A stretch of DNA of 64,000 bases from contig CAXXLX010000001.1 of NCBI GenBank assembly GCA_963665235.2, positions 896,001 through 960,000 on the forward strand. Direction: 5' to 3'. A program made the translations under genes and the position numbers. This DNA comes from Candidatus Poribacteria bacterium (lineage in GTDB: Bacteria; Poribacteria; WGA-4E; WGA-3G). Below, in pieces: positions 1 to 64,000 of this stretch. How positions within the stretch are numbered: the stretch's first letter is position 1; every line of letters begins with the position of its first letter. The notes under the pieces were generated by a model. That model saw nothing but the letters and a program-made list of their open reading frames with translations, searched no databases and was not told where the DNA came from.

Positions 1-207
1 GGCTAGGTTGTGGTGTGGTTGCGTTTTCTATAAAGATACCGCCCCGCTGGGGAAACCGCGCTTTTGTCCATCGGAGTCTACCGCCCCGCTGGGGCTGCGC
101 TTTTTTTCTATTTTTCTCGTATTTGTATTTGTGTGTGCAACAGTGAGAAAAATCAGAAATGCTTTGCGAATCGGGCATCAGGCGCACAGATAGTGTCCAA
201 ACCATAG
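1..207. mobile_element. Right part of a MITE of the CTA...TTTGGACAA TIR family carrying CCCCGCTGGGG palindromes (left end outside window)
   Basis: Bases 27-207 are colinear with 9366-9513 (tataaagataccgccccgctggggaaaccgcg...aaaatcagaaatgctttg...ggcatcagg...gtccaaac(c/t)atag). Confidence 0.7.
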
Positions 208-380
208 GACTATATTAGTCAAACCCCTCTTTTTCCGAGTTCTCCGTGTCCTCTGTGTCCTCCGCGATTTGCGGTGTACTCGCCCAAATGCGCCGTGCAT
301 TCAGACAGTACACAAGCGAGATCCACTCTTCCATCCTTCCCCTCTTCCACCCTTCCACCTTTCCTCTGTCATTACGGAAT

Positions 381-409
381 TTGACAAAAAACCTTTAACC
401 TGTTAAAAT
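381..409 (+). promoter_or_regulatory. sigma70-type promoter
   Basis: TTGACA-17 bp-TAAAAT, 32 bp upstream of the ATG at 442. Confidence 0.65.
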
Positions 410-441
410 ATTGCACAAGTCCACGCTAAAAAACAAAAACT

Positions 442-1497
442 ATGAAGAAAAACAGAGATAGAATTTCCCTACTCGTATCTTTTGCGGTGCATATTGCCGT
501 GATATTGGCAGTGTCGCCGTTTATAGTGAAGTATTACAACGACTCGAACGACACTATTTCCGCCGAGTTTATCAAGGCTGAACCGCGTCCACAAGTGAAA
601 CGGCAAGTGTTAAATCGACATTTGCTACGGATTTTACCTGTCGAACCTGCGGCGGAATCTGCGCCATCGCTTGCCTCCCCGACTTACGCACCAGAGGTGC
701 AAGCTCCTAAAGCCCCTGTTCACGCGGACCTGGTCCCGACGGTCGTCACGCATGTCAGTATACCGGAGTCAGCCGCACCTTCACTACCGAACGCTAGTTT
801 TGGGGAGGATATGAGCGGGGGCGGTCCGGTCGTCATTCCAGGGCTTCAGGGGAGAGGCCGCGGTCATACACCCGGGACCGGTCTAAGAGGGAGCGGCAAA
901 GGTGAAGGCAGCGGTGTCGGCAAGGGATTGGCTAGCCTCGTGAAAGTAGCAGACCTCGGTGCCGTGGGTGATTTGGGGAAGAGCCCCGGGCTCGGTATTT
1001 TCAACACTGACGTTGTGCCGGGACACGGATTAATCGGGCAGGTCTATGTGCCTGGTACTCCCATCACAAAGATGCCGGTTTTTGAACGTTTGACACCCGT
1101 TTATACATTTCTTACGGCGAACTTGGATGTCCCTACGAGAAATTATAACAGCGGTTTTCCTACACCGGAGAAGCAGACTGTCGTTGAAAACTTCGCAATT
1201 CGCTTCCGTGGAAAATTAGCTGTCGGTAAACCCGGCACCTATATCTTCGAACTTTACTCCGATGATGGTGCGAAGTTATACATCAACAAGAAATTGGTTA
1301 TCAATAACGATGGGGTCCATCCGGCGCAAAGTAGACGGGGAAAATTTGCACTTCAAGCAGGTATGCACCCTGTCGAAATTCACTATTTCCAGGGGCCCCG
1401 GTTCCAAATTGCATTGCGATGGTTCTACAAACCGCCAAACGGAGCTATGCAGATTGTGCCGTCTCGCGTTATTTTTCACCCTGGTGCCGCCAATTGA
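442..1497 (+). CDS. Membrane-anchored PA14-domain protein
   Basis: N-terminal TM (SLLVSFAVHIAVILAV), Pro/Gly-rich linker, C-terminal PA14 motifs (NFAIRFRG, F.LYSDDGAKLYI, NNDGVH, G.HPVEIHYFQ). Confidence 0.8.
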   Translation: MKKNRDRISLLVSFAVHIAVILAVSPFIVKYYNDSNDTISAEFIKAEPRPQVKRQVLNRHLLRILPVEPAAESAPSLASPTYAPEVQAPKAPVHADLVPTVVTHVSIPESAAPSLPNASFGEDMSGGGPVVIPGLQGRGRGHTPGTGLRGSGKGEGSGVGKGLASLVKVADLGAVGDLGKSPGLGIFNTDVVPGHGLIGQVYVPGTPITKMPVFERLTPVYTFLTANLDVPTRNYNSGFPTPEKQTVVENFAIRFRGKLAVGKPGTYIFELYSDDGAKLYINKKLVINNDGVHPAQSRRGKFALQAGMHPVEIHYFQGPRFQIALRWFYKPPNGAMQIVPSRVIFHPGAAN

Positions 1498-1549
1498 GGA
1501 GGCTGCAAAGGCCCAATTAGGAGTCGCTCCTACAATGGAGGAACAGAAC

Positions 1550-2341
1550 ATGAATTGCGCGTCGGATTGTGCTGATGAATCCAACGTGTTTGCCACAAGA
1601 GAGAAGATGCGAACTTTTTTGATTACCTCCACTATTTTTTTTACGATGTCCCTCCCGGCGACACTGCTGAATTCGGCGGAAAGACACCAACATGAGTTTA
1701 CCTTCGTTCGGCTCAAATATCGCGGGGAACTCACGCGTCTCAGTAGCTGGCGGGTAGATTGGCCGGCTTCCGACCGTAATTTTCTTTTTCAACTCCGCAA
1801 ACACACAAACGTCGATGCCGCCCCCCGTGAAAAAATTATTGAGGTCGGGTCAGAGGAACTCTTCGACTATGCATTCGCTTATATGTTGGAGGTCGGCAGT
1901 CTGCGGCTCAGCAAAGCGGAGGCAGCAAATCTACGCGAATACCTCTTACGCGGCGGGTTCATTTTTGTCGACGACTTCCACGGCCAACGCGAATGGCGAT
2001 GGTTCTATAGAGAACTGAAAAAAATTTTTCCACATCGAGAACCGGTGGATATTCCTATATCACATCCAATTTTTCACTGCTTCTTTAAAATTGACAAGCT
2101 GATTCAGATTCCCGGGCTCCGCTCCCTCTTTAGTGGACGGACTTACGAACGTGTAGATGGGCATCCTGCTTACTGTCGCGGTGTATATGATGACAAAGGG
2201 CGGCTGATGATGATGATCAATTTTAATACGGACTTAGGCGATGCATGGGAACACGCCGCAGAGGATTTCTACCCGCATAAATATTCCAATATGGCACTGA
2301 AAATGGGCATTAATGCCGTTATCTACTCGCTTACCCATTAA
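1550..2341 (+). CDS. DUF4159 family protein
   Basis: Motifs FVRLKY, W..DWP.SD.N, LREYLLRGGFIFVDDF, HPIFH, NTDLGDAWE; GGAGG RBS before ATG 1550 (alternative start 1607). Confidence 0.8.
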   Translation: MNCASDCADESNVFATREKMRTFLITSTIFFTMSLPATLLNSAERHQHEFTFVRLKYRGELTRLSSWRVDWPASDRNFLFQLRKHTNVDAAPREKIIEVGSEELFDYAFAYMLEVGSLRLSKAEAANLREYLLRGGFIFVDDFHGQREWRWFYRELKKIFPHREPVDIPISHPIFHCFFKIDKLIQIPGLRSLFSGRTYERVDGHPAYCRGVYDDKGRLMMMINFNTDLGDAWEHAAEDFYPHKYSNMALKMGINAVIYSLTH

Positions 2342-2347
2342 TGGCTA

Positions 2348-2910
2348 CTGAGCTTTGGACAATCAATTTTAGGGGGGCGTAAAGTTTATCAAAGGAATAG
2401 GTGGAAGGATGGAAGATTGGAAGAATGGAAGGATGGAAGCGGGGAAGGATGGAAGGATGGAAGATTGGAGGGATGGAAGATTGGAAGATGGAAGGATGGA
2501 AGATTGGAAGAATGGAAGGATGGAAGATTGGAGGGATGGAAGATTGGAGGGATGGAAGATTGGAAGGATGGAAGGATGGAAGATTGGAGGGATGGAAGCG
2601 CGGAAGATTGGAGGGATGGAAGATTGGAAGAATGGAAGGATGGAAGCGGGGAAGGATGGAAGATTGGATTTCGCGTGTGTTGTCTGAATCGCGGAAAACA
2701 CAGAGAACACAGAGAACGCGGAAAAAGAGGTTTCTTGCTAACATGTGTGCATTTTTCGTCTGAATCGCGGATTAGCACAGAGAATGCAGCGGACGCGGAT
2801 TTTAAATCGATTAGTCATTGGCAAGAGGAAGAGGGTTTTGACGCGCGGCAGAGACAGGCTTAGCATCACAAACTTCTTGCTAACAGCCAACAGCCAACAG
2901 CCAGAAGAGA
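2348..2910. repeat. Composite repeat element: TTTGGACAA-type left end, GGAAGGAT/GGAAGATT 8-mer microsatellite (2401-2668), gtctgaatcgcgga motifs and aacagcc tail
   Basis: Low-complexity octamer run; flanks homologous to 18763-19010. Confidence 0.75.
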
Positions 2911-2912
2911 GA

Positions 2913-4394
2913 CTACCGTCTACGTTTTGGCGTGGTGCAAATATCACACACCAATTTTTCTAGTATGCATATTGCCTCTAACGGTTTTGCCTCCTTGACA
3001 GGCGAGACGATTTTCAACCTGCCCTGTTCCAAAATATAGGTTGCATCGAACGTCCCGGTGCCCGGTTTCAATTGGAGGTCGGCTTCTAAGATTTTCTCTA
3101 GGGCATTCATTAACTCGTCAGCAGTGAAAGCGTGGAGCGTTTGAAAAAGTTTGTAGGCGACATAAGGATTCTTCTTCAGAATATTATACGTGGCGGATTT
3201 CGGTAAAAGGTCTGCTAGCTCGTCAGCGAGCGGTTGAAAAACATTTTTGGTAAAATCAGGGAACGACATCCTCCCTCCGATCGGTTTCCCGTTTCTTTGC
3301 GAAATGAGTTTGGCTTGGAGGGCAAACCGAAATTGACTCGCTATTGCAGCATTAAGCACGATAGGCTCCTGCCCTCCTGCTAAGACCTCGTGAAGGCTTT
3401 TCAATGCGCGCCCGGTTGCCCGTTTCGCAATAGCATCCGTAAGGTCGAAGATGTTATCAAACGTGGTTTGCGTCACCATGTTTCGGACATCCTGTTCATC
3501 AATTTGATGTTTATCGCCAACGAAATCGATGATTTTGTTAATAGCTTCCGCAATTGTCCGCATATCGCCGCCGGTACGATTTCGGAGCAACGCGAAAGCT
3601 CGGGGGGAAATCTTTTTCTGATGTGTCTCAAACTTTTCTACCACTTTTTTATAAAGTGGGTCACGGTTGATTGAATTCCCTGCTTCCAAAGGTGCAAAAG
3701 TGACATATCTCCCGACCTCTTGGATAGCTTTCGCGAGCGGATGTTTTTCGCTCACGTCCCCTTTTACCGTGAAGATAAGCACCCCTGTTTTCGGTAAACT
3801 GCCTTGCAGCCATTCCAACAAGCGTGCAGCATCGTCAGCCCCACCCTTATCTTGGCTGCTAGACTGAGAGGTACCCTCCAATTGTGTGGCGAGTTTAGGC
3901 AAACGTTTAAAGAACGTTCGCGCCTCTTCGGTCAGTGCGTCCCCCATGTCGTCGGACATATCTTGCAGGGCAGTGTTGAAATCGGGATGTTCATTTGCAA
4001 TCTGTAACGTAGAGACCCCTATGAGTTTTGCGATACTCGTGACACACTTTTTAACGTCCTCGGTTTCATGCCGCATTGCAGTGCGGATGACCGTTGCGGG
4101 GGAGGTGCCCCGTCTTCGTGTTTGGGCAAACAGTGGGGAATCGCTGACGACGACAACCCGCCGTTCGGACATGAGCGGATACACCTCAACATGGCTGAGT
4201 ATGTCTCTGACCGATACATTCGCCCCATCTAAGTAGGTTAAGTTGAAATCGCGAGCATCGGGCGGCAAGAGGGTTTCTATCATCTGCTTGAGGGTGCCTT
4301 CAATGAGAAAACTCTCCTCGCCACAGAGTAGGTAAACGGGAAAAACCTTATTCCCTTGTACTTCGCGAAGGATGTTCGGTTGTTTTTGTTTCAT
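2913..4394 (-). CDS. holA: DNA polymerase III subunit delta, with a long insertion
   Basis: PVYLLCGEESFLI, DFNLTYLDG, P.MSERRVVVV, NIFDLTDAI, ADLQLK. Confidence 0.88.
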   Translation of the reverse strand: MKQKQPNILREVQGNKVFPVYLLCGEESFLIEGTLKQMIETLLPPDARDFNLTYLDGANVSVRDILSHVEVYPLMSERRVVVVSDSPLFAQTRRRGTSPATVIRTAMRHETEDVKKCVTSIAKLIGVSTLQIANEHPDFNTALQDMSDDMGDALTEEARTFFKRLPKLATQLEGTSQSSSQDKGGADDAARLLEWLQGSLPKTGVLIFTVKGDVSEKHPLAKAIQEVGRYVTFAPLEAGNSINRDPLYKKVVEKFETHQKKISPRAFALLRNRTGGDMRTIAEAINKIIDFVGDKHQIDEQDVRNMVTQTTFDNIFDLTDAIAKRATGRALKSLHEVLAGGQEPIVLNAAIASQFRFALQAKLISQRNGKPIGGRMSFPDFTKNVFQPLADELADLLPKSATYNILKKNPYVAYKLFQTLHAFTADELMNALEKILEADLQLKPGTGTFDATYILEQGRLKIVSPVKEAKPLEAICILEKLVCDICTTPKRRR

Positions 4395-4477
4395 GGTGGC
4401 TATTGGAAACCATTGGCTGTTGGCTGTTGGCTATTGGTTGATAACCGTTGTCGGGATATCTGTAGCCTCTTCCTCTT

Positions 4478-4541
4478 CTGTAGAAGCGTGCTGTGCACGC
4501 GATACATTATATCTTCTGTAGGAGCGTGCTGTGCACGCGAT
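4478..4541. repeat. GTAG-family REP palindromes (tgtaggagcgtgctgtgcacgcga), two copies here and a third at 5525-5548 beyond the MITE
   Basis: GTAG tetranucleotide followed by GCGTGC-TGT-GCACGC hairpin. Confidence 0.75.
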
Positions 4542-4546
4542 ACATA

Positions 4547-5515
4547 ATACCATTTTTATTAATTATTCTATCATTACCGGTTGTTTAGAAATGAAACGGA
4601 GAACGGAAGACCCAAACTGGAAGTTTATGCTACAAGAATCGCACAAACTGGAAGTTTATGCTACAAGAATCGCCCAAACTGGAAGTTTATGCTACAAGAA
4701 CAAGAATCGCACAAACTGGAAGTTTATGCTACAAGAATCGCACAAACTGGAAGTTTATGCTACAAGAACAAGAATCGCACAAACTGGAAGTTTATGCTAC
4801 AAGAAACAAACTGGAAGTTTATGCTTCGCACAAACTGGAAGTTTATTCGCCCAAACTGGAAGTTTATGCTACAAGAACCGCACAAACTGGAAGTTTATGC
4901 TACAAGAATCGCACAAACTGGAAGTTTATGCTAAGTTTATGCTACAAGAATCGCCCAAACTGGAAGTTTATGCTACAAGAACCGCACAAACTAAAAGTTT
5001 ATGCTACAAGAATCGCACAAACTAAAAGTTTATGCTACGAATCGCCCAAACTGGAAGTTTATGCTACAAACTGGAAGTTTATACAAGAATCGCCAAACTG
5101 GAAGTTTATGCTACAAGAACCGCACAAACTAAAAATACAAGAATCGCACAAACTGGAAGTTTATGCTACAAGAACCGCACAAACTAAAAGTTTATGCTAC
5201 AAGAATCGCACAAACTAAAAGTTTATGCTACAAGAATCGCACAAACTGGAAGTTTATGCTACAAGAACCGCACAAACTGGAAGTTTATGCTACAAGAATC
5301 GCACAAACTGGAAGTTTATGCTACAAGAATCGCACAAACTGGAAGTTTATGCTACAAGAATCGCCCAAACTGGAAGTTTATGCTACAAGAACGCGCACTA
5401 AAAACTGGAAGTTTATGCTACAAGAATCGCACAAACTGGAAGTTTATGCTACAAGAACCGCACAAACTGGAAGTTTATGCTACAAGAAAGAGACATTTTC
5501 AATTAGAAATGGTAT
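4547..5515. mobile_element. IS630-like MITE (ATACCATTT...AAATGGTAT, TA-flanked) containing an expanded ~31-bp REP tandem array
   Basis: Imperfect TIRs; same left and right arms as 32616-32893; roughly 28 degenerate copies of cacaaactggaagtttatgctacaagaatcg at ~4610-5487. Confidence 0.75.
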
Positions 5516-5562
5516 AATATTTTCTGTAGGAGCGTGCTGTGCACGCGATACCTCCTACCGTT

Positions 5563-7962
5563 CTATAACGGCCGAATGATGATTTTTACCTTCGTGCCTT
5601 TAGGCGGCACCAAATCGGTGTTGGCACGATAGGTGCGGTCATCTGTTCCCCCAGGCAACGCGTGATTGAAAAGTGAGTCCGGGTCACGATAAACAGCGAT
5701 AACGTTATGAAACTTTTGCGCGGTCAGTTGGTTGTTGATAAGTCTACCGCCGCTAAAAATCCACGGTGTTTTTTGCATCGGTTGTTCCGTGAAGGCATTC
5801 CATACTAATTCTTCCGCCCGGTGTAGGACGACTTCATCTTGGCGTTTCCATTGCACCCAAATTTCAGCAGTATCGCCCTTCGGTTCACGCGGGTCGCCTT
5901 GTGCCGTGAGATGATTCATACCGGGCTCCATTTCAAGCAGACCGAGGGCGACAAATATCTGCATAGGTTCGGCATCAATCATCAAAAGACTTTCGTAAGT
6001 TTTGCCAAGGTTTCCACATGCAAAAAATTCGAGGATAGTCTCTTCACTTGTAGCGTTAATTTCACCGGGGAAGGTAATTTCGCGTTTATTTGTGTCGCAA
6101 ACGACATTGCCCAATTGGTAGATGCCTTCCCCAATTTTGCGGATGCTAGCAAGTTCGGCATCTGTTGCCGCTGTCGATTTTGAATGAACGGTAAGGGGTA
6201 CCGAAGCGGTATTGTCGCTTTCATCCGCGTCTTCAAAGTCAACCTGCACGCTAATCTCCATCTCCCCCTCTTCCGGGGGTGCCCAATCTACGGAGACAGT
6301 TGATTCATCCAGAGTGGATGTCCACAAAACCTGTGTTGTTTTAATTGCTACGTCATCCGCATAGAAGGTGACGTTCAGTATATTCTCGAAGGGGGTTCCG
6401 GTATTTCTGAGGGTTGCGCTGAGCCGCGTTGCTTCCCCGGCACGGGGTGCGGGGGGTGAAAACCGTAGGCTCTGCGGGACCACGCCGATATTCGGTTCCG
6501 ATGGCCCGACAAGGGCATGGCTGAGTGTCATGACAGCGAAACAGGTCGCCAAAAAATCGCCATCTGCCCCACGCCATCTGCCGTCCGGCTCCTGCTCCGC
6601 AACCATCATCCCGGATATTTCATTATACCAGTCATACCCTGCGAGTGTCGCTAGCTGGGGCGGAATGTCACAGAAACGTTGCAGCGAGAGAAGATAGTAA
6701 TACAACCACGAATTTGAGCCCGGGTTCCGGGTAAGTGACCAATATTTCTTAATCCAGTCCATCCCCTTCTGCACCTGCGCGTCTTCAACGGGGACACCAC
6801 AGGCACGAAGTGCCCACAGTCCTGTAGCTGTCATACTTCCGTACACCCCGATTGCCCAAGGTGACCCTTGGTCTACGAGGTTATAGAGCCAGCCACCTGT
6901 TTCAGTCTGATTTCGGCGAATCCAATTTTCAGCGCGAGTCCAGGTATCCTGCGGGATAGTCAAGCCTGCACGTTTTCCTACGTAAAGGGCATAGATAACC
7001 ATGTTCATGTGCGCGCCATCAGCGCTGTAACCGTAGCCCCAACCCCCATAATCTCTTGCATCGGAGAATTCGCTCCCTTCGCTAACAGGCAACTGCTTTT
7101 CCACCAACTGATTCACAGCAAATTGAGCACGCGCCCGATAGTCCGGATTCCCTGCTGCTACCAAAACCGGCACAATCACTGCATACCGATAGACCGCGAA
7201 CTCGTTCCAATCCTCTGACAGCAAGTAGTCTAACCCTTTTTGTACCGTTGGATGCGTTTCGGTATACCCAGCAGCAAACAACGCTTGTAAGGCTAAAGCC
7301 GTCTCTTGTACACTATCGTCCCCGAAATTCCATGCGGGGCCCGGCACAAAATCTCTTGCCAACCCTTTCAGGCTTGAACCACAGCGAACGCAGGTTAAAA
7401 TCAGTTGATTTTCAAGACCACATTGCAAACAGGTACGGCTATGTTTGCCCTGTTGCGTCTCCAGCCAGGCAATACCTTTGTCCACTGATACCTGAATTTG
7501 TTCTGCTGTGACCGCATCGAACGTCCGCGCCGTGGCGACTATTGCTGCATGGGCAATGTTGTTCCGATCTCCAGATTCCTGAATATGTTTATCGCCAGAT
7601 GGGTTCACAACTGCATAAATTTCGGTCTTACCCGCCGGCGGCCGCCACTGTGCTTTGACCTGCTTTGTTTTTCCGGGCTCCAATTCCATAATAACATCTT
7701 TACATAGAATTTGGAGCGGTTGCGTTGCAGGCTCTCCCTCGTAAAGGTCAACGACCAAATCTTGATTCATCGTGGGCGATATGTCCCCAACGTTTTTTAC
7801 TGTAATCCAGATGGTAATCTCTTCACCTTCAACAGGGGTTTGATTAGAGAAGGTAATGCTATTGGCATCCAGCTGGAAATCGGGAAGTTGCCCAAAAGCA
7901 CTCCCGAAAAATAGGGCAAAAACAGAAAATATGCCGATTGCGAAAACGTAGTATCTACGCAT
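5563..7962 (-). CDS. Secreted multidomain protein: CARDB/Ig-like + prenyltransferase/squalene-cyclase-like repeats + CARDB + YdjY-like C-terminal domain
   Basis: Signal peptide; V.N.G...NN.A CARDB motifs; QxxxGGW repeats (GGWGY, NQTETGGW, QEPDGRW); C-terminal LEFFAC..GKTYESL...WIFSG...PPKGTKV. Confidence 0.65.
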   Translation of the reverse strand: MRRYYVFAIGIFSVFALFFGSAFGQLPDFQLDANSITFSNQTPVEGEEITIWITVKNVGDISPTMNQDLVVDLYEGEPATQPLQILCKDVIMELEPGKTKQVKAQWRPPAGKTEIYAVVNPSGDKHIQESGDRNNIAHAAIVATARTFDAVTAEQIQVSVDKGIAWLETQQGKHSRTCLQCGLENQLILTCVRCGSSLKGLARDFVPGPAWNFGDDSVQETALALQALFAAGYTETHPTVQKGLDYLLSEDWNEFAVYRYAVIVPVLVAAGNPDYRARAQFAVNQLVEKQLPVSEGSEFSDARDYGGWGYGYSADGAHMNMVIYALYVGKRAGLTIPQDTWTRAENWIRRNQTETGGWLYNLVDQGSPWAIGVYGSMTATGLWALRACGVPVEDAQVQKGMDWIKKYWSLTRNPGSNSWLYYYLLSLQRFCDIPPQLATLAGYDWYNEISGMMVAEQEPDGRWRGADGDFLATCFAVMTLSHALVGPSEPNIGVVPQSLRFSPPAPRAGEATRLSATLRNTGTPFENILNVTFYADDVAIKTTQVLWTSTLDESTVSVDWAPPEEGEMEISVQVDFEDADESDNTASVPLTVHSKSTAATDAELASIRKIGEGIYQLGNVVCDTNKREITFPGEINATSEETILEFFACGNLGKTYESLLMIDAEPMQIFVALGLLEMEPGMNHLTAQGDPREPKGDTAEIWVQWKRQDEVVLHRAEELVWNAFTEQPMQKTPWIFSGGRLINNQLTAQKFHNVIAVYRDPDSLFNHALPGGTDDRTYRANTDLVPPKGTKVKIIIRPL

Positions 7963-7997
7963 AATAATGCCCTCCTATATGCTCCCGGCAATGCCGG

Positions 7998-8960
7998 CTA
8001 TTTTCCTTCCCAATACCCAATTGAGACGCTTGAAGGTTGCGGAATATCGTTTTTGAACAACCGTTTTCCTGCAGATGTCCACTTACTGACCTGTCCCTGG
8101 TATGTATCGCCAAGCAGGTCAGCGACCCAAATTCCACCGTCTGCGGGGGAAAGTCGTATTGCAACAATTGCCATACCGCCTGCAAATTCTTTGAGCTTCT
8201 TACCAGTTGGCGATAGGTTAACGAGCATACTGTTATTCGCAGCAACCCAGACACTGCCATCTTTCGGATTGACGCTTGGCGATACAGGATTTTTCAGCTC
8301 GGTCACTCTTGCCAATTCTTCACCGTTCGGAGAGAGTCGAACGAGGAGATTATTCTGACTATCAGCTACCCAGGCGTTGCCTTGATAATCCACCGTCACA
8401 CCGCCTTTCGGTTCTTTCATCGGCGGGGCGGTTGCAATCTGGTTTCCGTTTGCATCGTAACGGCCGATCGGACCGCGGGCATCCGTTATCCAGCAGCTCC
8501 CATCCTTCGGATTGACAGCAACATTGAATCTTCCGGTTTCTACATTGGGCGGACCGCCTGTCGGAACCACCTGCGCGAGAATTTGGGTGCCATCGCTGGA
8601 TATTTTCCACACGCCATTCAGACCTGCTACCCAGATAGTGCCATCTGCTGGATTAACAGAAATCATGTTGGGGCGTTCAATCGTTGGGGCTTGTGTAAAC
8701 GACTCTGCAGCCGCCGGATCGTACCGGAAAACAGCGTTTGATGCAGAAATAGCAATCCATGCGACACCGTTGGTCGGGTTGACCTCCGCATCGCTCGCTT
8801 GTGTTAAATTCGGAATAACCGTCGGGTCGGCACTACCGTTCGCATTGAGTCTGTAGACGGTATCGCCGCTACTTATGACCCAACACTCACCGTTATACTG
8901 CCCGTAGCTAGTTGCAACACACATGACAGATAATATCAGTATCCAAAATATTTTTTTCAT
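7998..8960 (-). CDS. Secreted beta-propeller (NHL/Vgb-like repeats) protein
   Basis: Signal peptide MKKIFWILIL; repeated VNPxDGxxWVA motifs. Confidence 0.7.
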   Translation of the reverse strand: MKKIFWILILSVMCVATSYGQYNGECWVISSGDTVYRLNANGSADPTVIPNLTQASDAEVNPTNGVAWIAISASNAVFRYDPAAAESFTQAPTIERPNMISVNPADGTIWVAGLNGVWKISSDGTQILAQVVPTGGPPNVETGRFNVAVNPKDGSCWITDARGPIGRYDANGNQIATAPPMKEPKGGVTVDYQGNAWVADSQNNLLVRLSPNGEELARVTELKNPVSPSVNPKDGSVWVAANNSMLVNLSPTGKKLKEFAGGMAIVAIRLSPADGGIWVADLLGDTYQGQVSKWTSAGKRLFKNDIPQPSSVSIGYWEGK

Positions 8961-9054
8961 TTCTTCTCCTCTAACATATTTTAAGATAAAATCCACTGTT
9001 TTTTTAAGTGTAGCATATTTTCAGATATTTTTCAAGACTTTACCATTTTATTTT

Positions 9055-9083
9055 TTGACATTTCTGTAGAAATCTTGTATACT
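9055..9083 (+). promoter_or_regulatory. sigma70-type promoter, probably of the metal efflux operon
   Basis: TTGACA-17 bp-TATACT. Confidence 0.6.
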
Positions 9084-9091
9084 TAAAAATA

Positions 9092-9513
9092 CTAAACTTT
9101 GGACAATTTTAGAGTTTCGATTTGCGTTGTTGTCTGAATGCACGTCGCATTTGGGCGAGTGCGCCGCAAATCGCGGATTATCGCGGATTACACAGATTAC
9201 GCGGATTTTAAGGTGTGTATGCGTCAAGGTTTTGTGATTAAGTGATGTTGCGTTTTTTTGTCTGAATCACGGAAGGCACAGAGGACGCGGAAAGAAGCGG
9301 GGTTTGGCTAAAATCTATAAAGATACCGCCCCGCTGGGGCTATTTTTTGTTTTGTTTGTGTTTTCTATAAAGATACCGCCCCGCTGGGGAAACCGCGCTT
9401 TGGCGCATCGGAGTCTATTTTCTACTGTTTGTATTTGTGTGAGGCACTTAGAGAAAAATCAGAAATGCTTTGAAAATCGGGCATCAGGCTCACAGAAATT
9501 GTCCAAACTATAG
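9092..9513. mobile_element. Complete non-coding MITE with 18-bp imperfect TIRs and 8-bp target duplication
   Basis: TIRs CTAAACTTTGGACAATTT and AAATTGTCCAAACTATAG; TAAAAATA duplicated at 9084-9091 and 9514-9521; contains two tataaagataccgccccgctgggg palindromes. Confidence 0.85.
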
Positions 9514-9550
9514 TAAAAATAGGATGCAGAATCTATCCATTTTCTATTAT

Positions 9551-9976
9551 CAACGTTCCGCGACAAAACCCAATCCTTTAGGTTTGGGATGTAGTCGCGG
9601 CTAAAAACTCTGATTAACATTAAACCTTTTTGCGAATCTTTCGTCTAATAGATTAGAGTGTACGGTTGCTATAGAGGGCAGTTACGCGCCTCATTGATTA
9701 GACTTCCTATAGTGTAAAGCTCTAATGTCGTAGTCAGAAAGCGTAGCGCGACAGTCGTTAGTAGGGAAAGACAGGTAATGCTGAAACCCGTTTGAACAAT
9801 ACGACTCAAAACAAATTTCACAAGGACACTTCGGTGTCGCAGTCAGGGTAGTGTCTGTTGCAGTAGGCTTCTGTCCCTGGAGAACCGCTATAGGTTTTCT
9901 AAACAAGGTCGTTGATCGCACGAAAGCTTTCGCATAACTTTGCGGAAGCCCAAGTCTTTAGACTTGGGTCTATCAC
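9551..9976 (+). mobile_element. Non-autonomous IS200/IS605-family element (no tnpA/tnpB)
   Basis: Left hairpin ccgcgac..cccaatcc-ttta-ggtttggg..gtcgcgg after TTAT; right hairpin gcccaagtc-ttta-gacttgggt followed by terminal TCAC. Confidence 0.7.
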
Positions 9977-9998
9977 TCTCACTGTGAGTTGAACCGTC

Positions 9999-10424
9999 AT
10001 GAAATTTCTTTTGAAAAAACATGTCAATATCCTTCTGATATGCCTACTTATCTATTTCGCCGTAATTCCGATGCAGCTATCCAATTATGTTTTGTGCATC
10101 GGTGAGGATGGGCATATTGAAGTTGAAGCTGCAACCCATGGTCGCTGCTGCCCCGACGCGCGTGCTGCGCATACGGAAATTGCGACAGAGCAAGACCACT
10201 GTGGAGCATGCGTTGACCTCCCTATCTTTTCCTCCTTAAATACCGAACAATACGTCGTCTCTTCGGAACACGCGGCGGCACACGACTCCGTTTGCACATC
10301 AGCTGTGCTCATCACACACCAGCCCGGTGTTTCTCCGACTTTACCCGTTACACCCCTTTTGACGCGCCCCGCGTTCATTAACCCGAAACTCATTTCCCTT
10401 CGGACCGTTATTCTCCTCATTTAG
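9999..10424 (+). CDS. Small Cys/His-rich protein preceding the metal efflux genes (CzcI-like position)
   Basis: N-terminal hydrophobic segment, VLCIGEDGH, CC, HCGACVDLP, C-terminal LRTVILLI. Confidence 0.6.
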   Translation: MKFLLKKHVNILLICLLIYFAVIPMQLSNYVLCIGEDGHIEVEAATHGRCCPDARAAHTEIATEQDHCGACVDLPIFSSLNTEQYVVSSEHAAAHDSVCTSAVLITHQPGVSPTLPVTPLLTRPAFINPKLISLRTVILLI

Positions 10425-10544
10425 TTTTCTAGTAGTCTTCAGTTATCAGTTAAAAGAAACCTTTGATGAATCAAATATCTTTTACCCGAACCCTGATAAC
10501 TGCTAACCGATAACTATAAAACTAACAAAGGAGTTTAACATCTC

Positions 10545-11813
10545 ATGAAAATCAGATTGAATATCATCTGCGCGATAGTGGGGTTATGCCTTGTTTTACC
10601 AATAACCGCTGTCGCTGCAGAACATGAAGAAATTAATCTTGAGGGTGCAATCCAGACGGCTTTGCGCGAAAACCTGAGTATGCGCGTGATTCGTGAAAAA
10701 GTGAAGGTTGCACAAGCCCAAATCGATGGCATTGCCCTGCTTGGTAACCCCGAATTGGAAACCGAGTTTGTCGGCGGGGCAGAAGGTGAACAAATCCTTG
10801 AATTGACAAAGTCTTTTCAGCTCGGCGGCCAACGGAGGCACCGGCAACGTATTGCCAAAACGCACCTTGAAAAGGTAAATGCTGAACTTGCCGAAGCCTC
10901 GCGCCTGCTTACGAAATCGGTAAAACTCACCTTTTATGCCCTAGTACTTGCCCAAGAAAAGCTCAAGTTAGCCAAAACACTCATTCAACACAACGAGCAG
11001 ATGCGTGACATTGCACAGCTCCAATTTGAAGCAGGCGATATTTCAGTGACGCAGGTCAATTTGGCGAACATTCAGTTGCAATCGGCACGGCGCGAAGCAG
11101 CAACATTAGAAAGCGAATTGGCACTGGCACAGCTTGAACTCAACGGTTTAATGGGTACCCCTCTTGAAGCCAAGCCTATCGCTGTTGGGGGGCTGCCTGA
11201 AAACATAGGAGCAGGCACGCTGAAAAAATTGACATTGCAAACCTTGACGAAACACGCTATAGCACACCGTGCCGACCTGAAAACACGGCACCTCAATGCA
11301 CAATTGACAGAGAGCGAACATCGCCTTGCAAAAGCGGTAAACATTCCGGACCTAGGGATTGGTGCGATTGCAGAACGCAGTGCCGGTGAGTATGCATTCG
11401 GTGTAAAGTTTTCAATACCGTTGCCAATTTTCGATCGGAATCGTGCCGACATTCATGCTGCAAAGGCACAGCAGCAGGTGGACGCAACCGAAATTCGCAG
11501 GACCGAGCGGCAAATTACACATGAAGTTATGGCGGCACTCCTTTCACTGAAGACCGCACAAAAAACGCGCACGTTTTATGAAGGCGATACGCTGAAGTTG
11601 CTCAATGAAAACCTTACGCTGACGCGCACCGCTTACGAACTAGGCGAAGCAGGTCTCTTAGAGGTTATATTGATGCAAAACGAATTTAGCAGAACGCAAT
11701 TTGCCTATCTGAACACGCTATCAACATACTGTAAGGCAGTGGCAGAGCTTGAAGCTGCTGTGGGTACATCTATTCACGCTCCGGCGCTTGCTCCTACCAA
11801 TGCGGAGGACTAA
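10545..11813 (+). CDS. czcC: TolC-family outer membrane efflux protein (CzcC-like)
   Basis: Signal peptide, NPELE, GGQRRHR, GDIS, SIPLPIFDRN, AYELGEAGLLEV. Confidence 0.82.
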   Translation: MKIRLNIICAIVGLCLVLPITAVAAEHEEINLEGAIQTALRENLSMRVIREKVKVAQAQIDGIALLGNPELETEFVGGAEGEQILELTKSFQLGGQRRHRQRIAKTHLEKVNAELAEASRLLTKSVKLTFYALVLAQEKLKLAKTLIQHNEQMRDIAQLQFEAGDISVTQVNLANIQLQSARREAATLESELALAQLELNGLMGTPLEAKPIAVGGLPENIGAGTLKKLTLQTLTKHAIAHRADLKTRHLNAQLTESEHRLAKAVNIPDLGIGAIAERSAGEYAFGVKFSIPLPIFDRNRADIHAAKAQQQVDATEIRRTERQITHEVMAALLSLKTAQKTRTFYEGDTLKLLNENLTLTRTAYELGEAGLLEVILMQNEFSRTQFAYLNTLSTYCKAVAELEAAVGTSIHAPALAPTNAED

Positions 11814-11815
11814 AA

Positions 11816-14261
11816 ATGTTACGTTATTTTTACAAAAAAAATGTAGGTCAGAACTACAGATATGCCATTGGGCTTGCTATTTCTGTTATAGCAATAGCCG
11901 GGCTGGCCTCACTGACCCTCATTTTCACAACCACCTGGGCTGAGGATACGCCTATCGATGAGGGCGAGGATGCCCCGCAGACACACGGAAATGTAAAAAA
12001 TACAGGGATGGTGACGCTGACCGATAAGGCAAAAGTGAACATCGATTTGAAAACTGACGAGGCGGATATTCGCGCTATTGAAAAGGTTACACAGGTTACA
12101 GGTAACGTCATCGCGCACCCCGGGCGACAAGCACGCGTCACGCCCAGAATAGGCGGTATCGTCCAACGCATCTACTTCCAAATGGGAGATTCGCTCAAAG
12201 CGGGGGATGTACTATTGGAATTGGAGAGCACGGCGTTGCAAATGCTACAGATTGACCTGATTGAAGCGGTGGCACAACAGAAATCTTTAGAGAATAAATT
12301 GACGAAATTGACAGAGGTTTTCGCAAAGCAGATTCGTCGAGAATTACAAACTCGGCAAATTGATTACCTTCAATCGGTTGATGAACGCAAGGCACAGAAA
12401 ACGGCTCTGGACAAACATAAAACCTTGGCTATTGCGAAAACAACTTCCGCCTTAGAACAGATGCGTGCTGCACTTGCCACAGCGCACGTTGACCTCCGCC
12501 TGTTGGAAACAACGCTCAAGCGGACGAAATCCCTGACAGCGCAACGTATTTCCGCACAAAAGGAGTTGGTGGCGCAACAGGCAGCGTATACGAAAGCGAA
12601 AAACGCTTTCGCTGAGGCAAGACAGCAATTTCATCTCATCGGGGTTAGTGACGAGACGCTAGAAAAGATTCTGCACGACGGCGGCGAAACCCCTATCCTT
12701 TCACTTATAGGGCGGGTTGAAGGGACGGTCGCGAGCGAAGCTCGCTCCTACAGAAGGGACGGTCGCGAGCGAAGCTCGCTCCTACAGAGGAGAACCGGCA
12801 CAGGTCGCGAGCGAAGCTCGCTCCTACAGAGGAGAACCGGCACAGGTCGCGAGCGAAGCTCGCTCCTACAGAGGAGAACCGGCACAGGTCGCGAGCGAAG
12901 CTCGCTCCTACAGAGGAGAACCGGCACAGGTCGCGAGCGAAGCTCGCTCCTACAGAGGAGAACCGGCACAGGTCGCGAGCGAAGCTCGCTCCTACAGAGG
13001 AGAACCGGCACAGGTCGCGAGCGAAGCTCGCTCCTACAGAGGAGAACCGGCACAGGTCGCGAGCGAAGCTCGCTCCTACAGAGGAGAACCGGCACAGGTC
13101 GCGAGCGAAGCTCGCTCCTACAGAGGAGAACCGGCACAGGTCGCGAGCGAAGCTCGCTCCTACAGAGGAGAACCGGCACAGGTCGCGAGCGAAGCTCGCT
13201 CCTACAGAGGAGAACCGGCACAGGTCGCGAGCGAAGCTCGCTCCTACAGAGGAGAGGACGAGCAGCTCGAGAACTCCGATGCACCGCACCCCGCCTTGCA
13301 GTACGTCACGCTTATTGATGAGGCGACCGATTTGGTCGATGCGGAAGCCGCATACAGAACCGCTATTATCAAGGTTGATGCTAACAGGCAGCGGGCATTG
13401 GCATCAGGTCTTACGGAAGTGCTTCTAAAAAACCTTGTGCACACTGGCAAAATTAAGTCTTTTGAGGATGTGCCGCACAGAAAACTGATTGACAATTACC
13501 TTGCTGTTGTGGAAAGCACGGAGGCGTTAGAGGGGCTGCTCCAAATAGAGGAAGCTATTCGGAGTGCGGACATAACCTTGAACAAGATTCAGCAACAACT
13601 TCAGGTGTCCGGACTCACACAAGCAGCTATAGAAAAAATTATGCAAACGGCACAACCGATTAAAACGTTCTATATCACAGCTCCCGCCGCTGGAAAAATC
13701 GTCCAGCAACAGGTAACCCTCGGGGCTACCGTTGAAAAAAACGATACGCTCTTCTCACTCTTGGATACAAGCACAGTGTGGATTGAAGGCGACGCTTACG
13801 AAGACACGTTACCACTTATTTCGGTTGGGAGCGAAGTCCGCATTCGCGTGCCAGCGTATCCGGAGGAGACGTTCATAGGCAAGATTTCAAAAATTTCATC
13901 GGTTATGAACCCGGAGAAACGGACAGCTCACTTCTACACAGAGGTCAGCAATCCTGACGACAAGCTGAAACCGGGTATGTTTGCTGAACAGACAGTTGTC
14001 ATTGAAAGATTAGACGACGTTTTGACGGTGCCCTTGCGTGCACTACTCATAGAGGGGACCACACAGTTTGTTTTCGTTGAAATAGGCAACACGTACATCA
14101 AACATGAAGTTGAGGTGGGGGCAAAGGATGACCGGTACGTTGAAATCAAAGACGGTTTATTGGCAGGTGAACGTGTCGTTGTCCAGGGCGGATATCAACT
14201 GATGCAAACCGCAGCAGGTACATCAGACGTTATTGACCCCCATGCAGGACATAATCATTAA
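11816..14261 (+). pseudogene. czcB: RND efflux periplasmic adaptor (CzcB/CusB-like) interrupted by a REP tandem array and frameshift
   Basis: N-half has VTPRIGGIV...GD.LKAGDVL; C-half has ITAPAAGKI, VWIEG, LKPGMF, GLLAGERVVVQG, HAGHNH; frame changes at a 34-bp duplication near 12719-12786. Confidence 0.78.
12727..13255. repeat. Tandem array of 13 GTAG-REP palindromes (ggtcgcgagcgaagctcgctcctaca), 42-bp period
   Basis: First spacing is 34 bp, then identical 42-bp units; reverse strand reads TGTAGGAGCGAGCTTCGCTCGCGA. Confidence 0.92.
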
Positions 14262-14287
14262 GCTGACCGCGATAAGGAGAAAAAGGA

Positions 14288-17200
14288 ATGTGGTCAAAAA
14301 TAACGGAGGGCTCACTCCGGAATAGACTTCTTGTGATTTGCGGTATCATTGCTGCAAGTATTATCGGGTTCAGGATGTTTCAATCCGCCCCGATCGACGT
14401 GTATCCTGACATAAATCCGCCCCGGATTACCGTGCTAACAGAGGCACACGGTTGGTCCCCGGAGGAGATGGAAACCCTCGTCACATTGCCGATTGAAAGC
14501 GCTATGAACGGTGCCCCGGATGTCACACGTGTTAGGTCTTCGTCAGCGATAGGTTTATCGTTGATTTTTGTTGAGTTTGAATGGGGTATGGATATTTTTC
14601 TCGCGCGGCAGATGGTCTCGGAACGGCTTCAACTCGTTGCACCAAATTTGCCGGAGGGGGTTGACGCGCCGATTATCTTACCTACCTCTTCCCTGCTCGG
14701 GGAGATTGTGGAATACGCGCTCGTTGATGAAAGAGCAGAAAACGGCAACGAAGATGGCCCCAAACCGCTCGGGCCGATGGAGATGCGCGACCTAGCGGAT
14801 TGGGTCGTTCGATATCGACTTCAGTCTCAGGAGGGGTATCGCTAATGTGATAAACATTGGCGGGTATGTGAAGCAATTTCAGGTCTTCGTCAACCCCGAA
14901 CGTTTGATCAGCTACGGCATTTCACTAGAGGATGTCGCTCATGCCCTGCGCGCAGAAACACCATCGTTCAAAAAGCAATGAGAACGCGGCAGGCGGTTTT
15001 CTTATTAAGGATAGTCGTGAATTGATGATTCGGGGGTTAGGCAGAATTGCCACGGTCGCCGACATTGAAAACGTCGTCATCGATGTACGCGGTATGAGCA
15101 CGCCTATCCTTGTGAAAGACATCGCCACGGTGAAAATCGGGTCGCTTCCCGAAATTCGGCGCGGAGCGGGAAGCCTCAACGGAAAAGAGACTGTCTTAGG
15201 GAAGGTCGTCAAGCAACCGGGTATCAATACCCTAAGCCTCAGCGATAAAGTGGTTTCGGAGTTGGACGCATTGGAGAAGACGCTACCGGAGGGTGTAAAG
15301 GTTAAAGTTGAGTATGCCCAAGCCGAGCTGATTCGCCGCGCTGTGGATACTGTCAAAGATGCCTTACGCGAGGGGGCAATTCTCGTCGTTATCGTGCTGG
15401 TTATTTTTCTTTTCAACATTCGCACTGCGTTGATTACACTTACCGCTATCCCGCTATCCCTGATTATTGCAGTCATTGTGCTCCTTTGGCAAGGGGGCAC
15501 TCTCAACATCATGACACTTGCTGGCTTAGCAATTGCTGTCGGGATGGTGGTTGACGATGCAATCGTCTATGTAGAAAACATCTTTCGGCGATTGCAGGAG
15601 TATTTTCATCGCCGTGAAGTAGCTCGGATTGAACAAACAGAAATCCAACAACATGAAACACCCATGCAGGTGGTAACACGGGCAAGCGATGAAATGCGTG
15701 TCTCGATCGTTTTTGCAACGTTGATTATCATCCTCGTTTTTCTGCCGTTGTTCAGCCTCAGCGGTATTGAGGGCAGAATGTTTCGACCCCTCGGCTGGAC
15801 TGTTGTTATTTCTATGGCGGCATCGCTGTTCGTTGCCTTAACAGTCGTGCCGGTTTTAAGCGACCTGCTGCTTGCACGGGTCAGAGATATACCGTTGCGA
15901 ACTGAACAGTATGAAAAGCGTGGTGTATTTACAGGGATTAAACGTCTTTACAACGGTTTCCGCAATATGGTGGTACGCTGGCGGATGTTTGTTGTCGCAT
16001 TGGCACCCGATTCCGACACGGAGACAGCCTTGACGTTGCAGCCTGTCGTTATGTGGATTAAACGCGCCTATCGTCCTATTCTCTCGGTAGCGATACGATT
16101 ACGTTGGGTAGTCGTAATAATTGCACTACTGTTAGTGGTCATAACGGTCGCAGCCCTTCCCTATTTGGGACGCGAATTTTTGCCTGTCATGGATGAAGCC
16201 ACATTCACTATCAGCGTCTTTTCACCTCCGGGCACCTCGCTCGGAGAATCCACACGTATCGGCCGTGAGATGGAAAGACGGTTGCTAGAAATTCCCGAAG
16301 TGACCAGCGTTAGCAGCCGGACCGGACGTGCGGAAGCCGATGAACATGCACATGATGTCAACACACACGATATCGTCGTAAACTTCATTCCGCCCGATGT
16401 CCGCGAAAAAACACGCGAAGAGCTACTTGCCGAAGTCCGTCAACTGCTCTCCCCCGAAAACTTTCCGGGGGTGGTTGTCTCCGTCGGGCAGCCCATTCAA
16501 CACCGCTTGGACTACCTTTTGTCGGGGGTCAGCGCGCAAGTTGCCTTGAAACTCTTTGGGCCGGACCTCGACACACTCCGTCAGAAAGCGGAAGAGATTA
16601 AAACTGTCATGGCCGGAATTGAGGGGGTAGCCGATTTGCAGGTTGAACAACAGGTCCAGATTGAACAGCTTCAGATTCAGGTTAAACGCCTTGAAGCGGC
16701 ACGACACGGTTTGCGCGTTGAAGACATAACACACTTTGCAGAAGCGGCTTTTAAAGGGGAGACAGTCAGCCAAATTATCCAGGGACAACGCCAATATAAC
16801 CTCGTCATTCGGTTTGACCCAACCCTTGTTAGTAGTGTTGAATCTATCGGTAGTCTGAAACTCCGAACGCCTTCAGGGACGTTCGTTCCACTAGAACAGG
16901 TTGCCGATGTCAGCATCGGTTACGGTCCAAATACTATCAATCGGGAGAACGTCTCTCGGCGGATTGTAGTTCAGTGTAATGTTCAGGACCGGGACCTCGG
17001 CAATTTTATTGCCGAAGTTCAACAGGAAATACGCGCACATATTGACCTGCCCGAATCCTATTTCCTGAAATACGAGGGGCAGTTTGAAAGTCAACAGAGT
17101 GCCCAAAAACGGATTTTAATTCAGAGCGGTTTCGTGCTTGTCGGAATATGTCTTCTGTTGTATCTCGCGATGGGGTCAATACGGCTTTCCATCCTAGTCA

Positions 17201-17619
17201 TGTTGAACTTGCCGCTCGCGTTAATCGGTGGTATTATCAGTGTATTCTTGACCGGTGGCGTGTTGAGTATTCCATCCATGGTGGGGTTCATACTACTGTT
17301 CGGCATTGCTGTGCGAAACGGCATCATCTTGGTTTCACATATTAATACACTTCGTTCAGAAGGAATGCCGCTCTATGACGCTGTGATGAAGGGCGCAGCG
17401 GAGCGTATTAGTCCTGTGCTAATGACAGCACTAACGACAGGCTTAGGGATGTTGCCACTGGCACTCGCCCACGGTTCCGGGGCGGAATTGCAGAAACCGC
17501 TTGCAATCGTTATCAGTGGTGGAATGATTACTGCAACGCTCTTAACACTGCTCGTCTTGCCCGCGTTGTACTATATTGTTGAAAAACGGGGGCCAGATGA
17601 AAACCTCGTGGAATCGTAA
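14288..17619 (+). pseudogene. czcA: Heavy-metal RND efflux permease (CzcA/CusA family), frameshifted near 14835 and 14960 (possible assembly error)
   Basis: PIDVYPDI, GMVVDDAIVYVEN, G.EGRMFRPL, GIAVRNGII, RISPVLMTA; linker GIANVINIGGYVKQFQV lies in a third frame. Confidence 0.82.
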
Positions 17620-17628
17620 AACGTTTAT

Positions 17629-17886
17629 GGGTGTGTAAAGTTTTAGTCATAATGATAGATGGAAGGATGGAAGAGTGGAAGGATGGAAGAGTGGAAGGAT
17701 GGAAGGATGGATTTCGCGTGTGTGTTGTCAGAATCGCGGATTGCACAGAGGACACGAAAGGCGCGGATTTTAAGACGAGTGGGCATCACGGAATGGGCAA
17801 TGAATTGCCCTACTATAGGAGCGGGAAACCGTTTGCCCGAATACTGAACGGTCTTCGGTTAACTTGTACGAAAACTTTGTGCACTC
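17629..17886. mobile_element. Degenerate MITE of the GGGTGTGTAAAG family with GGAAG microsatellite
   Basis: Left end matches 61693; degenerate right TIR gtacgaaaactttgtgcactc; flanked by aaacgtttat / aagcgtttat (near-perfect duplication). Confidence 0.65.
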
Positions 17887-17974
17887 AAGCGTTTATCATA
17901 ATTTTGCAATTCTTGCGTAAACATGGTATAATAACAACAGATGTTAAATCTATTATTGAAGCGAGGGAATAACG

Positions 17975-18742
17975 ATGAAACGCGCACACTTCTATAGTAT
18001 CATGTTTGTGGCTCTAGTGCTTATCGTCGGTGTGAGCACGCTAAGTGTCGCAGAAATGAAAAGCTTGAGGCTAGAAATCTCCGATTACGTCAGCAATACG
18101 GATGCCAGAAAAATACGGCGACTGTTGGCACCGTGGGCGGATGCCAAAGATATCAGCTTCCACACGCCTGTTGACAAAAAAGGTAGAAAACGACTTTTCG
18201 CAACCGTTGTCGAAGTCAAACCGAGACGAGGCGTTTCTAAATACAGCGAAACGCATGCATTTGATGTCTATGACATTATGCGACAGCTAAAGGATTCCCG
18301 GTTCCGAGGAAGACACGGACTTGGACAGGTCCGTATTCTTAAAACGGAGGCAACGATTCAAGGGACCGTGTTTACATACCCTGGCCTTTCACGCAGCCAT
18401 ATCAATGGGGTACCCGGATGGGCACTTTGGGGACGTGAAACGTCTCAACTGCTCCACGCCCTCCAAGCTGAGGGAAGCGGCCAAAAATTTGTTTTCACCG
18501 AATCTCCCGAATTCGATCGGTTGCGAATGGATATTGCAAAAGGCAATAATAAAACCGTTGAAGTGAAGGGCAGAGTTGTTGGATTTGACGGCCCCTACCC
18601 GATTGTATCGGTTACCAGCTACAAATTGGCACCCCGCGTTAACAGGATGGGTGCACCCGCGCAGGAACAGCCGAGGCTGCCGAACGAAAAACGTGATACG
18701 GAACAGAAACCGAAATACGACTATATTGAAGAGGACCGATAG
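17975..18742 (+). CDS. Secreted hypothetical protein
   Basis: Signal peptide, 255-aa ORF, TGGTATAAT extended -10 upstream; no family recognised. Confidence 0.65.
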   Translation: MKRAHFYSIMFVALVLIVGVSTLSVAEMKSLRLEISDYVSNTDARKIRRLLAPWADAKDISFHTPVDKKGRKRLFATVVEVKPRRGVSKYSETHAFDVYDIMRQLKDSRFRGRHGLGQVRILKTEATIQGTVFTYPGLSRSHINGVPGWALWGRETSQLLHALQAEGSGQKFVFTESPEFDRLRMDIAKGNNKTVEVKGRVVGFDGPYPIVSVTSYKLAPRVNRMGAPAQEQPRLPNEKRDTEQKPKYDYIEEDR

Positions 18743-18762
18743 GGCAGTGATTTAACTGTACA

Positions 18763-19040
18763 CTAAACTTTGGACAATTTTAGGGGTGTCCGGTTTTTGT
18801 CAAAGGGATAAATGGAAGGGTGGAAGGGTGGAAGGGTGGATTTCGCGTGTGTTATCTGAATCGCGGATTACACAGATCTCGCGGATTTTAAATTGGCAAT
18901 TAGCAGGCGATTGGCAAGAGCAAGAGGGGTTTGACGCGCGGCAGAGATATGCTTAGCATCACAACCTTCTTGCTAAAAGCCATAAGCCAATAGCCAACAG
19001 CCAACATGCTATAAACATACCGCCCCGCTGGGGCTGCGCT
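18763..19040. repeat. Composite repeat / partial MITE (CTAAACTTTGGACAATTT left end)
   Basis: Left TIR identical to 9092; body homologous to 2348-2910; ends with a ccgccccgctggggct palindrome; no right TIR seen. Confidence 0.7.
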
Positions 19041-19095
19041 TTCGCACATCCTATTCTATTTTTCTATTATAGGACTTACGCAAATACAGGGCCTT

Positions 19096-20067
19096 ATGGA
19101 AAAATACGTCAACAAAATCATTCACGGCGATTGTATAGAAATTATGCAGGCGATTCCGCCAAACAGCATTGACGTGACATTTGCCGACCCGCCCTTCAAC
19201 CTGAAAAAGAGATACGGGACTTACAAAGACGAAAAGGAGACTGACGACTATCTCAATTGGTGTAAGCAATGGCTCATGGAAATGGTGAGAATCACTAAAC
19301 CGAGCGGCTCCATTTTTGTTCACAATATCCCCAAATGGTTACTCCATTATGCAGGTTACCTAAACGAAGTCGCAGATTTTCGGCATTGGATTGCATGGGA
19401 TGCCCCAACCGCTCCGATGGGTAAAACCTTGCAACCGTCGCATTACGGCATCCTGTTCTACGCGAAAAATCAGCAGGAAAACAAATTTTACGAAATCCGC
19501 TATCCGCATAAACGGTGCCGAAAATGTGGATATCTATTGAAGGACTACGGCGGGAAAAAGAAAATTTTGCATCCCTTTGGCCCCCTCGTTTCCGATGTCT
19601 GGTCGGATATTCATCGCATCCGTCATAATAAACATCGGGACCCGCATCCGTGTCAACTCCCTATTCACCTCTTAGAACGTCTCATTTTAATGAGCACAGA
19701 CGAAGGGGATATAATTTTGGATCCGTTTATGGGAACCGGCACAACAGCCGTTGCGGCAGCAAGATTAGGAAGAAAAGTTATAGGTATAGATTTGGACCCC
19801 CAATATGTAGAAATCACACAGCGGAAGTTAGCACAGGAGGTCCCAAATTCTAAGATTGGCGATATATGGGTGAGCTTCCACCGCGGTGAAATCATCACAA
19901 TTGCTGACAAAGATTGGGAGTCGCTGAAGGCACATTTTGTGATTCCAGAAGACATTCGGCGTATCGATTTTGAAAAAATTAAAACCGGCGGGGCAGTAGT
20001 AGCAACGACACCTCAAACGCCACAACTCCACTTAGGCATCCAAGAGGAAAAATGCGATTGTTATTAG
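19096..20067 (+). CDS. Site-specific DNA methyltransferase (N4-C/N6-A, beta class)
   Basis: IHGDC, catalytic DPPF before SAM-binding LDPFMGTGTT, HPCQLP. Confidence 0.9.
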   Translation: MEKYVNKIIHGDCIEIMQAIPPNSIDVTFADPPFNLKKRYGTYKDEKETDDYLNWCKQWLMEMVRITKPSGSIFVHNIPKWLLHYAGYLNEVADFRHWIAWDAPTAPMGKTLQPSHYGILFYAKNQQENKFYEIRYPHKRCRKCGYLLKDYGGKKKILHPFGPLVSDVWSDIHRIRHNKHRDPHPCQLPIHLLERLILMSTDEGDIILDPFMGTGTTAVAAARLGRKVIGIDLDPQYVEITQRKLAQEVPNSKIGDIWVSFHRGEIITIADKDWESLKAHFVIPEDIRRIDFEKIKTGGAVVATTPQTPQLHLGIQEEKCDCY

Positions 20068-20119
20068 GTAACATTCTTACACCATCCCGCTTAGAATTAA
20101 GCGTGCCCACAGGAATAAG

Positions 20120-21265
20120 CTAAAAACCACCCGTGTTGAATAAAACAACCTGCTCAGCAGGGTCAACCGTGCCATCCGTGACGAGTTGTTCAAGCGCGGC
20201 GACATTCGCTGCGCCTTCCGGACAGGTTAAAATACCTTCAGTTGTTGGCAGCAGCTGCATCGCTTCGCGGATAGCAGTGTCTGAAACAGTAATCGCTGCG
20301 CCGCCGCTCTCCCGAATTGCGGATAAAATGAGAAAATCGCCAATTGCTTGCGGTACGCGTAACCCACTGGCGATAGTTTGCGCGTCTTGCCAGGGGGCTG
20401 CAGCCGATTTACCCTCCTGCCACGCCTTGACAATCGGGGCACACCCTTCAGCCTGTACAGCGATGAACCGCGGTCTTTTCTTACCAATCCAACCGAGTGC
20501 TTCCAATTCCGCAAACCCTTTCCACATACCGACAATACCGGTCCCGCCTCCGGTGGGATAGATAATCACATCAGGCAATTGCCATCCGAACTGCTCAGCG
20601 AGTTCAAATCCCATCGTCTTTTTGCCCTCAACGCGGTAGGGCTCTTTTAGCGTTGAAACATCGAACCAGCCTGCTGCTTCTTTCCGTTCAGCGACAATTC
20701 TGCCTGCATCCGTAATTAAGCCATCAACCAGCGTAACGTTCGCACCTGCAAGCTGACACGTTTCCCGATTAAAGGCGGGTGCATCCTTCGGCATAAAGAT
20801 ATGTGCAGTGATACCGGCACAAGCGGCATAAACAGACAGTGCTGTTGCTGCATTGCCAGCAGAGGGTATCGCTAATTCGGTAATACCGAGTGCTTTCGCT
20901 TTAGAAACCGCCATCGCCAAGCCTCGCGCCTTGAAAGACCCGGTCGGCAAACGCGATTCGTCCTTTACCCACAGATTTGTCAGTCCGAACCGCGCGCCTA
21001 ACGTTTTCGCCTCAAGGAGCGGTGTCATTGTCTCACCGAGGGAAACAATGTGTGCGGAATCTTGAATAGGCAAGAGTTCGCTATAACGCCAGAGTGTCGG
21101 CGGTCTTGAGGCGATATGTTCCGGTGTCCATGTGCCAGCCAATTGTTCAAGCGCGTAGCGGGCAAACAGAGGTTTCCCACAGGAAGGACAGATGTTCTGG
21201 GGTACCGTGTGCGGATAGATGTTGCTGCAGCTGCTGCATTGTAGGTGTTGTATAGTGCTATTCAT
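20120..21265 (-). CDS. thrC: Threonine synthase
   Basis: LWRYSELLP, KDESRLPTGSFKARG (PLP lysine), PTGGGTG, FNTG. Confidence 0.85.
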   Translation of the reverse strand: MNSTIQHLQCSSCSNIYPHTVPQNICPSCGKPLFARYALEQLAGTWTPEHIASRPPTLWRYSELLPIQDSAHIVSLGETMTPLLEAKTLGARFGLTNLWVKDESRLPTGSFKARGLAMAVSKAKALGITELAIPSAGNAATALSVYAACAGITAHIFMPKDAPAFNRETCQLAGANVTLVDGLITDAGRIVAERKEAAGWFDVSTLKEPYRVEGKKTMGFELAEQFGWQLPDVIIYPTGGGTGIVGMWKGFAELEALGWIGKKRPRFIAVQAEGCAPIVKAWQEGKSAAAPWQDAQTIASGLRVPQAIGDFLILSAIRESGGAAITVSDTAIREAMQLLPTTEGILTCPEGAANVAALEQLVTDGTVDPAEQVVLFNTGGF

Positions 21266-21276
21266 ATCGGTGTATC

Positions 21277-22200
21277 CTAAACCAGCAATTTGAGGAGCAC
21301 AGCCTTCATGCTATGCAGGCGGTTTTCGGATTGCTGAAAGATAAGGGAGCGTGGGTCGTCGAGCAATTCGCCTGCAATTTCATACCCGCGATGTGCGGGC
21401 AGACAGTGCATAATCCGGCATGCATGTCCGTTGAGCAGCTCGGGATTCAGTTGATACGGCATCATCATTTTCAAGCGGCGTTCCCGTTCCGCTACAAAAT
21501 CGGGGTCGGTGAAGAACTCCATATCTACCCATGTATCTGTATAGACGACGTCGCTTTGGGCAATTGCGTTCTCCAGCGCGGACGCGCTATCAGTGGGCAC
21601 CTTTTTATAGGTCCCGTTGCGTTCCGCTTCAGCCCATAATTCTTCATCAACAGCAGCAGGGTTTACCTCCGGTGCGATGACGGTCACCTCAAGTCCGACC
21701 TTCATCCCGGCAGCAATCAGGGAGTTGCAGACGTTGTTGTGAACGCCGATAAAACAGAGCGTAATTCCTGCCAATTTACCGAAGTGTTCCTGTATCGTCA
21801 TCAGGTCGCCTATGGCTTGCGTTGGATGATACCTATCGCAACACCCGTTAATCATCGGCACCGTTGAGGCTGTTGCCGCATCGCGCATGTCCTTATGCTT
21901 CAGGAAACGAGCTAAGATAACATCGACGTAAGCCGCCAGCACGCGAATTTCGTCACCGAGGTCGGCTAAACCGAAGTTAGTAGTTCGCCAGTCTAGGTAG
22001 TAGGGGTGCCCGCCAAGCTGCGTGATACCGATTTCCCCTGCACATCGTGTGCGCGTAGAGGTCTTTTGGAAAAGCAGGGCGAGACTCTGTCCGCCTACAG
22101 CATGTCTATATTTTTCAGGATAGTTCTTTATTTTGAGACTGTTTTCAACTGTATCCAGAATATCCGTTTCTGACCAGTCTTTTAGTGTAATTAGGTGCAT
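21277..22200 (-). CDS. argF: Ornithine carbamoyltransferase
   Basis: FQKTSTRTR, HPTQ, YTDTWVDM, MHCLPAHRG, QSENRLH; GGAG RBS before ATG 22200. Confidence 0.88.
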   Translation of the reverse strand: MHLITLKDWSETDILDTVENSLKIKNYPEKYRHAVGGQSLALLFQKTSTRTRCAGEIGITQLGGHPYYLDWRTTNFGLADLGDEIRVLAAYVDVILARFLKHKDMRDAATASTVPMINGCCDRYHPTQAIGDLMTIQEHFGKLAGITLCFIGVHNNVCNSLIAAGMKVGLEVTVIAPEVNPAAVDEELWAEAERNGTYKKVPTDSASALENAIAQSDVVYTDTWVDMEFFTDPDFVAERERRLKMMMPYQLNPELLNGHACRIMHCLPAHRGYEIAGELLDDPRSLIFQQSENRLHSMKAVLLKLLV

Positions 22201-22273
22201 AATCATCTCCAGAGCAAGCGGATTTTTTTTGTGAGGGTACACGGCCACCGCCGGCATTGAATAGAAAACGATA

Positions 22274-22302
22274 ATTGTAACACATTTTCGAACGGATGTC
22301 AA
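22274..22302 (-). promoter_or_regulatory. sigma70-type promoter of argF-thrC
   Basis: TTGACA-17 bp-TACAAT on the minus strand. Confidence 0.65.
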
Positions 22303-22554
22303 TTTTTTTCTTATCCGAGCACAGGGCCATTTAGTCTTTTTACTACTTCTGCGGGGGAAACGGGCAGGAAAATAGACGTAACTCTTAGAACCAATTTCGG
22401 AATTAAAGATGGAAATGCTATAAACATACTGCCCTTAAGGAGCGGGGGGAATGCGTAAGTCCTATTTAGACGATGAACAGTATTTCCGGTAAATTCCAAT
22501 CTTTATAAAATCCTGCCTAAAAATGAACGCGCTGACTTTCAAAGAAAAAAATCC

Positions 22555-22583
22555 TTGACATGAAACCTAAATTATATTATAAT
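22555..22583 (+). promoter_or_regulatory. Consensus sigma70 promoter of dapF-dapA
   Basis: TTGACA-17 bp-TATAAT. Confidence 0.75.
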
Positions 22584-22616
22584 GAATGTAAGAAAACTAC
22601 ACTATGGAATATAAAA

Positions 22617-23485
22617 ATGAATAAAATACCCTTTATGAAACTCAGTGGGGCAGGCAACGACTTCGTCATCATCAATAATTTGAACCGAAACGTTGATAGC
22701 ACCGATAAAGATTTTGTGAACTTCGTGACAAAAGTATGCCAACGCCGCATGTCGGTCGGTGCCGACGGTATTCTACTGGTTGAGCCCGCAGCGGATGTGG
22801 ATTTTCGGATGCGCTATTTCAATGCCGATGGCGGCGAGGTGGAAACCTGCGGTAACGGTGCACGGTGCATCTCTAAATTCGCTTACCTGAATGGCCTCGT
22901 CACGGAACAGATGCGATTTCTAACTAACGCTGGTGTCTATGAATCCGAGATAGTCGGTGAGAACGTAAAGTACGCATGAGCGACCCAACGGACATTCGGA
23001 TTAATGTGCCGTTAAAGTACGCATGAGCGACCCAACGACATTCGGATTAATTAGCTTAGGACGGTGTGCATACCGTCGGTTTCGCAAATAGTGGCGTGCC
23101 GCACGTCGTTTTCTTTGTAGACGACCTGGAAGCAACAGATGTCTTTGACCTGGGGCAGCAGACCCGTTATCACAATGACTTCAAACCTGTAGGTACCAAC
23201 GCCAATTTCATCAGCATCCATTCAGCGGAACTACTCGATATTCGGACGTACGAACGCGGTGTTGAAGATGAGACACTCGCCTGCGGCACCGGTTCCATTG
23301 CTTCGGCTATTGTATCCGCAACGTTAGGGAAGGTTACATCACCTGTCTCTGTTAGAACCGCAAGCGGTGTTGTCCTGAAAATCCATTTTGAGTTGGAGAA
23401 CAACGCAGCGAAAAACGTTTATCTAGAAGGCGATGCCCGTGTTATCTACGCAGGCGAACTTACTGCAGAAGCATGGGATTACTAG
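22617..23485 (+). pseudogene. dapF: Diaminopimelate epimerase, split by a frameshift and ~40-bp duplication (likely assembly artefact)
   Basis: KLSGAGNDF, GADG, NADG..ETCGNGARC, GVPHVV, RTYERGVEDETLACGTG; aaagtacgcatgagcgacccaacg duplicated at ~22967 and ~23014. Confidence 0.85.
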
Positions 23486-23536
23486 AAGTAGCAGGCACAC
23501 GCCGTTGTGCCGTAGCCATCAAGGAGGATTTACTAC

Positions 23537-24412
23537 ATGTTTCAAGGCTCTTATGTTGCACTTGTCACACCCTTTAAGGACGATGAATCGCTTGACGAAG
23601 CGAAACTTAAAGAACTAATTCATTTTCAGCTTGAAGGCGGCACACACGGCATTGTTCCGTGTGGAACGACAGGCGAATCACCTGCCCTTTCAGAGGTTGA
23701 ACACGACCGCGTCATAGAAATTACCGTTGAAACGGTAGATGGACAGGTGCCTGTAATTGCTGGCACGGGTTCCAATTCGACAACCCGTACGCTTCGCGCA
23801 ACGCAACACGCCAAAGCGGCAGGGGCAGACGCTGCATTGATTGTCACCCCCTATTACAACAAACCTACGCAGGAGGGGCTCTACGCGCATTACATGAAAA
23901 TCGCCGATACGGTTGACATTCCAATCGTTGTTTATAACGTTCCGGGGCGTTGCGGCACTGATATCCTCTCGCCAACTATTGCGCGCCTCGCCGAACATCC
24001 GAACATCGTCGCGCTCAAGGAGGCGACAGGCGAACTCAAACGCGCAAGTGAAGTTGTTAATCTATGTCCCGATGACTTCGTTGTGCTGTCCGGTGATGAT
24101 GTCAACACGTTACCTATTCTTGCTGTCGGTGGAAAAGGGGTTATCTCGGTTGTCGCTAACGTTGCACCTTCCGATGTTGCGGAAATGTGTAACGCTTTTC
24201 ACGGCGGAAATCTGGAACTTGCCAGAAAACTCCACTATAAAACGTTGCCGTTGGCAATTAACCTATTTATTGAAACGAACCCTATCCCGGCGAAATCAGC
24301 ACTGATGTTGATGGGCAGACTTAACGGAAAATTGCGGCTCCCGCTTGCACCGATATCCCCTGCGAACCTTGAAGTCTTGCGTGGGACGCTCACAGAAACA
24401 GGATTGATTTAG
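23537..24412 (+). CDS. dapA: 4-hydroxy-tetrahydrodipicolinate synthase
   Basis: ALVTPF, GTTGES, PYYNKP, YNVPGR, LKEA, SGDD, ETNPIPAK. Confidence 0.95.
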   Translation: MFQGSYVALVTPFKDDESLDEAKLKELIHFQLEGGTHGIVPCGTTGESPALSEVEHDRVIEITVETVDGQVPVIAGTGSNSTTRTLRATQHAKAAGADAALIVTPYYNKPTQEGLYAHYMKIADTVDIPIVVYNVPGRCGTDILSPTIARLAEHPNIVALKEATGELKRASEVVNLCPDDFVVLSGDDVNTLPILAVGGKGVISVVANVAPSDVAEMCNAFHGGNLELARKLHYKTLPLAINLFIETNPIPAKSALMLMGRLNGKLRLPLAPISPANLEVLRGTLTETGLI

Positions 24413-24421
24413 CACCCAGAA

Positions 24422-24453
24422 AAGAGGTACCCGAGCGAATTCGGGGACCTCTT
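24422..24453. terminator. Hairpin between the convergent dapA and patatin genes
   Basis: aagaggtacccga...tcggggacctctt inverted repeat. Confidence 0.5.
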
Positions 24454-25369
24454 ATCCTGCATAACGTGTAAAATGCTTAAGTGCTTCAGTCCGTTCAGCA
24501 AAATCGCGCGATGCCAGGGCCTTCAGGTTTTCCAACTGCCGGGTGGAGTCTAGTTCCCAAAAGTCTATGGTAGGGTTAATCCGCAGATAGTTCTCTTTCA
24601 GCAGGAGTGCCGCTATATTTGCGGCGGTCTGAGATTGTAACGTCATTACGTAAGAAATTAGCTTTGCCCCGCCCCATCCTGTGAGAAAACCCCAGCTCCG
24701 CCTATTGCGATACATGTTCGTCGAATGTCCCGTGCCGATAGATAAAATTCGGAGCTGTGTTTCCGTTTTCCCGAACTTTGTGTGTGCCTCCGTAAAAGCA
24801 GCAATAGATGGGTTATTTGCCCATAATCCGCCATCTGCCAACAATAGGGTAGTGCCAACAGGTTTTGTCGCGAAAAATGTAGGCGCAGCACAGGAGGCTA
24901 AGATAGCGTCATGCAAATTCACGTCTCTATCTGAAGCGGGTGGGCCTCCGACTTTTTCTATATAACCTGAGCGGAAAATGTGCGATTCACTCGTCGTTAT
25001 CTCCGAACTTGTTATCATCAAGGGGGTTGCGATTTCGGATAGCGGTGTTGCCGGTATATGTTTCGCTATAATCTGTGCAAGTTTTTTGTTTGAATACTTG
25101 CTGAAAAACAACGGATTGCGGTACCACCTTTTCTGAAATATGTTGGGAGCCTCAATTTCAAAGAGTTCCACTATTTCTGTCATAGGGATGTCGGAAACAG
25201 CTGCCCCTGCTACAATTGAGCCCGTGCTGGTGCCAGCAATGAGCTCAAAGCAGTCTTTGATACGGGTCCCAAACGTCTGTTCTATCTGGGCAAGGAGTTG
25301 AGCGGTGTAGATGCCGCGGGTGCCGCCGCCATCTAGGGCGAGGATGCGGAAGATGTCGGTGTTTTGCAT
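24452..25369 (-). CDS. Patatin-like phospholipase
   Basis: LALDGGGTRG, GTSTG nucleophile, SCAAPTFF, DGGLWANNP, LSIGTG. Confidence 0.9.
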   Translation of the reverse strand: MQNTDIFRILALDGGGTRGIYTAQLLAQIEQTFGTRIKDCFELIAGTSTGSIVAGAAVSDIPMTEIVELFEIEAPNIFQKRWYRNPLFFSKYSNKKLAQIIAKHIPATPLSEIATPLMITSSEITTSESHIFRSGYIEKVGGPPASDRDVNLHDAILASCAAPTFFATKPVGTTLLLADGGLWANNPSIAAFTEAHTKFGKTETQLRILSIGTGHSTNMYRNRRSWGFLTGWGGAKLISYVMTLQSQTAANIAALLLKENYLRINPTIDFWELDSTRQLENLKALASRDFAERTEALKHFTRYAG

Positions 25370-25386
25370 TGGGTGCCTCTCTGAGG

Positions 25387-26382
25387 TTATGCGTCATCCT
25401 CGTCTTCGGGCAGTTCCCAGTCGGCGGGATCGAGCACTTTGATACGCGGTCGGAAGACTTTATCAAACAACTCCAGCTTTGATGCAAACCATTCGTGCTG
25501 ATTGGGCCAATCAGTTTCATCTGCGGGGTCGGTGTCCTCCTTATATAAGGAAATCCTGCTCCTTTTATACTCGGGTAATTCGTTCCATTCAAGTGGTTCA
25601 CCAAATTCCTTATGAAACGCCTCTTGTTGTTCTTTTAGCAAGTAGAAGTGTGCTGTGGCATCCGGTCCCCACATTTGGAGGCGAATACTGATATTTCTTT
25701 TTTGAATACCCAGCCAGGCTACTATATTAAATTTACCTTTCCCAACACTAAAAGGCATCCAACTTCGAGGCCTTGGGCTGTGTGGCGAAAGTGAACTCTC
25801 ATGGACGCGCAAATGTTCAACGAATTCCATCCAGAATTTCTCCTGCTGTAGTTTTGTTTCAGAGAGGTCTTTGCTCACTGCACGTTCCGTAACATGACTC
25901 ACTGTCCGGTTCCAATTATTTGGTTTGGAGACGATCTCAAATTGCGGGGCGCGGTCAGAATCCCCAATTTGCCATACCTTAACCTCTATCCCAAAGTACT
26001 GAAAACGTTCATCTGTCATCTCATTTTGTCGGTCAAGTGCAGCCCGGTGCTCATCCCGGAATTCTTTGGCAATCCAGATAACCGTGTGGACATCCAAGCC
26101 TGCTGCATAAGTTAGGATTTGCCCAAGATGCTTGTGGTCTGTCTCCTCCAATTGATTTTCAATGAGCACGCGAGTGTCATTTTCTGAATTCCTGCATAAA
26201 ATGTCGGCCTGGAAGTCCCCAACTTTTGTCTCTTTTGCTTCAAGTTCAAGTTCTATGCCTAGCGTCTCGGCGAGAAGGGTTAGGTTTTCTTCCTCTGCCA
26301 ACCAAGGTGTGAAGTCTGCGGCTTCGTTGGGCCAAATATCGCGTAGTTCAATGGGTTTAAGACGGGAAAGTTCCTCCTGCAT
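25387..26382 (-). CDS. DUF4268-domain protein with N-terminal PD-(D/E)xK (NucS-like) region
   Basis: EA.DFTPWLAE, ADILC, IENQLE.TDH.HLGQILTYAAG; C-terminal FW..F...LEW. Confidence 0.78.
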   Translation of the reverse strand: MQEELSRLKPIELRDIWPNEAADFTPWLAEEENLTLLAETLGIELELEAKETKVGDFQADILCRNSENDTRVLIENQLEETDHKHLGQILTYAAGLDVHTVIWIAKEFRDEHRAALDRQNEMTDERFQYFGIEVKVWQIGDSDRAPQFEIVSKPNNWNRTVSHVTERAVSKDLSETKLQQEKFWMEFVEHLRVHESSLSPHSPRPRSWMPFSVGKGKFNIVAWLGIQKRNISIRLQMWGPDATAHFYLLKEQQEAFHKEFGEPLEWNELPEYKRSRISLYKEDTDPADETDWPNQHEWFASKLELFDKVFRPRIKVLDPADWELPEDEDDA

Positions 26383-26404
26383 TAGGTGTTATCTCCTATT
26401 ATTT

Positions 26405-26470
26405 GTTAGTTGTTCGCATTTGTCGCAATAGTGAATTCTGGGGCGTAAGGCGAATCTGCAATTTGGATGT
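26405..26470 (-). pseudogene. 3' remnant of a second copy of the 27439-27900 gene
   Basis: ttagttgttcgcatttgtc...tagtgaattctggggcgtaaggcgaatc is near-identical to 27439-27500. Confidence 0.7.
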
Positions 26471-26502
26471 CGCGTAAGGGAACGCTGCGAGAGCCATGGA
26501 AT

Positions 26503-27411
26503 TCATTCATCAGCGCGTTCCTCCCACTCTAATTCGTTGAGTGCTTGAACTTCCACTGCTACTTGTTCTTCAAGCTTCTTATTCCCCGCTGCGCGTGCAA
26601 GTTTGAGGGCTATCTCAAAATCCTCACGGGCTTTCTTGTTTCGGTTGAGGCGCTGTTCCAATTTGCCTCGTTCGACATAAGCCTCTCCGTTCTCTGGCAT
26701 GAGTCGAATTGTCTCGCTAAAGTCCGCAATCGCCGCTTCGTACTGACGGAGTGAGCTTTTTGACATTGCCCGGTTCCAGTAGGGAATGCCGCTTTTCGGA
26801 TAGAGCCGAATGGTTTCGTCAAAGTCTTCAACGGCACTTTCATGTTTTCTAAGCATCATTTTCGCAAGTCCTCTGTTATGATAACCTTCCGCAAGTTCCG
26901 GGTTTAGACGGAGTGCCTCATCATGATCTATGAGTGCCTCCTCATTTTTGCCAAGTTTCGTCTGGGCAAGCCCCCGGTTCGTATATGCCTCAGCATCCGA
27001 TGGATTGAGACGGATTGCCTCATCAAAGTCCGCAATTGCTGCTGTGTGCTGATTCAGTGCGTCTTTGATTTTCCCGCGCTGTGTATAGGCTTCCGCATAA
27101 ACAGGATTCAGCTGTATCGCTGTGTCGTAAGCCGCTAGTGCCTTCTTTTTCTTGTCTTGTTCCCGTAGGAGCATGCCGATAGAGAACCACGCGTGCGCAG
27201 CGACTTCGGTATCAATCGCCTCGACGATATTTGCAAGCGAACGCCATTTTTCAAGGGCTGCTTCGGTTTTTCCCTCTTTTTGCAAAAGGCGCGCATCCGC
27301 AATTGCCGTATCTATTACGAAAGCCGTCGGCAGTGTTTGATAGGTTTGCGTCGTCTCCTCAACTTGCTGTGTGCCTTGTTCGGGGTTCGGTTTGATAAGT
27401 TCTTCACTCAC
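26503..27411 (-). CDS. TPR-repeat protein (paralog of 27900-28799)
   Basis: Repeated AY.NRG.A...AI.D.DEAIRL.P units. Confidence 0.88.
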   Translation of the reverse strand: MSEELIKPNPEQGTQQVEETTQTYQTLPTAFVIDTAIADARLLQKEGKTEAALEKWRSLANIVEAIDTEVAAHAWFSIGMLLREQDKKKKALAAYDTAIQLNPVYAEAYTQRGKIKDALNQHTAAIADFDEAIRLNPSDAEAYTNRGLAQTKLGKNEEALIDHDEALRLNPELAEGYHNRGLAKMMLRKHESAVEDFDETIRLYPKSGIPYWNRAMSKSSLRQYEAAIADFSETIRLMPENGEAYVERGKLEQRLNRNKKAREDFEIALKLARAAGNKKLEEQVAVEVQALNELEWEERADE

Positions 27412-27438
27412 GGTTTATACCTCCTTTTATTTGTTTGT

Positions 27439-27900
27439 TTAGTTGTTCGCATTTGTCACGATAGTGAATTCTGGGGCGTAAGGCGAATCGGCAATTTGAA
27501 TAACCCTAATCTCTAGCCCGAAAAACTGAAGGGCAGCCGGTGTATTTTTGTTCAGCCAATTGAGGGTTTCACGGTGTTCAGACCGCAGCTCCGTTGCAAT
27601 CCAGATGATGGTAGCAGCATCTAGGCCTGCGGCATAAGTCAGAACTTTGCCGAGATGCAGATGGTTTGACTTTTCAAGTTGATTTTCGATAACGACGCGT
27701 GAGCCGTCTCTCTTGTTCTGACATACGATGTCGGCTCGGAAAGCCCCGACGCGTTTCTCTATTGCTTCAAGTTCTAGCGTCATGTTCAGCGGTTTTTCAA
27801 GAAAGACTAAATTTTCTGCTAACCAGGGCGTAAAATCCCGTGCTTCATGCGGCCAGATAGTGCGCAGCTCAATGTTTCTACGGAAGGTGAATTCCTGCAT
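27439..27900 (-). CDS. Short paralog of the DUF4268 protein N-terminal nuclease-like domain
   Basis: EARDFTPWLAE, ADIVC, IENQLEKSNHLHLGKVLTYAAG. Confidence 0.72.
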   Translation of the reverse strand: MQEFTFRRNIELRTIWPHEARDFTPWLAENLVFLEKPLNMTLELEAIEKRVGAFRADIVCQNKRDGSRVVIENQLEKSNHLHLGKVLTYAAGLDAATIIWIATELRSEHRETLNWLNKNTPAALQFFGLEIRVIQIADSPYAPEFTIVTNANN

Positions 27901-28799
27901 TAGTTGTTGTCGTCCTCCGATTTGTCAAGTGATCGAAGCCAACCTTCAACATAAGCTTGTTGCTGCTCATCGCCGGCTGCGCGTGCAAGTTTCAGAGAGA
28001 TTTCTAAATCCGTTCTTGCTTCTGCATCCTGTCCTCGGCGGCTTTTATACAGGGCTCGCTGGGCATAGGGATGCGCGAATTCCGGATCTCTTCGTATTGC
28101 TTCTTCACAGTCAGCAAGTGCTGACTCATATTGAAGCAGCCTGTCCTTTGACCCTGCCCGGTTCCAGTAAGGAATAGCACTTTCCGGATAGAGCCGAATG
28201 GTTTCGTCAAAGTCTTCAACGGCACTTTCATGTTTTCCAAGCATCATCTTGGCAAGTCCTCTGTTATGATAGCCTTCCACAAGTTCTGGGTTTAGACGGA
28301 GTGCCTCGTCGTGATCTATGAGTGCCTCCTCATTTTTGCCAAGTTTCGTCTGTGCAAGCCCCCGGTTCGTGTATGCCTCAGCATCCGATGGATTGAGTCG
28401 GATTGCCTCATCAAAGTCCGCAATCGCTGCTGTGTGTTGATTTAGGGCATCTTTGATTTTCCCGCGCTGTGTATAGGCATCCGCATAAACAGGATTTAGC
28501 TGTATCGCTGTGTCGTAAGCCGCTAGTGCCTTCTTTTTCTTGTCTTGCTCCTGCAAGAGCGTGCCGATAGAGAACCACGCGTGCGCAGCGACTTCGGTAT
28601 CAATCGCCTCGACGATGTTTGCGAGCGAACGCCATTTTTCAAGGGCTGCTTCGGTTTTTCCCTCTTTTTCCAAAAGACGCGCATCCGCAATTGCGGTATC
28701 TATTACGAAAGCCGTTGGCAGTGTTTGATAGGTTCGCGTCGTCTCCTCAACTTTCTGTGTGCCTTGTTCGGTGTTCGGTTTCATAAGTTTTTTACTCAA
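27900..28799 (-). CDS. TPR-repeat protein
   Basis: TPR units; first ~205 aa nearly identical to 26503-27411. Confidence 0.88.
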   Translation of the reverse strand: MSKKLMKPNTEQGTQKVEETTRTYQTLPTAFVIDTAIADARLLEKEGKTEAALEKWRSLANIVEAIDTEVAAHAWFSIGTLLQEQDKKKKALAAYDTAIQLNPVYADAYTQRGKIKDALNQHTAAIADFDEAIRLNPSDAEAYTNRGLAQTKLGKNEEALIDHDEALRLNPELVEGYHNRGLAKMMLGKHESAVEDFDETIRLYPESAIPYWNRAGSKDRLLQYESALADCEEAIRRDPEFAHPYAQRALYKSRRGQDAEARTDLEISLKLARAAGDEQQQAYVEGWLRSLDKSEDDNN

Positions 28800-28870
28800 G
28801 GTTTACACCTCCATCTTTGTATTTTTAACAATATACCACATTTTTTTCTGAAAATCAATGGAATTTTAGC

Positions 28871-28900
28871 TTGACATAGCCTAGCAATTTTTGCTAAAAT
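28871..28900 (+). promoter_or_regulatory. sigma70-type promoter of the sodA operon
   Basis: TTGACA-18 bp-TAAAAT. Confidence 0.55.
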
Positions 28901-28931
28901 AGTTTTCAAAATAGGATGATAAGGAGAAGTC

Positions 28932-29657
28932 ATGAACCGTAGAAACTTTTTAATTCAGGGAAGCACTGCCGCAGCAGGTCTGTTCCTTGTGAACACGCCG
29001 CTGCGCGTCTATGCAGCCCAACATGAACACGATGACCATGCCCACGGCTATGCACTGCCGAAGTTGCCTTATGCACACGATGCCCTTGAACCGCATATTG
29101 ACAAGCGCACGATGGAGATCCATCACGGCAAACACCATCAAGGGTATGTCAATAAACTCAATGCGGCACTTGAAGGTGAAAACGATTTGGCACACATGCC
29201 GATCGAGAAGCTCCTTCAGAATATCGAAAAGGTGCCGATGAAAATCCGCCAAGCGGTTATCAACAGCGGCGGTGGACATGCGAATCACACACTCTTTTGG
29301 AACACTATGATTCCCGGCGGTAGAGAGCCATCAGGGAAGGTTGCGGAAGCCATTCAATCCACGTTCGGCTCGCTTGACGCGGGCAGTGAAATGTTCGTCA
29401 AAACGGCGAAAACGCATTTCGGGTCAGGCTGGGCATGGCTTGTCGTTGACGAAAAGAAGAAGCTACAGATTTACGCCACAGCAAATCAGGATAGTCCGTT
29501 GATGAAGGGACATACGCCTATTCTCGGACTTGATGTTTGGGAACATGCCTATTACCTGAAATATCAGAACCGACGCGCCGATTACATTGAGGCATGGGGT
29601 GAAGTTGTCAATTGGAAACAGGTTAACCTCAATTACCTATCAGCGATGAAAGCATAG
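28932..29657 (+). CDS. sodA: Tat-exported Mn/Fe superoxide dismutase (Mn-type signature)
   Basis: NRRNFL Tat motif; [32 protein letters not shown]. Confidence 0.92.
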
Positions 29658-29667
29658 AGGGATTAAC

Positions 29668-30798
29668 ATGAAACGTAGAGATTTTTTGCGGCATAGCGGT
29701 ATTACTCTCACCGGTCTGTTGCTCAGTCCTTGGGCGGTTTACGCCTTCCCGGACCGCAAGGGGGAAGTGCTTATTCCATTTACCGAGCAGCCGCCCCCCT
29801 CAAATCGAGTTCTGCTGGATTGGAGCGAATTTGATTCATTTATCACCCCGAACGATAAATTTTTCAACGTCTCACACTACAACAAACCTAAAATTGACCT
29901 CACCACGTGGAAGTTAGAGGTCAGCGGTTTGGTTGAAAACCCCCTGATGTTCACAATTGAGGATATCAAAGCGCGTCCCAAGCGAGATGTCACCTTTACG
30001 TTGGAATGCTCCGGTAATCACGGAGCAGCAGCTTTCACCGGTGCAATTGGTAACGCAAAATGGGGGGGCACACCTCTCGCTCCGATTCTCAAGGAGGCGG
30101 GTATCCAAAAGGACGGTATTGAGGTTATTTTCTTCGGACATGATACCGGTGAAGAGAAGCGGCGCGGTGTCACGATGCGTCAGAACTTTGCCCGAAGTAT
30201 GTCTGTTGAAGATGCACTTGCGGATACTAACCTCCTCTGTTATGAGATGAACGGTGAACCGTTACCACATGGGAACGGTGCGCCGCTACGCTTAATTGCC
30301 CCCGGTTGGTACGGCATCGCCTGTGTCAAGTGGCTCAAACGTATTGAGGTACGCGATACCCGATTTATGGGAAGATTCATGGCGCGGGATTATGTCACAA
30401 TGCGTCAGGAGAAACGCCCGGATGGTGAATCGGTTTGGATGGAAACCTCGGTCGGTAGAACACAGTTGAAATCGTTAGCGGCGAAGGTAACGCGCCTCGA
30501 CGATAAATACCGTATCTACGGAGCTGCCTGGGGTGCCCCTATCCAGAGGGTTGAGGTCAGCATTGATAGTGGCCCTTGGCAAAAGGCGACGATAGACCCC
30601 GAAGAGGATGCCGAATTTGCTTGGAAAATCTGGCATCTCAATTGGGACAACCCACCGAAAGGTGAACACACCATCGTCTCCAGAGCCGTAGATACAGCCG
30701 GAAATATACAACCCGCTGCTGATTCCGACTACATAACAGGGAAACACACCTATTGGGAAAGCAACGGCCAAATTGTGCGTAAAATTCACATTGAATAG
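29668..30798 (+). CDS. Tat-exported sulfite oxidase-family molybdopterin oxidoreductase
   Basis: KRRDFL; LECSGN, GNAKWGG, MNGEPLP.NGAPLRLIAPGWYG..VKWL. Confidence 0.88.
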   Translation: MKRRDFLRHSGITLTGLLLSPWAVYAFPDRKGEVLIPFTEQPPPSNRVLLDWSEFDSFITPNDKFFNVSHYNKPKIDLTTWKLEVSGLVENPLMFTIEDIKARPKRDVTFTLECSGNHGAAAFTGAIGNAKWGGTPLAPILKEAGIQKDGIEVIFFGHDTGEEKRRGVTMRQNFARSMSVEDALADTNLLCYEMNGEPLPHGNGAPLRLIAPGWYGIACVKWLKRIEVRDTRFMGRFMARDYVTMRQEKRPDGESVWMETSVGRTQLKSLAAKVTRLDDKYRIYGAAWGAPIQRVEVSIDSGPWQKATIDPEEDAEFAWKIWHLNWDNPPKGEHTIVSRAVDTAGNIQPAADSDYITGKHTYWESNGQIVRKIHIE

Positions 30799-30809
30799 GA
30801 GCCTCGATT

Positions 30810-31580
30810 TTGATAAATATAACCGATAAACAGAAACAGCAGTACCAAGAGGAAGGCTATTTCATTTTGGAGAACGTTATTCCGGAATCGCTTTTGGAAC
30901 TGCTTCGCAGCGAATGCGGCACATTTATCAGTCAGATGGATGAGCGGATGGAACGGGAAAACACGGATGTACTCGGTCTTAACCATCGGAACAAACGTTA
31001 TTTTGTTTCAAACTGCTTTAGGCAGCAACCAAAACTTCGCGAATTTCTGTTCAGTGAGCTGATGGCGGAGGTCTGTCGTGCTACCTTAGGCGATACCGCT
31101 TATCTTTTCTGGGAACAGTATGTTGTCAAAGGTGCAGAGGCAGGCATGAAGTTCAGTTGGCATCAAGATTCGGGCTACGTCGGTTATCCTGACCACAAAC
31201 CTTATCTTACCTGCTGGTGTGCCCTAGACGATATGTCGGAGGAGAACGGTACAGTATACGTTATGCCGTTTTCACAGATCGGTATCCGCTCGTGGGTGAA
31301 GCATATCCGGGAGGAGGGCAGCAACGATTTAGTGGGTTATTTCGGTCCGGAGAAGGGGGTGCCAGCGATTGTGCCTGCGGGGAGCATTGTGGCATTTACA
31401 AGTATTAATTTTCACAGTAGTGGAACAAATACTACCGATTCAATGCGGCGTGCTTACCTTGCACAGTATTCAGCGGAGCCGCTGCTTTCGCATGATGGAA
31501 GTCGGTTGTGGGGCAGTGCGGAGCCGTTGTTGCGAGATGGAAAGTCTGCTGTGGGTGAGCCCCCACCGAAGATTTCGTAG
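30810..31580 (+). CDS. Phytanoyl-CoA dioxygenase (PhyH) family protein
   Basis: Y.EEGYF, WHQD, W.ALDD..EENG, H.SG.N. Confidence 0.88.
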   Translation: MINITDKQKQQYQEEGYFILENVIPESLLELLRSECGTFISQMDERMERENTDVLGLNHRNKRYFVSNCFRQQPKLREFLFSELMAEVCRATLGDTAYLFWEQYVVKGAEAGMKFSWHQDSGYVGYPDHKPYLTCWCALDDMSEENGTVYVMPFSQIGIRSWVKHIREEGSNDLVGYFGPEKGVPAIVPAGSIVAFTSINFHSSGTNTTDSMRRAYLAQYSAEPLLSHDGSRLWGSAEPLLRDGKSAVGEPPPKIS

Positions 31581-31631
31581 CGGCTTGATTAAGGTAAGAA
31601 CGTGCGGTGGAGCAATCTGCCGTACGCATTT

Positions 31632-32615
31632 TTACTCGGCGTTTTCAAGTTCTTGGAGTAGTTCCTCTACTTCGGCTTTGAGGGGCTCATTGCGGATCTG
31701 CTTTAGGAGTTTCAATGCCGTTTGATAATCCGCTTTTGCCTCCTGAATTTGTCCTAAGCCCGCGTATGCAACTCCACGATTCTTGTAGGCAAAAGCGTTA
31801 TCAGATTTGAGACGTATTCCTTCATTACAGTCAGCAAGCGCGGACTCATATTGCCCTAACGCGTTCTTTGCTCTACCTCGATTGCTGTGTGCCGAGTCAA
31901 AATCTGGTTTCAGACGTATCGTCTCATCAAAGTCTGGAATTGCAGACTCAAATTCACCTAACCGTATCTTGGCAAGTCCACGGCCATTGTAAGTAAAGGC
32001 ATTATCTGGCTTAAGGCGAATTTGTTCATCATAGTTAGTGACAGCTCTTTCATAATCTTTACGAGCATCCTCTTTCTGTCCAAGTTTCTCTTTGGCAAAA
32101 CCACGGTTATTATAGTATCTAGTGGGATCTAACCGTATTGCTTCATCATAATCTTCAATCGCAGCCTCATGTTGACCTAACAATTGTTTCGCGTAACCGC
32201 GATTATTGTAAGCAAGGGCATAATCAGGATTGATGCGTATTGCCTCATCATAATCTTCAATCGCAGCCTCGTATTGACCCAATTTGTGTTTTGCAATGCC
32301 TCGGTTGGTATAGGCTTCGGCAAAGTCAGAGTTCAGGCGGATGACTTCGTCATAGTCGAGGAGGGCGGCTTCGTGGTGGTAAATTTCGTTTTTTGCACCG
32401 CCGCGGTTGTAATATGCATCTGCATAATCAGGTTTGAGGCGTATCGCCTCGTCATAATCGGCGATGGCAGACTCGTACTGCTTCAATTCACCCTTGGCAA
32501 TCCCGCGGTTATAGTAGGCATCCGTATATTCCGGATCCAATCGTATCACCTCGTCGTAGTCGGCGATGGCGAATTCGTGTTGCTTCAGTTCGTTCCTCGC
32601 CCAACCACGATTGTA
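31632..32615 (-). pseudogene. TPR-repeat protein truncated at its 5' end by a MITE
   Basis: TPR frame continues upstream of the annotated start (YYNRGWARNELKQHEFAIADYDEV) right up to the element end at 32616, then stops. Confidence 0.78.
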
Positions 32616-32893
32616 ATACCATTTTTATTAATTATTCTATCATTACCGGTTGTTAGAAATGAAACGGAGAACGGAAGACACAAACTGGAAGTTTATGCTA
32701 CAATAAAGAGCACAAACTGGAAGTTTATGCTACAATAAAGAGCACAAACTGGAAGTTTATGCTACAATAAAGAGCACAAACTGGAAGTTTATGCTACAAT
32801 AAAGAGCACAAACTGGAAGTTTATGCTACAATAAAGAGCACAAACTGGAAGTTTATGCTACAATAAAGAGACATTTTCAATTAGAAATGGTAT
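32616..32893. mobile_element. IS630-like MITE (TA|ATACCATTT...AAATGGTAT|TA) with six 32-bp REP units
   Basis: TA on both sides, TIRs, 6 x cacaaactggaagtttatgctacaataaagag (32679-32870), arms shared with 4547-5515. Confidence 0.8.
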
Positions 32894-33056
32894 TACATAA
32901 AATATTCAGGCCAAGAAAAAACAGCTATGTTCGCGATAAATCCATCCGTATATCAGGAAAAACTGCCAATATTATGACATATCTAAAACCTATATGTCAA
33001 GATCTTGCTGTAGCTGGTTCAAAATCGCGCTAAGCGGAACGTTATATCTCTACTAG

Positions 33057-34328
33057 CTAACGCGCATCAACGGCATGCCGACTAAACTGTGTCAAATAAT
33101 TACCAATTTTATCTTGAATGCCCCGCGCTTGTGCTGATGAACCGATGTAGTGGCTAATCAAAATGCCGAACGCGAACACCTCACCATCTGCTGTAACAGT
33201 GTAACCAGCGAGTGAGGAGACACCACTCAACGTCCCAGTTTTCGCGCGTAACACCTTTTCCGCGTACATTCCCAGCATCCGATTTTTCAAGGTACCATCA
33301 ACCCCCGCAATTGGGAGCGATGCCAAATACTCCGGTCTCAACGCAAAGTTGTGATAGATATAGACAAGCAACTTTGTGAGCAGGTCAACGTTGAGAAGGT
33401 TATACCGGGAGACCCCAGAGCCGTCAAGGCATCGATGCATCGGGGGGGTATCCATAATTTCACCTAAAAATGCAGTGATAGCTGTTCTCCCCTTTTTCCA
33501 CGTTCCCGGTTCACCGATGACTTCTGCACCGATTGTCTTGAAAAGCAGTTCAGCGATGTAATTGTCACTCGGTTTGTTCATCAATTTAAGAATGTCGGCG
33601 AGGGGCGGCGATAGATGTGTGGCAACACGCTGCGCCGCTGATGGCACTGTGCCGAGGACGACCTCACCTGTCACGTCAACCCCTTTTTGTGTGAGCGTCC
33701 TTTTCAGGAGATGTCCACACGCGAGGGCTCTGCTGCCTGTACTATCATCAGGTTCAATGCTTCGGATGCTCAAGGCACTGAAGTGAAGCGGCCTATCGTC
33801 CCACATCCAGCCCGGCCCCTCTCGAACAGTGTCAAGGTATGTCTCATCAACGACAATGTTGCCCTGGACTGATTTTATGCCGGTGTGAAGCAGTGCATCC
33901 CCCAATTTCACGACATCGTCCGGTTGAAGCACCGGATCGGCGCGGCCTTTGAGATAGACGTTTTCTGCTACCTCCGCGTTCGCTGTAGTATCAACATAAA
34001 CCGTTGTTTCAAACCGATAATCTGAGCCTAGTTTTGCTAAGGCGGTTGCTGCGGTGAGCAGTTTCATCGTAGAGGCGGGATGGTGTAGCTTGTGGATATT
34101 TTTTCCGTAAACCACCTCGCCTGTTTCAACGGAAACAACCTTTATCCCGATGCTTGCTGTTGTGAACAACGCGTCCTGCAAAACCGCGTCAATATCGGCG
34201 TGTAGTTTTTCGAGCGGGTTTGCTATAGCGGTTGGCGGTTGGGTTTCAACCGGTTTCGTCGCGAATATGCCACAACTTGAGAGCAGCAGGACACCACAGA
34301 ATAAAAAGATAGAGAAAGTTTTTATCAT
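33057..34328 (-). CDS. dacB: D-alanyl-D-alanine carboxypeptidase/endopeptidase (PBP4, peptidase S13), lipoprotein
   Basis: Lipobox LSSC; PASTMK, SDN, DGSG.SRYN, KTGTL. Confidence 0.9.
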   Translation of the reverse strand: MIKTFSIFLFCGVLLLSSCGIFATKPVETQPPTAIANPLEKLHADIDAVLQDALFTTASIGIKVVSVETGEVVYGKNIHKLHHPASTMKLLTAATALAKLGSDYRFETTVYVDTTANAEVAENVYLKGRADPVLQPDDVVKLGDALLHTGIKSVQGNIVVDETYLDTVREGPGWMWDDRPLHFSALSIRSIEPDDSTGSRALACGHLLKRTLTQKGVDVTGEVVLGTVPSAAQRVATHLSPPLADILKLMNKPSDNYIAELLFKTIGAEVIGEPGTWKKGRTAITAFLGEIMDTPPMHRCLDGSGVSRYNLLNVDLLTKLLVYIYHNFALRPEYLASLPIAGVDGTLKNRMLGMYAEKVLRAKTGTLSGVSSLAGYTVTADGEVFAFGILISHYIGSSAQARGIQDKIGNYLTQFSRHAVDAR

Positions 34329-34396
34329 TATTTTGCTCTGAAACGCTGAGGAACAAAAAGTACTATTGCTACAAAAAATACAAACGTTTTCCTGTT

Positions 34397-35158
34397 CTAC
34401 CTACTCGGTAAACCTAAAAATTCGTACGGGTCAATGCCCGCTTCCGCCATATCCACTACCTTAACCTCAGGGGGGATGTCCTTTTCCAAAACTTTACCCT
34501 TTTGTAGTTCAATGTTCCAGAGAATTTTTCCCATGTGAGGATCACCAGTCCTATCGGCGACAGATTTTTCCACCGTACCATCTGGTAGGACGGTCCGCTT
34601 CCATTTGACATAGACCACCCCGGGAAGAGTGGGGTAAATCAGTCCATCGTCCCTCATATTCCCGCCAAGTGCTCGTATTCCCTGTTTCCAAAGTTTGATA
34701 TGGACGCGTATCAGTAGTTCCCCTTCTGCGGTAAGTTCTGAGTGCCAAGCAGTGGCGGGGTAATCCGGATAATCCGGTGGTAACTCTGGATAGGGCCCAA
34801 ACCCATGCGGAGAAACAGGAACCTCCTCGGCGTTGGTTTCTGTTTGCTGTGTCGCCGCAGTAACGGGGCCGGTTTGTTCACCGGTGCGTCCGTCCGTCTC
34901 CGGAACTGCATCGGTTGTGTTGTTTATAGGTTTTTCTGCGGTTGGCGTTGGGCTTTCCATAGGTGCATCGGATATCGCTTGCGTCGTCTCTGCTTTCTGG
35001 GCGCGTTCCGCTTGACGTGGCATTTCCGCATTTTCCGCTGCTTGTTGCTTGTAGGGTGCCAGCTCATGCTGATACCAGAAATAGCAAGCAATACCGAAAA
35101 CAATCAGGAAACAAAAACCGCCTATAACCCACCTGTTTGTGAAATACTCACGTAACAT
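34397..35158 (-). CDS. MLREY-family membrane-anchored protein, C-terminal type A (copy 1)
   Basis: Conserved N-terminal TM module; SPHGFGPYPELP...GIDPYEFL. Confidence 0.8.
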   Translation of the reverse strand: MLREYFTNRWVIGGFCFLIVFGIACYFWYQHELAPYKQQAAENAEMPRQAERAQKAETTQAISDAPMESPTPTAEKPINNTTDAVPETDGRTGEQTGPVTAATQQTETNAEEVPVSPHGFGPYPELPPDYPDYPATAWHSELTAEGELLIRVHIKLWKQGIRALGGNMRDDGLIYPTLPGVVYVKWKRTVLPDGTVEKSVADRTGDPHMGKILWNIELQKGKVLEKDIPPEVKVVDMAEAGIDPYEFLGLPSR

Positions 35159-35178
35159 GTTTGTGCCTCCTTTACGTC

Positions 35179-35328
35179 TAAGACGTTAATTTTGTACCAA
35201 AAGCCCAATAAAAAAATGATTTTTTTGGAAAAAAGGTGCTAATTACAGGAAATGCAGAAGTCTGAAGCAGTTGTTATTGATTCATGATACCAAAAAATGT
35301 AAGAATAAATCAACCCAAAAGCGGCACC
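35179..35328 (-). promoter_or_regulatory. Conserved ~150-bp upstream module with putative ECF promoter (copy 1)
   Basis: GGGCTTTTGGTACAAAATTAACGTCTTA; module repeated at 37212-37362, 41744-41892 and partly at 42170-42220. Confidence 0.7.
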
Positions 35329-35517
35329 GGGGGACCATGATAGACATAGGACGACATAATGTGGCAGTGTGCGTTCTATATCTGGCATCCCCTCTCGGAA
35401 GGTGTTTCTACGGGATGAGGTGAATTGTCAACGGCAGCAGAAGGCTTTTGAAGGAAAAGGCATGGCGGGGACGGCGGGTGTGGGCGAAAAGAAACAGGCA
35501 GGTAACGCGATGGAGAA

Positions 35518-35549
35518 AGAGGCATCTGTGATAAGGGACACAGATGCCC
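35518..35549 (-). terminator. Probable terminator hairpin
   Basis: ggcatctgtg...cacagatgcc stem followed by a pyrimidine tract on the minus strand. Confidence 0.45.
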
Positions 35550-35689
35550 CTGGTATCACTGCAATTGAAGCATCAGTAGGCTATATGACTACATAAACGC
35601 ACATTATGAAATCTTTGATTTTTCATATTGCGCGTCTTTGGTGGTCTGAGACGACAGACAGCATCGTCATCATCGTCACCTTTGTTACT

Positions 35690-36421
35690 CTAATCCGCAT
35701 CTCCCTCATGCGCTTTATTATGTTCTGTGGGGTCGGGGAAATTCCACGCATTTGCATAAGCCTTGTTGGACAGAGCAGGACGGTACTTGTCTACTAAAAC
35801 CCATTTGGGATAAGGATCGTAATAAGACGGATCCCAAGGTTTGGGTGCAATATCAGGATTAATAGGGTCGACCTTTATCCACTCCTGCCAATTTTTTTCA
35901 GGACTGGCTCCGTTGATATCGCCCCATGCAGTGCATTGGGATAAATCCGTGTCTGCTTGTATATCTGCCCAACTTCCGTATCGGGCTTTGTCAGCAGCTG
36001 CCCATTCTTCATCGTTCTCAGCTAGACTTATGCTATCCTCTGCTTTTACCTTTCTCTTTACGTATCCAGCCCACGTTTCACGTGGTTCGTGATCTTCATC
36101 ATTAGGCACCCAGGCGTAGCACTCGTACTCGCCTTCGTAATCATCGATGTCCCGCGCATCTCCTAATACTTTGGCATACGCCTCATATTCTATACCGTAG
36201 CCGTTAAAGAATGCATCGATGGCGTTTCGTATGCCACGTTCTCCGGGATACTCTATATTCACGTCAATGTAGGCTTCGGCGGATAAGACACCATCGGCAT
36301 CGATTGAGGTGCATTTTCCCTAATGCTGTTTCACGTTTCTCTTTTGTTGATCCGCCAAAAGCACAGTGGCAGAGCTCCCTATCATCACAAAAATGAGTGT
36401 GTAAATTATAAAACGTTTCAT
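35690..36421 (-). pseudogene. Secreted partner protein of MLREY copy 2 with one in-frame TAG (36320-36322)
   Basis: GGAGG RBS + MKRFIIYTLIFVMIGSSATVLLA signal peptide in frame with ORF 35690-36262; a single stop between them. Confidence 0.7.
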
Positions 36422-36432
36422 AATCATCCTCC

Positions 36433-37191
36433 CTATTTGGGTAAATCAAGGAAGGTATAGGGGTCTATACCACCCTCTTCATAAGGTATCAGTTTGATAC
36501 CGGGAAAGTCAGACGCTGTGACACTTTCACGCCGTCGTTTCTTTTCTTGTTCGATTGTTTCCATATCATCATCGGGATGTCCGAGCACATCGCGTAGATA
36601 ACGTCTGCCTCTGGATGTCTCGCCCCATCTTACATAGCAGACCCCTTTGATGATAGGGTATACCAAGCCATTGCTCATAACAGTTCCTTCTACCGGAACC
36701 CCTTGTTTCAGAAGTTTTATCCTAACACGTATCATCAACTCGGATTCAGCACTCTTGCGTGGCCATGTAATAGGTCCAAATCCTTCGGGTAATTCGGGAT
36801 AGGGTCCGAAACCGTAAGGGGAGATGAGCGCATTTTTAGGAACTGGTATAGGTGGTGGTTTCGGCCCGATATAGATGTCGTCTGTTAGGAAAAACCCTTT
36901 GTCTTCTGTCTCGTTCCTGTTTGTTTCCTCTTGTGAGCCTATATCGGGGTTTCTGTTTTTCTCTGTAGTTGACGTTGTGCTTTCCATAGGTGCATCAGCG
37001 GTCGGTTTCGCATCGCGGTCTGTATCGGATTTTTGGAGGTCCGCTTGGCGTAGCATTTCCGCGGTTTCTGCTTTTGATTGTTCGTAGGGTGCCAGTTCAT
37101 GCTGATACCAGAAATAGCAAGCAATACCGAAAACAGTAAGGAAACAAAAACCACCTATAACCCACCTATTTGTGAAATACTCACGTAACAT
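36433..37191 (-). CDS. MLREY-family membrane-anchored protein, type A (copy 2)
   Basis: Same N-terminus; SPYGFGPYPELP...GIDPYTFL. Confidence 0.8.
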   Translation of the reverse strand: MLREYFTNRWVIGGFCFLTVFGIACYFWYQHELAPYEQSKAETAEMLRQADLQKSDTDRDAKPTADAPMESTTSTTEKNRNPDIGSQEETNRNETEDKGFFLTDDIYIGPKPPPIPVPKNALISPYGFGPYPELPEGFGPITWPRKSAESELMIRVRIKLLKQGVPVEGTVMSNGLVYPIIKGVCYVRWGETSRGRRYLRDVLGHPDDDMETIEQEKKRRRESVTASDFPGIKLIPYEEGGIDPYTFLDLPK

Positions 37192-37211
37192 TTTGGTTCC
37201 TCCTCTACGCC

Positions 37212-37362
37212 TAAGACGTTAATTTTGTGCCAAAGACCCCATAAAAGATGATTTTTTTTGGAAAAAAGGTGCTAATTACAGGAAATGCAGAAGTCTGAAG
37301 CAGTTGTTATTGGTTCATGATACCAAAAAATGTAAAAATAAATCAACCCAAAAGTGGCACCG
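37212..37362 (-). promoter_or_regulatory. Conserved upstream module with putative ECF promoter (copy 2)
   Basis: GGGGTC-16 bp-CGTCTTA then GGAGG RBS. Confidence 0.7.
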
Positions 37363-37606
37363 TGGTATACATAGGATAGCATTCGGAGAGTGCCCATTAC
37401 CTTTTTAATGTGGCAGCGTGCGTTTTGTCTCTATATCTGGCATCCCTTCGCGGAGCGCGTTGCCACGGGATGAGGCGCATTGTTAATGGCAGCTGAAGAC
37501 TTTTGAAGGAAAAGGCGCGGCGAGTGCAAGTAAAAAGAAAAGCAGGTCCCTCCGCTAGCAGGGGAGAGTAAGGGAGGGACTTGCTTTTGAAATCAATGAT
37601 GGGTTC

Positions 37607-38557
37607 CTAAAAATTAAAATACCACCACTCAGGATGTCCACAAGGACTATTATAACAAATCCATGAAAAACCAGAGGCAATGCAACCGTTTCCATAACAA
37701 ACGTAGGAATGATAATGTGTGCCTGGCACCTCATAACCGTGTCCAGCATCGGCATCGGCAGGACAGAGCGGTACCCGGCTGGTTCCATAAAGACCTATAT
37801 TTGGAACAGCACACTTGGTCCCTGTTGGAAACTCGTCCTCTGAGCGGATCTCAATTGTGAACGATTCAGTTGGTTCTTGGACCACACCGGGAAATCCCTG
37901 GGGTGCAGTGACACTCCCTGCCGCATAATTTAATGAAAAACTAAAACCTGCTCCACCTGCTCCACCGCCTGCACCACCGCCATGTTCCGACACTGCTGCA
38001 CCATACGCCGTTACACTATAGGTAATTGTTTGTGGCTCATCCACTATATAATAACTTGACGCACTACAAGACACAGAACCCGTAGCGTCTCCGCCGTTTT
38101 TTTGATAAATGGTCTTATCGTTCACATCACCAAGATGGTGTGTCCATCCAGCAGTGCTCTCGACTTTTCCCATACATGCAACATGCCCCTTGAAAGAATC
38201 TGCGCGGGTTGCATCAAGACGGCCGGTAGCATAAAAATCCACTTTGACTTTCTTTTTAAAAAACTCCTTGTCTTTATCAGGCAGGAAGTCTTTTGGTTCA
38301 TCAAACGACTCATACTGACCTGTGTCGATATTCTTAAGATACTGATAACCAATATTGTGCCATCGATGAACGGTACCGACAGTTGAATAATTAGAGCCCT
38401 CATCGCGTGTGCCGAACGTATAATAATACCCCGGGGTAACGTCCGTACTGTCACTTATTACGGGCCCAGGGCCGACATCTTGTGATTGTACGTTGTCAAT
38501 AACTATAAATCCTATCATAAAAATGGACAGGGTGAATATCAAAAACTTAAATTTCAT
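37607..38557 (-). CDS. Secreted partner protein of MLREY copy 3, Cys-rich C-terminus
   Basis: Signal peptide MKFKFLIFTLSIF; TVG.V.RW..IGYQ.L.N..TG and W.CYNSPCG shared with the 43315 gene. Confidence 0.75.
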   Translation of the reverse strand: MKFKFLIFTLSIFMIGFIVIDNVQSQDVGPGPVISDSTDVTPGYYYTFGTRDEGSNYSTVGTVHRWHNIGYQYLKNIDTGQYESFDEPKDFLPDKDKEFFKKKVKVDFYATGRLDATRADSFKGHVACMGKVESTAGWTHHLGDVNDKTIYQKNGGDATGSVSCSASSYYIVDEPQTITYSVTAYGAAVSEHGGGAGGGAGGAGFSFSLNYAAGSVTAPQGFPGVVQEPTESFTIEIRSEDEFPTGTKCAVPNIGLYGTSRVPLCPADADAGHGYEVPGTHYHSYVCYGNGCIASGFSWICYNSPCGHPEWWYFNF

Positions 38558-39821
38558 CAAAATCTTCGGATTGGAAACCCCCAGCATTTATGCGGGGGAG
38601 GAAAATCCGCCTTTATAGTTGAAGTTCAAGCGTGTTAGCACTTGAAAATCCGTGCGTTTTGCCCCCGTTGTTAATCGGTGTCCATCTTTTGAATAGACAG
38701 AGAATAGTCCTTTAGCATTAACACCCGCAAGGCGTGTTAATCCGTATTTGTTGTGCTTTATTAATGTGTTTTTAACAAGTCCATCGCCTAATAAGGTGCC
38801 ACCATATCGCGGGCGATTGCCACCTTTCTGCGGATTTTGTCTGTGGAGTTGTCGCCTGCGTATCGGTATCGGTGAGATACAGAATATATCGGTATTGTCG
38901 GGTATCTCTAAACCGCCCACGGTGTGATAGGCCAAGCACCAACTATCAACGCAATGTGCCTCAAAGGTTTCAGCTAACTTCTTTGACGACTTGTTGAGAC
39001 CCAGACGCTCGCGTATCTCTTTGGTTTCAAACCCTTGTATCGTCAGGAGTTCCCATCGCTTTTCTACCTCTGAATAGAACCAATGCTTGCCCACTTCCAA
39101 AGGACTGAAGGCCTGATTCCACTGCTTTTGATACTGTTTTGTCCGCGCCTTAATATCCTCAACACAGACGTGTGTAACAGGATAGAGTTTAGACAACCAA
39201 TCTAATATGCGAAGTTTCCAATCCCATCTTGCACGTGTGCCTGCAGGGATACGCTTCCGGTTCGACAGGTTGTGCTGCTTCTTTTTTCGATTCGGGCATT
39301 TCCGTGTGCGTCTGCTTCTCCGCAACGTCCGACGCTTCTCGATTTTCTTTCCAACCTTGTTGTGAGCGTCTGCTTGCACATTTAGGTAGGTATGTGCCTC
39401 GCTCTTGACGGTAAAGCCTTCCTTCTTACTGCCGGGGTCTACGCCTACGCATATCTGTTGGAAGTATCTATCCGAAGGGTCGGCGTTAAGGCGCACACAA
39501 AAAACGCCATTCTTCCAAAACGGTGTGGCTTTCTTGTCTCGTATCCACTTCCTTGCCCGCGAAGGCTTTGTCGGCATCAGTGGATTTTGGTTTTTGTCAA
39601 CGACAGGAACAAACATAGTTTGTAATTCTCCGTAGAGTTTGTATTTCCCCATCCAGATCGGTATATCAGCGTTTACATCGGACTTGGGGAGCATCCGAAA
39701 CACCTTTGTGCACCACCACAGATATACCGATATATTACTGTAGTGAAGAACTTAATCTTTGACAGGGAACGTGTGGTTACGCTATGTCAAAGCACCCATG
39801 CTTTAGCAGGGTGATCTTTAC
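38558..39821 (-). mobile_element. IS200/IS605-family IsrB (OMEGA) element
   Basis: 5' end GTAAAGATCACCCTGC-TAAA-GCATGGGTG hairpin; 3' hairpin CCCCCGCA-TAAA-TGCTGGGGG; removing the element rejoins the RBS to the ATG. Confidence 0.82.
38588..39616 (-). CDS. isrB: IsrB RNA-guided nickase (IscB homolog lacking HNH), 342 aa
   Basis: N-terminal PLMP, RuvC-I GVDPG, Arg-rich bridge helix RRTLRRSRRTR, RuvC-II VED, RuvC-III HCVD; no CxxC/HNH insert; GGAG RBS before ATG 39616. Confidence 0.88.
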   Translation of the reverse strand: MFVPVVDKNQNPLMPTKPSRARKWIRDKKATPFWKNGVFCVRLNADPSDRYFQQICVGVDPGSKKEGFTVKSEAHTYLNVQADAHNKVGKKIEKRRTLRRSRRTRKCPNRKKKQHNLSNRKRIPAGTRARWDWKLRILDWLSKLYPVTHVCVEDIKARTKQYQKQWNQAFSPLEVGKHWFYSEVEKRWELLTIQGFETKEIRERLGLNKSSKKLAETFEAHCVDSWCLAYHTVGGLEIPDNTDIFCISPIPIRRRQLHRQNPQKGGNRPRYGGTLLGDGLVKNTLIKHNKYGLTRLAGVNAKGLFSVYSKDGHRLTTGAKRTDFQVLTRLNFNYKGGFSSPA

Positions 39822-39841
39822 TTTATTCCTCCTTTGGCACA
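39630..39841 (-). ncRNA. Putative omegaRNA (scaffold ~39630-39821 plus 5' guide ~39822-39841)
   Basis: Position upstream of isrB; terminal hairpin; gtatatc/gatatac and cgga...tccg pairings; GGATGCTCCCCAAGTCC resembles the conserved omegaRNA core; boundaries approximate. Confidence 0.7.
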
Positions 39842-39885
39842 GGATGCGCCATTTTTTCTCCTGAAAACAGGATATTCTAGCAGAC

Positions 39886-40833
39886 CTATTCTGGCACTCG
39901 CGCGTTAAATAATCTATTTCTCCATTGACGCGAAATTTTTGCGGCTTCTGATTCCCGCTCTATTGTTATGCCGAGTTCTATTTCAATCTCATCAAGGATT
40001 TCCTCAACGACAACGTCAGTACGTCTGAGTGTCCGTTGGGGTGAGCGTGTCGCTGCGTTCAGTGCTTCGCTCATAAGGTGCCTTTCGTTCTCTCTATCCG
40101 CCTCAGTTACCGGCCTGTCGTAATAGACAGAAGACGTGGCTATTGCGGTAGGTCCGTAAGTCTTTTCACGGAGTTCCATATACCATTCTTGTGCCAGCTC
40201 ACAAACTTCGGGAGGATAAGCAAGCATCTGATGTGGGTGTCCCCCGGCAGCAATGAAACTTGCTACAGATTCTTGATTATCTTTAATAAACCCAAGAGCG
40301 GTGTAACGTTCATATTCCGCGTCCGTGAGTTGGTGAAATTGGTTGTATTGGGGCGGTCCCTGTTTCACCTTAATGATAGGCACATTATTTGGGACAAGTT
40401 CCCACACACCTGTCTCTTTATTAAAATCGTGATGGTATCCCTCCGGGGGTGGAGTTAATCCCCGTTCTGCAAAAAATGCGCGCTTTACTGCATCTCGCGT
40501 TGTCTGAGGAAGTTTAGCATACTCCTCTTTGGACAAATTGTATAACGCTTTCCAATTGACGGGCCAGTCCGCATCTTCTGGCCACTCTATCGTGATATCC
40601 TCCAATTTGAGAGGTGTTTTTTCTGCGGTTGGCGTTGTGCTTTCCAAGGGAGCACCGGCGGTCGGTTCCGCTTGGGTGCGTTCCGCTTGGCGTATCAGTT
40701 CTGCGGTTTCTGCTTCTGATTGTTCGTAGGGAGCCAGCTCATGCTGGTACCAGAAATAGCAAGCAATACCGAAAACAATCAGGAAACAAAAACCACCTAT
40801 AACCCACCTATTTGTGAAATACTCACGTAACAT
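39886..40833 (-). CDS. MLREY-family membrane-anchored protein, C-terminal type B (copy 3)
   Basis: Same N-terminus (AAGGAG RBS, ATG 40833); ITIEWPE.ADWPVNWK, HQLTD.EYERY, ILDEIE.ELGITIERE. Confidence 0.8.
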   Translation of the reverse strand: MLREYFTNRWVIGGFCFLIVFGIACYFWYQHELAPYEQSEAETAELIRQAERTQAEPTAGAPLESTTPTAEKTPLKLEDITIEWPEDADWPVNWKALYNLSKEEYAKLPQTTRDAVKRAFFAERGLTPPPEGYHHDFNKETGVWELVPNNVPIIKVKQGPPQYNQFHQLTDAEYERYTALGFIKDNQESVASFIAAGGHPHQMLAYPPEVCELAQEWYMELREKTYGPTAIATSSVYYDRPVTEADRENERHLMSEALNAATRSPQRTLRRTDVVVEEILDEIEIELGITIERESEAAKISRQWRNRLFNARVPE

Positions 40834-40873
40834 GTTCGTTTCTCCTTTATGCCCGCGCAGGACATATTTGTCA

Positions 40874-41692
40874 TCAAAATTGTCCATTGCTAACACTATT
40901 GGAGCCTGAAGCCGTTTTCTTCTGCCGTGCAATAATTTTCTTCCAACGTGCCATCGCCCGATTTAAGCCCTCCACAACATCCTGCGACGAAACACGTAAA
41001 AATGTAGCAATATCCGCACAAGAAGACAGATCTAACAGATACTGTCCCATCATCGTCCGCTCATCGCCCGGGAGGCGGCTGAGCAAAGATGGCAATTGAC
41101 TTTCGATAGTCTTGACGAGTGTTCTCGTCCGGTTCATTCTATGCTTAACCGATTTTAACGTTGTGTCGGTTAACGCTGCTATCCTCTTTTGCGTCAGGTT
41201 CCCGATATAGTAGAGCTGCATCACCTGCTGGTCCTTGTGTGGAAGCAGACGAATTATGCGTTTTAGCTGGATAGCTTGCTGACGCTGTGCTTCAATTTGC
41301 TGCGCCTGCTTGTGAACTACAAGAGCTGCCGTATCTGCAAGAGGCACAGTATAGGGTTCTCCAGCCGCGTCAACTTCAGCGGGAGATTCGTCTATAGAAA
41401 CCAACGTTATGCGTTTAGCGTGTCGTGCAGCTTTACGCATCCTATCCTTAGCAGTATTCGCGGCGATGGTAAGCAACCAGCCTAAAATATTGTCAACCCG
41501 CCTCAGTTTTTTCATCTTACGGAACGCTTTGGAAAAGGTATCATTCACAACTTCCTCAGCATCTTCATGATTTTTCAAAAGCCTGAATGCGCAGCTGTAA
41601 ACGGCATCGTAATACGTTTGGAATATCAAGTTCAAGGCTGCCTCGTCATCAAGTTCATCCAGTCGCTGAATCCGTTCGGCATTCTTTTTCAT
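40874..41692 (-). CDS. ECF sigma-70 factor with an additional C-terminal sigma4-like repeat
   Basis: sigma2 DAEEVVNDTF...WLLTIAAN; sigma4 LP.KDQQVM.LYY...TQKRIA...VKHRMNR; second LP.DER.MM..Y...IA..L...V...LNRA. Confidence 0.85.
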   Translation of the reverse strand: MKKNAERIQRLDELDDEAALNLIFQTYYDAVYSCAFRLLKNHEDAEEVVNDTFSKAFRKMKKLRRVDNILGWLLTIAANTAKDRMRKAARHAKRITLVSIDESPAEVDAAGEPYTVPLADTAALVVHKQAQQIEAQRQQAIQLKRIIRLLPHKDQQVMQLYYIGNLTQKRIAALTDTTLKSVKHRMNRTRTLVKTIESQLPSLLSRLPGDERTMMGQYLLDLSSCADIATFLRVSSQDVVEGLNRAMARWKKIIARQKKTASGSNSVSNGQF

Positions 41693-41743
41693 ATCATAAA
41701 CCTCCTACTAAAGAGAAATAACATGAAATGTGCTTATATTCTT

Positions 41744-41892
41744 TAAGACGTTAATTTTGTGCCAAAGACCCCATAAAAAATGATTTTTTGGAAAAAAGGC
41801 GTTAATTGCAAGAAATCCAGAAGTCTGAAGCAGTTGTTATTGCTTTATGATACCAAAAAATGTAAGAATAAATCAACCTAAAAATGGCACCG
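41744..41892 (-). promoter_or_regulatory. Conserved upstream module with putative ECF promoter (copy 3, upstream of the sigma gene)
   Basis: GGGGTCTTTGGCACAAAATTAACGTCTTA. Confidence 0.7.
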
Positions 41893-41905
41893 CTCCGTTT
41901 AAGTA

Positions 41906-42160
41906 ATACCAAATTAACACAATTCGTCTCGTTCCACTCTTCCGCTCCAGCGGAGCGTCCGTGAAGACGATGAATCAAATGAAGTTGGTATTAGCCATCC
42001 GGGCGATATGTTTCATGCGCGAAATCCTCTTTTTTCCGCGTTCTCCGCGTTCTCCGCGCCTTCCGCGATTCAGACAATAAACATAAACATACCAAAAACC
42101 TTCCCGTTAGCATCCGACATCACGGTCCGTGAAGACGATGAATCAAATCAATTTGGTATA
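41906..42160. repeat. Two tiny ATACCAA...TTGGTAT inverted-repeat elements (41906-41991, ~42089-42159) flanking a reversed gtctgaatcgcgga repeat
   Basis: Both share gtccgtgaagacgatgaatcaaat; the first is TA-flanked. Confidence 0.6.
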
Positions 42161-42191
42161 ATACCGTATTTCCAAAAAAAACATTTTTTAT

Positions 42192-42220
42192 GGGGCCTTT
42201 GGCACAAAATTAACGTCTTA
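42192..42220 (+). promoter_or_regulatory. Putative ECF promoter (copy 4, divergent)
   Basis: GGGGCC-16 bp-CGTCTTA. Confidence 0.7.
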
Positions 42221-42286
42221 GGGGTATAAGGACATTTCATGAGCTTCGTATCAATAACGCATCGTAACAGATTTGGAGGTATCAAC

Positions 42287-43261
42287 ATGTTACGTGAATA
42301 TTTTACAAATAGGTGGGTTATAGGTGGATTTTTGTTCCTCATTGTTTTTGGTATTGCCTGCTACTTCTGGTACCAACACGAGCTGGCACCCTATAAACAA
42401 CCGGAAGTGGAATCCGCAGAACTGCTACGCCAATCGGAACGCGCCCAAAAGGCAGAGATAGGGAGTGAGACAGAGCAGGCAGCCGATATACCTATGGAAA
42501 GCGTAACGCCGTCCGCAAAGACAGGCCCTCTCAAATTGGCGGATATCACGATAGAGTGGCCAGAAGGCGCAGACTGGCCCGTCAATTGGAAGGAGTTAGT
42601 CGCGCTGCCACCGGAAGAGTATCATAAACTTCCTGCAGCAACAAGACAGGCAATAGTGAAAGCATACTACGCGGAACATGGACTTGAGAGACCACCAGCA
42701 GGGTTCCACTACAGACTAAATAGTAAGACAGGTGCGTGGGACCTCCATCCGAACAATAAACCCATCATAACAATTCATTGGAAAGGAAACTCATACGGAC
42801 AGCTACACCAACTCACGGATGAAGAATATGAGCGGTATAAGGCGTTGGAAAGAATTGCCACAAACCCTGAGTCTGTCGCATCACACCTCGAAAGAGGTGG
42901 CCGTCCAAGTCAGTACCTAGCCTATCCGCTTGCGGCATGCAATTTGGCACAGAAATGGTTCGACGTGCTCCACGAAAAAACGCGCGGTCCCGCGCCGAGT
43001 GCTACCTCGGGTGCCTTTTACGATAGGGAATATACAGAATCCGATAGGGAAAGGGACCACCGTTTAATACGCGAAGCTATAGACGCGGTGACCCCGCCTC
43101 CTCGGGATGGCAGCGTCGATGAGACGGTTCTGAATCAAATCCTTGATGAAATCGAGGCAGAACTTGGAATCACAATAGAACGGGAAACCCAAGCTGAAAA
43201 GTTTTCTCGTCGACATTTCGAGCAAATATTAAACTCACTCGAATCGTGGGAAGATAGGTAG
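42287..43261 (+). CDS. MLREY-family membrane-anchored protein, type B (copy 4)
   Basis: GGAGG RBS, ATG 42287; full-length similarity to copy 3. Confidence 0.8.
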   Translation: MLREYFTNRWVIGGFLFLIVFGIACYFWYQHELAPYKQPEVESAELLRQSERAQKAEIGSETEQAADIPMESVTPSAKTGPLKLADITIEWPEGADWPVNWKELVALPPEEYHKLPAATRQAIVKAYYAEHGLERPPAGFHYRLNSKTGAWDLHPNNKPIITIHWKGNSYGQLHQLTDEEYERYKALERIATNPESVASHLERGGRPSQYLAYPLAACNLAQKWFDVLHEKTRGPAPSATSGAFYDREYTESDRERDHRLIREAIDAVTPPPRDGSVDETVLNQILDEIEAELGITIERETQAEKFSRRHFEQILNSLESWEDR

Positions 43262-43314
43262 ATAAGTAACTCCCTTCTCCCCCCCCGAGCTCCGAAAGGA
43301 ATAGGAGAAAAAAG

Positions 43315-44140
43315 ATGAAAACACAGATATCAATCATTTTGTTAGTTGTACTTTTACTGTTACCGCAAGCAAGCACTGCGAACGGCGACAACACAACCCA
43401 AACGAATCAGGAATTGACAACGACAGCCAATATCCGTTTAAACTCTACAAATAGAACTGTCGGTGAGGTGAAGCGATGGAGAGATATTGGGTATCAATCT
43501 CTGATGAACCTAAACACCGGAGAGACCGAAAGATTCGAAGAATACCCAAAGGCCATATATCCATCGACGGTAAAGTGGTACGACAAGGAGGTAAAGGTTT
43601 ATGCAGTTATTGAAGCCACTTTTAAACCCGTACGGAGCGTAGCCTTCCGGGCGGATGCCCGTGTCGACGGTAGAGTCACATCGGACGATAGTCCTCAGAC
43701 GATTAACGAACCACTTACGGGAGTGGATCACGCTATGTCCGATATTCTTTGGATTCAGACATCTCTTGGGCCTCGATATAGCGCACGAGGCCATACCGCA
43801 ACAGCGGTAGCCACTGCCACCTCAAAAACATACACCTTGAAGAAACCGATGACCGTGTCTGTCTACGCAGATGGACAGGGAGATGCAGTTCCGGGTACGG
43901 GTGGCGGTTTCTCGTTTAGCATCCCTATCTACAAGGATCGCGACCTCAGTCTGGGAATTCTGCATCTGCAACTTGTATAATTACGCCTGTGGGAATGCAG
44001 GAAATCCTGCTTGTTTTTGCGGTTCAGGTCCACCAAAATATACGTTCGCCGAAAGGTGGGTTTGTTACAACAGTCCTTGTGGACCCCGGGCTGTCGCAAA
44101 TCATCACGCGTTGCTTCGATGGTATTACCCTATTATGTGA
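43315..44140 (+). pseudogene. Secreted partner of MLREY copy 4, frameshifted near 43940
   Basis: Signal peptide; homologous to 37607-38557; Cys-rich tail (WVCYNSPCG...WYY) lies in another frame ending at 44140. Confidence 0.68.
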
Positions 44141-44162
44141 AAAGGAACACTGTCTTTTCAAA

Positions 44163-44200
44163 AAGCAGGTATCCTTACGGGGTACCTGCTTATTTTTTTA
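44163..44200 (+). terminator. Rho-independent terminator
   Basis: aagcaggtatcc-ttac-ggggtacctgctt followed by a T tract. Confidence 0.7.
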
Positions 44201-44350
44201 TTACAGAGACGCGTCCGCTACATATTCGTTTTTGGCTCATGTTATAGGTGTGTGCGATTGTTTTTATAAACGCAATGGCCACAGGAGTTGAATTTTTGAG
44301 CCCCATCCTTCCAATCTTAAAATCTTCCATTCCTCACAACAATTAAATTC

Positions 44351-44379
44351 TTGACTTAAAATCTGCTTTTTGATATGAT
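44351..44379 (+). promoter_or_regulatory. sigma70-type promoter
   Basis: TTGACT-17 bp-TATGAT. Confidence 0.5.
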
Positions 44380-44493
44380 AACTAAAGTTTTTTGTTATAC
44401 GGTCAAAAAAACAACGGTCTCTGACGTTTTACATCACACTGGTAAACATTAGAAAAATTTCTGAAACCTTGAGAATAAAGGGGGAAATGAGAG

Positions 44494-45303
44494 ATGCAAC
44501 GTACCTCTCCAAAGTTTTTCACTGGCATAGGGTGTCTCTTCGGTGTCCTAACAATCTTAGTCATGCTTGGTGGGACATCGCCAACAGATGCGGCAGTCGA
44601 TAAAAACACCGTTGCGGTTTGGCTTTTTGAGGAAGGGGATGGAAAGACAGTAAAAGACGCTTCCGGGAATGGACACAGCGGCGAATTTTCTGGTAACCTC
44701 AAATGGGTACGGGCGAAATTTGGAACGGGGTTAGAATTCCCCGGGGATGGCAGCGGCTACATCGTTGTGGACTCCACTAAAAAATTGGAGCTGGACACCC
44801 TGAGCATCGAGGCGTGGGTCAAAGTCAAAGAGTCTACAGGCAAATGGCAAGGGATTGTCTGCAAACAGCAGGCGGGATGTACCAACCGAAACTACGGCAT
44901 TTGGGTGCAAGTCGATAAGCGGGTGCTGCATGCCGAAATGGGTGCAAATGGCGGCTGTGCATTTAACATAGATGGCACTACGGAAATTACCGACAACAAA
45001 TGGCATCATCTCGCCTTTACCTTTGATGGAAAAATGGGGCGAGTTTACGTTGATGGCGAGTTGGAAACGGAAAAACCTAACACCAATTCGTTTCAGAGCA
45101 ACGACCCAATTACTATCGGTGTCCCGAATATTGACAATCAGAACGGTTTGTCGGGGGTTATTGAAGAGATACGTATCTCCAACGTTGCACGCACCCAAGC
45201 GGAAATTAAGAGTGCTATGAATGTCGGTTTAGCCACAATTCTGAGCGTTGACCCCGCTAGCAAACTTGCAACCCGCTGGGGATACCTCAAACGCGGCATA
45301 TAA
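44494..45303 (+). CDS. Secreted LamG/concanavalin-like domain protein
   Basis: W.FEEG.G..VKDASGNG, SIEAWVK, WHHLAFTFDG, YVDG, IEEIRISN; C-terminal KLATRWGYLK. Confidence 0.88.
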   Translation: MQRTSPKFFTGIGCLFGVLTILVMLGGTSPTDAAVDKNTVAVWLFEEGDGKTVKDASGNGHSGEFSGNLKWVRAKFGTGLEFPGDGSGYIVVDSTKKLELDTLSIEAWVKVKESTGKWQGIVCKQQAGCTNRNYGIWVQVDKRVLHAEMGANGGCAFNIDGTTEITDNKWHHLAFTFDGKMGRVYVDGELETEKPNTNSFQSNDPITIGVPNIDNQNGLSGVIEEIRISNVARTQAEIKSAMNVGLATILSVDPASKLATRWGYLKRGI

Positions 45304-45318
45304 AAAGGGAGGGTAGAT

Positions 45319-46566
45319 GTGAAAAGAATCGCTTATACATTTTTACTGTTTTTCTGTATTATCACGTTGGCGTGCGCGCCAACTACAAAGAGCACATCGG
45401 AGGTCGGGCTGCCGACATCGGCACCCGAAAAGGTCGACGTTTCAGCCGAACGTCTTCAGGAGATTGCTCCTGCCCTGCAAGACTATGTCGACAAGGGGCA
45501 ACTGCCAGGATTCCTGACAGTCATCGCGAGACGGGGGAAGGTTGTTCATTTTGAGACGCTCGGCATGCGCGATGTAGAAAATAAAAAACCGGTGGAAGCG
45601 GATACAATATTCCGTATCTACTCCATGACAAAACCGATTACCAGCGTCGCCGCTATGATACTCTATGACGAGGGACATTTTCAATTAGATGACCCTGTTG
45701 AGAAATTCATCCCCGCCTTCAAAAATATGGAGGTCTTTAACAGAGAACAGAGTGAAACACATCCGGCTGAGAACAAGATGACCGTAAAGCATCTTCTCAC
45801 ACATACCGCCGGATTGACTTACGGGTGGGGCAACAAACCGATTGATGACCTTTACCGGCGATTTAAGCTGTTTAGTGCCAAATCAACGTTAGCTGAGATG
45901 GCAGAAAAATTAGCCGAGATTCCACTGCTGCACGAACCCGGTGAACGGTGGAACTACGGTGTCGCTACGGATTTGCTCGGCTACTTCATAGAGGCAGTTT
46001 CGGGAATGCCGTTCGAGACATTCTTACAAACACGGCTTTTCAAACCGCTCGGCATGGTAGATACAGGGTTTTCGGTGCCGCAGGAAAAGGTGGCACGGTT
46101 TGCCGCCCTATATAGACCCAATAAAGAGGGAGGTCTTCGACGGGTAGGCAATGCCCCGCTTGCAAACGATGCGCTCAGTTTTTTCCCCTCCGGCGGGGGT
46201 GGACTTGTCTCAACCGCAGCCGATTATCTCCGTTTCTGTCAGATGCTGCTCAATGGCGGCGAGTTAGATGGTACCCGCATCTTATCGCGTGAAACCGTCG
46301 AACTGATGCGCCATCCACATCACCAATACGGTAAAAATGGAGCGTTTGGACTCGGATTCCATGTCGTGACGGGTGAAGGTGGTGAAAAAGCGCAGCGCTC
46401 AGCTGGCGCGTACAGCTGGGGCGGGGCTGCAAGCACAACCTTCTGGGTTGACCCGCAAGAGGAGCTCATCGGCATACTCATGACGCAGCTGCTCAATAAC
46501 CGATACGGTTTCCAAGGAGATTTTAGGAAATTAACCTATCAGGCATTAGTAGACACGGCGGAGTAG
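45319..46566 (+). CDS. Serine hydrolase, beta-lactamase class C-like (peptidase S12), lipoprotein
   Basis: TLAC lipobox; YSMTK, LLTHTAG, W.Y, WGGA..T.FWVDP. Confidence 0.88.
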   Translation: MKRIAYTFLLFFCIITLACAPTTKSTSEVGLPTSAPEKVDVSAERLQEIAPALQDYVDKGQLPGFLTVIARRGKVVHFETLGMRDVENKKPVEADTIFRIYSMTKPITSVAAMILYDEGHFQLDDPVEKFIPAFKNMEVFNREQSETHPAENKMTVKHLLTHTAGLTYGWGNKPIDDLYRRFKLFSAKSTLAEMAEKLAEIPLLHEPGERWNYGVATDLLGYFIEAVSGMPFETFLQTRLFKPLGMVDTGFSVPQEKVARFAALYRPNKEGGLRRVGNAPLANDALSFFPSGGGGLVSTAADYLRFCQMLLNGGELDGTRILSRETVELMRHPHHQYGKNGAFGLGFHVVTGEGGEKAQRSAGAYSWGGAASTTFWVDPQEELIGILMTQLLNNRYGFQGDFRKLTYQALVDTAE

Positions 46567-46603
46567 GTAATCAGCAATCAGGTCAAGCAGACTGCCCCTT
46601 AAT

Positions 46604-47233
46604 ATCGCGTGCACAGCACGCTCCTACAGAAGAGAACGGTTGAAAAACATCGCGTGCACAGCACGCTCCTACAGAAGAGAACGGTTGAAAAACATCGCGT
46701 GCACAGCACGCTCCTACAGAAGAGAACGGTTGAAAAACATCGCGTGCACAGCACGCTCCTACAGAAGAGAACGGTTGAAAAACATCGCGTGCACAGCACG
46801 CTCCTACAGAAGAGAACGGTTGAAAAACATCGCGTGCACAGCACGCTCCTACAGAAGAGAACGGTTGAAAAACATCGCGTGCACAGCACGCTCCTACAGA
46901 AGAGAACGGTTGAAAAACATCGCGTGCACAGCACGCTCCTACAGAAGAGAACGGTTGAAAAACATCGCGTGCACAGCACGCTCCTACAGAAGAGAACGGT
47001 TGAAAAACATCGCGTGCACAGCACGCTCCTACAGAAGAGAACGGTTGAAAAACATCGCGTGCACAGCACGCTCCTACAGAAGAGAACGGTTGAAAAACAT
47101 CGCGTGCACAGCACGCTCCTACAGAAGAGAACGGTTGAAAAACATCGCGTGCACAGCACGCTCCTACAGAAGAGAACGGTTGAAAAACATCGCGTGCACA
47201 GCACGCTCCTACAGAAGAGAACGGTTGAAAAAC
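46604..47233. repeat. 14 identical 45-bp tandem units, each with a GTAG-REP palindrome
   Basis: atcgcgtgcacagcacgctcctacagaagagaacggttgaaaaac x14. Confidence 0.93.
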
Positions 47234-47301
47234 CAGCGAAAAAATGATACCACACCCCGTTTCGCCGGTAGCCGACAGCTACCGAAAGGAGATAAAAACT
47301 T

Positions 47302-48474
47302 ATGGACTACGGAATTCCACGCGCTGTTCCCGAAGAGGTCGGAATGTCAACATCGCGGCTAGGACGAATTGCCCCGGTAATGCAAAAGTGGGTGGATGCA
47401 AACAAAATCCCCGGCGCATTGACAATGATAGCGCGTGAAGGCAAGCTCATCCATTTTGAAAAATTCGGCATGCAGGATGTCGCAACTGCTAAACCGATAG
47501 AATTTGATACCATCTTCCGCATCTACTCCATGACTAAACCGATTACCAGCATCGCCGTGATGATGCTTTATGAGGAGGGACATTTTCAACTCAATTCACC
47601 GGTATCCGAATTTATCCCCGCTTTCAGAGATATGAAGGTTTACGCGAATCATGGGGATGCAATTGTTGATGCGGAACGAGAGATGACGATAAAACATCTG
47701 CTCACGCATACCTCCGGGCTTATCTATGGCGGCGATTGGCCGCATCCGATTAATAAACGGTATAAAGAAGCGAATTTCTACAGTGGCGATCTCGGAAATA
47801 TGTCACGGGCACTTGGAGATATCCCGCTTTTGCATCAGCCCGGCGGATGGTGGAGCTACGGCATGTCTACCGATGTACTCGGCTATCTGGTAGAAGTGGT
47901 GTCAGGCATACCGTTCGCTGAATTTTTGGAAACGCGCATTTTTGAACCGCTCCGCATGAGCGATACCGCCTTTTCCGTTCCAGAAGAAAAGGCGGACCGA
48001 TACGCAACATTATATGAACCCGCGGAAGATGGCGGTATTCAGGTGCTTGAGAACGCGCCTGTTTCAAGTGGACCGCTCAGCTTTTTTCACTCTGGGGGTG
48101 CGGGGTTACAGTCAACCGCTGCCGATTATCTGCGCTTCTGCCAAATGATGCTCAACGAGGGAGAACTAGATGGTGTCCGTTTGCTCGGTAGAAAAACGGT
48201 AGAACTTATCACAATGAATCATATCTCTGACGACTGGCAACCCCTTGAAAGAACAGGAAACGGTTTCGGGCTCGGATTTGCGGTCGTTACCGATGTCGCC
48301 AACACACACGGCCCCAGTTCCAAAGGCACGTACAGCTGGGGTGGGCTTGCAAGCACAACATTCTGGATCGATCCGGTGGAAGAGTTAATTGCGATTTTGA
48401 TGACACAACTCATCGGCGATTCCCCATTCCACGCCCAATTCCGAGTGCTAACTTATCAAGCAATTAGCGATTAG
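47302..48474 (+). CDS. Serine hydrolase, beta-lactamase class C-like (cytoplasmic paralog)
   Basis: YSMTK, LLTHTSG, WGGLASTTFWIDP. Confidence 0.88.
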   Translation: MDYGIPRAVPEEVGMSTSRLGRIAPVMQKWVDANKIPGALTMIAREGKLIHFEKFGMQDVATAKPIEFDTIFRIYSMTKPITSIAVMMLYEEGHFQLNSPVSEFIPAFRDMKVYANHGDAIVDAEREMTIKHLLTHTSGLIYGGDWPHPINKRYKEANFYSGDLGNMSRALGDIPLLHQPGGWWSYGMSTDVLGYLVEVVSGIPFAEFLETRIFEPLRMSDTAFSVPEEKADRYATLYEPAEDGGIQVLENAPVSSGPLSFFHSGGAGLQSTAADYLRFCQMMLNEGELDGVRLLGRKTVELITMNHISDDWQPLERTGNGFGLGFAVVTDVANTHGPSSKGTYSWGGLASTTFWIDPVEELIAILMTQLIGDSPFHAQFRVLTYQAISD

Positions 48475-48497
48475 CTCATTGGCGAAAGGAGACATAC

Positions 48498-49115
48498 ATG
48501 AAAATCGCAGTGGTAACAGGTGAACACGGATTTCGTGAAAAAGATTTTGACGGTGTTTTTCAGAGCATGCAAGGCATTGCGTTCGTGCGGGAAGACCTAG
48601 ATGTCTTTGTGGACGACCCAAATCAGACAGAATACGAAACCGTTGTCTTTTACAACTTCCACCGGCCCTATCCGACGGAGGCGCAGGCAGAAGCCATTCT
48701 AGGGCTCACCGAACGCGGCCAAGGTATTGTAATTCTGCATCACGCTCTACTTGCATTTCCAGAGTGGGCGGAATATTCTGATATGTGCGGGATTGACGAC
48801 CGGGAGGATTTTGGCTACTACCCACGGCAAACGTTACAGGTGCAAATCGCTGATGCAACCCACCCGATTACTGAAACACTTGCCGATTGGGAGATGGGGG
48901 ACGAAACCTATACGATGAAATCCGCAGGGGAGGATAGCACTATCCTGTTGACCGTCGAGCATTCGAATAGTATGGACGTAATCGGGTGGGCACGTGAATA
49001 CGGAAATTCCCGTATCTTCTGCCTCCAGAGTGGACATGACAACGTTACCTATTCCAATCCGAACTTCCGGACGGTCCTGCAGCGCGGGATTGAGTGGTGC
49101 GCGAAAACGAAATGA
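48498..49115 (+). CDS. ThuA-like (class I glutamine amidotransferase fold) protein
   Basis: G.GIVILHHA, HPIT, DETY, W.REYG..RIF....GHD. Confidence 0.8.
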   Translation: MKIAVVTGEHGFREKDFDGVFQSMQGIAFVREDLDVFVDDPNQTEYETVVFYNFHRPYPTEAQAEAILGLTERGQGIVILHHALLAFPEWAEYSDMCGIDDREDFGYYPRQTLQVQIADATHPITETLADWEMGDETYTMKSAGEDSTILLTVEHSNSMDVIGWAREYGNSRIFCLQSGHDNVTYSNPNFRTVLQRGIEWCAKTK

Positions 49116-49167
49116 GATACCAAGCACGATATTCTCTGAATACCGTTAGAAAAGGAATTGACGCATT

Positions 49168-50232
49168 ATGGCAACACAAACCGAAGCCCAAACGAGGAAC
49201 AGCTCTCAACAGACACCCCTTACCAAACCGCAAGGAAATCTCAATTATTCGGTAGATGAGAAAACAGTTGACGGTTTTCAGGTTTACTGTCTAACGCAAG
49301 CTGAAAAAGCCATCGCTGAAATTGTGCCAGCATTAGGAAATAACTGCTACGGGTTCAGAGTCGCCGATGGGGATAACTGGCTCAACTTGATAGATGCACC
49401 GCCAGATTTAGCGACGTTGGAACAACGCCCAACCGCTTTCGGCAACCCCATCCTTTTTCCTTTTCCGAACCGAATTCGAAACGGGAAATGGCAATTTGAG
49501 GGAAAAACCTATCAATTCGACAAAGCCCCAGAATCCCCAACGACAATACACGGACTCCTGTTGAACCGTCCTTATAAAGTTGACAAACTGGCTGCGGATG
49601 AGAACGGTGCAACGTTAATCTGCTCACTCAATTCTCAAGATTTTCCGGATGTCAGCCGCCAATATCCCTTTCCCTTTAGTATTATAATTACCTATACGCT
49701 TACAGAGGCGGTGCTAACGATGACGGTTTCCATCAAAAACCTGGGTGAGGAAAAGATGCCGATGGGGTTCGGTATACACCCGTATTTCAGCACCAACCTC
49801 ATCGGAACAGCAGATGCGTCAAAGGCGGTCATTACCGTCCCCGCAGCCAAGTATTGGGAATTGGACGATGTACTTGTGCCGACCGGAGTCCAGCGCGATG
49901 TTACAGGAGTGCTTGACCTACGCAACGGGCAACCGTTCGCACATTTGAAGCTCGACCATGTTTTCACAGACGTTCAATTCGTTGATGAGGTAAGCCAGTG
50001 CTGCATTGAAAATCGGGATACGGGACACGGAATGGTGATGGAATCAGATGCACAATTTCGGGAGTTGGTTGTCTATACCCCCCCAGGCAGAGAGGCTATC
50101 TGTTTTGAACCTTACACCTGCCCGACAGATGCGATTAATTTAGAGGCGAAAGGCATTCCTGCAGGCATAATTGTGCTGTCGCCGCAGGAGACATTTGACG
50201 CATGGTGTCTCTTCTCGCCTATCGCTCATTGA
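49168..50232 (+). CDS. Aldose 1-epimerase family protein
   Basis: PILFPFPNRI..G, IHG, YPFPF, G.HPYF, LD, AICFEPYT. Confidence 0.88.
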   Translation: MATQTEAQTRNSSQQTPLTKPQGNLNYSVDEKTVDGFQVYCLTQAEKAIAEIVPALGNNCYGFRVADGDNWLNLIDAPPDLATLEQRPTAFGNPILFPFPNRIRNGKWQFEGKTYQFDKAPESPTTIHGLLLNRPYKVDKLAADENGATLICSLNSQDFPDVSRQYPFPFSIIITYTLTEAVLTMTVSIKNLGEEKMPMGFGIHPYFSTNLIGTADASKAVITVPAAKYWELDDVLVPTGVQRDVTGVLDLRNGQPFAHLKLDHVFTDVQFVDEVSQCCIENRDTGHGMVMESDAQFRELVVYTPPGREAICFEPYTCPTDAINLEAKGIPAGIIVLSPQETFDAWCLFSPIAH

Positions 50233-50257
50233 CGATAGGCAGGACTGCGGAGGCATC

Positions 50258-51223
50258 ATGATTCAAAAATTTTTATGGACAATTCTGCTAATATGGACCG
50301 CAACGCCGTGCAGTGCTGTTTTTGAGGGAACTGCCAACGCAGGCATCTTTATCAAAATCTATGAACAACGCGGGGAGTTCGGCAAACTTGCACTATGGCA
50401 TGAAGCGGCAGCTGAATGCCTCACCCTTATTTCTGTACCGATGAACGAGATTGCCTATAGCTATTACAAACGTCACGGATATGAGAAGTGGGCAGCGCGC
50501 ACACAAAAGGAGGCGTTGGAAATTCAGGAACAACGCCAATTCCATCGCGAATGTGCAAAAGCCGCTTGGGAAAAATCGGAAACGCCTCAGTCTGTCCTTA
50601 ACGCGGAACGCCAAAAGATTGCAAAATTCATCGCAACGTGGCTTCCCTACTATCCGAACAAGTTTTACGACTTCGGCATCTATGCCACTTTTTTTAGAGC
50701 ACTTAAAGCAGCTGCTAAAGCTGAAGGAGACTATGCAAAAGTGTTGCAGCTTGAAGCAGATGCCGCTGAAATGTGTGCAGCACAATATGAGCGGATTCCA
50801 ATAGCGTACAGTAAGGTAGTAGGCACACACCGTTGGGTTTCGGTAACAGATGGATTGAAAAATTATGCACAATTTAGAGATGCATATCTCCAACATGCAA
50901 CCCTACTCCGTATACTTGCAAAGCGGAGCTCAGCGGGATTGCCCCCTGAAGTAGACGTTGGCAACCTACAGGTCCAACTTAAGCGACCTAAACCTGAAAT
51001 ATCACCGAGGAGACAGGCGGACGCGATTATTAACATCGCAAAATCTGAACCGCGCATCAAAGCGGTGCTAGCAATGCAAAAAGGCGTTCGTGAATACGCT
51101 TGGTTTCAAGGATTTGCTTGGACAGTGAGTTTTTATAACCACGGTTGGGGCAATCTCGCCATTGCCGTTATTGATGACACGTCCGGAAACATTTTAGACA
51201 TCTTAGAAACTGATTTCCGATAA
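50258..51223 (+). CDS. Secreted hypothetical protein
   Basis: GGAGG RBS, signal peptide MIQKFLWTILLIW; operonic position. Confidence 0.65.
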   Translation: MIQKFLWTILLIWTATPCSAVFEGTANAGIFIKIYEQRGEFGKLALWHEAAAECLTLISVPMNEIAYSYYKRHGYEKWAARTQKEALEIQEQRQFHRECAKAAWEKSETPQSVLNAERQKIAKFIATWLPYYPNKFYDFGIYATFFRALKAAAKAEGDYAKVLQLEADAAEMCAAQYERIPIAYSKVVGTHRWVSVTDGLKNYAQFRDAYLQHATLLRILAKRSSAGLPPEVDVGNLQVQLKRPKPEISPRRQADAIINIAKSEPRIKAVLAMQKGVREYAWFQGFAWTVSFYNHGWGNLAIAVIDDTSGNILDILETDFR

Positions 51224-51227
51224 AGGT

Positions 51228-54200
51228 ATGAATCAAAAGAGACACTCAAAAATCCTATCCCTTTTAGTTCTATTTATTATTAGCGTGCTTTGTCATTACG
51301 GCATTCCCGTTGGACATGCTACCCCATCCGAAGTCACGCCTGGTGAGTTGTTAATTCGACTGACCCCGGAAGCATCGGTGGCATCAGGAGATTCGATAGC
51401 CGCGTTGTCCGAAAAGCACGGCGTGACGTATATGAACTCTGTTTTTCCGGCTTCATCCGCTCCCTTAAAACATAACGCGCGTTTACAGCGGACATATCTC
51501 CTTCGGTTTTCCGCTGCTGCGGACCTTTCAGTCCTCAAAGCAACGTTTGAGGCGAGCGACCTCGTTGAGGCGGTCGCCTATAACTATCTCCGTCCAACAT
51601 TAGCTTCCGATGAAATTGTTCCCGATGACCCAAAATATCCGGAACAGTGGAGTTTACCGCTGATTAAATTACCGCAAGCGTGGGGAATTGAAAAGGGGAA
51701 TAGGGACGTGATTATCGCCATCATCGATTCTGGCATTGATTATAAACACGAAGACCTCGCCTCGAAAATATGGACAAACCCTGGTGAGATTCCTGATAAT
51801 GGATTAGATGATGATGGAAACGGTTACGTTGATGACATGCACGGTTGGGATTTTACCGATGCCCCCAATTTGCAGGCAGTGGGGGATTTCACAGAACGTG
51901 ATAACGAGCCGCTTGATAGCTCCGGGCATGGGACGCATGTTGCTGGTATTGCTGGTGCAATGCCGGATAACGGTATCGGTATTGCCGGGGTTGCTTGGAA
52001 TTGTCCGTTGATGGCGGTACGTTCTGGCTTGTCCCTCGGGGGCGGCTCCCGGATGCAAGATGACGACTCCGCTGCCGCGATTGTCTACGCTGCTGACAAC
52101 GGTGCTAGTGTTATCAACATGAGCTGGGGCAGCGAACAACGTTCCTTCGTTATCCAGGATGCGATTGATTACGCTTATGCTCGAGGGGTTGTCTTAGTAG
52201 GGGCGGCGGGAAATTCACAGAAAGCTGCCAGCATTTTTCCCGCGGGCTACCGAAAAGTTATCGCTGTGGCTTCAACGGAACAACATCAACGCCGTTTTTA
52301 TCAATCCAATTATGGTGCCTCTATTGATATCGGCGCGCCCGGCAACGCTATTCTCAGCACACAAATTGACAATTCTTATAGAATCCTTACAGGTACCTCT
52401 ATGGCAGCCCCCCATGTTGCCGGCGTTGCAGCCCTGCTCCGTTCAAAACGCCCTACCCTCACACACGAAGAAATTCGCCAAATACTAGTCAGGACAGCTG
52501 ATGCTGTTTTGCTGGCAGACAGCGATGCCCCTGAGCCGAAATTTGTTGGGGCTGGCACCTTGAATGCCGAACGCGCCCTACTAACCAGCGGTGCATTACA
52601 AGCCCGCATTCTTGCACCCGAAACCAATAGCGGGGGTGCAAACGCAATAACAATTGTCGGCACTGCAGGCGGCTATAAGTTTGCCTCCTGGCAGCTGGCT
52701 TACGGGTCTACCACTGTGCCTACCGAATTTATTCCGTTCACCGGTATCATGACTACGCAGAAGGTTTCGGAACACCTCGCTGTCTGGGACACTACAACTG
52801 TGCCAGAGGGGATTTACACCGTACGCCTGCTGGTCACAGCCACAGACGGCAGCCAAACCCATGACCAGGTCGTCCTAGCAGTAGACCGCACCCCCCCGCA
52901 AGTTTTCGCGCTCGATGCAATTGAGACCCTTTACGGAGCGGAGTCCATTACGATTTTTACATGGGCGACCGATGATGTAACCCGAAACACTCTCTATTAC
53001 CGCCGTAAAGGGCAAATCACACCTTTTGCACACTTTGAGGAAAACGAATTCGGGAAAGAGCATCTCTTCTCTTTCGGTAACCTTGAAACGGGGACATACC
53101 AATTTTTTATTGAGGCACAGAACACCGTCGGATTGAAGACAACTGATGACAACCACGGACAGCTTTACACATATAACGTCACTGGGCATCCCATCTCGCC
53201 GAACGGATTCACTGAGGTGCCCCTCGACCTGCCCTCACTCCACATTGTCAGCCTCACCACAGACTTTGATAGAGATGGAAAACCCGAAATTGTCGGCACC
53301 CCCTTGTCAGAAACAGATACTACAGATAAATTTTCTATACCGCATATCCTTGAGATTTATGAACGCACCTCAACCGGGAAGTATAAACTTGAACATGCCC
53401 TCTCCAACGTAGAAACCGTTGCTAATCCTGATATAATCTCAAATCGGGGGGTTGATTTGGAAACGTTCACACCGTGGGCAGTAGACGACACAGACAACGA
53501 TGGATTGTTAGAAATATTGGCGAGCGACAAAGAGCGGACCTTTCTGATAGAGAGCCTTGCCCCGGGCAAATACCCTGAACAAATCATAATGGAATCTCTA
53601 TATATCACTGGCGGGAACATTGCCGACCTGGATGGCGATGGCAGAAAGGAAATTGTCGGTGCCGATAATAACAACGGCCGGCTTCTCATCTTTGAGACCC
53701 GCGGAGATAACCTATATGCGGAAACAGCTGAGTTGATTAATGAAACCGAGGGCGCGAATATTTTCGCAAAACAGTTCGCTATCGCTGACTTTGATGGGGA
53801 CGATGGTACGCCTGAGCTTGTCGCGGGCGATAGCGAAGGGGAGCTCTTTATTTACGCTGCTACTGCCAATGACAACTTCCAGCTACAGTGGCAGACACAG
53901 CTCGATATCCGCGATATCACCCAATTTGCCACGGGGGATTTGACCGGCGATGGCACACCGGAGCTTGTTGTTGGGGGTAACACCGCCTCACCGGATGTGC
54001 CCTCAGCCCCATCTATTTGGAAATTCCTTATTTTCACCTACACCCCCGCGGGTTATACGCTCCTTTCGGAACACGCTATTGCCCCCTATCGACACGACGG
54101 GAATAGCCTCGCTATTGCCGAATTAGATGGAGACGCACACAATGAACTTGTCATTATCACATATCCGAACCTTTACGTGATGAAGTGGAATGGCACAACA

Positions 54201-55286
54201 TTTTTACCGGTCTGGCACCGGGAGGTCTCCGAAACGCCTATGCTCTTGACAACCGACCTAAATAACAACGGATTTGACGAACTTTACGTGAATTTGGATT
54301 CCGATGGCGTGCATCGTGTTGAATCTATCTATGCTACAGATAGGAATTCTATCGAACCGCTCACGCCGTGGAACGTCGCCGCAACGCCTTTGACAGCGAA
54401 AACAGTTCAAATCACGTGGACAACCGCACAAACGGCCACCTTAACGGAAAGCGGCGGGCCTCCTGTTTTCACGCTCTATCGCGCGACCGGTGGAAAGGAT
54501 GAAGCACCAGCAGCCTCCGCGTTTGAGGTGCTCGTAGAGAATCTCACCGGCACCCGATTCTTAGATAGAACTGTCACCCCGAATAACACCTACTGGTACA
54601 CCCTCACGGCGGAGGTGGAAGCGGGCAAGGAGACATCGCGCACCGAGGCTGTCTCCGTAACACCGCGCGAACCCGCTAAATTAACGAGTGCCACCTATCA
54701 CCCGCCTAATTGGGTCACTGTTACATTCGACCGGCCGATGGGCGTGTCTATTGCAGACGCAACCAGATATCTCCTGCGCGAACCTAAACGGATTGACGGT
54801 GTCCGCCCGACATCGGCTATACGCGGTAGAATGAGCACACACGCCATCTTAACCTTTGATACGGCAAGTATGCAACGTCTTAAGATAGGAGCGGCGAACG
54901 GATATGAGCTAACTGTCTCCTCTGTTTACGATGCAGATGAAAACCCGCTTCGCACCGCAACACTTCCCCTTGAAATCCCCCTGAAACACGGTGAAACGGC
55001 GGTGACAGATTTCACACAAGTACGCGTCTATCCCAATCCTGTGTATCCCACCCAAGCGGACAAAGGGGTGATTACGTTTGATAATGTGCCTGTTGGCACC
55101 CGTATTCAGCTCCTCGCGCCTGATGGAAGCCCACTTGAGAATCTTGAGGTCACCGAAAGCGATGGCAATCGCAAACAGTGGTGGTTGACAAGCAATCGTA
55201 CTGCTGATGTATCAACCGGTGTCTATATCTACATCCTTGAATTTGACACCTTGAAGCAGATAGGAAAAATCGCCGTGATTAAGTGA
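51228..55286 (+). CDS. Secreted S8 subtilisin-like protease with FG-GAP/VCBS repeats and C-terminal Ig-like tail
   Basis: IDSG, HGTHVAG, GTSMAAPHVAG triad; multiple D.DGDG..E repeats; YPNP...GVYIY C-terminus. Confidence 0.9.
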   Translation: MNQKRHSKILSLLVLFIISVLCHYGIPVGHATPSEVTPGELLIRLTPEASVASGDSIAALSEKHGVTYMNSVFPASSAPLKHNARLQRTYLLRFSAAADLSVLKATFEASDLVEAVAYNYLRPTLASDEIVPDDPKYPEQWSLPLIKLPQAWGIEKGNRDVIIAIIDSGIDYKHEDLASKIWTNPGEIPDNGLDDDGNGYVDDMHGWDFTDAPNLQAVGDFTERDNEPLDSSGHGTHVAGIAGAMPDNGIGIAGVAWNCPLMAVRSGLSLGGGSRMQDDDSAAAIVYAADNGASVINMSWGSEQRSFVIQDAIDYAYARGVVLVGAAGNSQKAASIFPAGYRKVIAVASTEQHQRRFYQSNYGASIDIGAPGNAILSTQIDNSYRILTGTSMAAPHVAGVAALLRSKRPTLTHEEIRQILVRTADAVLLADSDAPEPKFVGAGTLNAERALLTSGALQARILAPETNSGGANAITIVGTAGGYKFASWQLAYGSTTVPTEFIPFTGIMTTQKVSEHLAVWDTTTVPEGIYTVRLLVTATDGSQTHDQVVLAVDRTPPQVFALDAIETLYGAESITIFTWATDDVTRNTLYYRRKGQITPFAHFEENEFGKEHLFSFGNLETGTYQFFIEAQNTVGLKTTDDNHGQLYTYNVTGHPISPNGFTEVPLDLPSLHIVSLTTDFDRDGKPEIVGTPLSETDTTDKFSIPHILEIYERTSTGKYKLEHALSNVETVANPDIISNRGVDLETFTPWAVDDTDNDGLLEILASDKERTFLIESLAPGKYPEQIIMESLYITGGNIADLDGDGRKEIVGADNNNGRLLIFETRGDNLYAETAELINETEGANIFAKQFAIADFDGDDGTPELVAGDSEGELFIYAATANDNFQLQWQTQLDIRDITQFATGDLTGDGTPELVVGGNTASPDVPSAPSIWKFLIFTYTPAGYTLLSEHAIAPYRHDGNSLAIAELDGDAHNELVIITYPNLYVMKWNGTTFLPVWHREVSETPMLLTTDLNNNGFDELYVNLDSDGVHRVESIYATDRNSIEPLTPWNVAATPLTAKTVQITWTTAQTATLTESGGPPVFTLYRATGGKDEAPAASAFEVLVENLTGTRFLDRTVTPNNTYWYTLTAEVEAGKETSRTEAVSVTPREPAKLTSATYHPPNWVTVTFDRPMGVSIADATRYLLREPKRIDGVRPTSAIRGRMSTHAILTFDTASMQRLKIGAANGYELTVSSVYDADENPLRTATLPLEIPLKHGETAVTDFTQVRVYPNPVYPTQADKGVITFDNVPVGTRIQLLAPDGSPLENLEVTESDGNRKQWWLTSNRTADVSTGVYIYILEFDTLKQIGKIAVIK

Positions 55287-56381
55287 CTAAATTTTGGACA
55301 ATTGTGGTATAAAAGGTAAAGTCACAACTGTGCCATCAATACGTCCATCAGGGGTTTCAATTTGCACCGGACTGCCATCTGCTGTGACTGCCATTCTAAC
55401 GTATCCGAGGGCTATCGTTTTTTGTAGGGTGGGGGCATAGGTAGCACTAGTGACCCAGCCTATCGCTTTGTCCGCGCTGTAAATTGAGGCGTTCTGTTGT
55501 GGTACATATTCTGCTTGGAGCTCAATTCCGCGCAGGAGGCGGTTTGGGTGTCCGCGATATTTCATTCTCGCCACAATCTCTTGGCCGATATAGCAGCCCT
55601 TCTCAAAATTGATGGCGTGTTCTAATTCTGCCTCAAGGGGAATAACAGCATCGGTTAATTCTGTTCCGTATCTAGGCGTGCCAGCCTCAATTCTGAGCGA
55701 TTGTAGCGCGTTCCATCCGACTGGCTGCGCGTCTGCGTCTACAGTCATTAACCTTTCCCAGAGCCACGCTAACGATTCGGCTGCGGTATAGAGATGATAG
55801 CCTATTTCGCCAGTAATATCTAATCGGACACAGACAATCCACCGGTCATCCTCTCTCCAAAAGCGGTTGTGATATTCCGGTAGGGTGCGGAGGTCTGTCA
55901 GGTTTAGGGCTGTTTCGACGAGTTCAGGCGACTTTGGGCCATAGACAGCAATTGTCCCTGTTTTCTCTGTTAGTACATCAAGTTCAACATCATCGGCGAT
56001 GATATATTTGTCCAATTCTGTGAAGAGGCTTTCGGTCGTTTCAGGCGCGGTGCTGATGCCGATTACGTTTTCGAGTACATATACGTTCATATCCGCGATG
56101 ATTTTGCCGCGATGCGTTAGAAGCAGGGCATAATTGCCCTCCCCAGCAGTGAGGGGTTCAACGTCGTTGGAGATGAGACGGTGTAGGAATTTTGCCCGGT
56201 CGTCGCCTGTTAGCAAGAGTCTACCGCGGTGCGACAGGTCGGCAATACCGACGTTATTTCTAACAGCGTGGTGTTCCGAAATGGCATCGGTGAACTGTGT
56301 GACTAAATTCCAACCTTCGTGCTTTTCAGCAAAGGTTGCACCGAGTTGGCGGTGTATATCATAAAGTGGTGTTGTCTTCAT
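55287..56381 (-). CDS. ygfZ: Folate-binding aminomethyltransferase-family protein (YgfZ/GcvT-like)
   Basis: DLSHRG, LRIEAG.P.YG, KGCYIGQE signature. Confidence 0.78.
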   Translation of the reverse strand: MKTTPLYDIHRQLGATFAEKHEGWNLVTQFTDAISEHHAVRNNVGIADLSHRGRLLLTGDDRAKFLHRLISNDVEPLTAGEGNYALLLTHRGKIIADMNVYVLENVIGISTAPETTESLFTELDKYIIADDVELDVLTEKTGTIAVYGPKSPELVETALNLTDLRTLPEYHNRFWREDDRWIVCVRLDITGEIGYHLYTAAESLAWLWERLMTVDADAQPVGWNALQSLRIEAGTPRYGTELTDAVIPLEAELEHAINFEKGCYIGQEIVARMKYRGHPNRLLRGIELQAEYVPQQNASIYSADKAIGWVTSATYAPTLQKTIALGYVRMAVTADGSPVQIETPDGRIDGTVVTLPFIPQLSKI

Positions 56382-56402
56382 TTTTTGATATTTCCTTGCG
56401 GG

Positions 56403-59400
56403 TTAAAATATGCGCCCTAAGCGTAAAATGAGCATAGGATTTCGTAAAGAGAGTGTCGGACTGAGAGGCTCGGCAATTTCAAGCCCAATGCTCCACGGGG
56501 TCTGTTCGTCGACCGGCACCATGAAAAAGGAGCAGCCGATGCCGATTGAGGTTTTTAGCTGCCTTACGAAAGTGTCAGCATAAACATTTTCATTGGCCCA
56601 CCAAACCTGGCCGGTATCCAGAAAACAGCTCAGTGTCCATCCGACATGTAGGTTAGGGGTAGTGTGTCTAACGTGGGTTTCCTCTATAAACCGATATTCA
56701 ATATTGAGCAAAACGCGGTTATCACCGGCGAAGGTGTTGAACGGATAACCTCTGAGTGTAAAGGGGCCGCCGAGGTACAGGAGGTGTTGTCTGGGCAAAG
56801 GTGCATCGGAAAAATCCCCGGCAAGTCGTACGTTTAAGGTATGCCGATTGAAGAGCGGTGTATAACGTGCTATCTCAAACCCGTAGGTATTGAAAGTGAA
56901 ATCGCTTTGGAGGCGTTCTCCTGTGGTTCGAATCGTGAGGTGTCCGCGCCATCCGCGCCGGGTGCGTTCATTTGCCCAGGGCACCATGTGACTCCCTATA
57001 TTTTCCAAACGTTGAAGTGTCGCCTTTTGGTCACGAGTGTCAAACGTCCATCTGAGCGAGAGCATTCTCAACTGCCCTCGATTAATTCGGGGGTTGCCGG
57101 GCTTAATCTGTTTTCGGTTAAGATAGCTCCAATCGGTTGATTTAAATAGGTTATCATGGTTCTCCTGTGTGAATGTGAATCGGAGCTGTGCCGAGGTACC
57201 ATAATCTTGGACTATCCAAGTTTGATATCCTGCGCGTTGATAGTAATCTTCATAGGCAGTCCCGTAAATAGCATCGCTGAGACTGGCGAGCGTAGTGGAT
57301 GAATAGTTATTGTAACTTACATCTGTCAGTTTGTAGAACCCGGTGCCGAATTTGAGCGGGTACCGCTCCAAAAAACGTTTCTCAATACCGGCGTGATAAT
57401 TCCAGAGTTGACCGGAAAATCCGTAGCTGACTGAGCCGAAGAGCTGTTCCCACCGATGAGTTGGGTTGCAAGCGTTCCGCTGCCGCCTAAAACCAACCCG
57501 TGAACACGATTAAAGCCGACTATCGGTGCCCCGCTGTATTTAGCGAAGGGTTGTTCAACAATATTAACAATTAGTATATTTTTGCCGCCTTCGCGTTGTA
57601 TACGCCACCCTCGAACAGATTTAAACTGCTTGTTATCTCGTCTGAGTTTTTTGCGCATCAGCTCTATTTTCGATTCGCCGAGGGCATGATAATAAACATC
57701 TTCAAGGTTTAAGTCAAGGGCAGCTGTGAGTGCTGAACGCGAGATACGGCGATTTCCTGTAAAACGAATTTCATCTAAACTGCCTTCGCTAATGGTAAAC
57801 TGAAGCGTGTCGTTGTCAAATAGATGCGTAACGGTAGCAAATGTGTAACCGCGGTTCGCATAGAAATCGGCAATCATCTGCTGTTTCAGTTGTGCATTCG
57901 CGAGTGCGACATAACCCGGTGACAGGTCGAACCACCTTTTGATGAACAGTGTCGGAAATCCGCTGTTTCCCTCAATGTCAATTTTGCGGACAAACTTCAC
58001 AGGCGTTTCGATTACGCGGATGTGCAAATCAACTTTCATAGAGTCTTCAGGTCGCAATTGGGAGGTTGCTTCCACCTTTGCGGTTTCTTCAGTGAGTTGC
58101 GTCGATGGTGTTTCCAAGGGGTCGGGTGTTGCGACCATCGTCTCCAAACGCACCTCCTGAAACCAATCGTTGCTTTCCAATTCTGCAATCAACCATGCAA
58201 GCTGCGTATTGGTGACAGTGTCGCCCGGTGCGATAGGGAGGTGTTTTAGCACAACCTCGCTTGGAATTGTGGTGTTCCCCTCAATTTTAATTGCAGCAAC
58301 CGCCAATTTTTCTACCGCAGCAGGGGGTTGTGCTGCTGTCAGTGTCAGTGCTCCCAACGTTTCTGCCCAATGTGGCCACCACGGGTGTTCCACGTCGTAT
58401 AGCGGTAACCAAGCACTATATTCGCGGTATGCGGTAGAAGTGTGCTGGTCCGTGTCCGCAATGCTAGCTTGTGCTTTCCGGTGTGCATTGAAAAACCATG
58501 TGTTTTTAGTGTCCGCTTTCAATGCGCTACGCGGGATGGCGACCTCCAGGCTCCAGAAGGTTGCGTTAATTTGGGTTGCAACGTTGGCTCCTGAGTTCCA
58601 GTCGCTGTCTGCTACGAACGGTTGGATTTGTCCGGTTTCTGTTTTTTCAACGCGGCGGACGCTATCCCGTTTAACGTCAGCTGGGGCAAACCGAAAATTG
58701 GGGGGGCCTGGTGAAATGACCTGCTGGTCGAAGAACGCTCCAATCGGATTGAAAACGAAGTGATAGTAGGGTGAGGTTTGTGGATTCGGGTCGAGTAGGA
58801 TTTCGACCGCTTCGTCTTCCCAGATAGGCGAGTCGTGTTGGGTTTGTGAAATACGCGGAATTTGGTAGTCAGGGAAGTATGCCTTTGCCCCGATATAAAA
58901 GTTTTCCGCATCCGACATGAGAAATAGCTCCGTCCGATTTTCGGGCAATTCATCGCTGTCTACGAATTGAAAGGGGGACAGTGCGGCGGCTGTCTCCCAC
59001 ACCTTTTCAGATAAATTTCCATCGATAATAGGTGCCTGTAATGTTTGCGGCACAACTTGTGCAGGAGCTACGAGGATATCTGCCTCCTCCTGTCCCTCCG
59101 CTAGCGGGGGGGTGGGGGATGTCGCTGGCGTGCCGTTTTGTGAACTCTGTCTCTTTAGGATTGAGATTGCATCGGTGGCTGTCAAACGGAGCAGCGGGCC
59201 TCCACCGTTGATAAACGCCATGTTATTCTCTATCTCCGCGGGGAGGCTAATAATAACCCGCTGTTTCTGGCTTTTAAATTCGACGTTCGCAGTGTAATTT
59301 TCGTGCACATGCAACCGGATTGCGCCCCCGTGTGCGGTTAAATCCATCGGCGATGCAAGTCCATCGAGGAGGATAAGTTCAATTGACCCCTCCTCTGTTT

Positions 59401-60109
59401 TTATCCTATTTTGCCCTCGGGTCAACAAAATTTTTCCGTGAATGCTGCCCTGCGTTACATTGATGTTATAATTTCCGGAGATTTCATCTAGATGTACGCT
59501 CCCGGTCCCTGTTGTGATTGCTATTTTTCCACGGAGATGATGTAGCCGTACATCCCCCGTTTTCACATTGAGTTGAACGGAGACATCCGCAGGTGTCTTA
59601 ATTGCATAGTTCAATCGCAGTTGCTCTTTTAGGTTTTGTTGTGTTTCCTCGGGTGTCTCCTCTAACAGCTGGGCATCTATAAGAAGTGTACCGTCCCGCT
59701 TTGTTCCTGTTAAGGCGATTCCCTGTAGATAGGTTTTCGTCAATATTGGGTTATGTGCCAAACCACGCTTTTCCAACGTAACGCTAATAGTATTGCTGTT
59801 GTTATCCTCACTGTCCACAGCGACTATTTCAATGTCCCCGGGCGTATCCATGTTGATTTCTATCTGGTAAACATCATCGAAGCTGAAGGTCTGCGATGAA
59901 GTTGCTGTGAGCGTTTCAGGCGCGTCCGGTTGGGCAGGTGCGGGCTGTTCAGCTTCCGTTGCATCATCCTGAAATGCCGTGACAAATAGAGGCGGGGTTT
60001 CAGTAGGTTCAACCCAACCTACAACAATCAGCCCGAGCAGGAGGAAACACAATAGCTGTAGATAGTAAGAAGTGGTGTGAGGTATTGATACCATGTGAGA
60101 AGATTCCAT
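56403..60109 (-). pseudogene. Multidomain Omp85/BamA-like protein (DUF4097-like + CBM9-like + POTRA + beta-barrel), single frameshift near 57450
   Basis: PIIDGNLSEKVW...E.VEILLDP (CBM9-like); I.GN POTRA repeats; LRGY, NIEYR, FLDTGQVW and terminal F; one extra G in ggtggg restores EQLFGSVSYGFSG... Confidence 0.72.
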
Positions 60110-60411
60110 TTTTTTAATTCTGCTGCGCTGGGTGTATAAAGTTTTTGTCCATAAGTCCCAATTTGTGATAAAGTAGAAAAACAGATAGACACCGACTTCA
60201 AGACCCCTTCATCCCCTGCGAAAAAAGCGGTATAATTGTAGCATAAACTTCCTAGTTTGTGCTGTTTTTTGCTAAAACTACCACAGAACGCTCTAGGTCA
60301 AAACTTTTTTTCAAACTCGCGTTATCTATTGTGTTTCAATAATTAATGGGTAGCACGAAATCGTTTCGAAGGTAGCATGCCCGTGTGTCCATTGTTCCTG
60401 CTGTGATGAGA

Positions 60412-60444
60412 AAAAGCCGTGTTATACCCGGATAACACGGCTTT
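60412..60444. terminator. Terminator after the TolB-like gene
   Basis: aaagccgtgttat...ataacacggcttt stem. Confidence 0.7.
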
Positions 60445-60473
60445 CGTTTCAATAGAGGTTTAGCCTTAAGGGT

Positions 60474-61472
60474 TCACCTCTTTAGATTGCCCCACCTTAC
60501 TTTTTTTTTATCTAGTGGGGTGACAGAAAGCACTTTATCGCTTATCCAATCCGGGGAGTAGTCGTCTTGCGGATGGTTTGTCAGGTTGGTTATGTTGTCG
60601 TTGGCGAGATTATACCGGTAGATGTCAATCTGCCGATTTGGGGCATCGAGTGGCTCTGCGCCAATCAGCACCTGTTTTCCGTTGTCCATCCAACAGGCGG
60701 AATGTATTAACCAATCCTTGGGGGTTTCTAAAATCCGCCGCGCTTTTGTCCCGTGCTTTTGAATCACGAGGTTGTTTGTTAGTAGTTTGAATCCCTGCCC
60801 CGGCTCGTAGAGTGCTTCAACATACATAACAGATTTGCTATCTGGAGACCAACGTGGGCTACCGCGATACCAATTGTCAGCGCGAACAAGCGGTTGCGCG
60901 CGTTTTCCATCCGCATTCATCACGTAGATAGTTGTTAATCCGCGTGGGGGTTTCGCCTGTCGGTAGGCGATATATTTGCCATCGGGAGACCAGTCCGGCC
61001 CAGCAGCCCATTCCCGCAAACCTATATTGCGGGTTAGTTGTCGAATTTCTCGGGTTACGATGTCTATCACATGAATTTCAGCGTTTCCGCTCCGGTTAGA
61101 AGTGAATGCTAGGTGCCGGCCATCCGGGGCCCACGAATGATTGCCATCCAATGCCGCATCCTCGGTGAGCCGCTGTTCATTGCTGCCATCTCTATCGATG
61201 ATGAACATGTCTGTCTGCTGCCCCTTTTTCTCCGGGTCCACAATCACACTTCTCCAAAACGCAATATGCTTGCCATCCGGAGAATAGCGGGGCCCCGAAT
61301 CAGAGAAGGGAAACGGTGTGAAGGTTATTCTTTGGACATTGCTGCCATCATCGTCCATCACATAGAGATTGTTAGCTCCATCGCGCTGTGATTTAAAAAC
61401 GATTTTCGCAGTAGTAAGAGTAGGAACCAACAACAGAAGGCAGCAGGTAATAAAACGTTCATAGCGCATCAT
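60474..61472 (-). CDS. Secreted TolB-like (PD40 repeat) protein
   Basis: IVF.S.RDG, SPDG..IAF repeats; C-terminal KKVRWGNLK. Confidence 0.85.
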   Translation of the reverse strand: MMRYERFITCCLLLLVPTLTTAKIVFKSQRDGANNLYVMDDDGSNVQRITFTPFPFSDSGPRYSPDGKHIAFWRSVIVDPEKKGQQTDMFIIDRDGSNEQRLTEDAALDGNHSWAPDGRHLAFTSNRSGNAEIHVIDIVTREIRQLTRNIGLREWAAGPDWSPDGKYIAYRQAKPPRGLTTIYVMNADGKRAQPLVRADNWYRGSPRWSPDSKSVMYVEALYEPGQGFKLLTNNLVIQKHGTKARRILETPKDWLIHSACWMDNGKQVLIGAEPLDAPNRQIDIYRYNLANDNITNLTNHPQDDYSPDWISDKVLSVTPLDKKKVRWGNLKR

Positions 61473-61692
61473 TATGGTCTCCCATCATCCCTTTAAGGGA
61501 AGTTATGACACACCAACAAAATGGTCTGCCCATTATGAAAGTAGTTATAGCCCCTACGATTTCCACCATTCGGTGAAGTAAGCACACTGTGTGCATCGCG
61601 GATTCGGGACAAGTGCTTCTCTATCATTAACAATTATATGATAAATGCCATAAAATGTCAAGTGATTAATGTCACGATGCACGGCTGCGCGA

Positions 61693-62608
61693 GGGTGTGT
61701 AAAGTTTTTGTACTATGATAGAGGGAAGGGTGGAAGCGTGAATTTCGGGTGTGTTGTCTGAATCGCGGATTTATCGGATTTCGCGGATTTTAAGATGCGT
61801 AGCAATAGAAGGTTTGTGATTATGAGCTAGTGTGTTGTGTATTCTATAAAGATACCGCCCCGCTGGGGCTAGTTTGTGTTGTGTTGTTGTGTATTCTATA
61901 AAGATACCGCCCCGCTGGGGCTAGCTTGTCTGGCCCTTGTGCTTCTATAAAGATACCGCCCCGCTGGGGCTAGTTTGTGTTGTGTTGTTGTGTATTCTAT
62001 AAAGATACCGCCCCGCTGGGGCTAGCTTGTCTGGCCCTTGTGCTTCTATAAAGATACCGCCCCGCTGGGGCTAGTTTGTGTTGTGTTGTTGTGTATTCTA
62101 TAAAGATACCGCCCCGCTGGGGCTAGCTTGTCTGGCCCTTGTGCTTCTATAAAGATACCGCCCCGCTGGGGCTAGTTTGTGTTGTGTTGTTGTGTATTCT
62201 ATAAAGATACCGCCCCGCTGGGGCTAGCTTGTCTGGCCCTTGTGCTTCTATAAAGATACCGCCCCGCTGGGGCTAGTTTGTGTTGTGTTGTTGTGTATTC
62301 TATAAAGATACCGCCCCGCTGGGGCTAGCTTGTCTGGCCCTTGTGCTTCTATAAAGATACCGCCCCGCTGGGGCTAGCTTGTCTGGCGTTCACATTAAAC
62401 ATGTTGCCCCGATACCCCTAGTCCCGTAGGGACGATATATTTATAGAAGTAGATGTTCCGACAACCGCTAGTCCCGTAGGGACGATATATTTATAGAAGT
62501 AGATGTTTCGCAACCGCTAGTCCCGTAGGGACGATATATTTATAGAGATTAGTGAAAACGGACATTTATTTTCAAACTCACGTTTAAGTACAAAAATTTT
62601 ACACACCC
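61693..62608. mobile_element. Complete MITE with 22-bp TIRs and 9-bp target duplication, carrying palindrome arrays
   Basis: GGGTGTGTAAAGTTTTTGTACT / AGTACAAAAATTTTACACACCC (21/22); GCTGCGCGA at 61684-61692 and 62609-62617. Confidence 0.9.
61843..62547. repeat. 11 copies of ttctataaagataccgccccgctggggctag with two alternating linkers, then 3 oppositely oriented ctagtcccgtagggacgatatatttataga units
   Basis: About 101-bp dimer period; linkers recur, so not CRISPR. Confidence 0.88.
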
Positions 62609-62624
62609 GCTGCGCGAAAAAGAC

Positions 62625-62653
62625 TTGACACGTTTTAAATAATACCTTATACT
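62625..62653 (+). promoter_or_regulatory. sigma70-type promoter
   Basis: TTGACA-17 bp-TATACT. Confidence 0.6.
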
Positions 62654-62737
62654 TACTATAAAAGTCAAGTAGTTTGTTAGGAATAGGCAGAGCCATTTAG
62701 TTTTACAGATTCACTGGACAGATGTGTATATGTCCTC

Positions 62738-62850
62738 TGTAGGAGCGTGCTTGGCACGCGATACATTATATCACATACGGACACAGACAAATCCCAGTAT
62801 TCAGGCAAGTAGGCCGCTCCTTCACATCGCGAGCACAGCTCGCTCCTACA
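62738..62850. repeat. Inverted REP doublet (REPIN-like)
   Basis: tgtaggagcgtgcttggcacgcga ... tcgcgagcacagctcgctcctaca in opposite orientation. Confidence 0.7.
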
Positions 62851-63050
62851 TAAGAGGTTTGTTGAGCAACCGGCGAAAATATCGAGAACTAAATAACCCT
62901 GTAGGAATAGGATGCTGCGTGCGCCAGACAAAACCTTTTTTAACGGATATCGGCTTTCGGAACCATCAGCAGAAAGGGTGTTATTCGCGTCCCCTATCTA
63001 ATTGCTGACTGCTATTTCCTGCTAACAGCTATTATCATTGGAGAAAAAAA

Positions 63051-64000
63051 ATGACAACACCACTTACCGAATACTGTTTCTCTTTTGGGCCCTGGAATAT
63101 ACATGAGGGTGCAGACCCTTTTGGCCCGCCTGTTCGGGAGTCGTTCAGTTTTGATGAAAAGATTTCATTTTACCGTGACCTCGGTTTTATTGGGGTTCAA
63201 TTTCATGACGATGACGTTGTGCCGGACATTGACGATAAAACGCATGCCCAATTGATGGCACAGGCCCAAAAAGTTAAAACGCAGCTGGATAATCACGGTT
63301 TGACCCCCGAGGTCATCGCGCCCCGTTTGTGGGAATCACCGCTGACGATTGATGGTGCCTACACTGCAAATTCCGAAAAAGAACGACAGTACGCGCTGGA
63401 CCGTTCAAAACGGTGTATTGATATTGCGAATGTTCTCGGTTGTAAAAATCTTGTGCTATGGCTTGCGCGGGAGGGCACATATATCCGTGAATCGAAGTGT
63501 GCTTCGGGTGCAGTCGGGCAGATTCTGGATGCGATTAATGTGTTATTAGCGTACGATGCGGACATTCGGATTTTAATTGAACCGAAACCGAATGAACCGA
63601 TGGATATGGCTTACATCCCAACAATTGGACACGCTATCGGTTTGGCTTACGCAAGTGATGACCCTGAACGTGTCGGGGGTCTCATAGAAACCGCCCACGC
63701 GATTCTGGCAGGATTAGAGCCATCTGATGAAATGGCGTACGCCTTATATCACAAGAAACTCTGGAGTGTGCATCTCAACGACCAGAACGGTCTTAAATTT
63801 GACCAAGACAAAGCGTTCGGCTCTGCCAACCTGCGCCGCGCCTTTAATCAGGTGCGAGTCCTTGAAGAGAATGGCTACGGCAGGAACGGCGAATTCATCG
63901 GATTGGATGTGAAGGTGATGCGAACGCAACCACGCGATATTTCAACCAAACACCTATTGAGCAGTCGCGAAACCTTCCTTAACCTACTTGAGAAGGTGCG
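63051..64000 (+). CDS. xylA: Xylose isomerase-family protein (runs off the window; absent from the ORF track)
   Basis: GGAG RBS; FSFGPW, GADPFG, QFHDDD, W.AREG, IEPKPNEP, E.AH, HLNDQNG.KFDQD. Confidence 0.82.
   Translation, partial: MTTPLTEYCFSFGPWNIHEGADPFGPPVRESFSFDEKISFYRDLGFIGVQFHDDDVVPDIDDKTHAQLMAQAQKVKTQLDNHGLTPEVIAPRLWESPLTIDGAYTANSEKERQYALDRSKRCIDIANVLGCKNLVLWLAREGTYIRESKCASGAVGQILDAINVLLAYDADIRILIEPKPNEPMDMAYIPTIGHAIGLAYASDDPERVGGLIETAHAILAGLEPSDEMAYALYHKKLWSVHLNDQNGLKFDQDKAFGSANLRRAFNQVRVLEENGYGRNGEFIGLDVKVMRTQPRDISTKHLLSSRETFLNLLEKV

Follow-up and report, generated by a model that had tools for sequence, protein, structure and literature searches.

We found that a locus of Candidatus Poribacteria is built of modules: a homogenised 5′ block is joined to unrelated domains, the secreted partner encoded next is matched to the type of the domain, and an upstream motif recurs before anchor genes and before the gene of a predicted ECF sigma factor. 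The locus covers positions 34,397 to 44,200 of the 64,000-nucleotide stretch that was analysed (the window); its features are collected in Table 1.

Table 1. Features of the cassette locus, by position in the window
Feature	Position	Strand	Remarks
Copy 1: anchor, P/T/E linker and domain A, 253 aa, no partner	34397..35158	-	single hydrophobic segment from residue 10
Constant upstream block of copy 1	35178..35329	-	ECF-like motif 35178-35214; sigma70-like site 35284-35313
Copy 2 A-type secreted partner (Ap family), TAG-broken	35690..36421	-	codon 34, 36320-36322, in frame
Copy 2: anchor, linker and domain A, 252 aa	36433..37191	-	
Constant upstream block of copy 2	37206..37362	-	ECF-like motif 37211-37247
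Copy 3 partner: secreted, beta-rich, Cys-tailed, 316 aa, frame open	37607..38557	-	
IS200/605-type element, RRXRR protein (IsrB/IscB-like, ~341 aa)	38558..39821	-	weak HEARO RNA match
Copy 3: same anchor and domain B, 315 aa, directly behind sigma gene	39886..40833	-	
Predicted ECF sigma factor, 272 aa, ~70-aa C-terminal extension	40874..41692	-	Pfam Sigma70_r2, r4_2
Constant upstream block of sigma gene	41722..41892	-	ECF-like motif 41743-41779
Short inverted block copy before copy 4	42163..42241	+	ECF-like motif 42185-42221
Copy 4: same anchor and domain B, 324 aa	42287..43261	+	
Copy 4 secreted partner, homologous to that of copy 3	43315..44140	+	frame break near 43925-43960; Cys tail in other frame
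Terminator-like hairpin, 13 pairs and T run, closing the copy 4 unit	44163..44191	+	

One Anchor, Two Domains

A sequence-only reading had proposed that four genes of the locus begin with nearly the same ~36 residues and that the ~110 bp encoding them are also alike in DNA. Both points were confirmed, for all four genes, which lie where that reading had placed them, and for all six pairs of them (93–104 of 108 bases identical). Over the first 36 residues, copies 1 and 3 agree exactly, and copies 2 and 4 differ by one residue. Behind the linker, the proposed division into types A and B held as well, the two forming separate families (hhalign profile–profile probability 0.1%, E 0.52); within the types, copies 1 and 2 share 57 of 129 residues of domain A, and copies 3 and 4 share 130 of 241 residues of domain B.

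The domains reach well beyond this genome. Domain A is present in 113 of the 151 genomes of the phylum that were searched, with at most 27 matches scored in any one of them, and the domain of copy 2 has counterparts 73–82% identical in 12 loci of other Poribacteria. Of the 145 A genes and the 76 B genes, 85 and 27, respectively, are followed by neither a recognised partner nor a second anchor, and domain A is also found fused to TPR, peptidase-like and other proteins; the partner is therefore dispensable for A. Copy 1 itself was correctly read as lacking a partner, the next gene there being a Peptidase_S13 gene.

Pfam gave no match at E 0.1 for the four anchor copies or the copy 3 partner, and Pfam and NCBIfam together held no family for anchors or partners, bar one subthreshold match on a signal region; searches with wider family members returned scattered single-member matches. 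A search of PDB sequences with the A, B, Ap, and Bp profiles gave E 0.019 at best, short of the E 0.001 required, the ESM Atlas held no usable match for domain A (Atlas model pLDDT 0.44), and a JGI metagenome scan yielded 341 candidates, of which 0 were confirmed. Anchors and partners comprise at least four uncatalogued families, none with a known function. Three outcomes had been named beforehand as contrary to the modular reading: A and B aligning as one family with congruent trees, partners falling at random with respect to type, and the family mapping to a characterised class. None of these occurred.

A Swapped or Homogenised 5′ Block

Anchor and domain trees were incongruent. In three genomes, anchors identical at 36 of 36 residues sit on both A and B domains, so the 5′ block has been swapped or homogenised. 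One array (locus L208) has seven anchors, joined to B, to A, and to domains of a third type; the anchors of the five A genes in it are 83–100% identical and their domains 35–50%. In the domains, 25 of 28 and 33 of 58 fourfold degenerate sites differ, compared with 2–4 of 12 in the anchor, and codon differences between anchors are 4–13 synonymous vs. 0–2 nonsynonymous per pair. The domains of copies 3 and 4 were also seen on other anchors elsewhere (P0122 and P0127; L271), and in a related strain a start of the copy 1 type leads into the domain of copy 3 (joint 40689-35020 in run X6; P0129). No joint corresponding to an inversion between the inverted blocks 41722-41794 and 42169-42241 occurred among the joints listed, and no recombinase was recognised by eye among window ORFs of at least 170 aa.

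Partner Type Follows Domain Type

The sequence-only reading had suggested checking partner type against C-terminal type, and the two cosegregate, with 91 matched and 0 cross pairs. Behind 145 A genes we found 52 Ap and 0 Bp partners, and behind 76 B genes 39 Bp and 0 Ap (locus-edge genes, 6 A and 7 B, left out), counts to which the partner profiles contribute some of their own training members and in which related genomes are not independent of each other. Genome searches from the partner side gave an upstream A in 28 of 30 Ap loci and an upstream B in 27 of 30 Bp loci; restricted to loci outside alignments A9 and A3, the figures were 11 of 13 and 7 of 10. Partner similarity rises with domain similarity (Spearman 0.54 for 47 pairs and 0.66 for 27 pairs, reached in 0 of 500 permutations; pairs with domain similarity ≥0.75 left out), whereas its correlation with anchor similarity is −0.00 and −0.01. 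The domain together with its partner would be the heritable unit. Before alignment, 12 short or unrelated downstream ORFs had been removed from the Bp set, three Ap candidates from A4, and fragments as well as three long proteins from A7 (118 rows).

Gene linkage alone would likewise make partner type follow domain type.

Ordinary paralog expansion with concerted evolution would also link cotranscribed envelope genes and convert the 5′ block between neighbours, with no binding between anchor and partner. The many anchors without a partner and the frequent lesions are in keeping with this. However, the strict matching of types (0 cross vs. 91 matched) extends across genera and to partners diverged past pairwise recognition, and anchor differences are mostly synonymous; we consider paralog expansion decidedly unlikely.

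Damaged Partners and an Inserted Element

The claim that both B copies precede homologous secreted Cys-tailed proteins stood as far as the homology goes (31% over 171 aa, E 2e-16), but copy 3 is split from its partner by an insertion element and in copy 4's partner the Cys tail is out of frame. Similarly, a secreted acidic protein had been read behind copy 2; the gene of an Ap-family partner is indeed there, but it is interrupted by the TAG codon. Uninterrupted relatives of this partner occur at loci L048, L049, L051, L052, and L054. In runs X1 and X4, which come from one study and are possibly the source, the contigs carry both the TAG codon and the frame break, with 0–1 differences and no gaps, and in run X6 most of both Cys-tailed partners is without read cover. 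Compared with the Bp profile, the partners of copies 3 and 4 scored E 0.016 and 0.057, in the same range as some Ap proteins, so that profile comparison gave no significant tie to the large B-partner (Bp) family. A search of 40 relatives detected neither the 181-bp upstream block nor the copy 3 partner, and a homolog was found only in genome G154. For a common origin of Ap and Bp, hhalign gave a probability of 1.4%, and one Ap protein matched the Bp profile at 5e-5.

The 1.26-kb element between copy 3 and its partner, overlooked by the sequence-only reading, leaves the partner's ribosome-binding site on its far side and so cuts it off from the gene. Near-identical copies of it lie elsewhere in this genome. 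Its protein matches PF14239 (113 bits) and no HNH family, and it scores 93.5 bits with NCBIfam guided_IscB; its RNA matches HEARO weakly (25.8 bits against a gathering threshold of 83, E 0.048). In its RRXRR protein of ~350 aa, its upstream HEARO-like RNA, and its insertion before ATGA, which falls within the NTGA preference reported for DtIsrB, it resembles the IsrB/IscB OMEGA elements described in PMC9581776, although its guided_IscB score is below the NCBIfam cut-off of 175 bits. The IsrB-like element is an intruder and no part of the cassette.

Of the window's three partners, two are broken and the third is separated from its ribosome-binding site; all four anchors are intact. These lesions bear on an effector–immunity arrangement, in which the partner would serve between sponge symbionts as an oligomerising pore-former or as a bacteriocin acting on the envelope, the anchored domain would be the cognate immunity protein, and arrays would gather orphan immunity genes as partners decay. 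Intact anchors beside damaged partners fit this at least as well as they fit a tether, and partners almost never occur without an anchor while anchors are often alone. Against it, broken anchors exist too, domain A is reused in the fusions described above, and the domain is conserved (median normalised similarity 0.32) compared with partners at a median of 0.00.

STT3-like genes lie near some cassettes; N-glycosylation by them was considered and rejected, as N-x-S/T sequons are not enriched in the partners (z 1.4 for Bp, −1.3 for Ap).

Partner Models Are Beta-Sandwiches

Two partner models (pLDDT 92 and 89) are almost all beta, and in these confident models the partners are predicted to be beta-sandwiches without a clear fold match: every match fell below Z 8, none reached Foldseek E 0.001, and identities were 5–17%. 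The best matches of the Bp model were adhesin or Ig-like, namely AggA (4ph8; Z 6.1, rmsd 4.0, 116 aligned), followed by CsgH (2n59; Z 5.9, rmsd 2.9, 91 aligned). Beta-pore-forming toxins of the hemolysin/leukocidin or aerolysin type scored level with Ig-like folds (Z 4.9–5.6, rmsd 4.2–5.7, 131–140 aligned), and hemolysin-family toxins gave the longest Bp alignments among these weak matches, with NetF at Z 5.6, rmsd 4.2, and 135 aligned. Among 33 Bp members, no Pfam toxin family was found. For Ap, the top Foldseek row was the MspA porin rim domain (2v9u; E 0.013, TM 0.29; Z 4.5, rmsd 6.3), and 64 of the 66 residues of lactococcin 972 could be aligned (Z 4.2, rmsd 2.7). The models resemble fimbrial (AggA), curli-accessory (CsgH), and Ig-like folds, pore-former caps (NetF, alpha-hemolysin), and the MspA rim in being beta-sandwiches, and they differ from all of these in reaching at most Z 6.1, with no clear best match.

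The toxin- and porin-like matches, together with an alternating Ser/Thr–hydrophobic hairpin seen by eye in several Bp proteins, lend something to effector–immunity. For beta folds, these matches are nevertheless no better than background, and Ig-like and unrelated folds score as well or higher. At E 10, moreover, this genome (G000) has 0 matches to the Pfam models of MspA and Lactococcin_972; on balance we think effector–immunity unlikely. No usher or PapD-type gene was recognised by eye in the loci listed.

A Local Link to an ECF Sigma Factor

The gene in the middle of the locus, which had been read as an ECF sigma gene, matches Pfam Sigma70_r2 and r4_2 (PF04542, 53.5 bits; PF08281, 40.2 bits) as well as TIGR02937, all above cut-off, with no region 3 match. 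From these family matches, we assign its product as an ECF sigma factor (group 4 sigma70) with regions 2 and 4 and without region 3. The C-terminal extension is similar to region 4 and may be a second one (E 0.002, with 13 of 55 residues identical).

A constant promoter had been claimed as part of the module. The block does precede copies 1 and 2 and the sigma gene (~150 bp) and, in shorter form, copy 4 (60–74 bp), but it is absent before copy 3, which follows sigma. The motif, TG-N21-CGT, lies upstream of this sigma in 15 of 15 relatives' refetched loci, 10 of them outside the training set. With a matrix built from six of the relatives' sites, the four sites of the window come out on top of the whole genome; one built from ten sites of a single genus ranks them 11th, 52nd, 61st, and ~562nd. 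Overall, a scan for sigma70-like sites was at chance (19 sites vs. 16.4 ± 4.0). The shared block appears to be the promoter that sigma uses for itself, and the motif would then be read by this sigma. The broader claim of a sigma-controlled family survived in part: the motif is shared with the sigma gene here, but across the phylum the family is mostly not sigma-linked. A sigma gene lies within 3.5 kb in only 2 of 75 A loci, this genome has 12 anchor genes of which 8 are without the motif, and most cassettes elsewhere are also without it. The sigma link is real but local.

The anchor behind sigma could instead be its anti-sigma factor, with the partner as ligand or cosensor. Anti-sigma factors are usually single-pass proteins encoded at +1 (PMC7826278), and an A-type anchor stands directly behind this sigma in 4 of 17 relatives' loci. 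Such a sensor is very improbable, however: the predicted cytoplasmic part has only ~10 residues, most anchors have no sigma nearby, and the +1 gene varies among relatives (A, B, other anchors, small secreted proteins, unrelated genes), with no conserved gene carrying an anti-sigma domain. ECF sigmas with a C-terminal extension are, moreover, typically without an anti-sigma factor according to PMC7826278. In having no regions but 2 and 4, in the conserved motif upstream of its gene, in its extension, and in the lack of a conserved anti-sigma, our predicted sigma resembles the extended, autoregulatory ECF sigmas of that article, and it differs from the ECF sigmas presented there in that its extension resembles a second region 4. 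The word "Poribacteria" is absent from the article's main text.

A Possible Envelope Module

Each unit may be a two-gene envelope module. The anchor protein would cross the membrane once, its ~10 residues in the cytoplasm and single helix being followed by an acidic P/T/E spacer and an outward-facing A or B domain. It would act as a dedicated tether or as a folding and hand-over partner for the beta-sandwich protein encoded next. That protein would be a variable surface or matrix protein, often with Cys-rich or other add-on tails. We infer that anchor and partner bind; that the anchored protein is a dedicated tether or chaperone of a secreted surface protein falls only a little short of being probable.

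The 5′ block (promoter, ribosome-binding site, anchor) would be copied and homogenised separately by recombination within each genome, so that one expression and targeting signal could serve modules of unrelated type. Here, the block may be the promoter through which the neighbouring ECF sigma regulates its own gene, in which case copies 1, 2, and 4 would join the regulon of the sigma–copy 3 operon. Taken further, and only tentatively, the cassettes could be a plug-and-play envelope system. A genome-specific 5′ block would be recombined onto a library of unrelated modules, each a handler domain and a secreted beta-sandwich, rewiring which surface proteins or pore-formers are made and which sigma controls them. 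Handlers would bind their cognate cargo, and the cargoes would be oligomeric surface or pore proteins of a new class, serving life in the sponge. Among sponge symbionts, Poribacteria belong to the most dominant (PMC3909097).

As a many-copy envelope module, the family is a clear genomic example of apparent regulon rewiring by promoter-plus-anchor swap. From the locus we also predict an ECF promoter and a regulon of four sites, both open to testing in a heterologous host. Should the pairs bind, they would represent a new principle of dedicated chaperones, display, or immunity.

Comparison with Known Systems

Polymorphic toxin–immunity systems (T6SS effector–immunity arrays, MafB, CDI) recombine a constant 5′ part onto variable 3′ modules. 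The cassettes share with them this constant 5′ and variable 3′ organisation, type-matched pairs, and orphans in arrays. In contrast to these systems, the constant part belongs to the anchored rather than the secreted protein, the anchored gene comes first, and no toxin domain was detected.

The lipase-specific foldase (Lif/LipB-LipA) is a periplasmic helper that is anchored by its N-terminus and has a variable spacer; its gene lies next to that of a single cognate client, which is secreted. Identity with Lif was considered and rejected: Pfam found neither a Lipase_chap domain nor a lipase among the four copies and the copy 3 partner (E 0.1), and the partner models are all-beta. The likeness lies in the architecture, an anchored helper with a spacer beside the gene of a cognate secreted client. 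Unlike Lif, domains A and B match no Pfam, NCBIfam, or PDB sequence, and the client is all-beta with no recognised enzyme fold. The cassettes further differ from Lif in being many-copy, in using two unrelated helper domains, and in carrying an interchangeable 5′ block.

Anchor Genes and Their Domains

The four anchor genes lie where the sequence-only reading had placed them. In all six pairwise comparisons, 93–104 of their first 108 bases are identical, with 4–13 synonymous and 0–2 nonsynonymous codon differences, and the encoded anchor contains a single hydrophobic segment that begins at residue 10. As had been proposed, domains A and B are separate families: profiles built from 105 and 60 sequences did not align (probability 0.1%). 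The genome (G000) holds 12 full anchor genes, nine with A, two with B, and one with another domain, as well as three A domains on other N-termini. Because nine of the 12 carry A and the remaining B genes of this genome start differently, in copies 3 and 4 a B domain is attached to an anchor that otherwise serves A. A search of 151 phylum genomes detected domain A in 113; domain B was detected in 34 of the 61 family genomes searched. Of 75 A-domain loci drawn from 378 confirmed A matches, 70 bear the title Poribacteria and the other 5 are labeled uncultured bacterium.

Domain A also terminates TPR proteins (Pfam), secreted proteins of 612 aa, and a 1,207-aa protein that contains it twice (loci L035, L036, L037, L089, and L097). 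Many B-type spacers contain a histidine motif, GHWH.G.WH or HGDHWH (loci L040, L043, and L045; proteins P0124, P0125, P0137, and P0138), which is histidine-triad-like; copies 3 and 4 lack it.

Features at the locus and in related sequence
Feature	Location	Remark
Peptidase_S13 (DacB-type) gene	window 33057-34328	68 bp behind copy 1, same strand
RRXRR/IsrB-like element	window 38558-39821	1.26 kb, separates copy 3 from its partner
Short intergenic repeats	window 41899-42161 and 44230-44297	dozens of copies genome-wide
Long tandem repeat	window 46599-47362	17-residue period, open in three listed frames
Anchor gene split from partner by element	G000:C1:672142-674850	second case beside the window
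Yet another domain type on anchor	G000:C1:878488-879444	no partner
Fifth matrix match	G000:C1:976269 (-)	outside window
Third domain type on the same anchor (317 aa)	L208:10756-12356	with its own 216-aa secreted partner

Exchange of the 5′ Block

At fourfold sites, the two A domains differ at 25 of 28 positions and the two B domains at 33 of 58, against 2–4 of 12 in the anchor. Anchors identical at 36 of 36 residues occur on both A and B domains in three genomes. The seven anchors of the L208 array are joined to one B domain, five A domains, and one domain of a third type, and an upstream block particular to the array is repeated within it; L209 resembles L208. In the A genes of L208, the anchors are 83–100% identical, whereas the domains are 35–50% identical. 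The anchor and domain trees are incongruent, as the proposed recombination had implied: in an anchor tree of 29 rows and 42 columns with few strong forks, rows from L208, L209, and G000 group by genome regardless of domain, and a quick-method A-domain tree places copy 1 as sister to another genome’s domain (SH-aLRT 98), not to copy 2. Domains resembling that of copy 4 (73–75% identity) sit on a different anchor in proteins P0122 and P0127, as does a copy 3-like domain at locus L271. Sequencing run X6 contains a joint from 40689 to 35020 that fuses the copy 3 domain to a start of the copy 1 type and matches protein P0129. These comparisons indicate that the 5′ block is swapped between domain types. 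No site-specific recombinase was recognized, so the exchange would have proceeded by homologous recombination or gene conversion. The constant upstream promoter block proposed for the family fails at copy 3, which has no block of its own and stands behind the sigma gene instead.

Sigma Gene and Promoter Motif

We found 17 close relatives of the sigma gene in 16 of 111 family genomes. Directly behind sigma, four of these 17 loci have an A gene whose anchor is similar, plus a secreted gene; in the remainder, sigma is followed by other kinds of anchor or secreted gene or by unrelated genes. The pattern TG-N21-CGTC, picked after inspection of the window block, occurs upstream in 7 of the 17. A first promoter matrix, built from six distinct relatives’ sites with none from G000, gave its four highest scores genome-wide (31.6–23.3) to the window sites, in descending order those preceding copy 4, sigma, copy 2, and copy 1. 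The fifth site scored 22.0 and the sixth 17.3, and in two shuffles of 1.5 Mb no site scored as high as 20. The same matrix located a site before sigma in 15 of 15 refetched loci, 10 of them outside the training set; at L200 and L205, a second motif copy precedes an anchor gene, as in the window. A second matrix (ten sites, one genus) ranked the window sites only 11th, 52nd, 61st, and about 562nd, and the first result therefore leans on another genus’s variant.

Sigma control had been proposed for the family. The motif is indeed common to sigma and copies 1, 2, and 4, but it is absent before the other eight anchor genes of G000 and in arrays L206–L209, and a sigma gene lies within 3.5 kb in only 2 of 75 A loci. 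The long upstream block also has a sigma70-like site. The extension of sigma resembles its own region 4; ECF sigma extensions typically accompany the lack of an anti-sigma factor, according to PMC7826278. An anti-sigma or sensor role of the anchor protein is very unlikely.

The fifth matrix match, 198 nt upstream of a gene whose product looks secreted, may mark an additional regulon member. Sigma-subfamily operons (L190–L200) often continue into genes judged by eye to encode STT3-like glycosyltransferases, 370- to 390-aa paralogs, and a different pair type, a small MKMTN protein with an MFTWKRLF anchor. In protein P0006, domain A is fused to an STT3-like tail.

Partners Follow the Domain

Secreted proteins, mostly of 150–250 aa (Ap), lie behind A genes. 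Behind B genes lie proteins of ~200–550 aa (Bp), in which a beta core is joined to variable tails, some of them Cys-rich. Partner type matched domain type, as the sequence-only reading had anticipated: across all loci, 145 A genes were followed by 52 Ap and no Bp, and 76 B genes by 39 Bp and no Ap, with no recognized partner or second anchor behind 85 and 27, respectively. Seen from the partner side, A precedes 28 of 30 Ap proteins (30 of 75 matches used) and B precedes 27 of 30 Bp proteins (30 of 56 used). Because the profiles were partly trained on the counted genes and kin genomes are not independent, the zero cross pairs are the firmer result. Partner similarity followed domain similarity (0.54 and 0.66; 0 of 500 permutations) and did not track anchor similarity. 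In the window, the partner of copy 2 belongs to Ap, but those of copies 3 and 4 had no significant match to Bp. Proteins like the latter two also occur behind a copy 4-like domain in genome G154, and they form a separate or far-diverged group.

Tentatively, the anchored domain would be a dedicated tether or chaperone for its partner, a variable surface protein. Partners need anchors and anchors do not need partners, which fits equally well an immunity role of the anchored domain toward a partner that forms pores or resembles a bacteriocin; such immunity is unlikely. Linkage of the two genes without binding of their products is rather improbable.

Damage at the Locus

Both type B copies had been described as followed by secreted partners; the partners are present, but the RRXRR/IsrB-like element intervenes behind copy 3. 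It ends at the ATG of that partner, whose GGAGG site is stranded beyond the element. Codon 34 of the copy 2 partner is an in-frame TAG, and the copy 4 partner has a frame change ahead of its Cys tail. Contigs from runs X1 and X4, which belong to one study and possibly the source of the assembly, carry the same lesions with 0–1 differences and no gaps. About 25 loci in G000 are related to the element; in seven of seven compared copies (the window’s and six others in G000), it adjoins ATGA and therefore tends to insert at start codons. Transcription from the copy 1 promoter could extend into the Peptidase_S13 gene.

Comparison with Known Systems

The Poribacteria literature searched, with few subscription journals, yielded nothing on ECF sigma expansion or an ECF promoter motif, and the keyword-found text of PMC3909097 and PMC5087111 mentions no such cassette. 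No family library or solved structure searched named the anchor or partner proteins, and they did not map to an already characterized class. Fold models were of relatives of the partners, not of the window proteins: a Bp paralog of G000 (118-row alignment; pLDDT 92) gave an elongated beta structure, and an Ap protein 39–41% identical to the copy 2 partner (pLDDT 89) gave eight long strands. Neither reached E 0.001 in Foldseek or a Z of 8. The Bp model ties among AggA, transglutaminase and Ig domains, CsgH, and hemolysin caps (all Z < 8), and the first Foldseek row for the Ap model is the MspA rim domain (TM 0.29); all of these likenesses are only leads. The architecture is very probably that of a constant 5′ block with exchangeable domain-plus-partner modules, captured locally by an ECF promoter.
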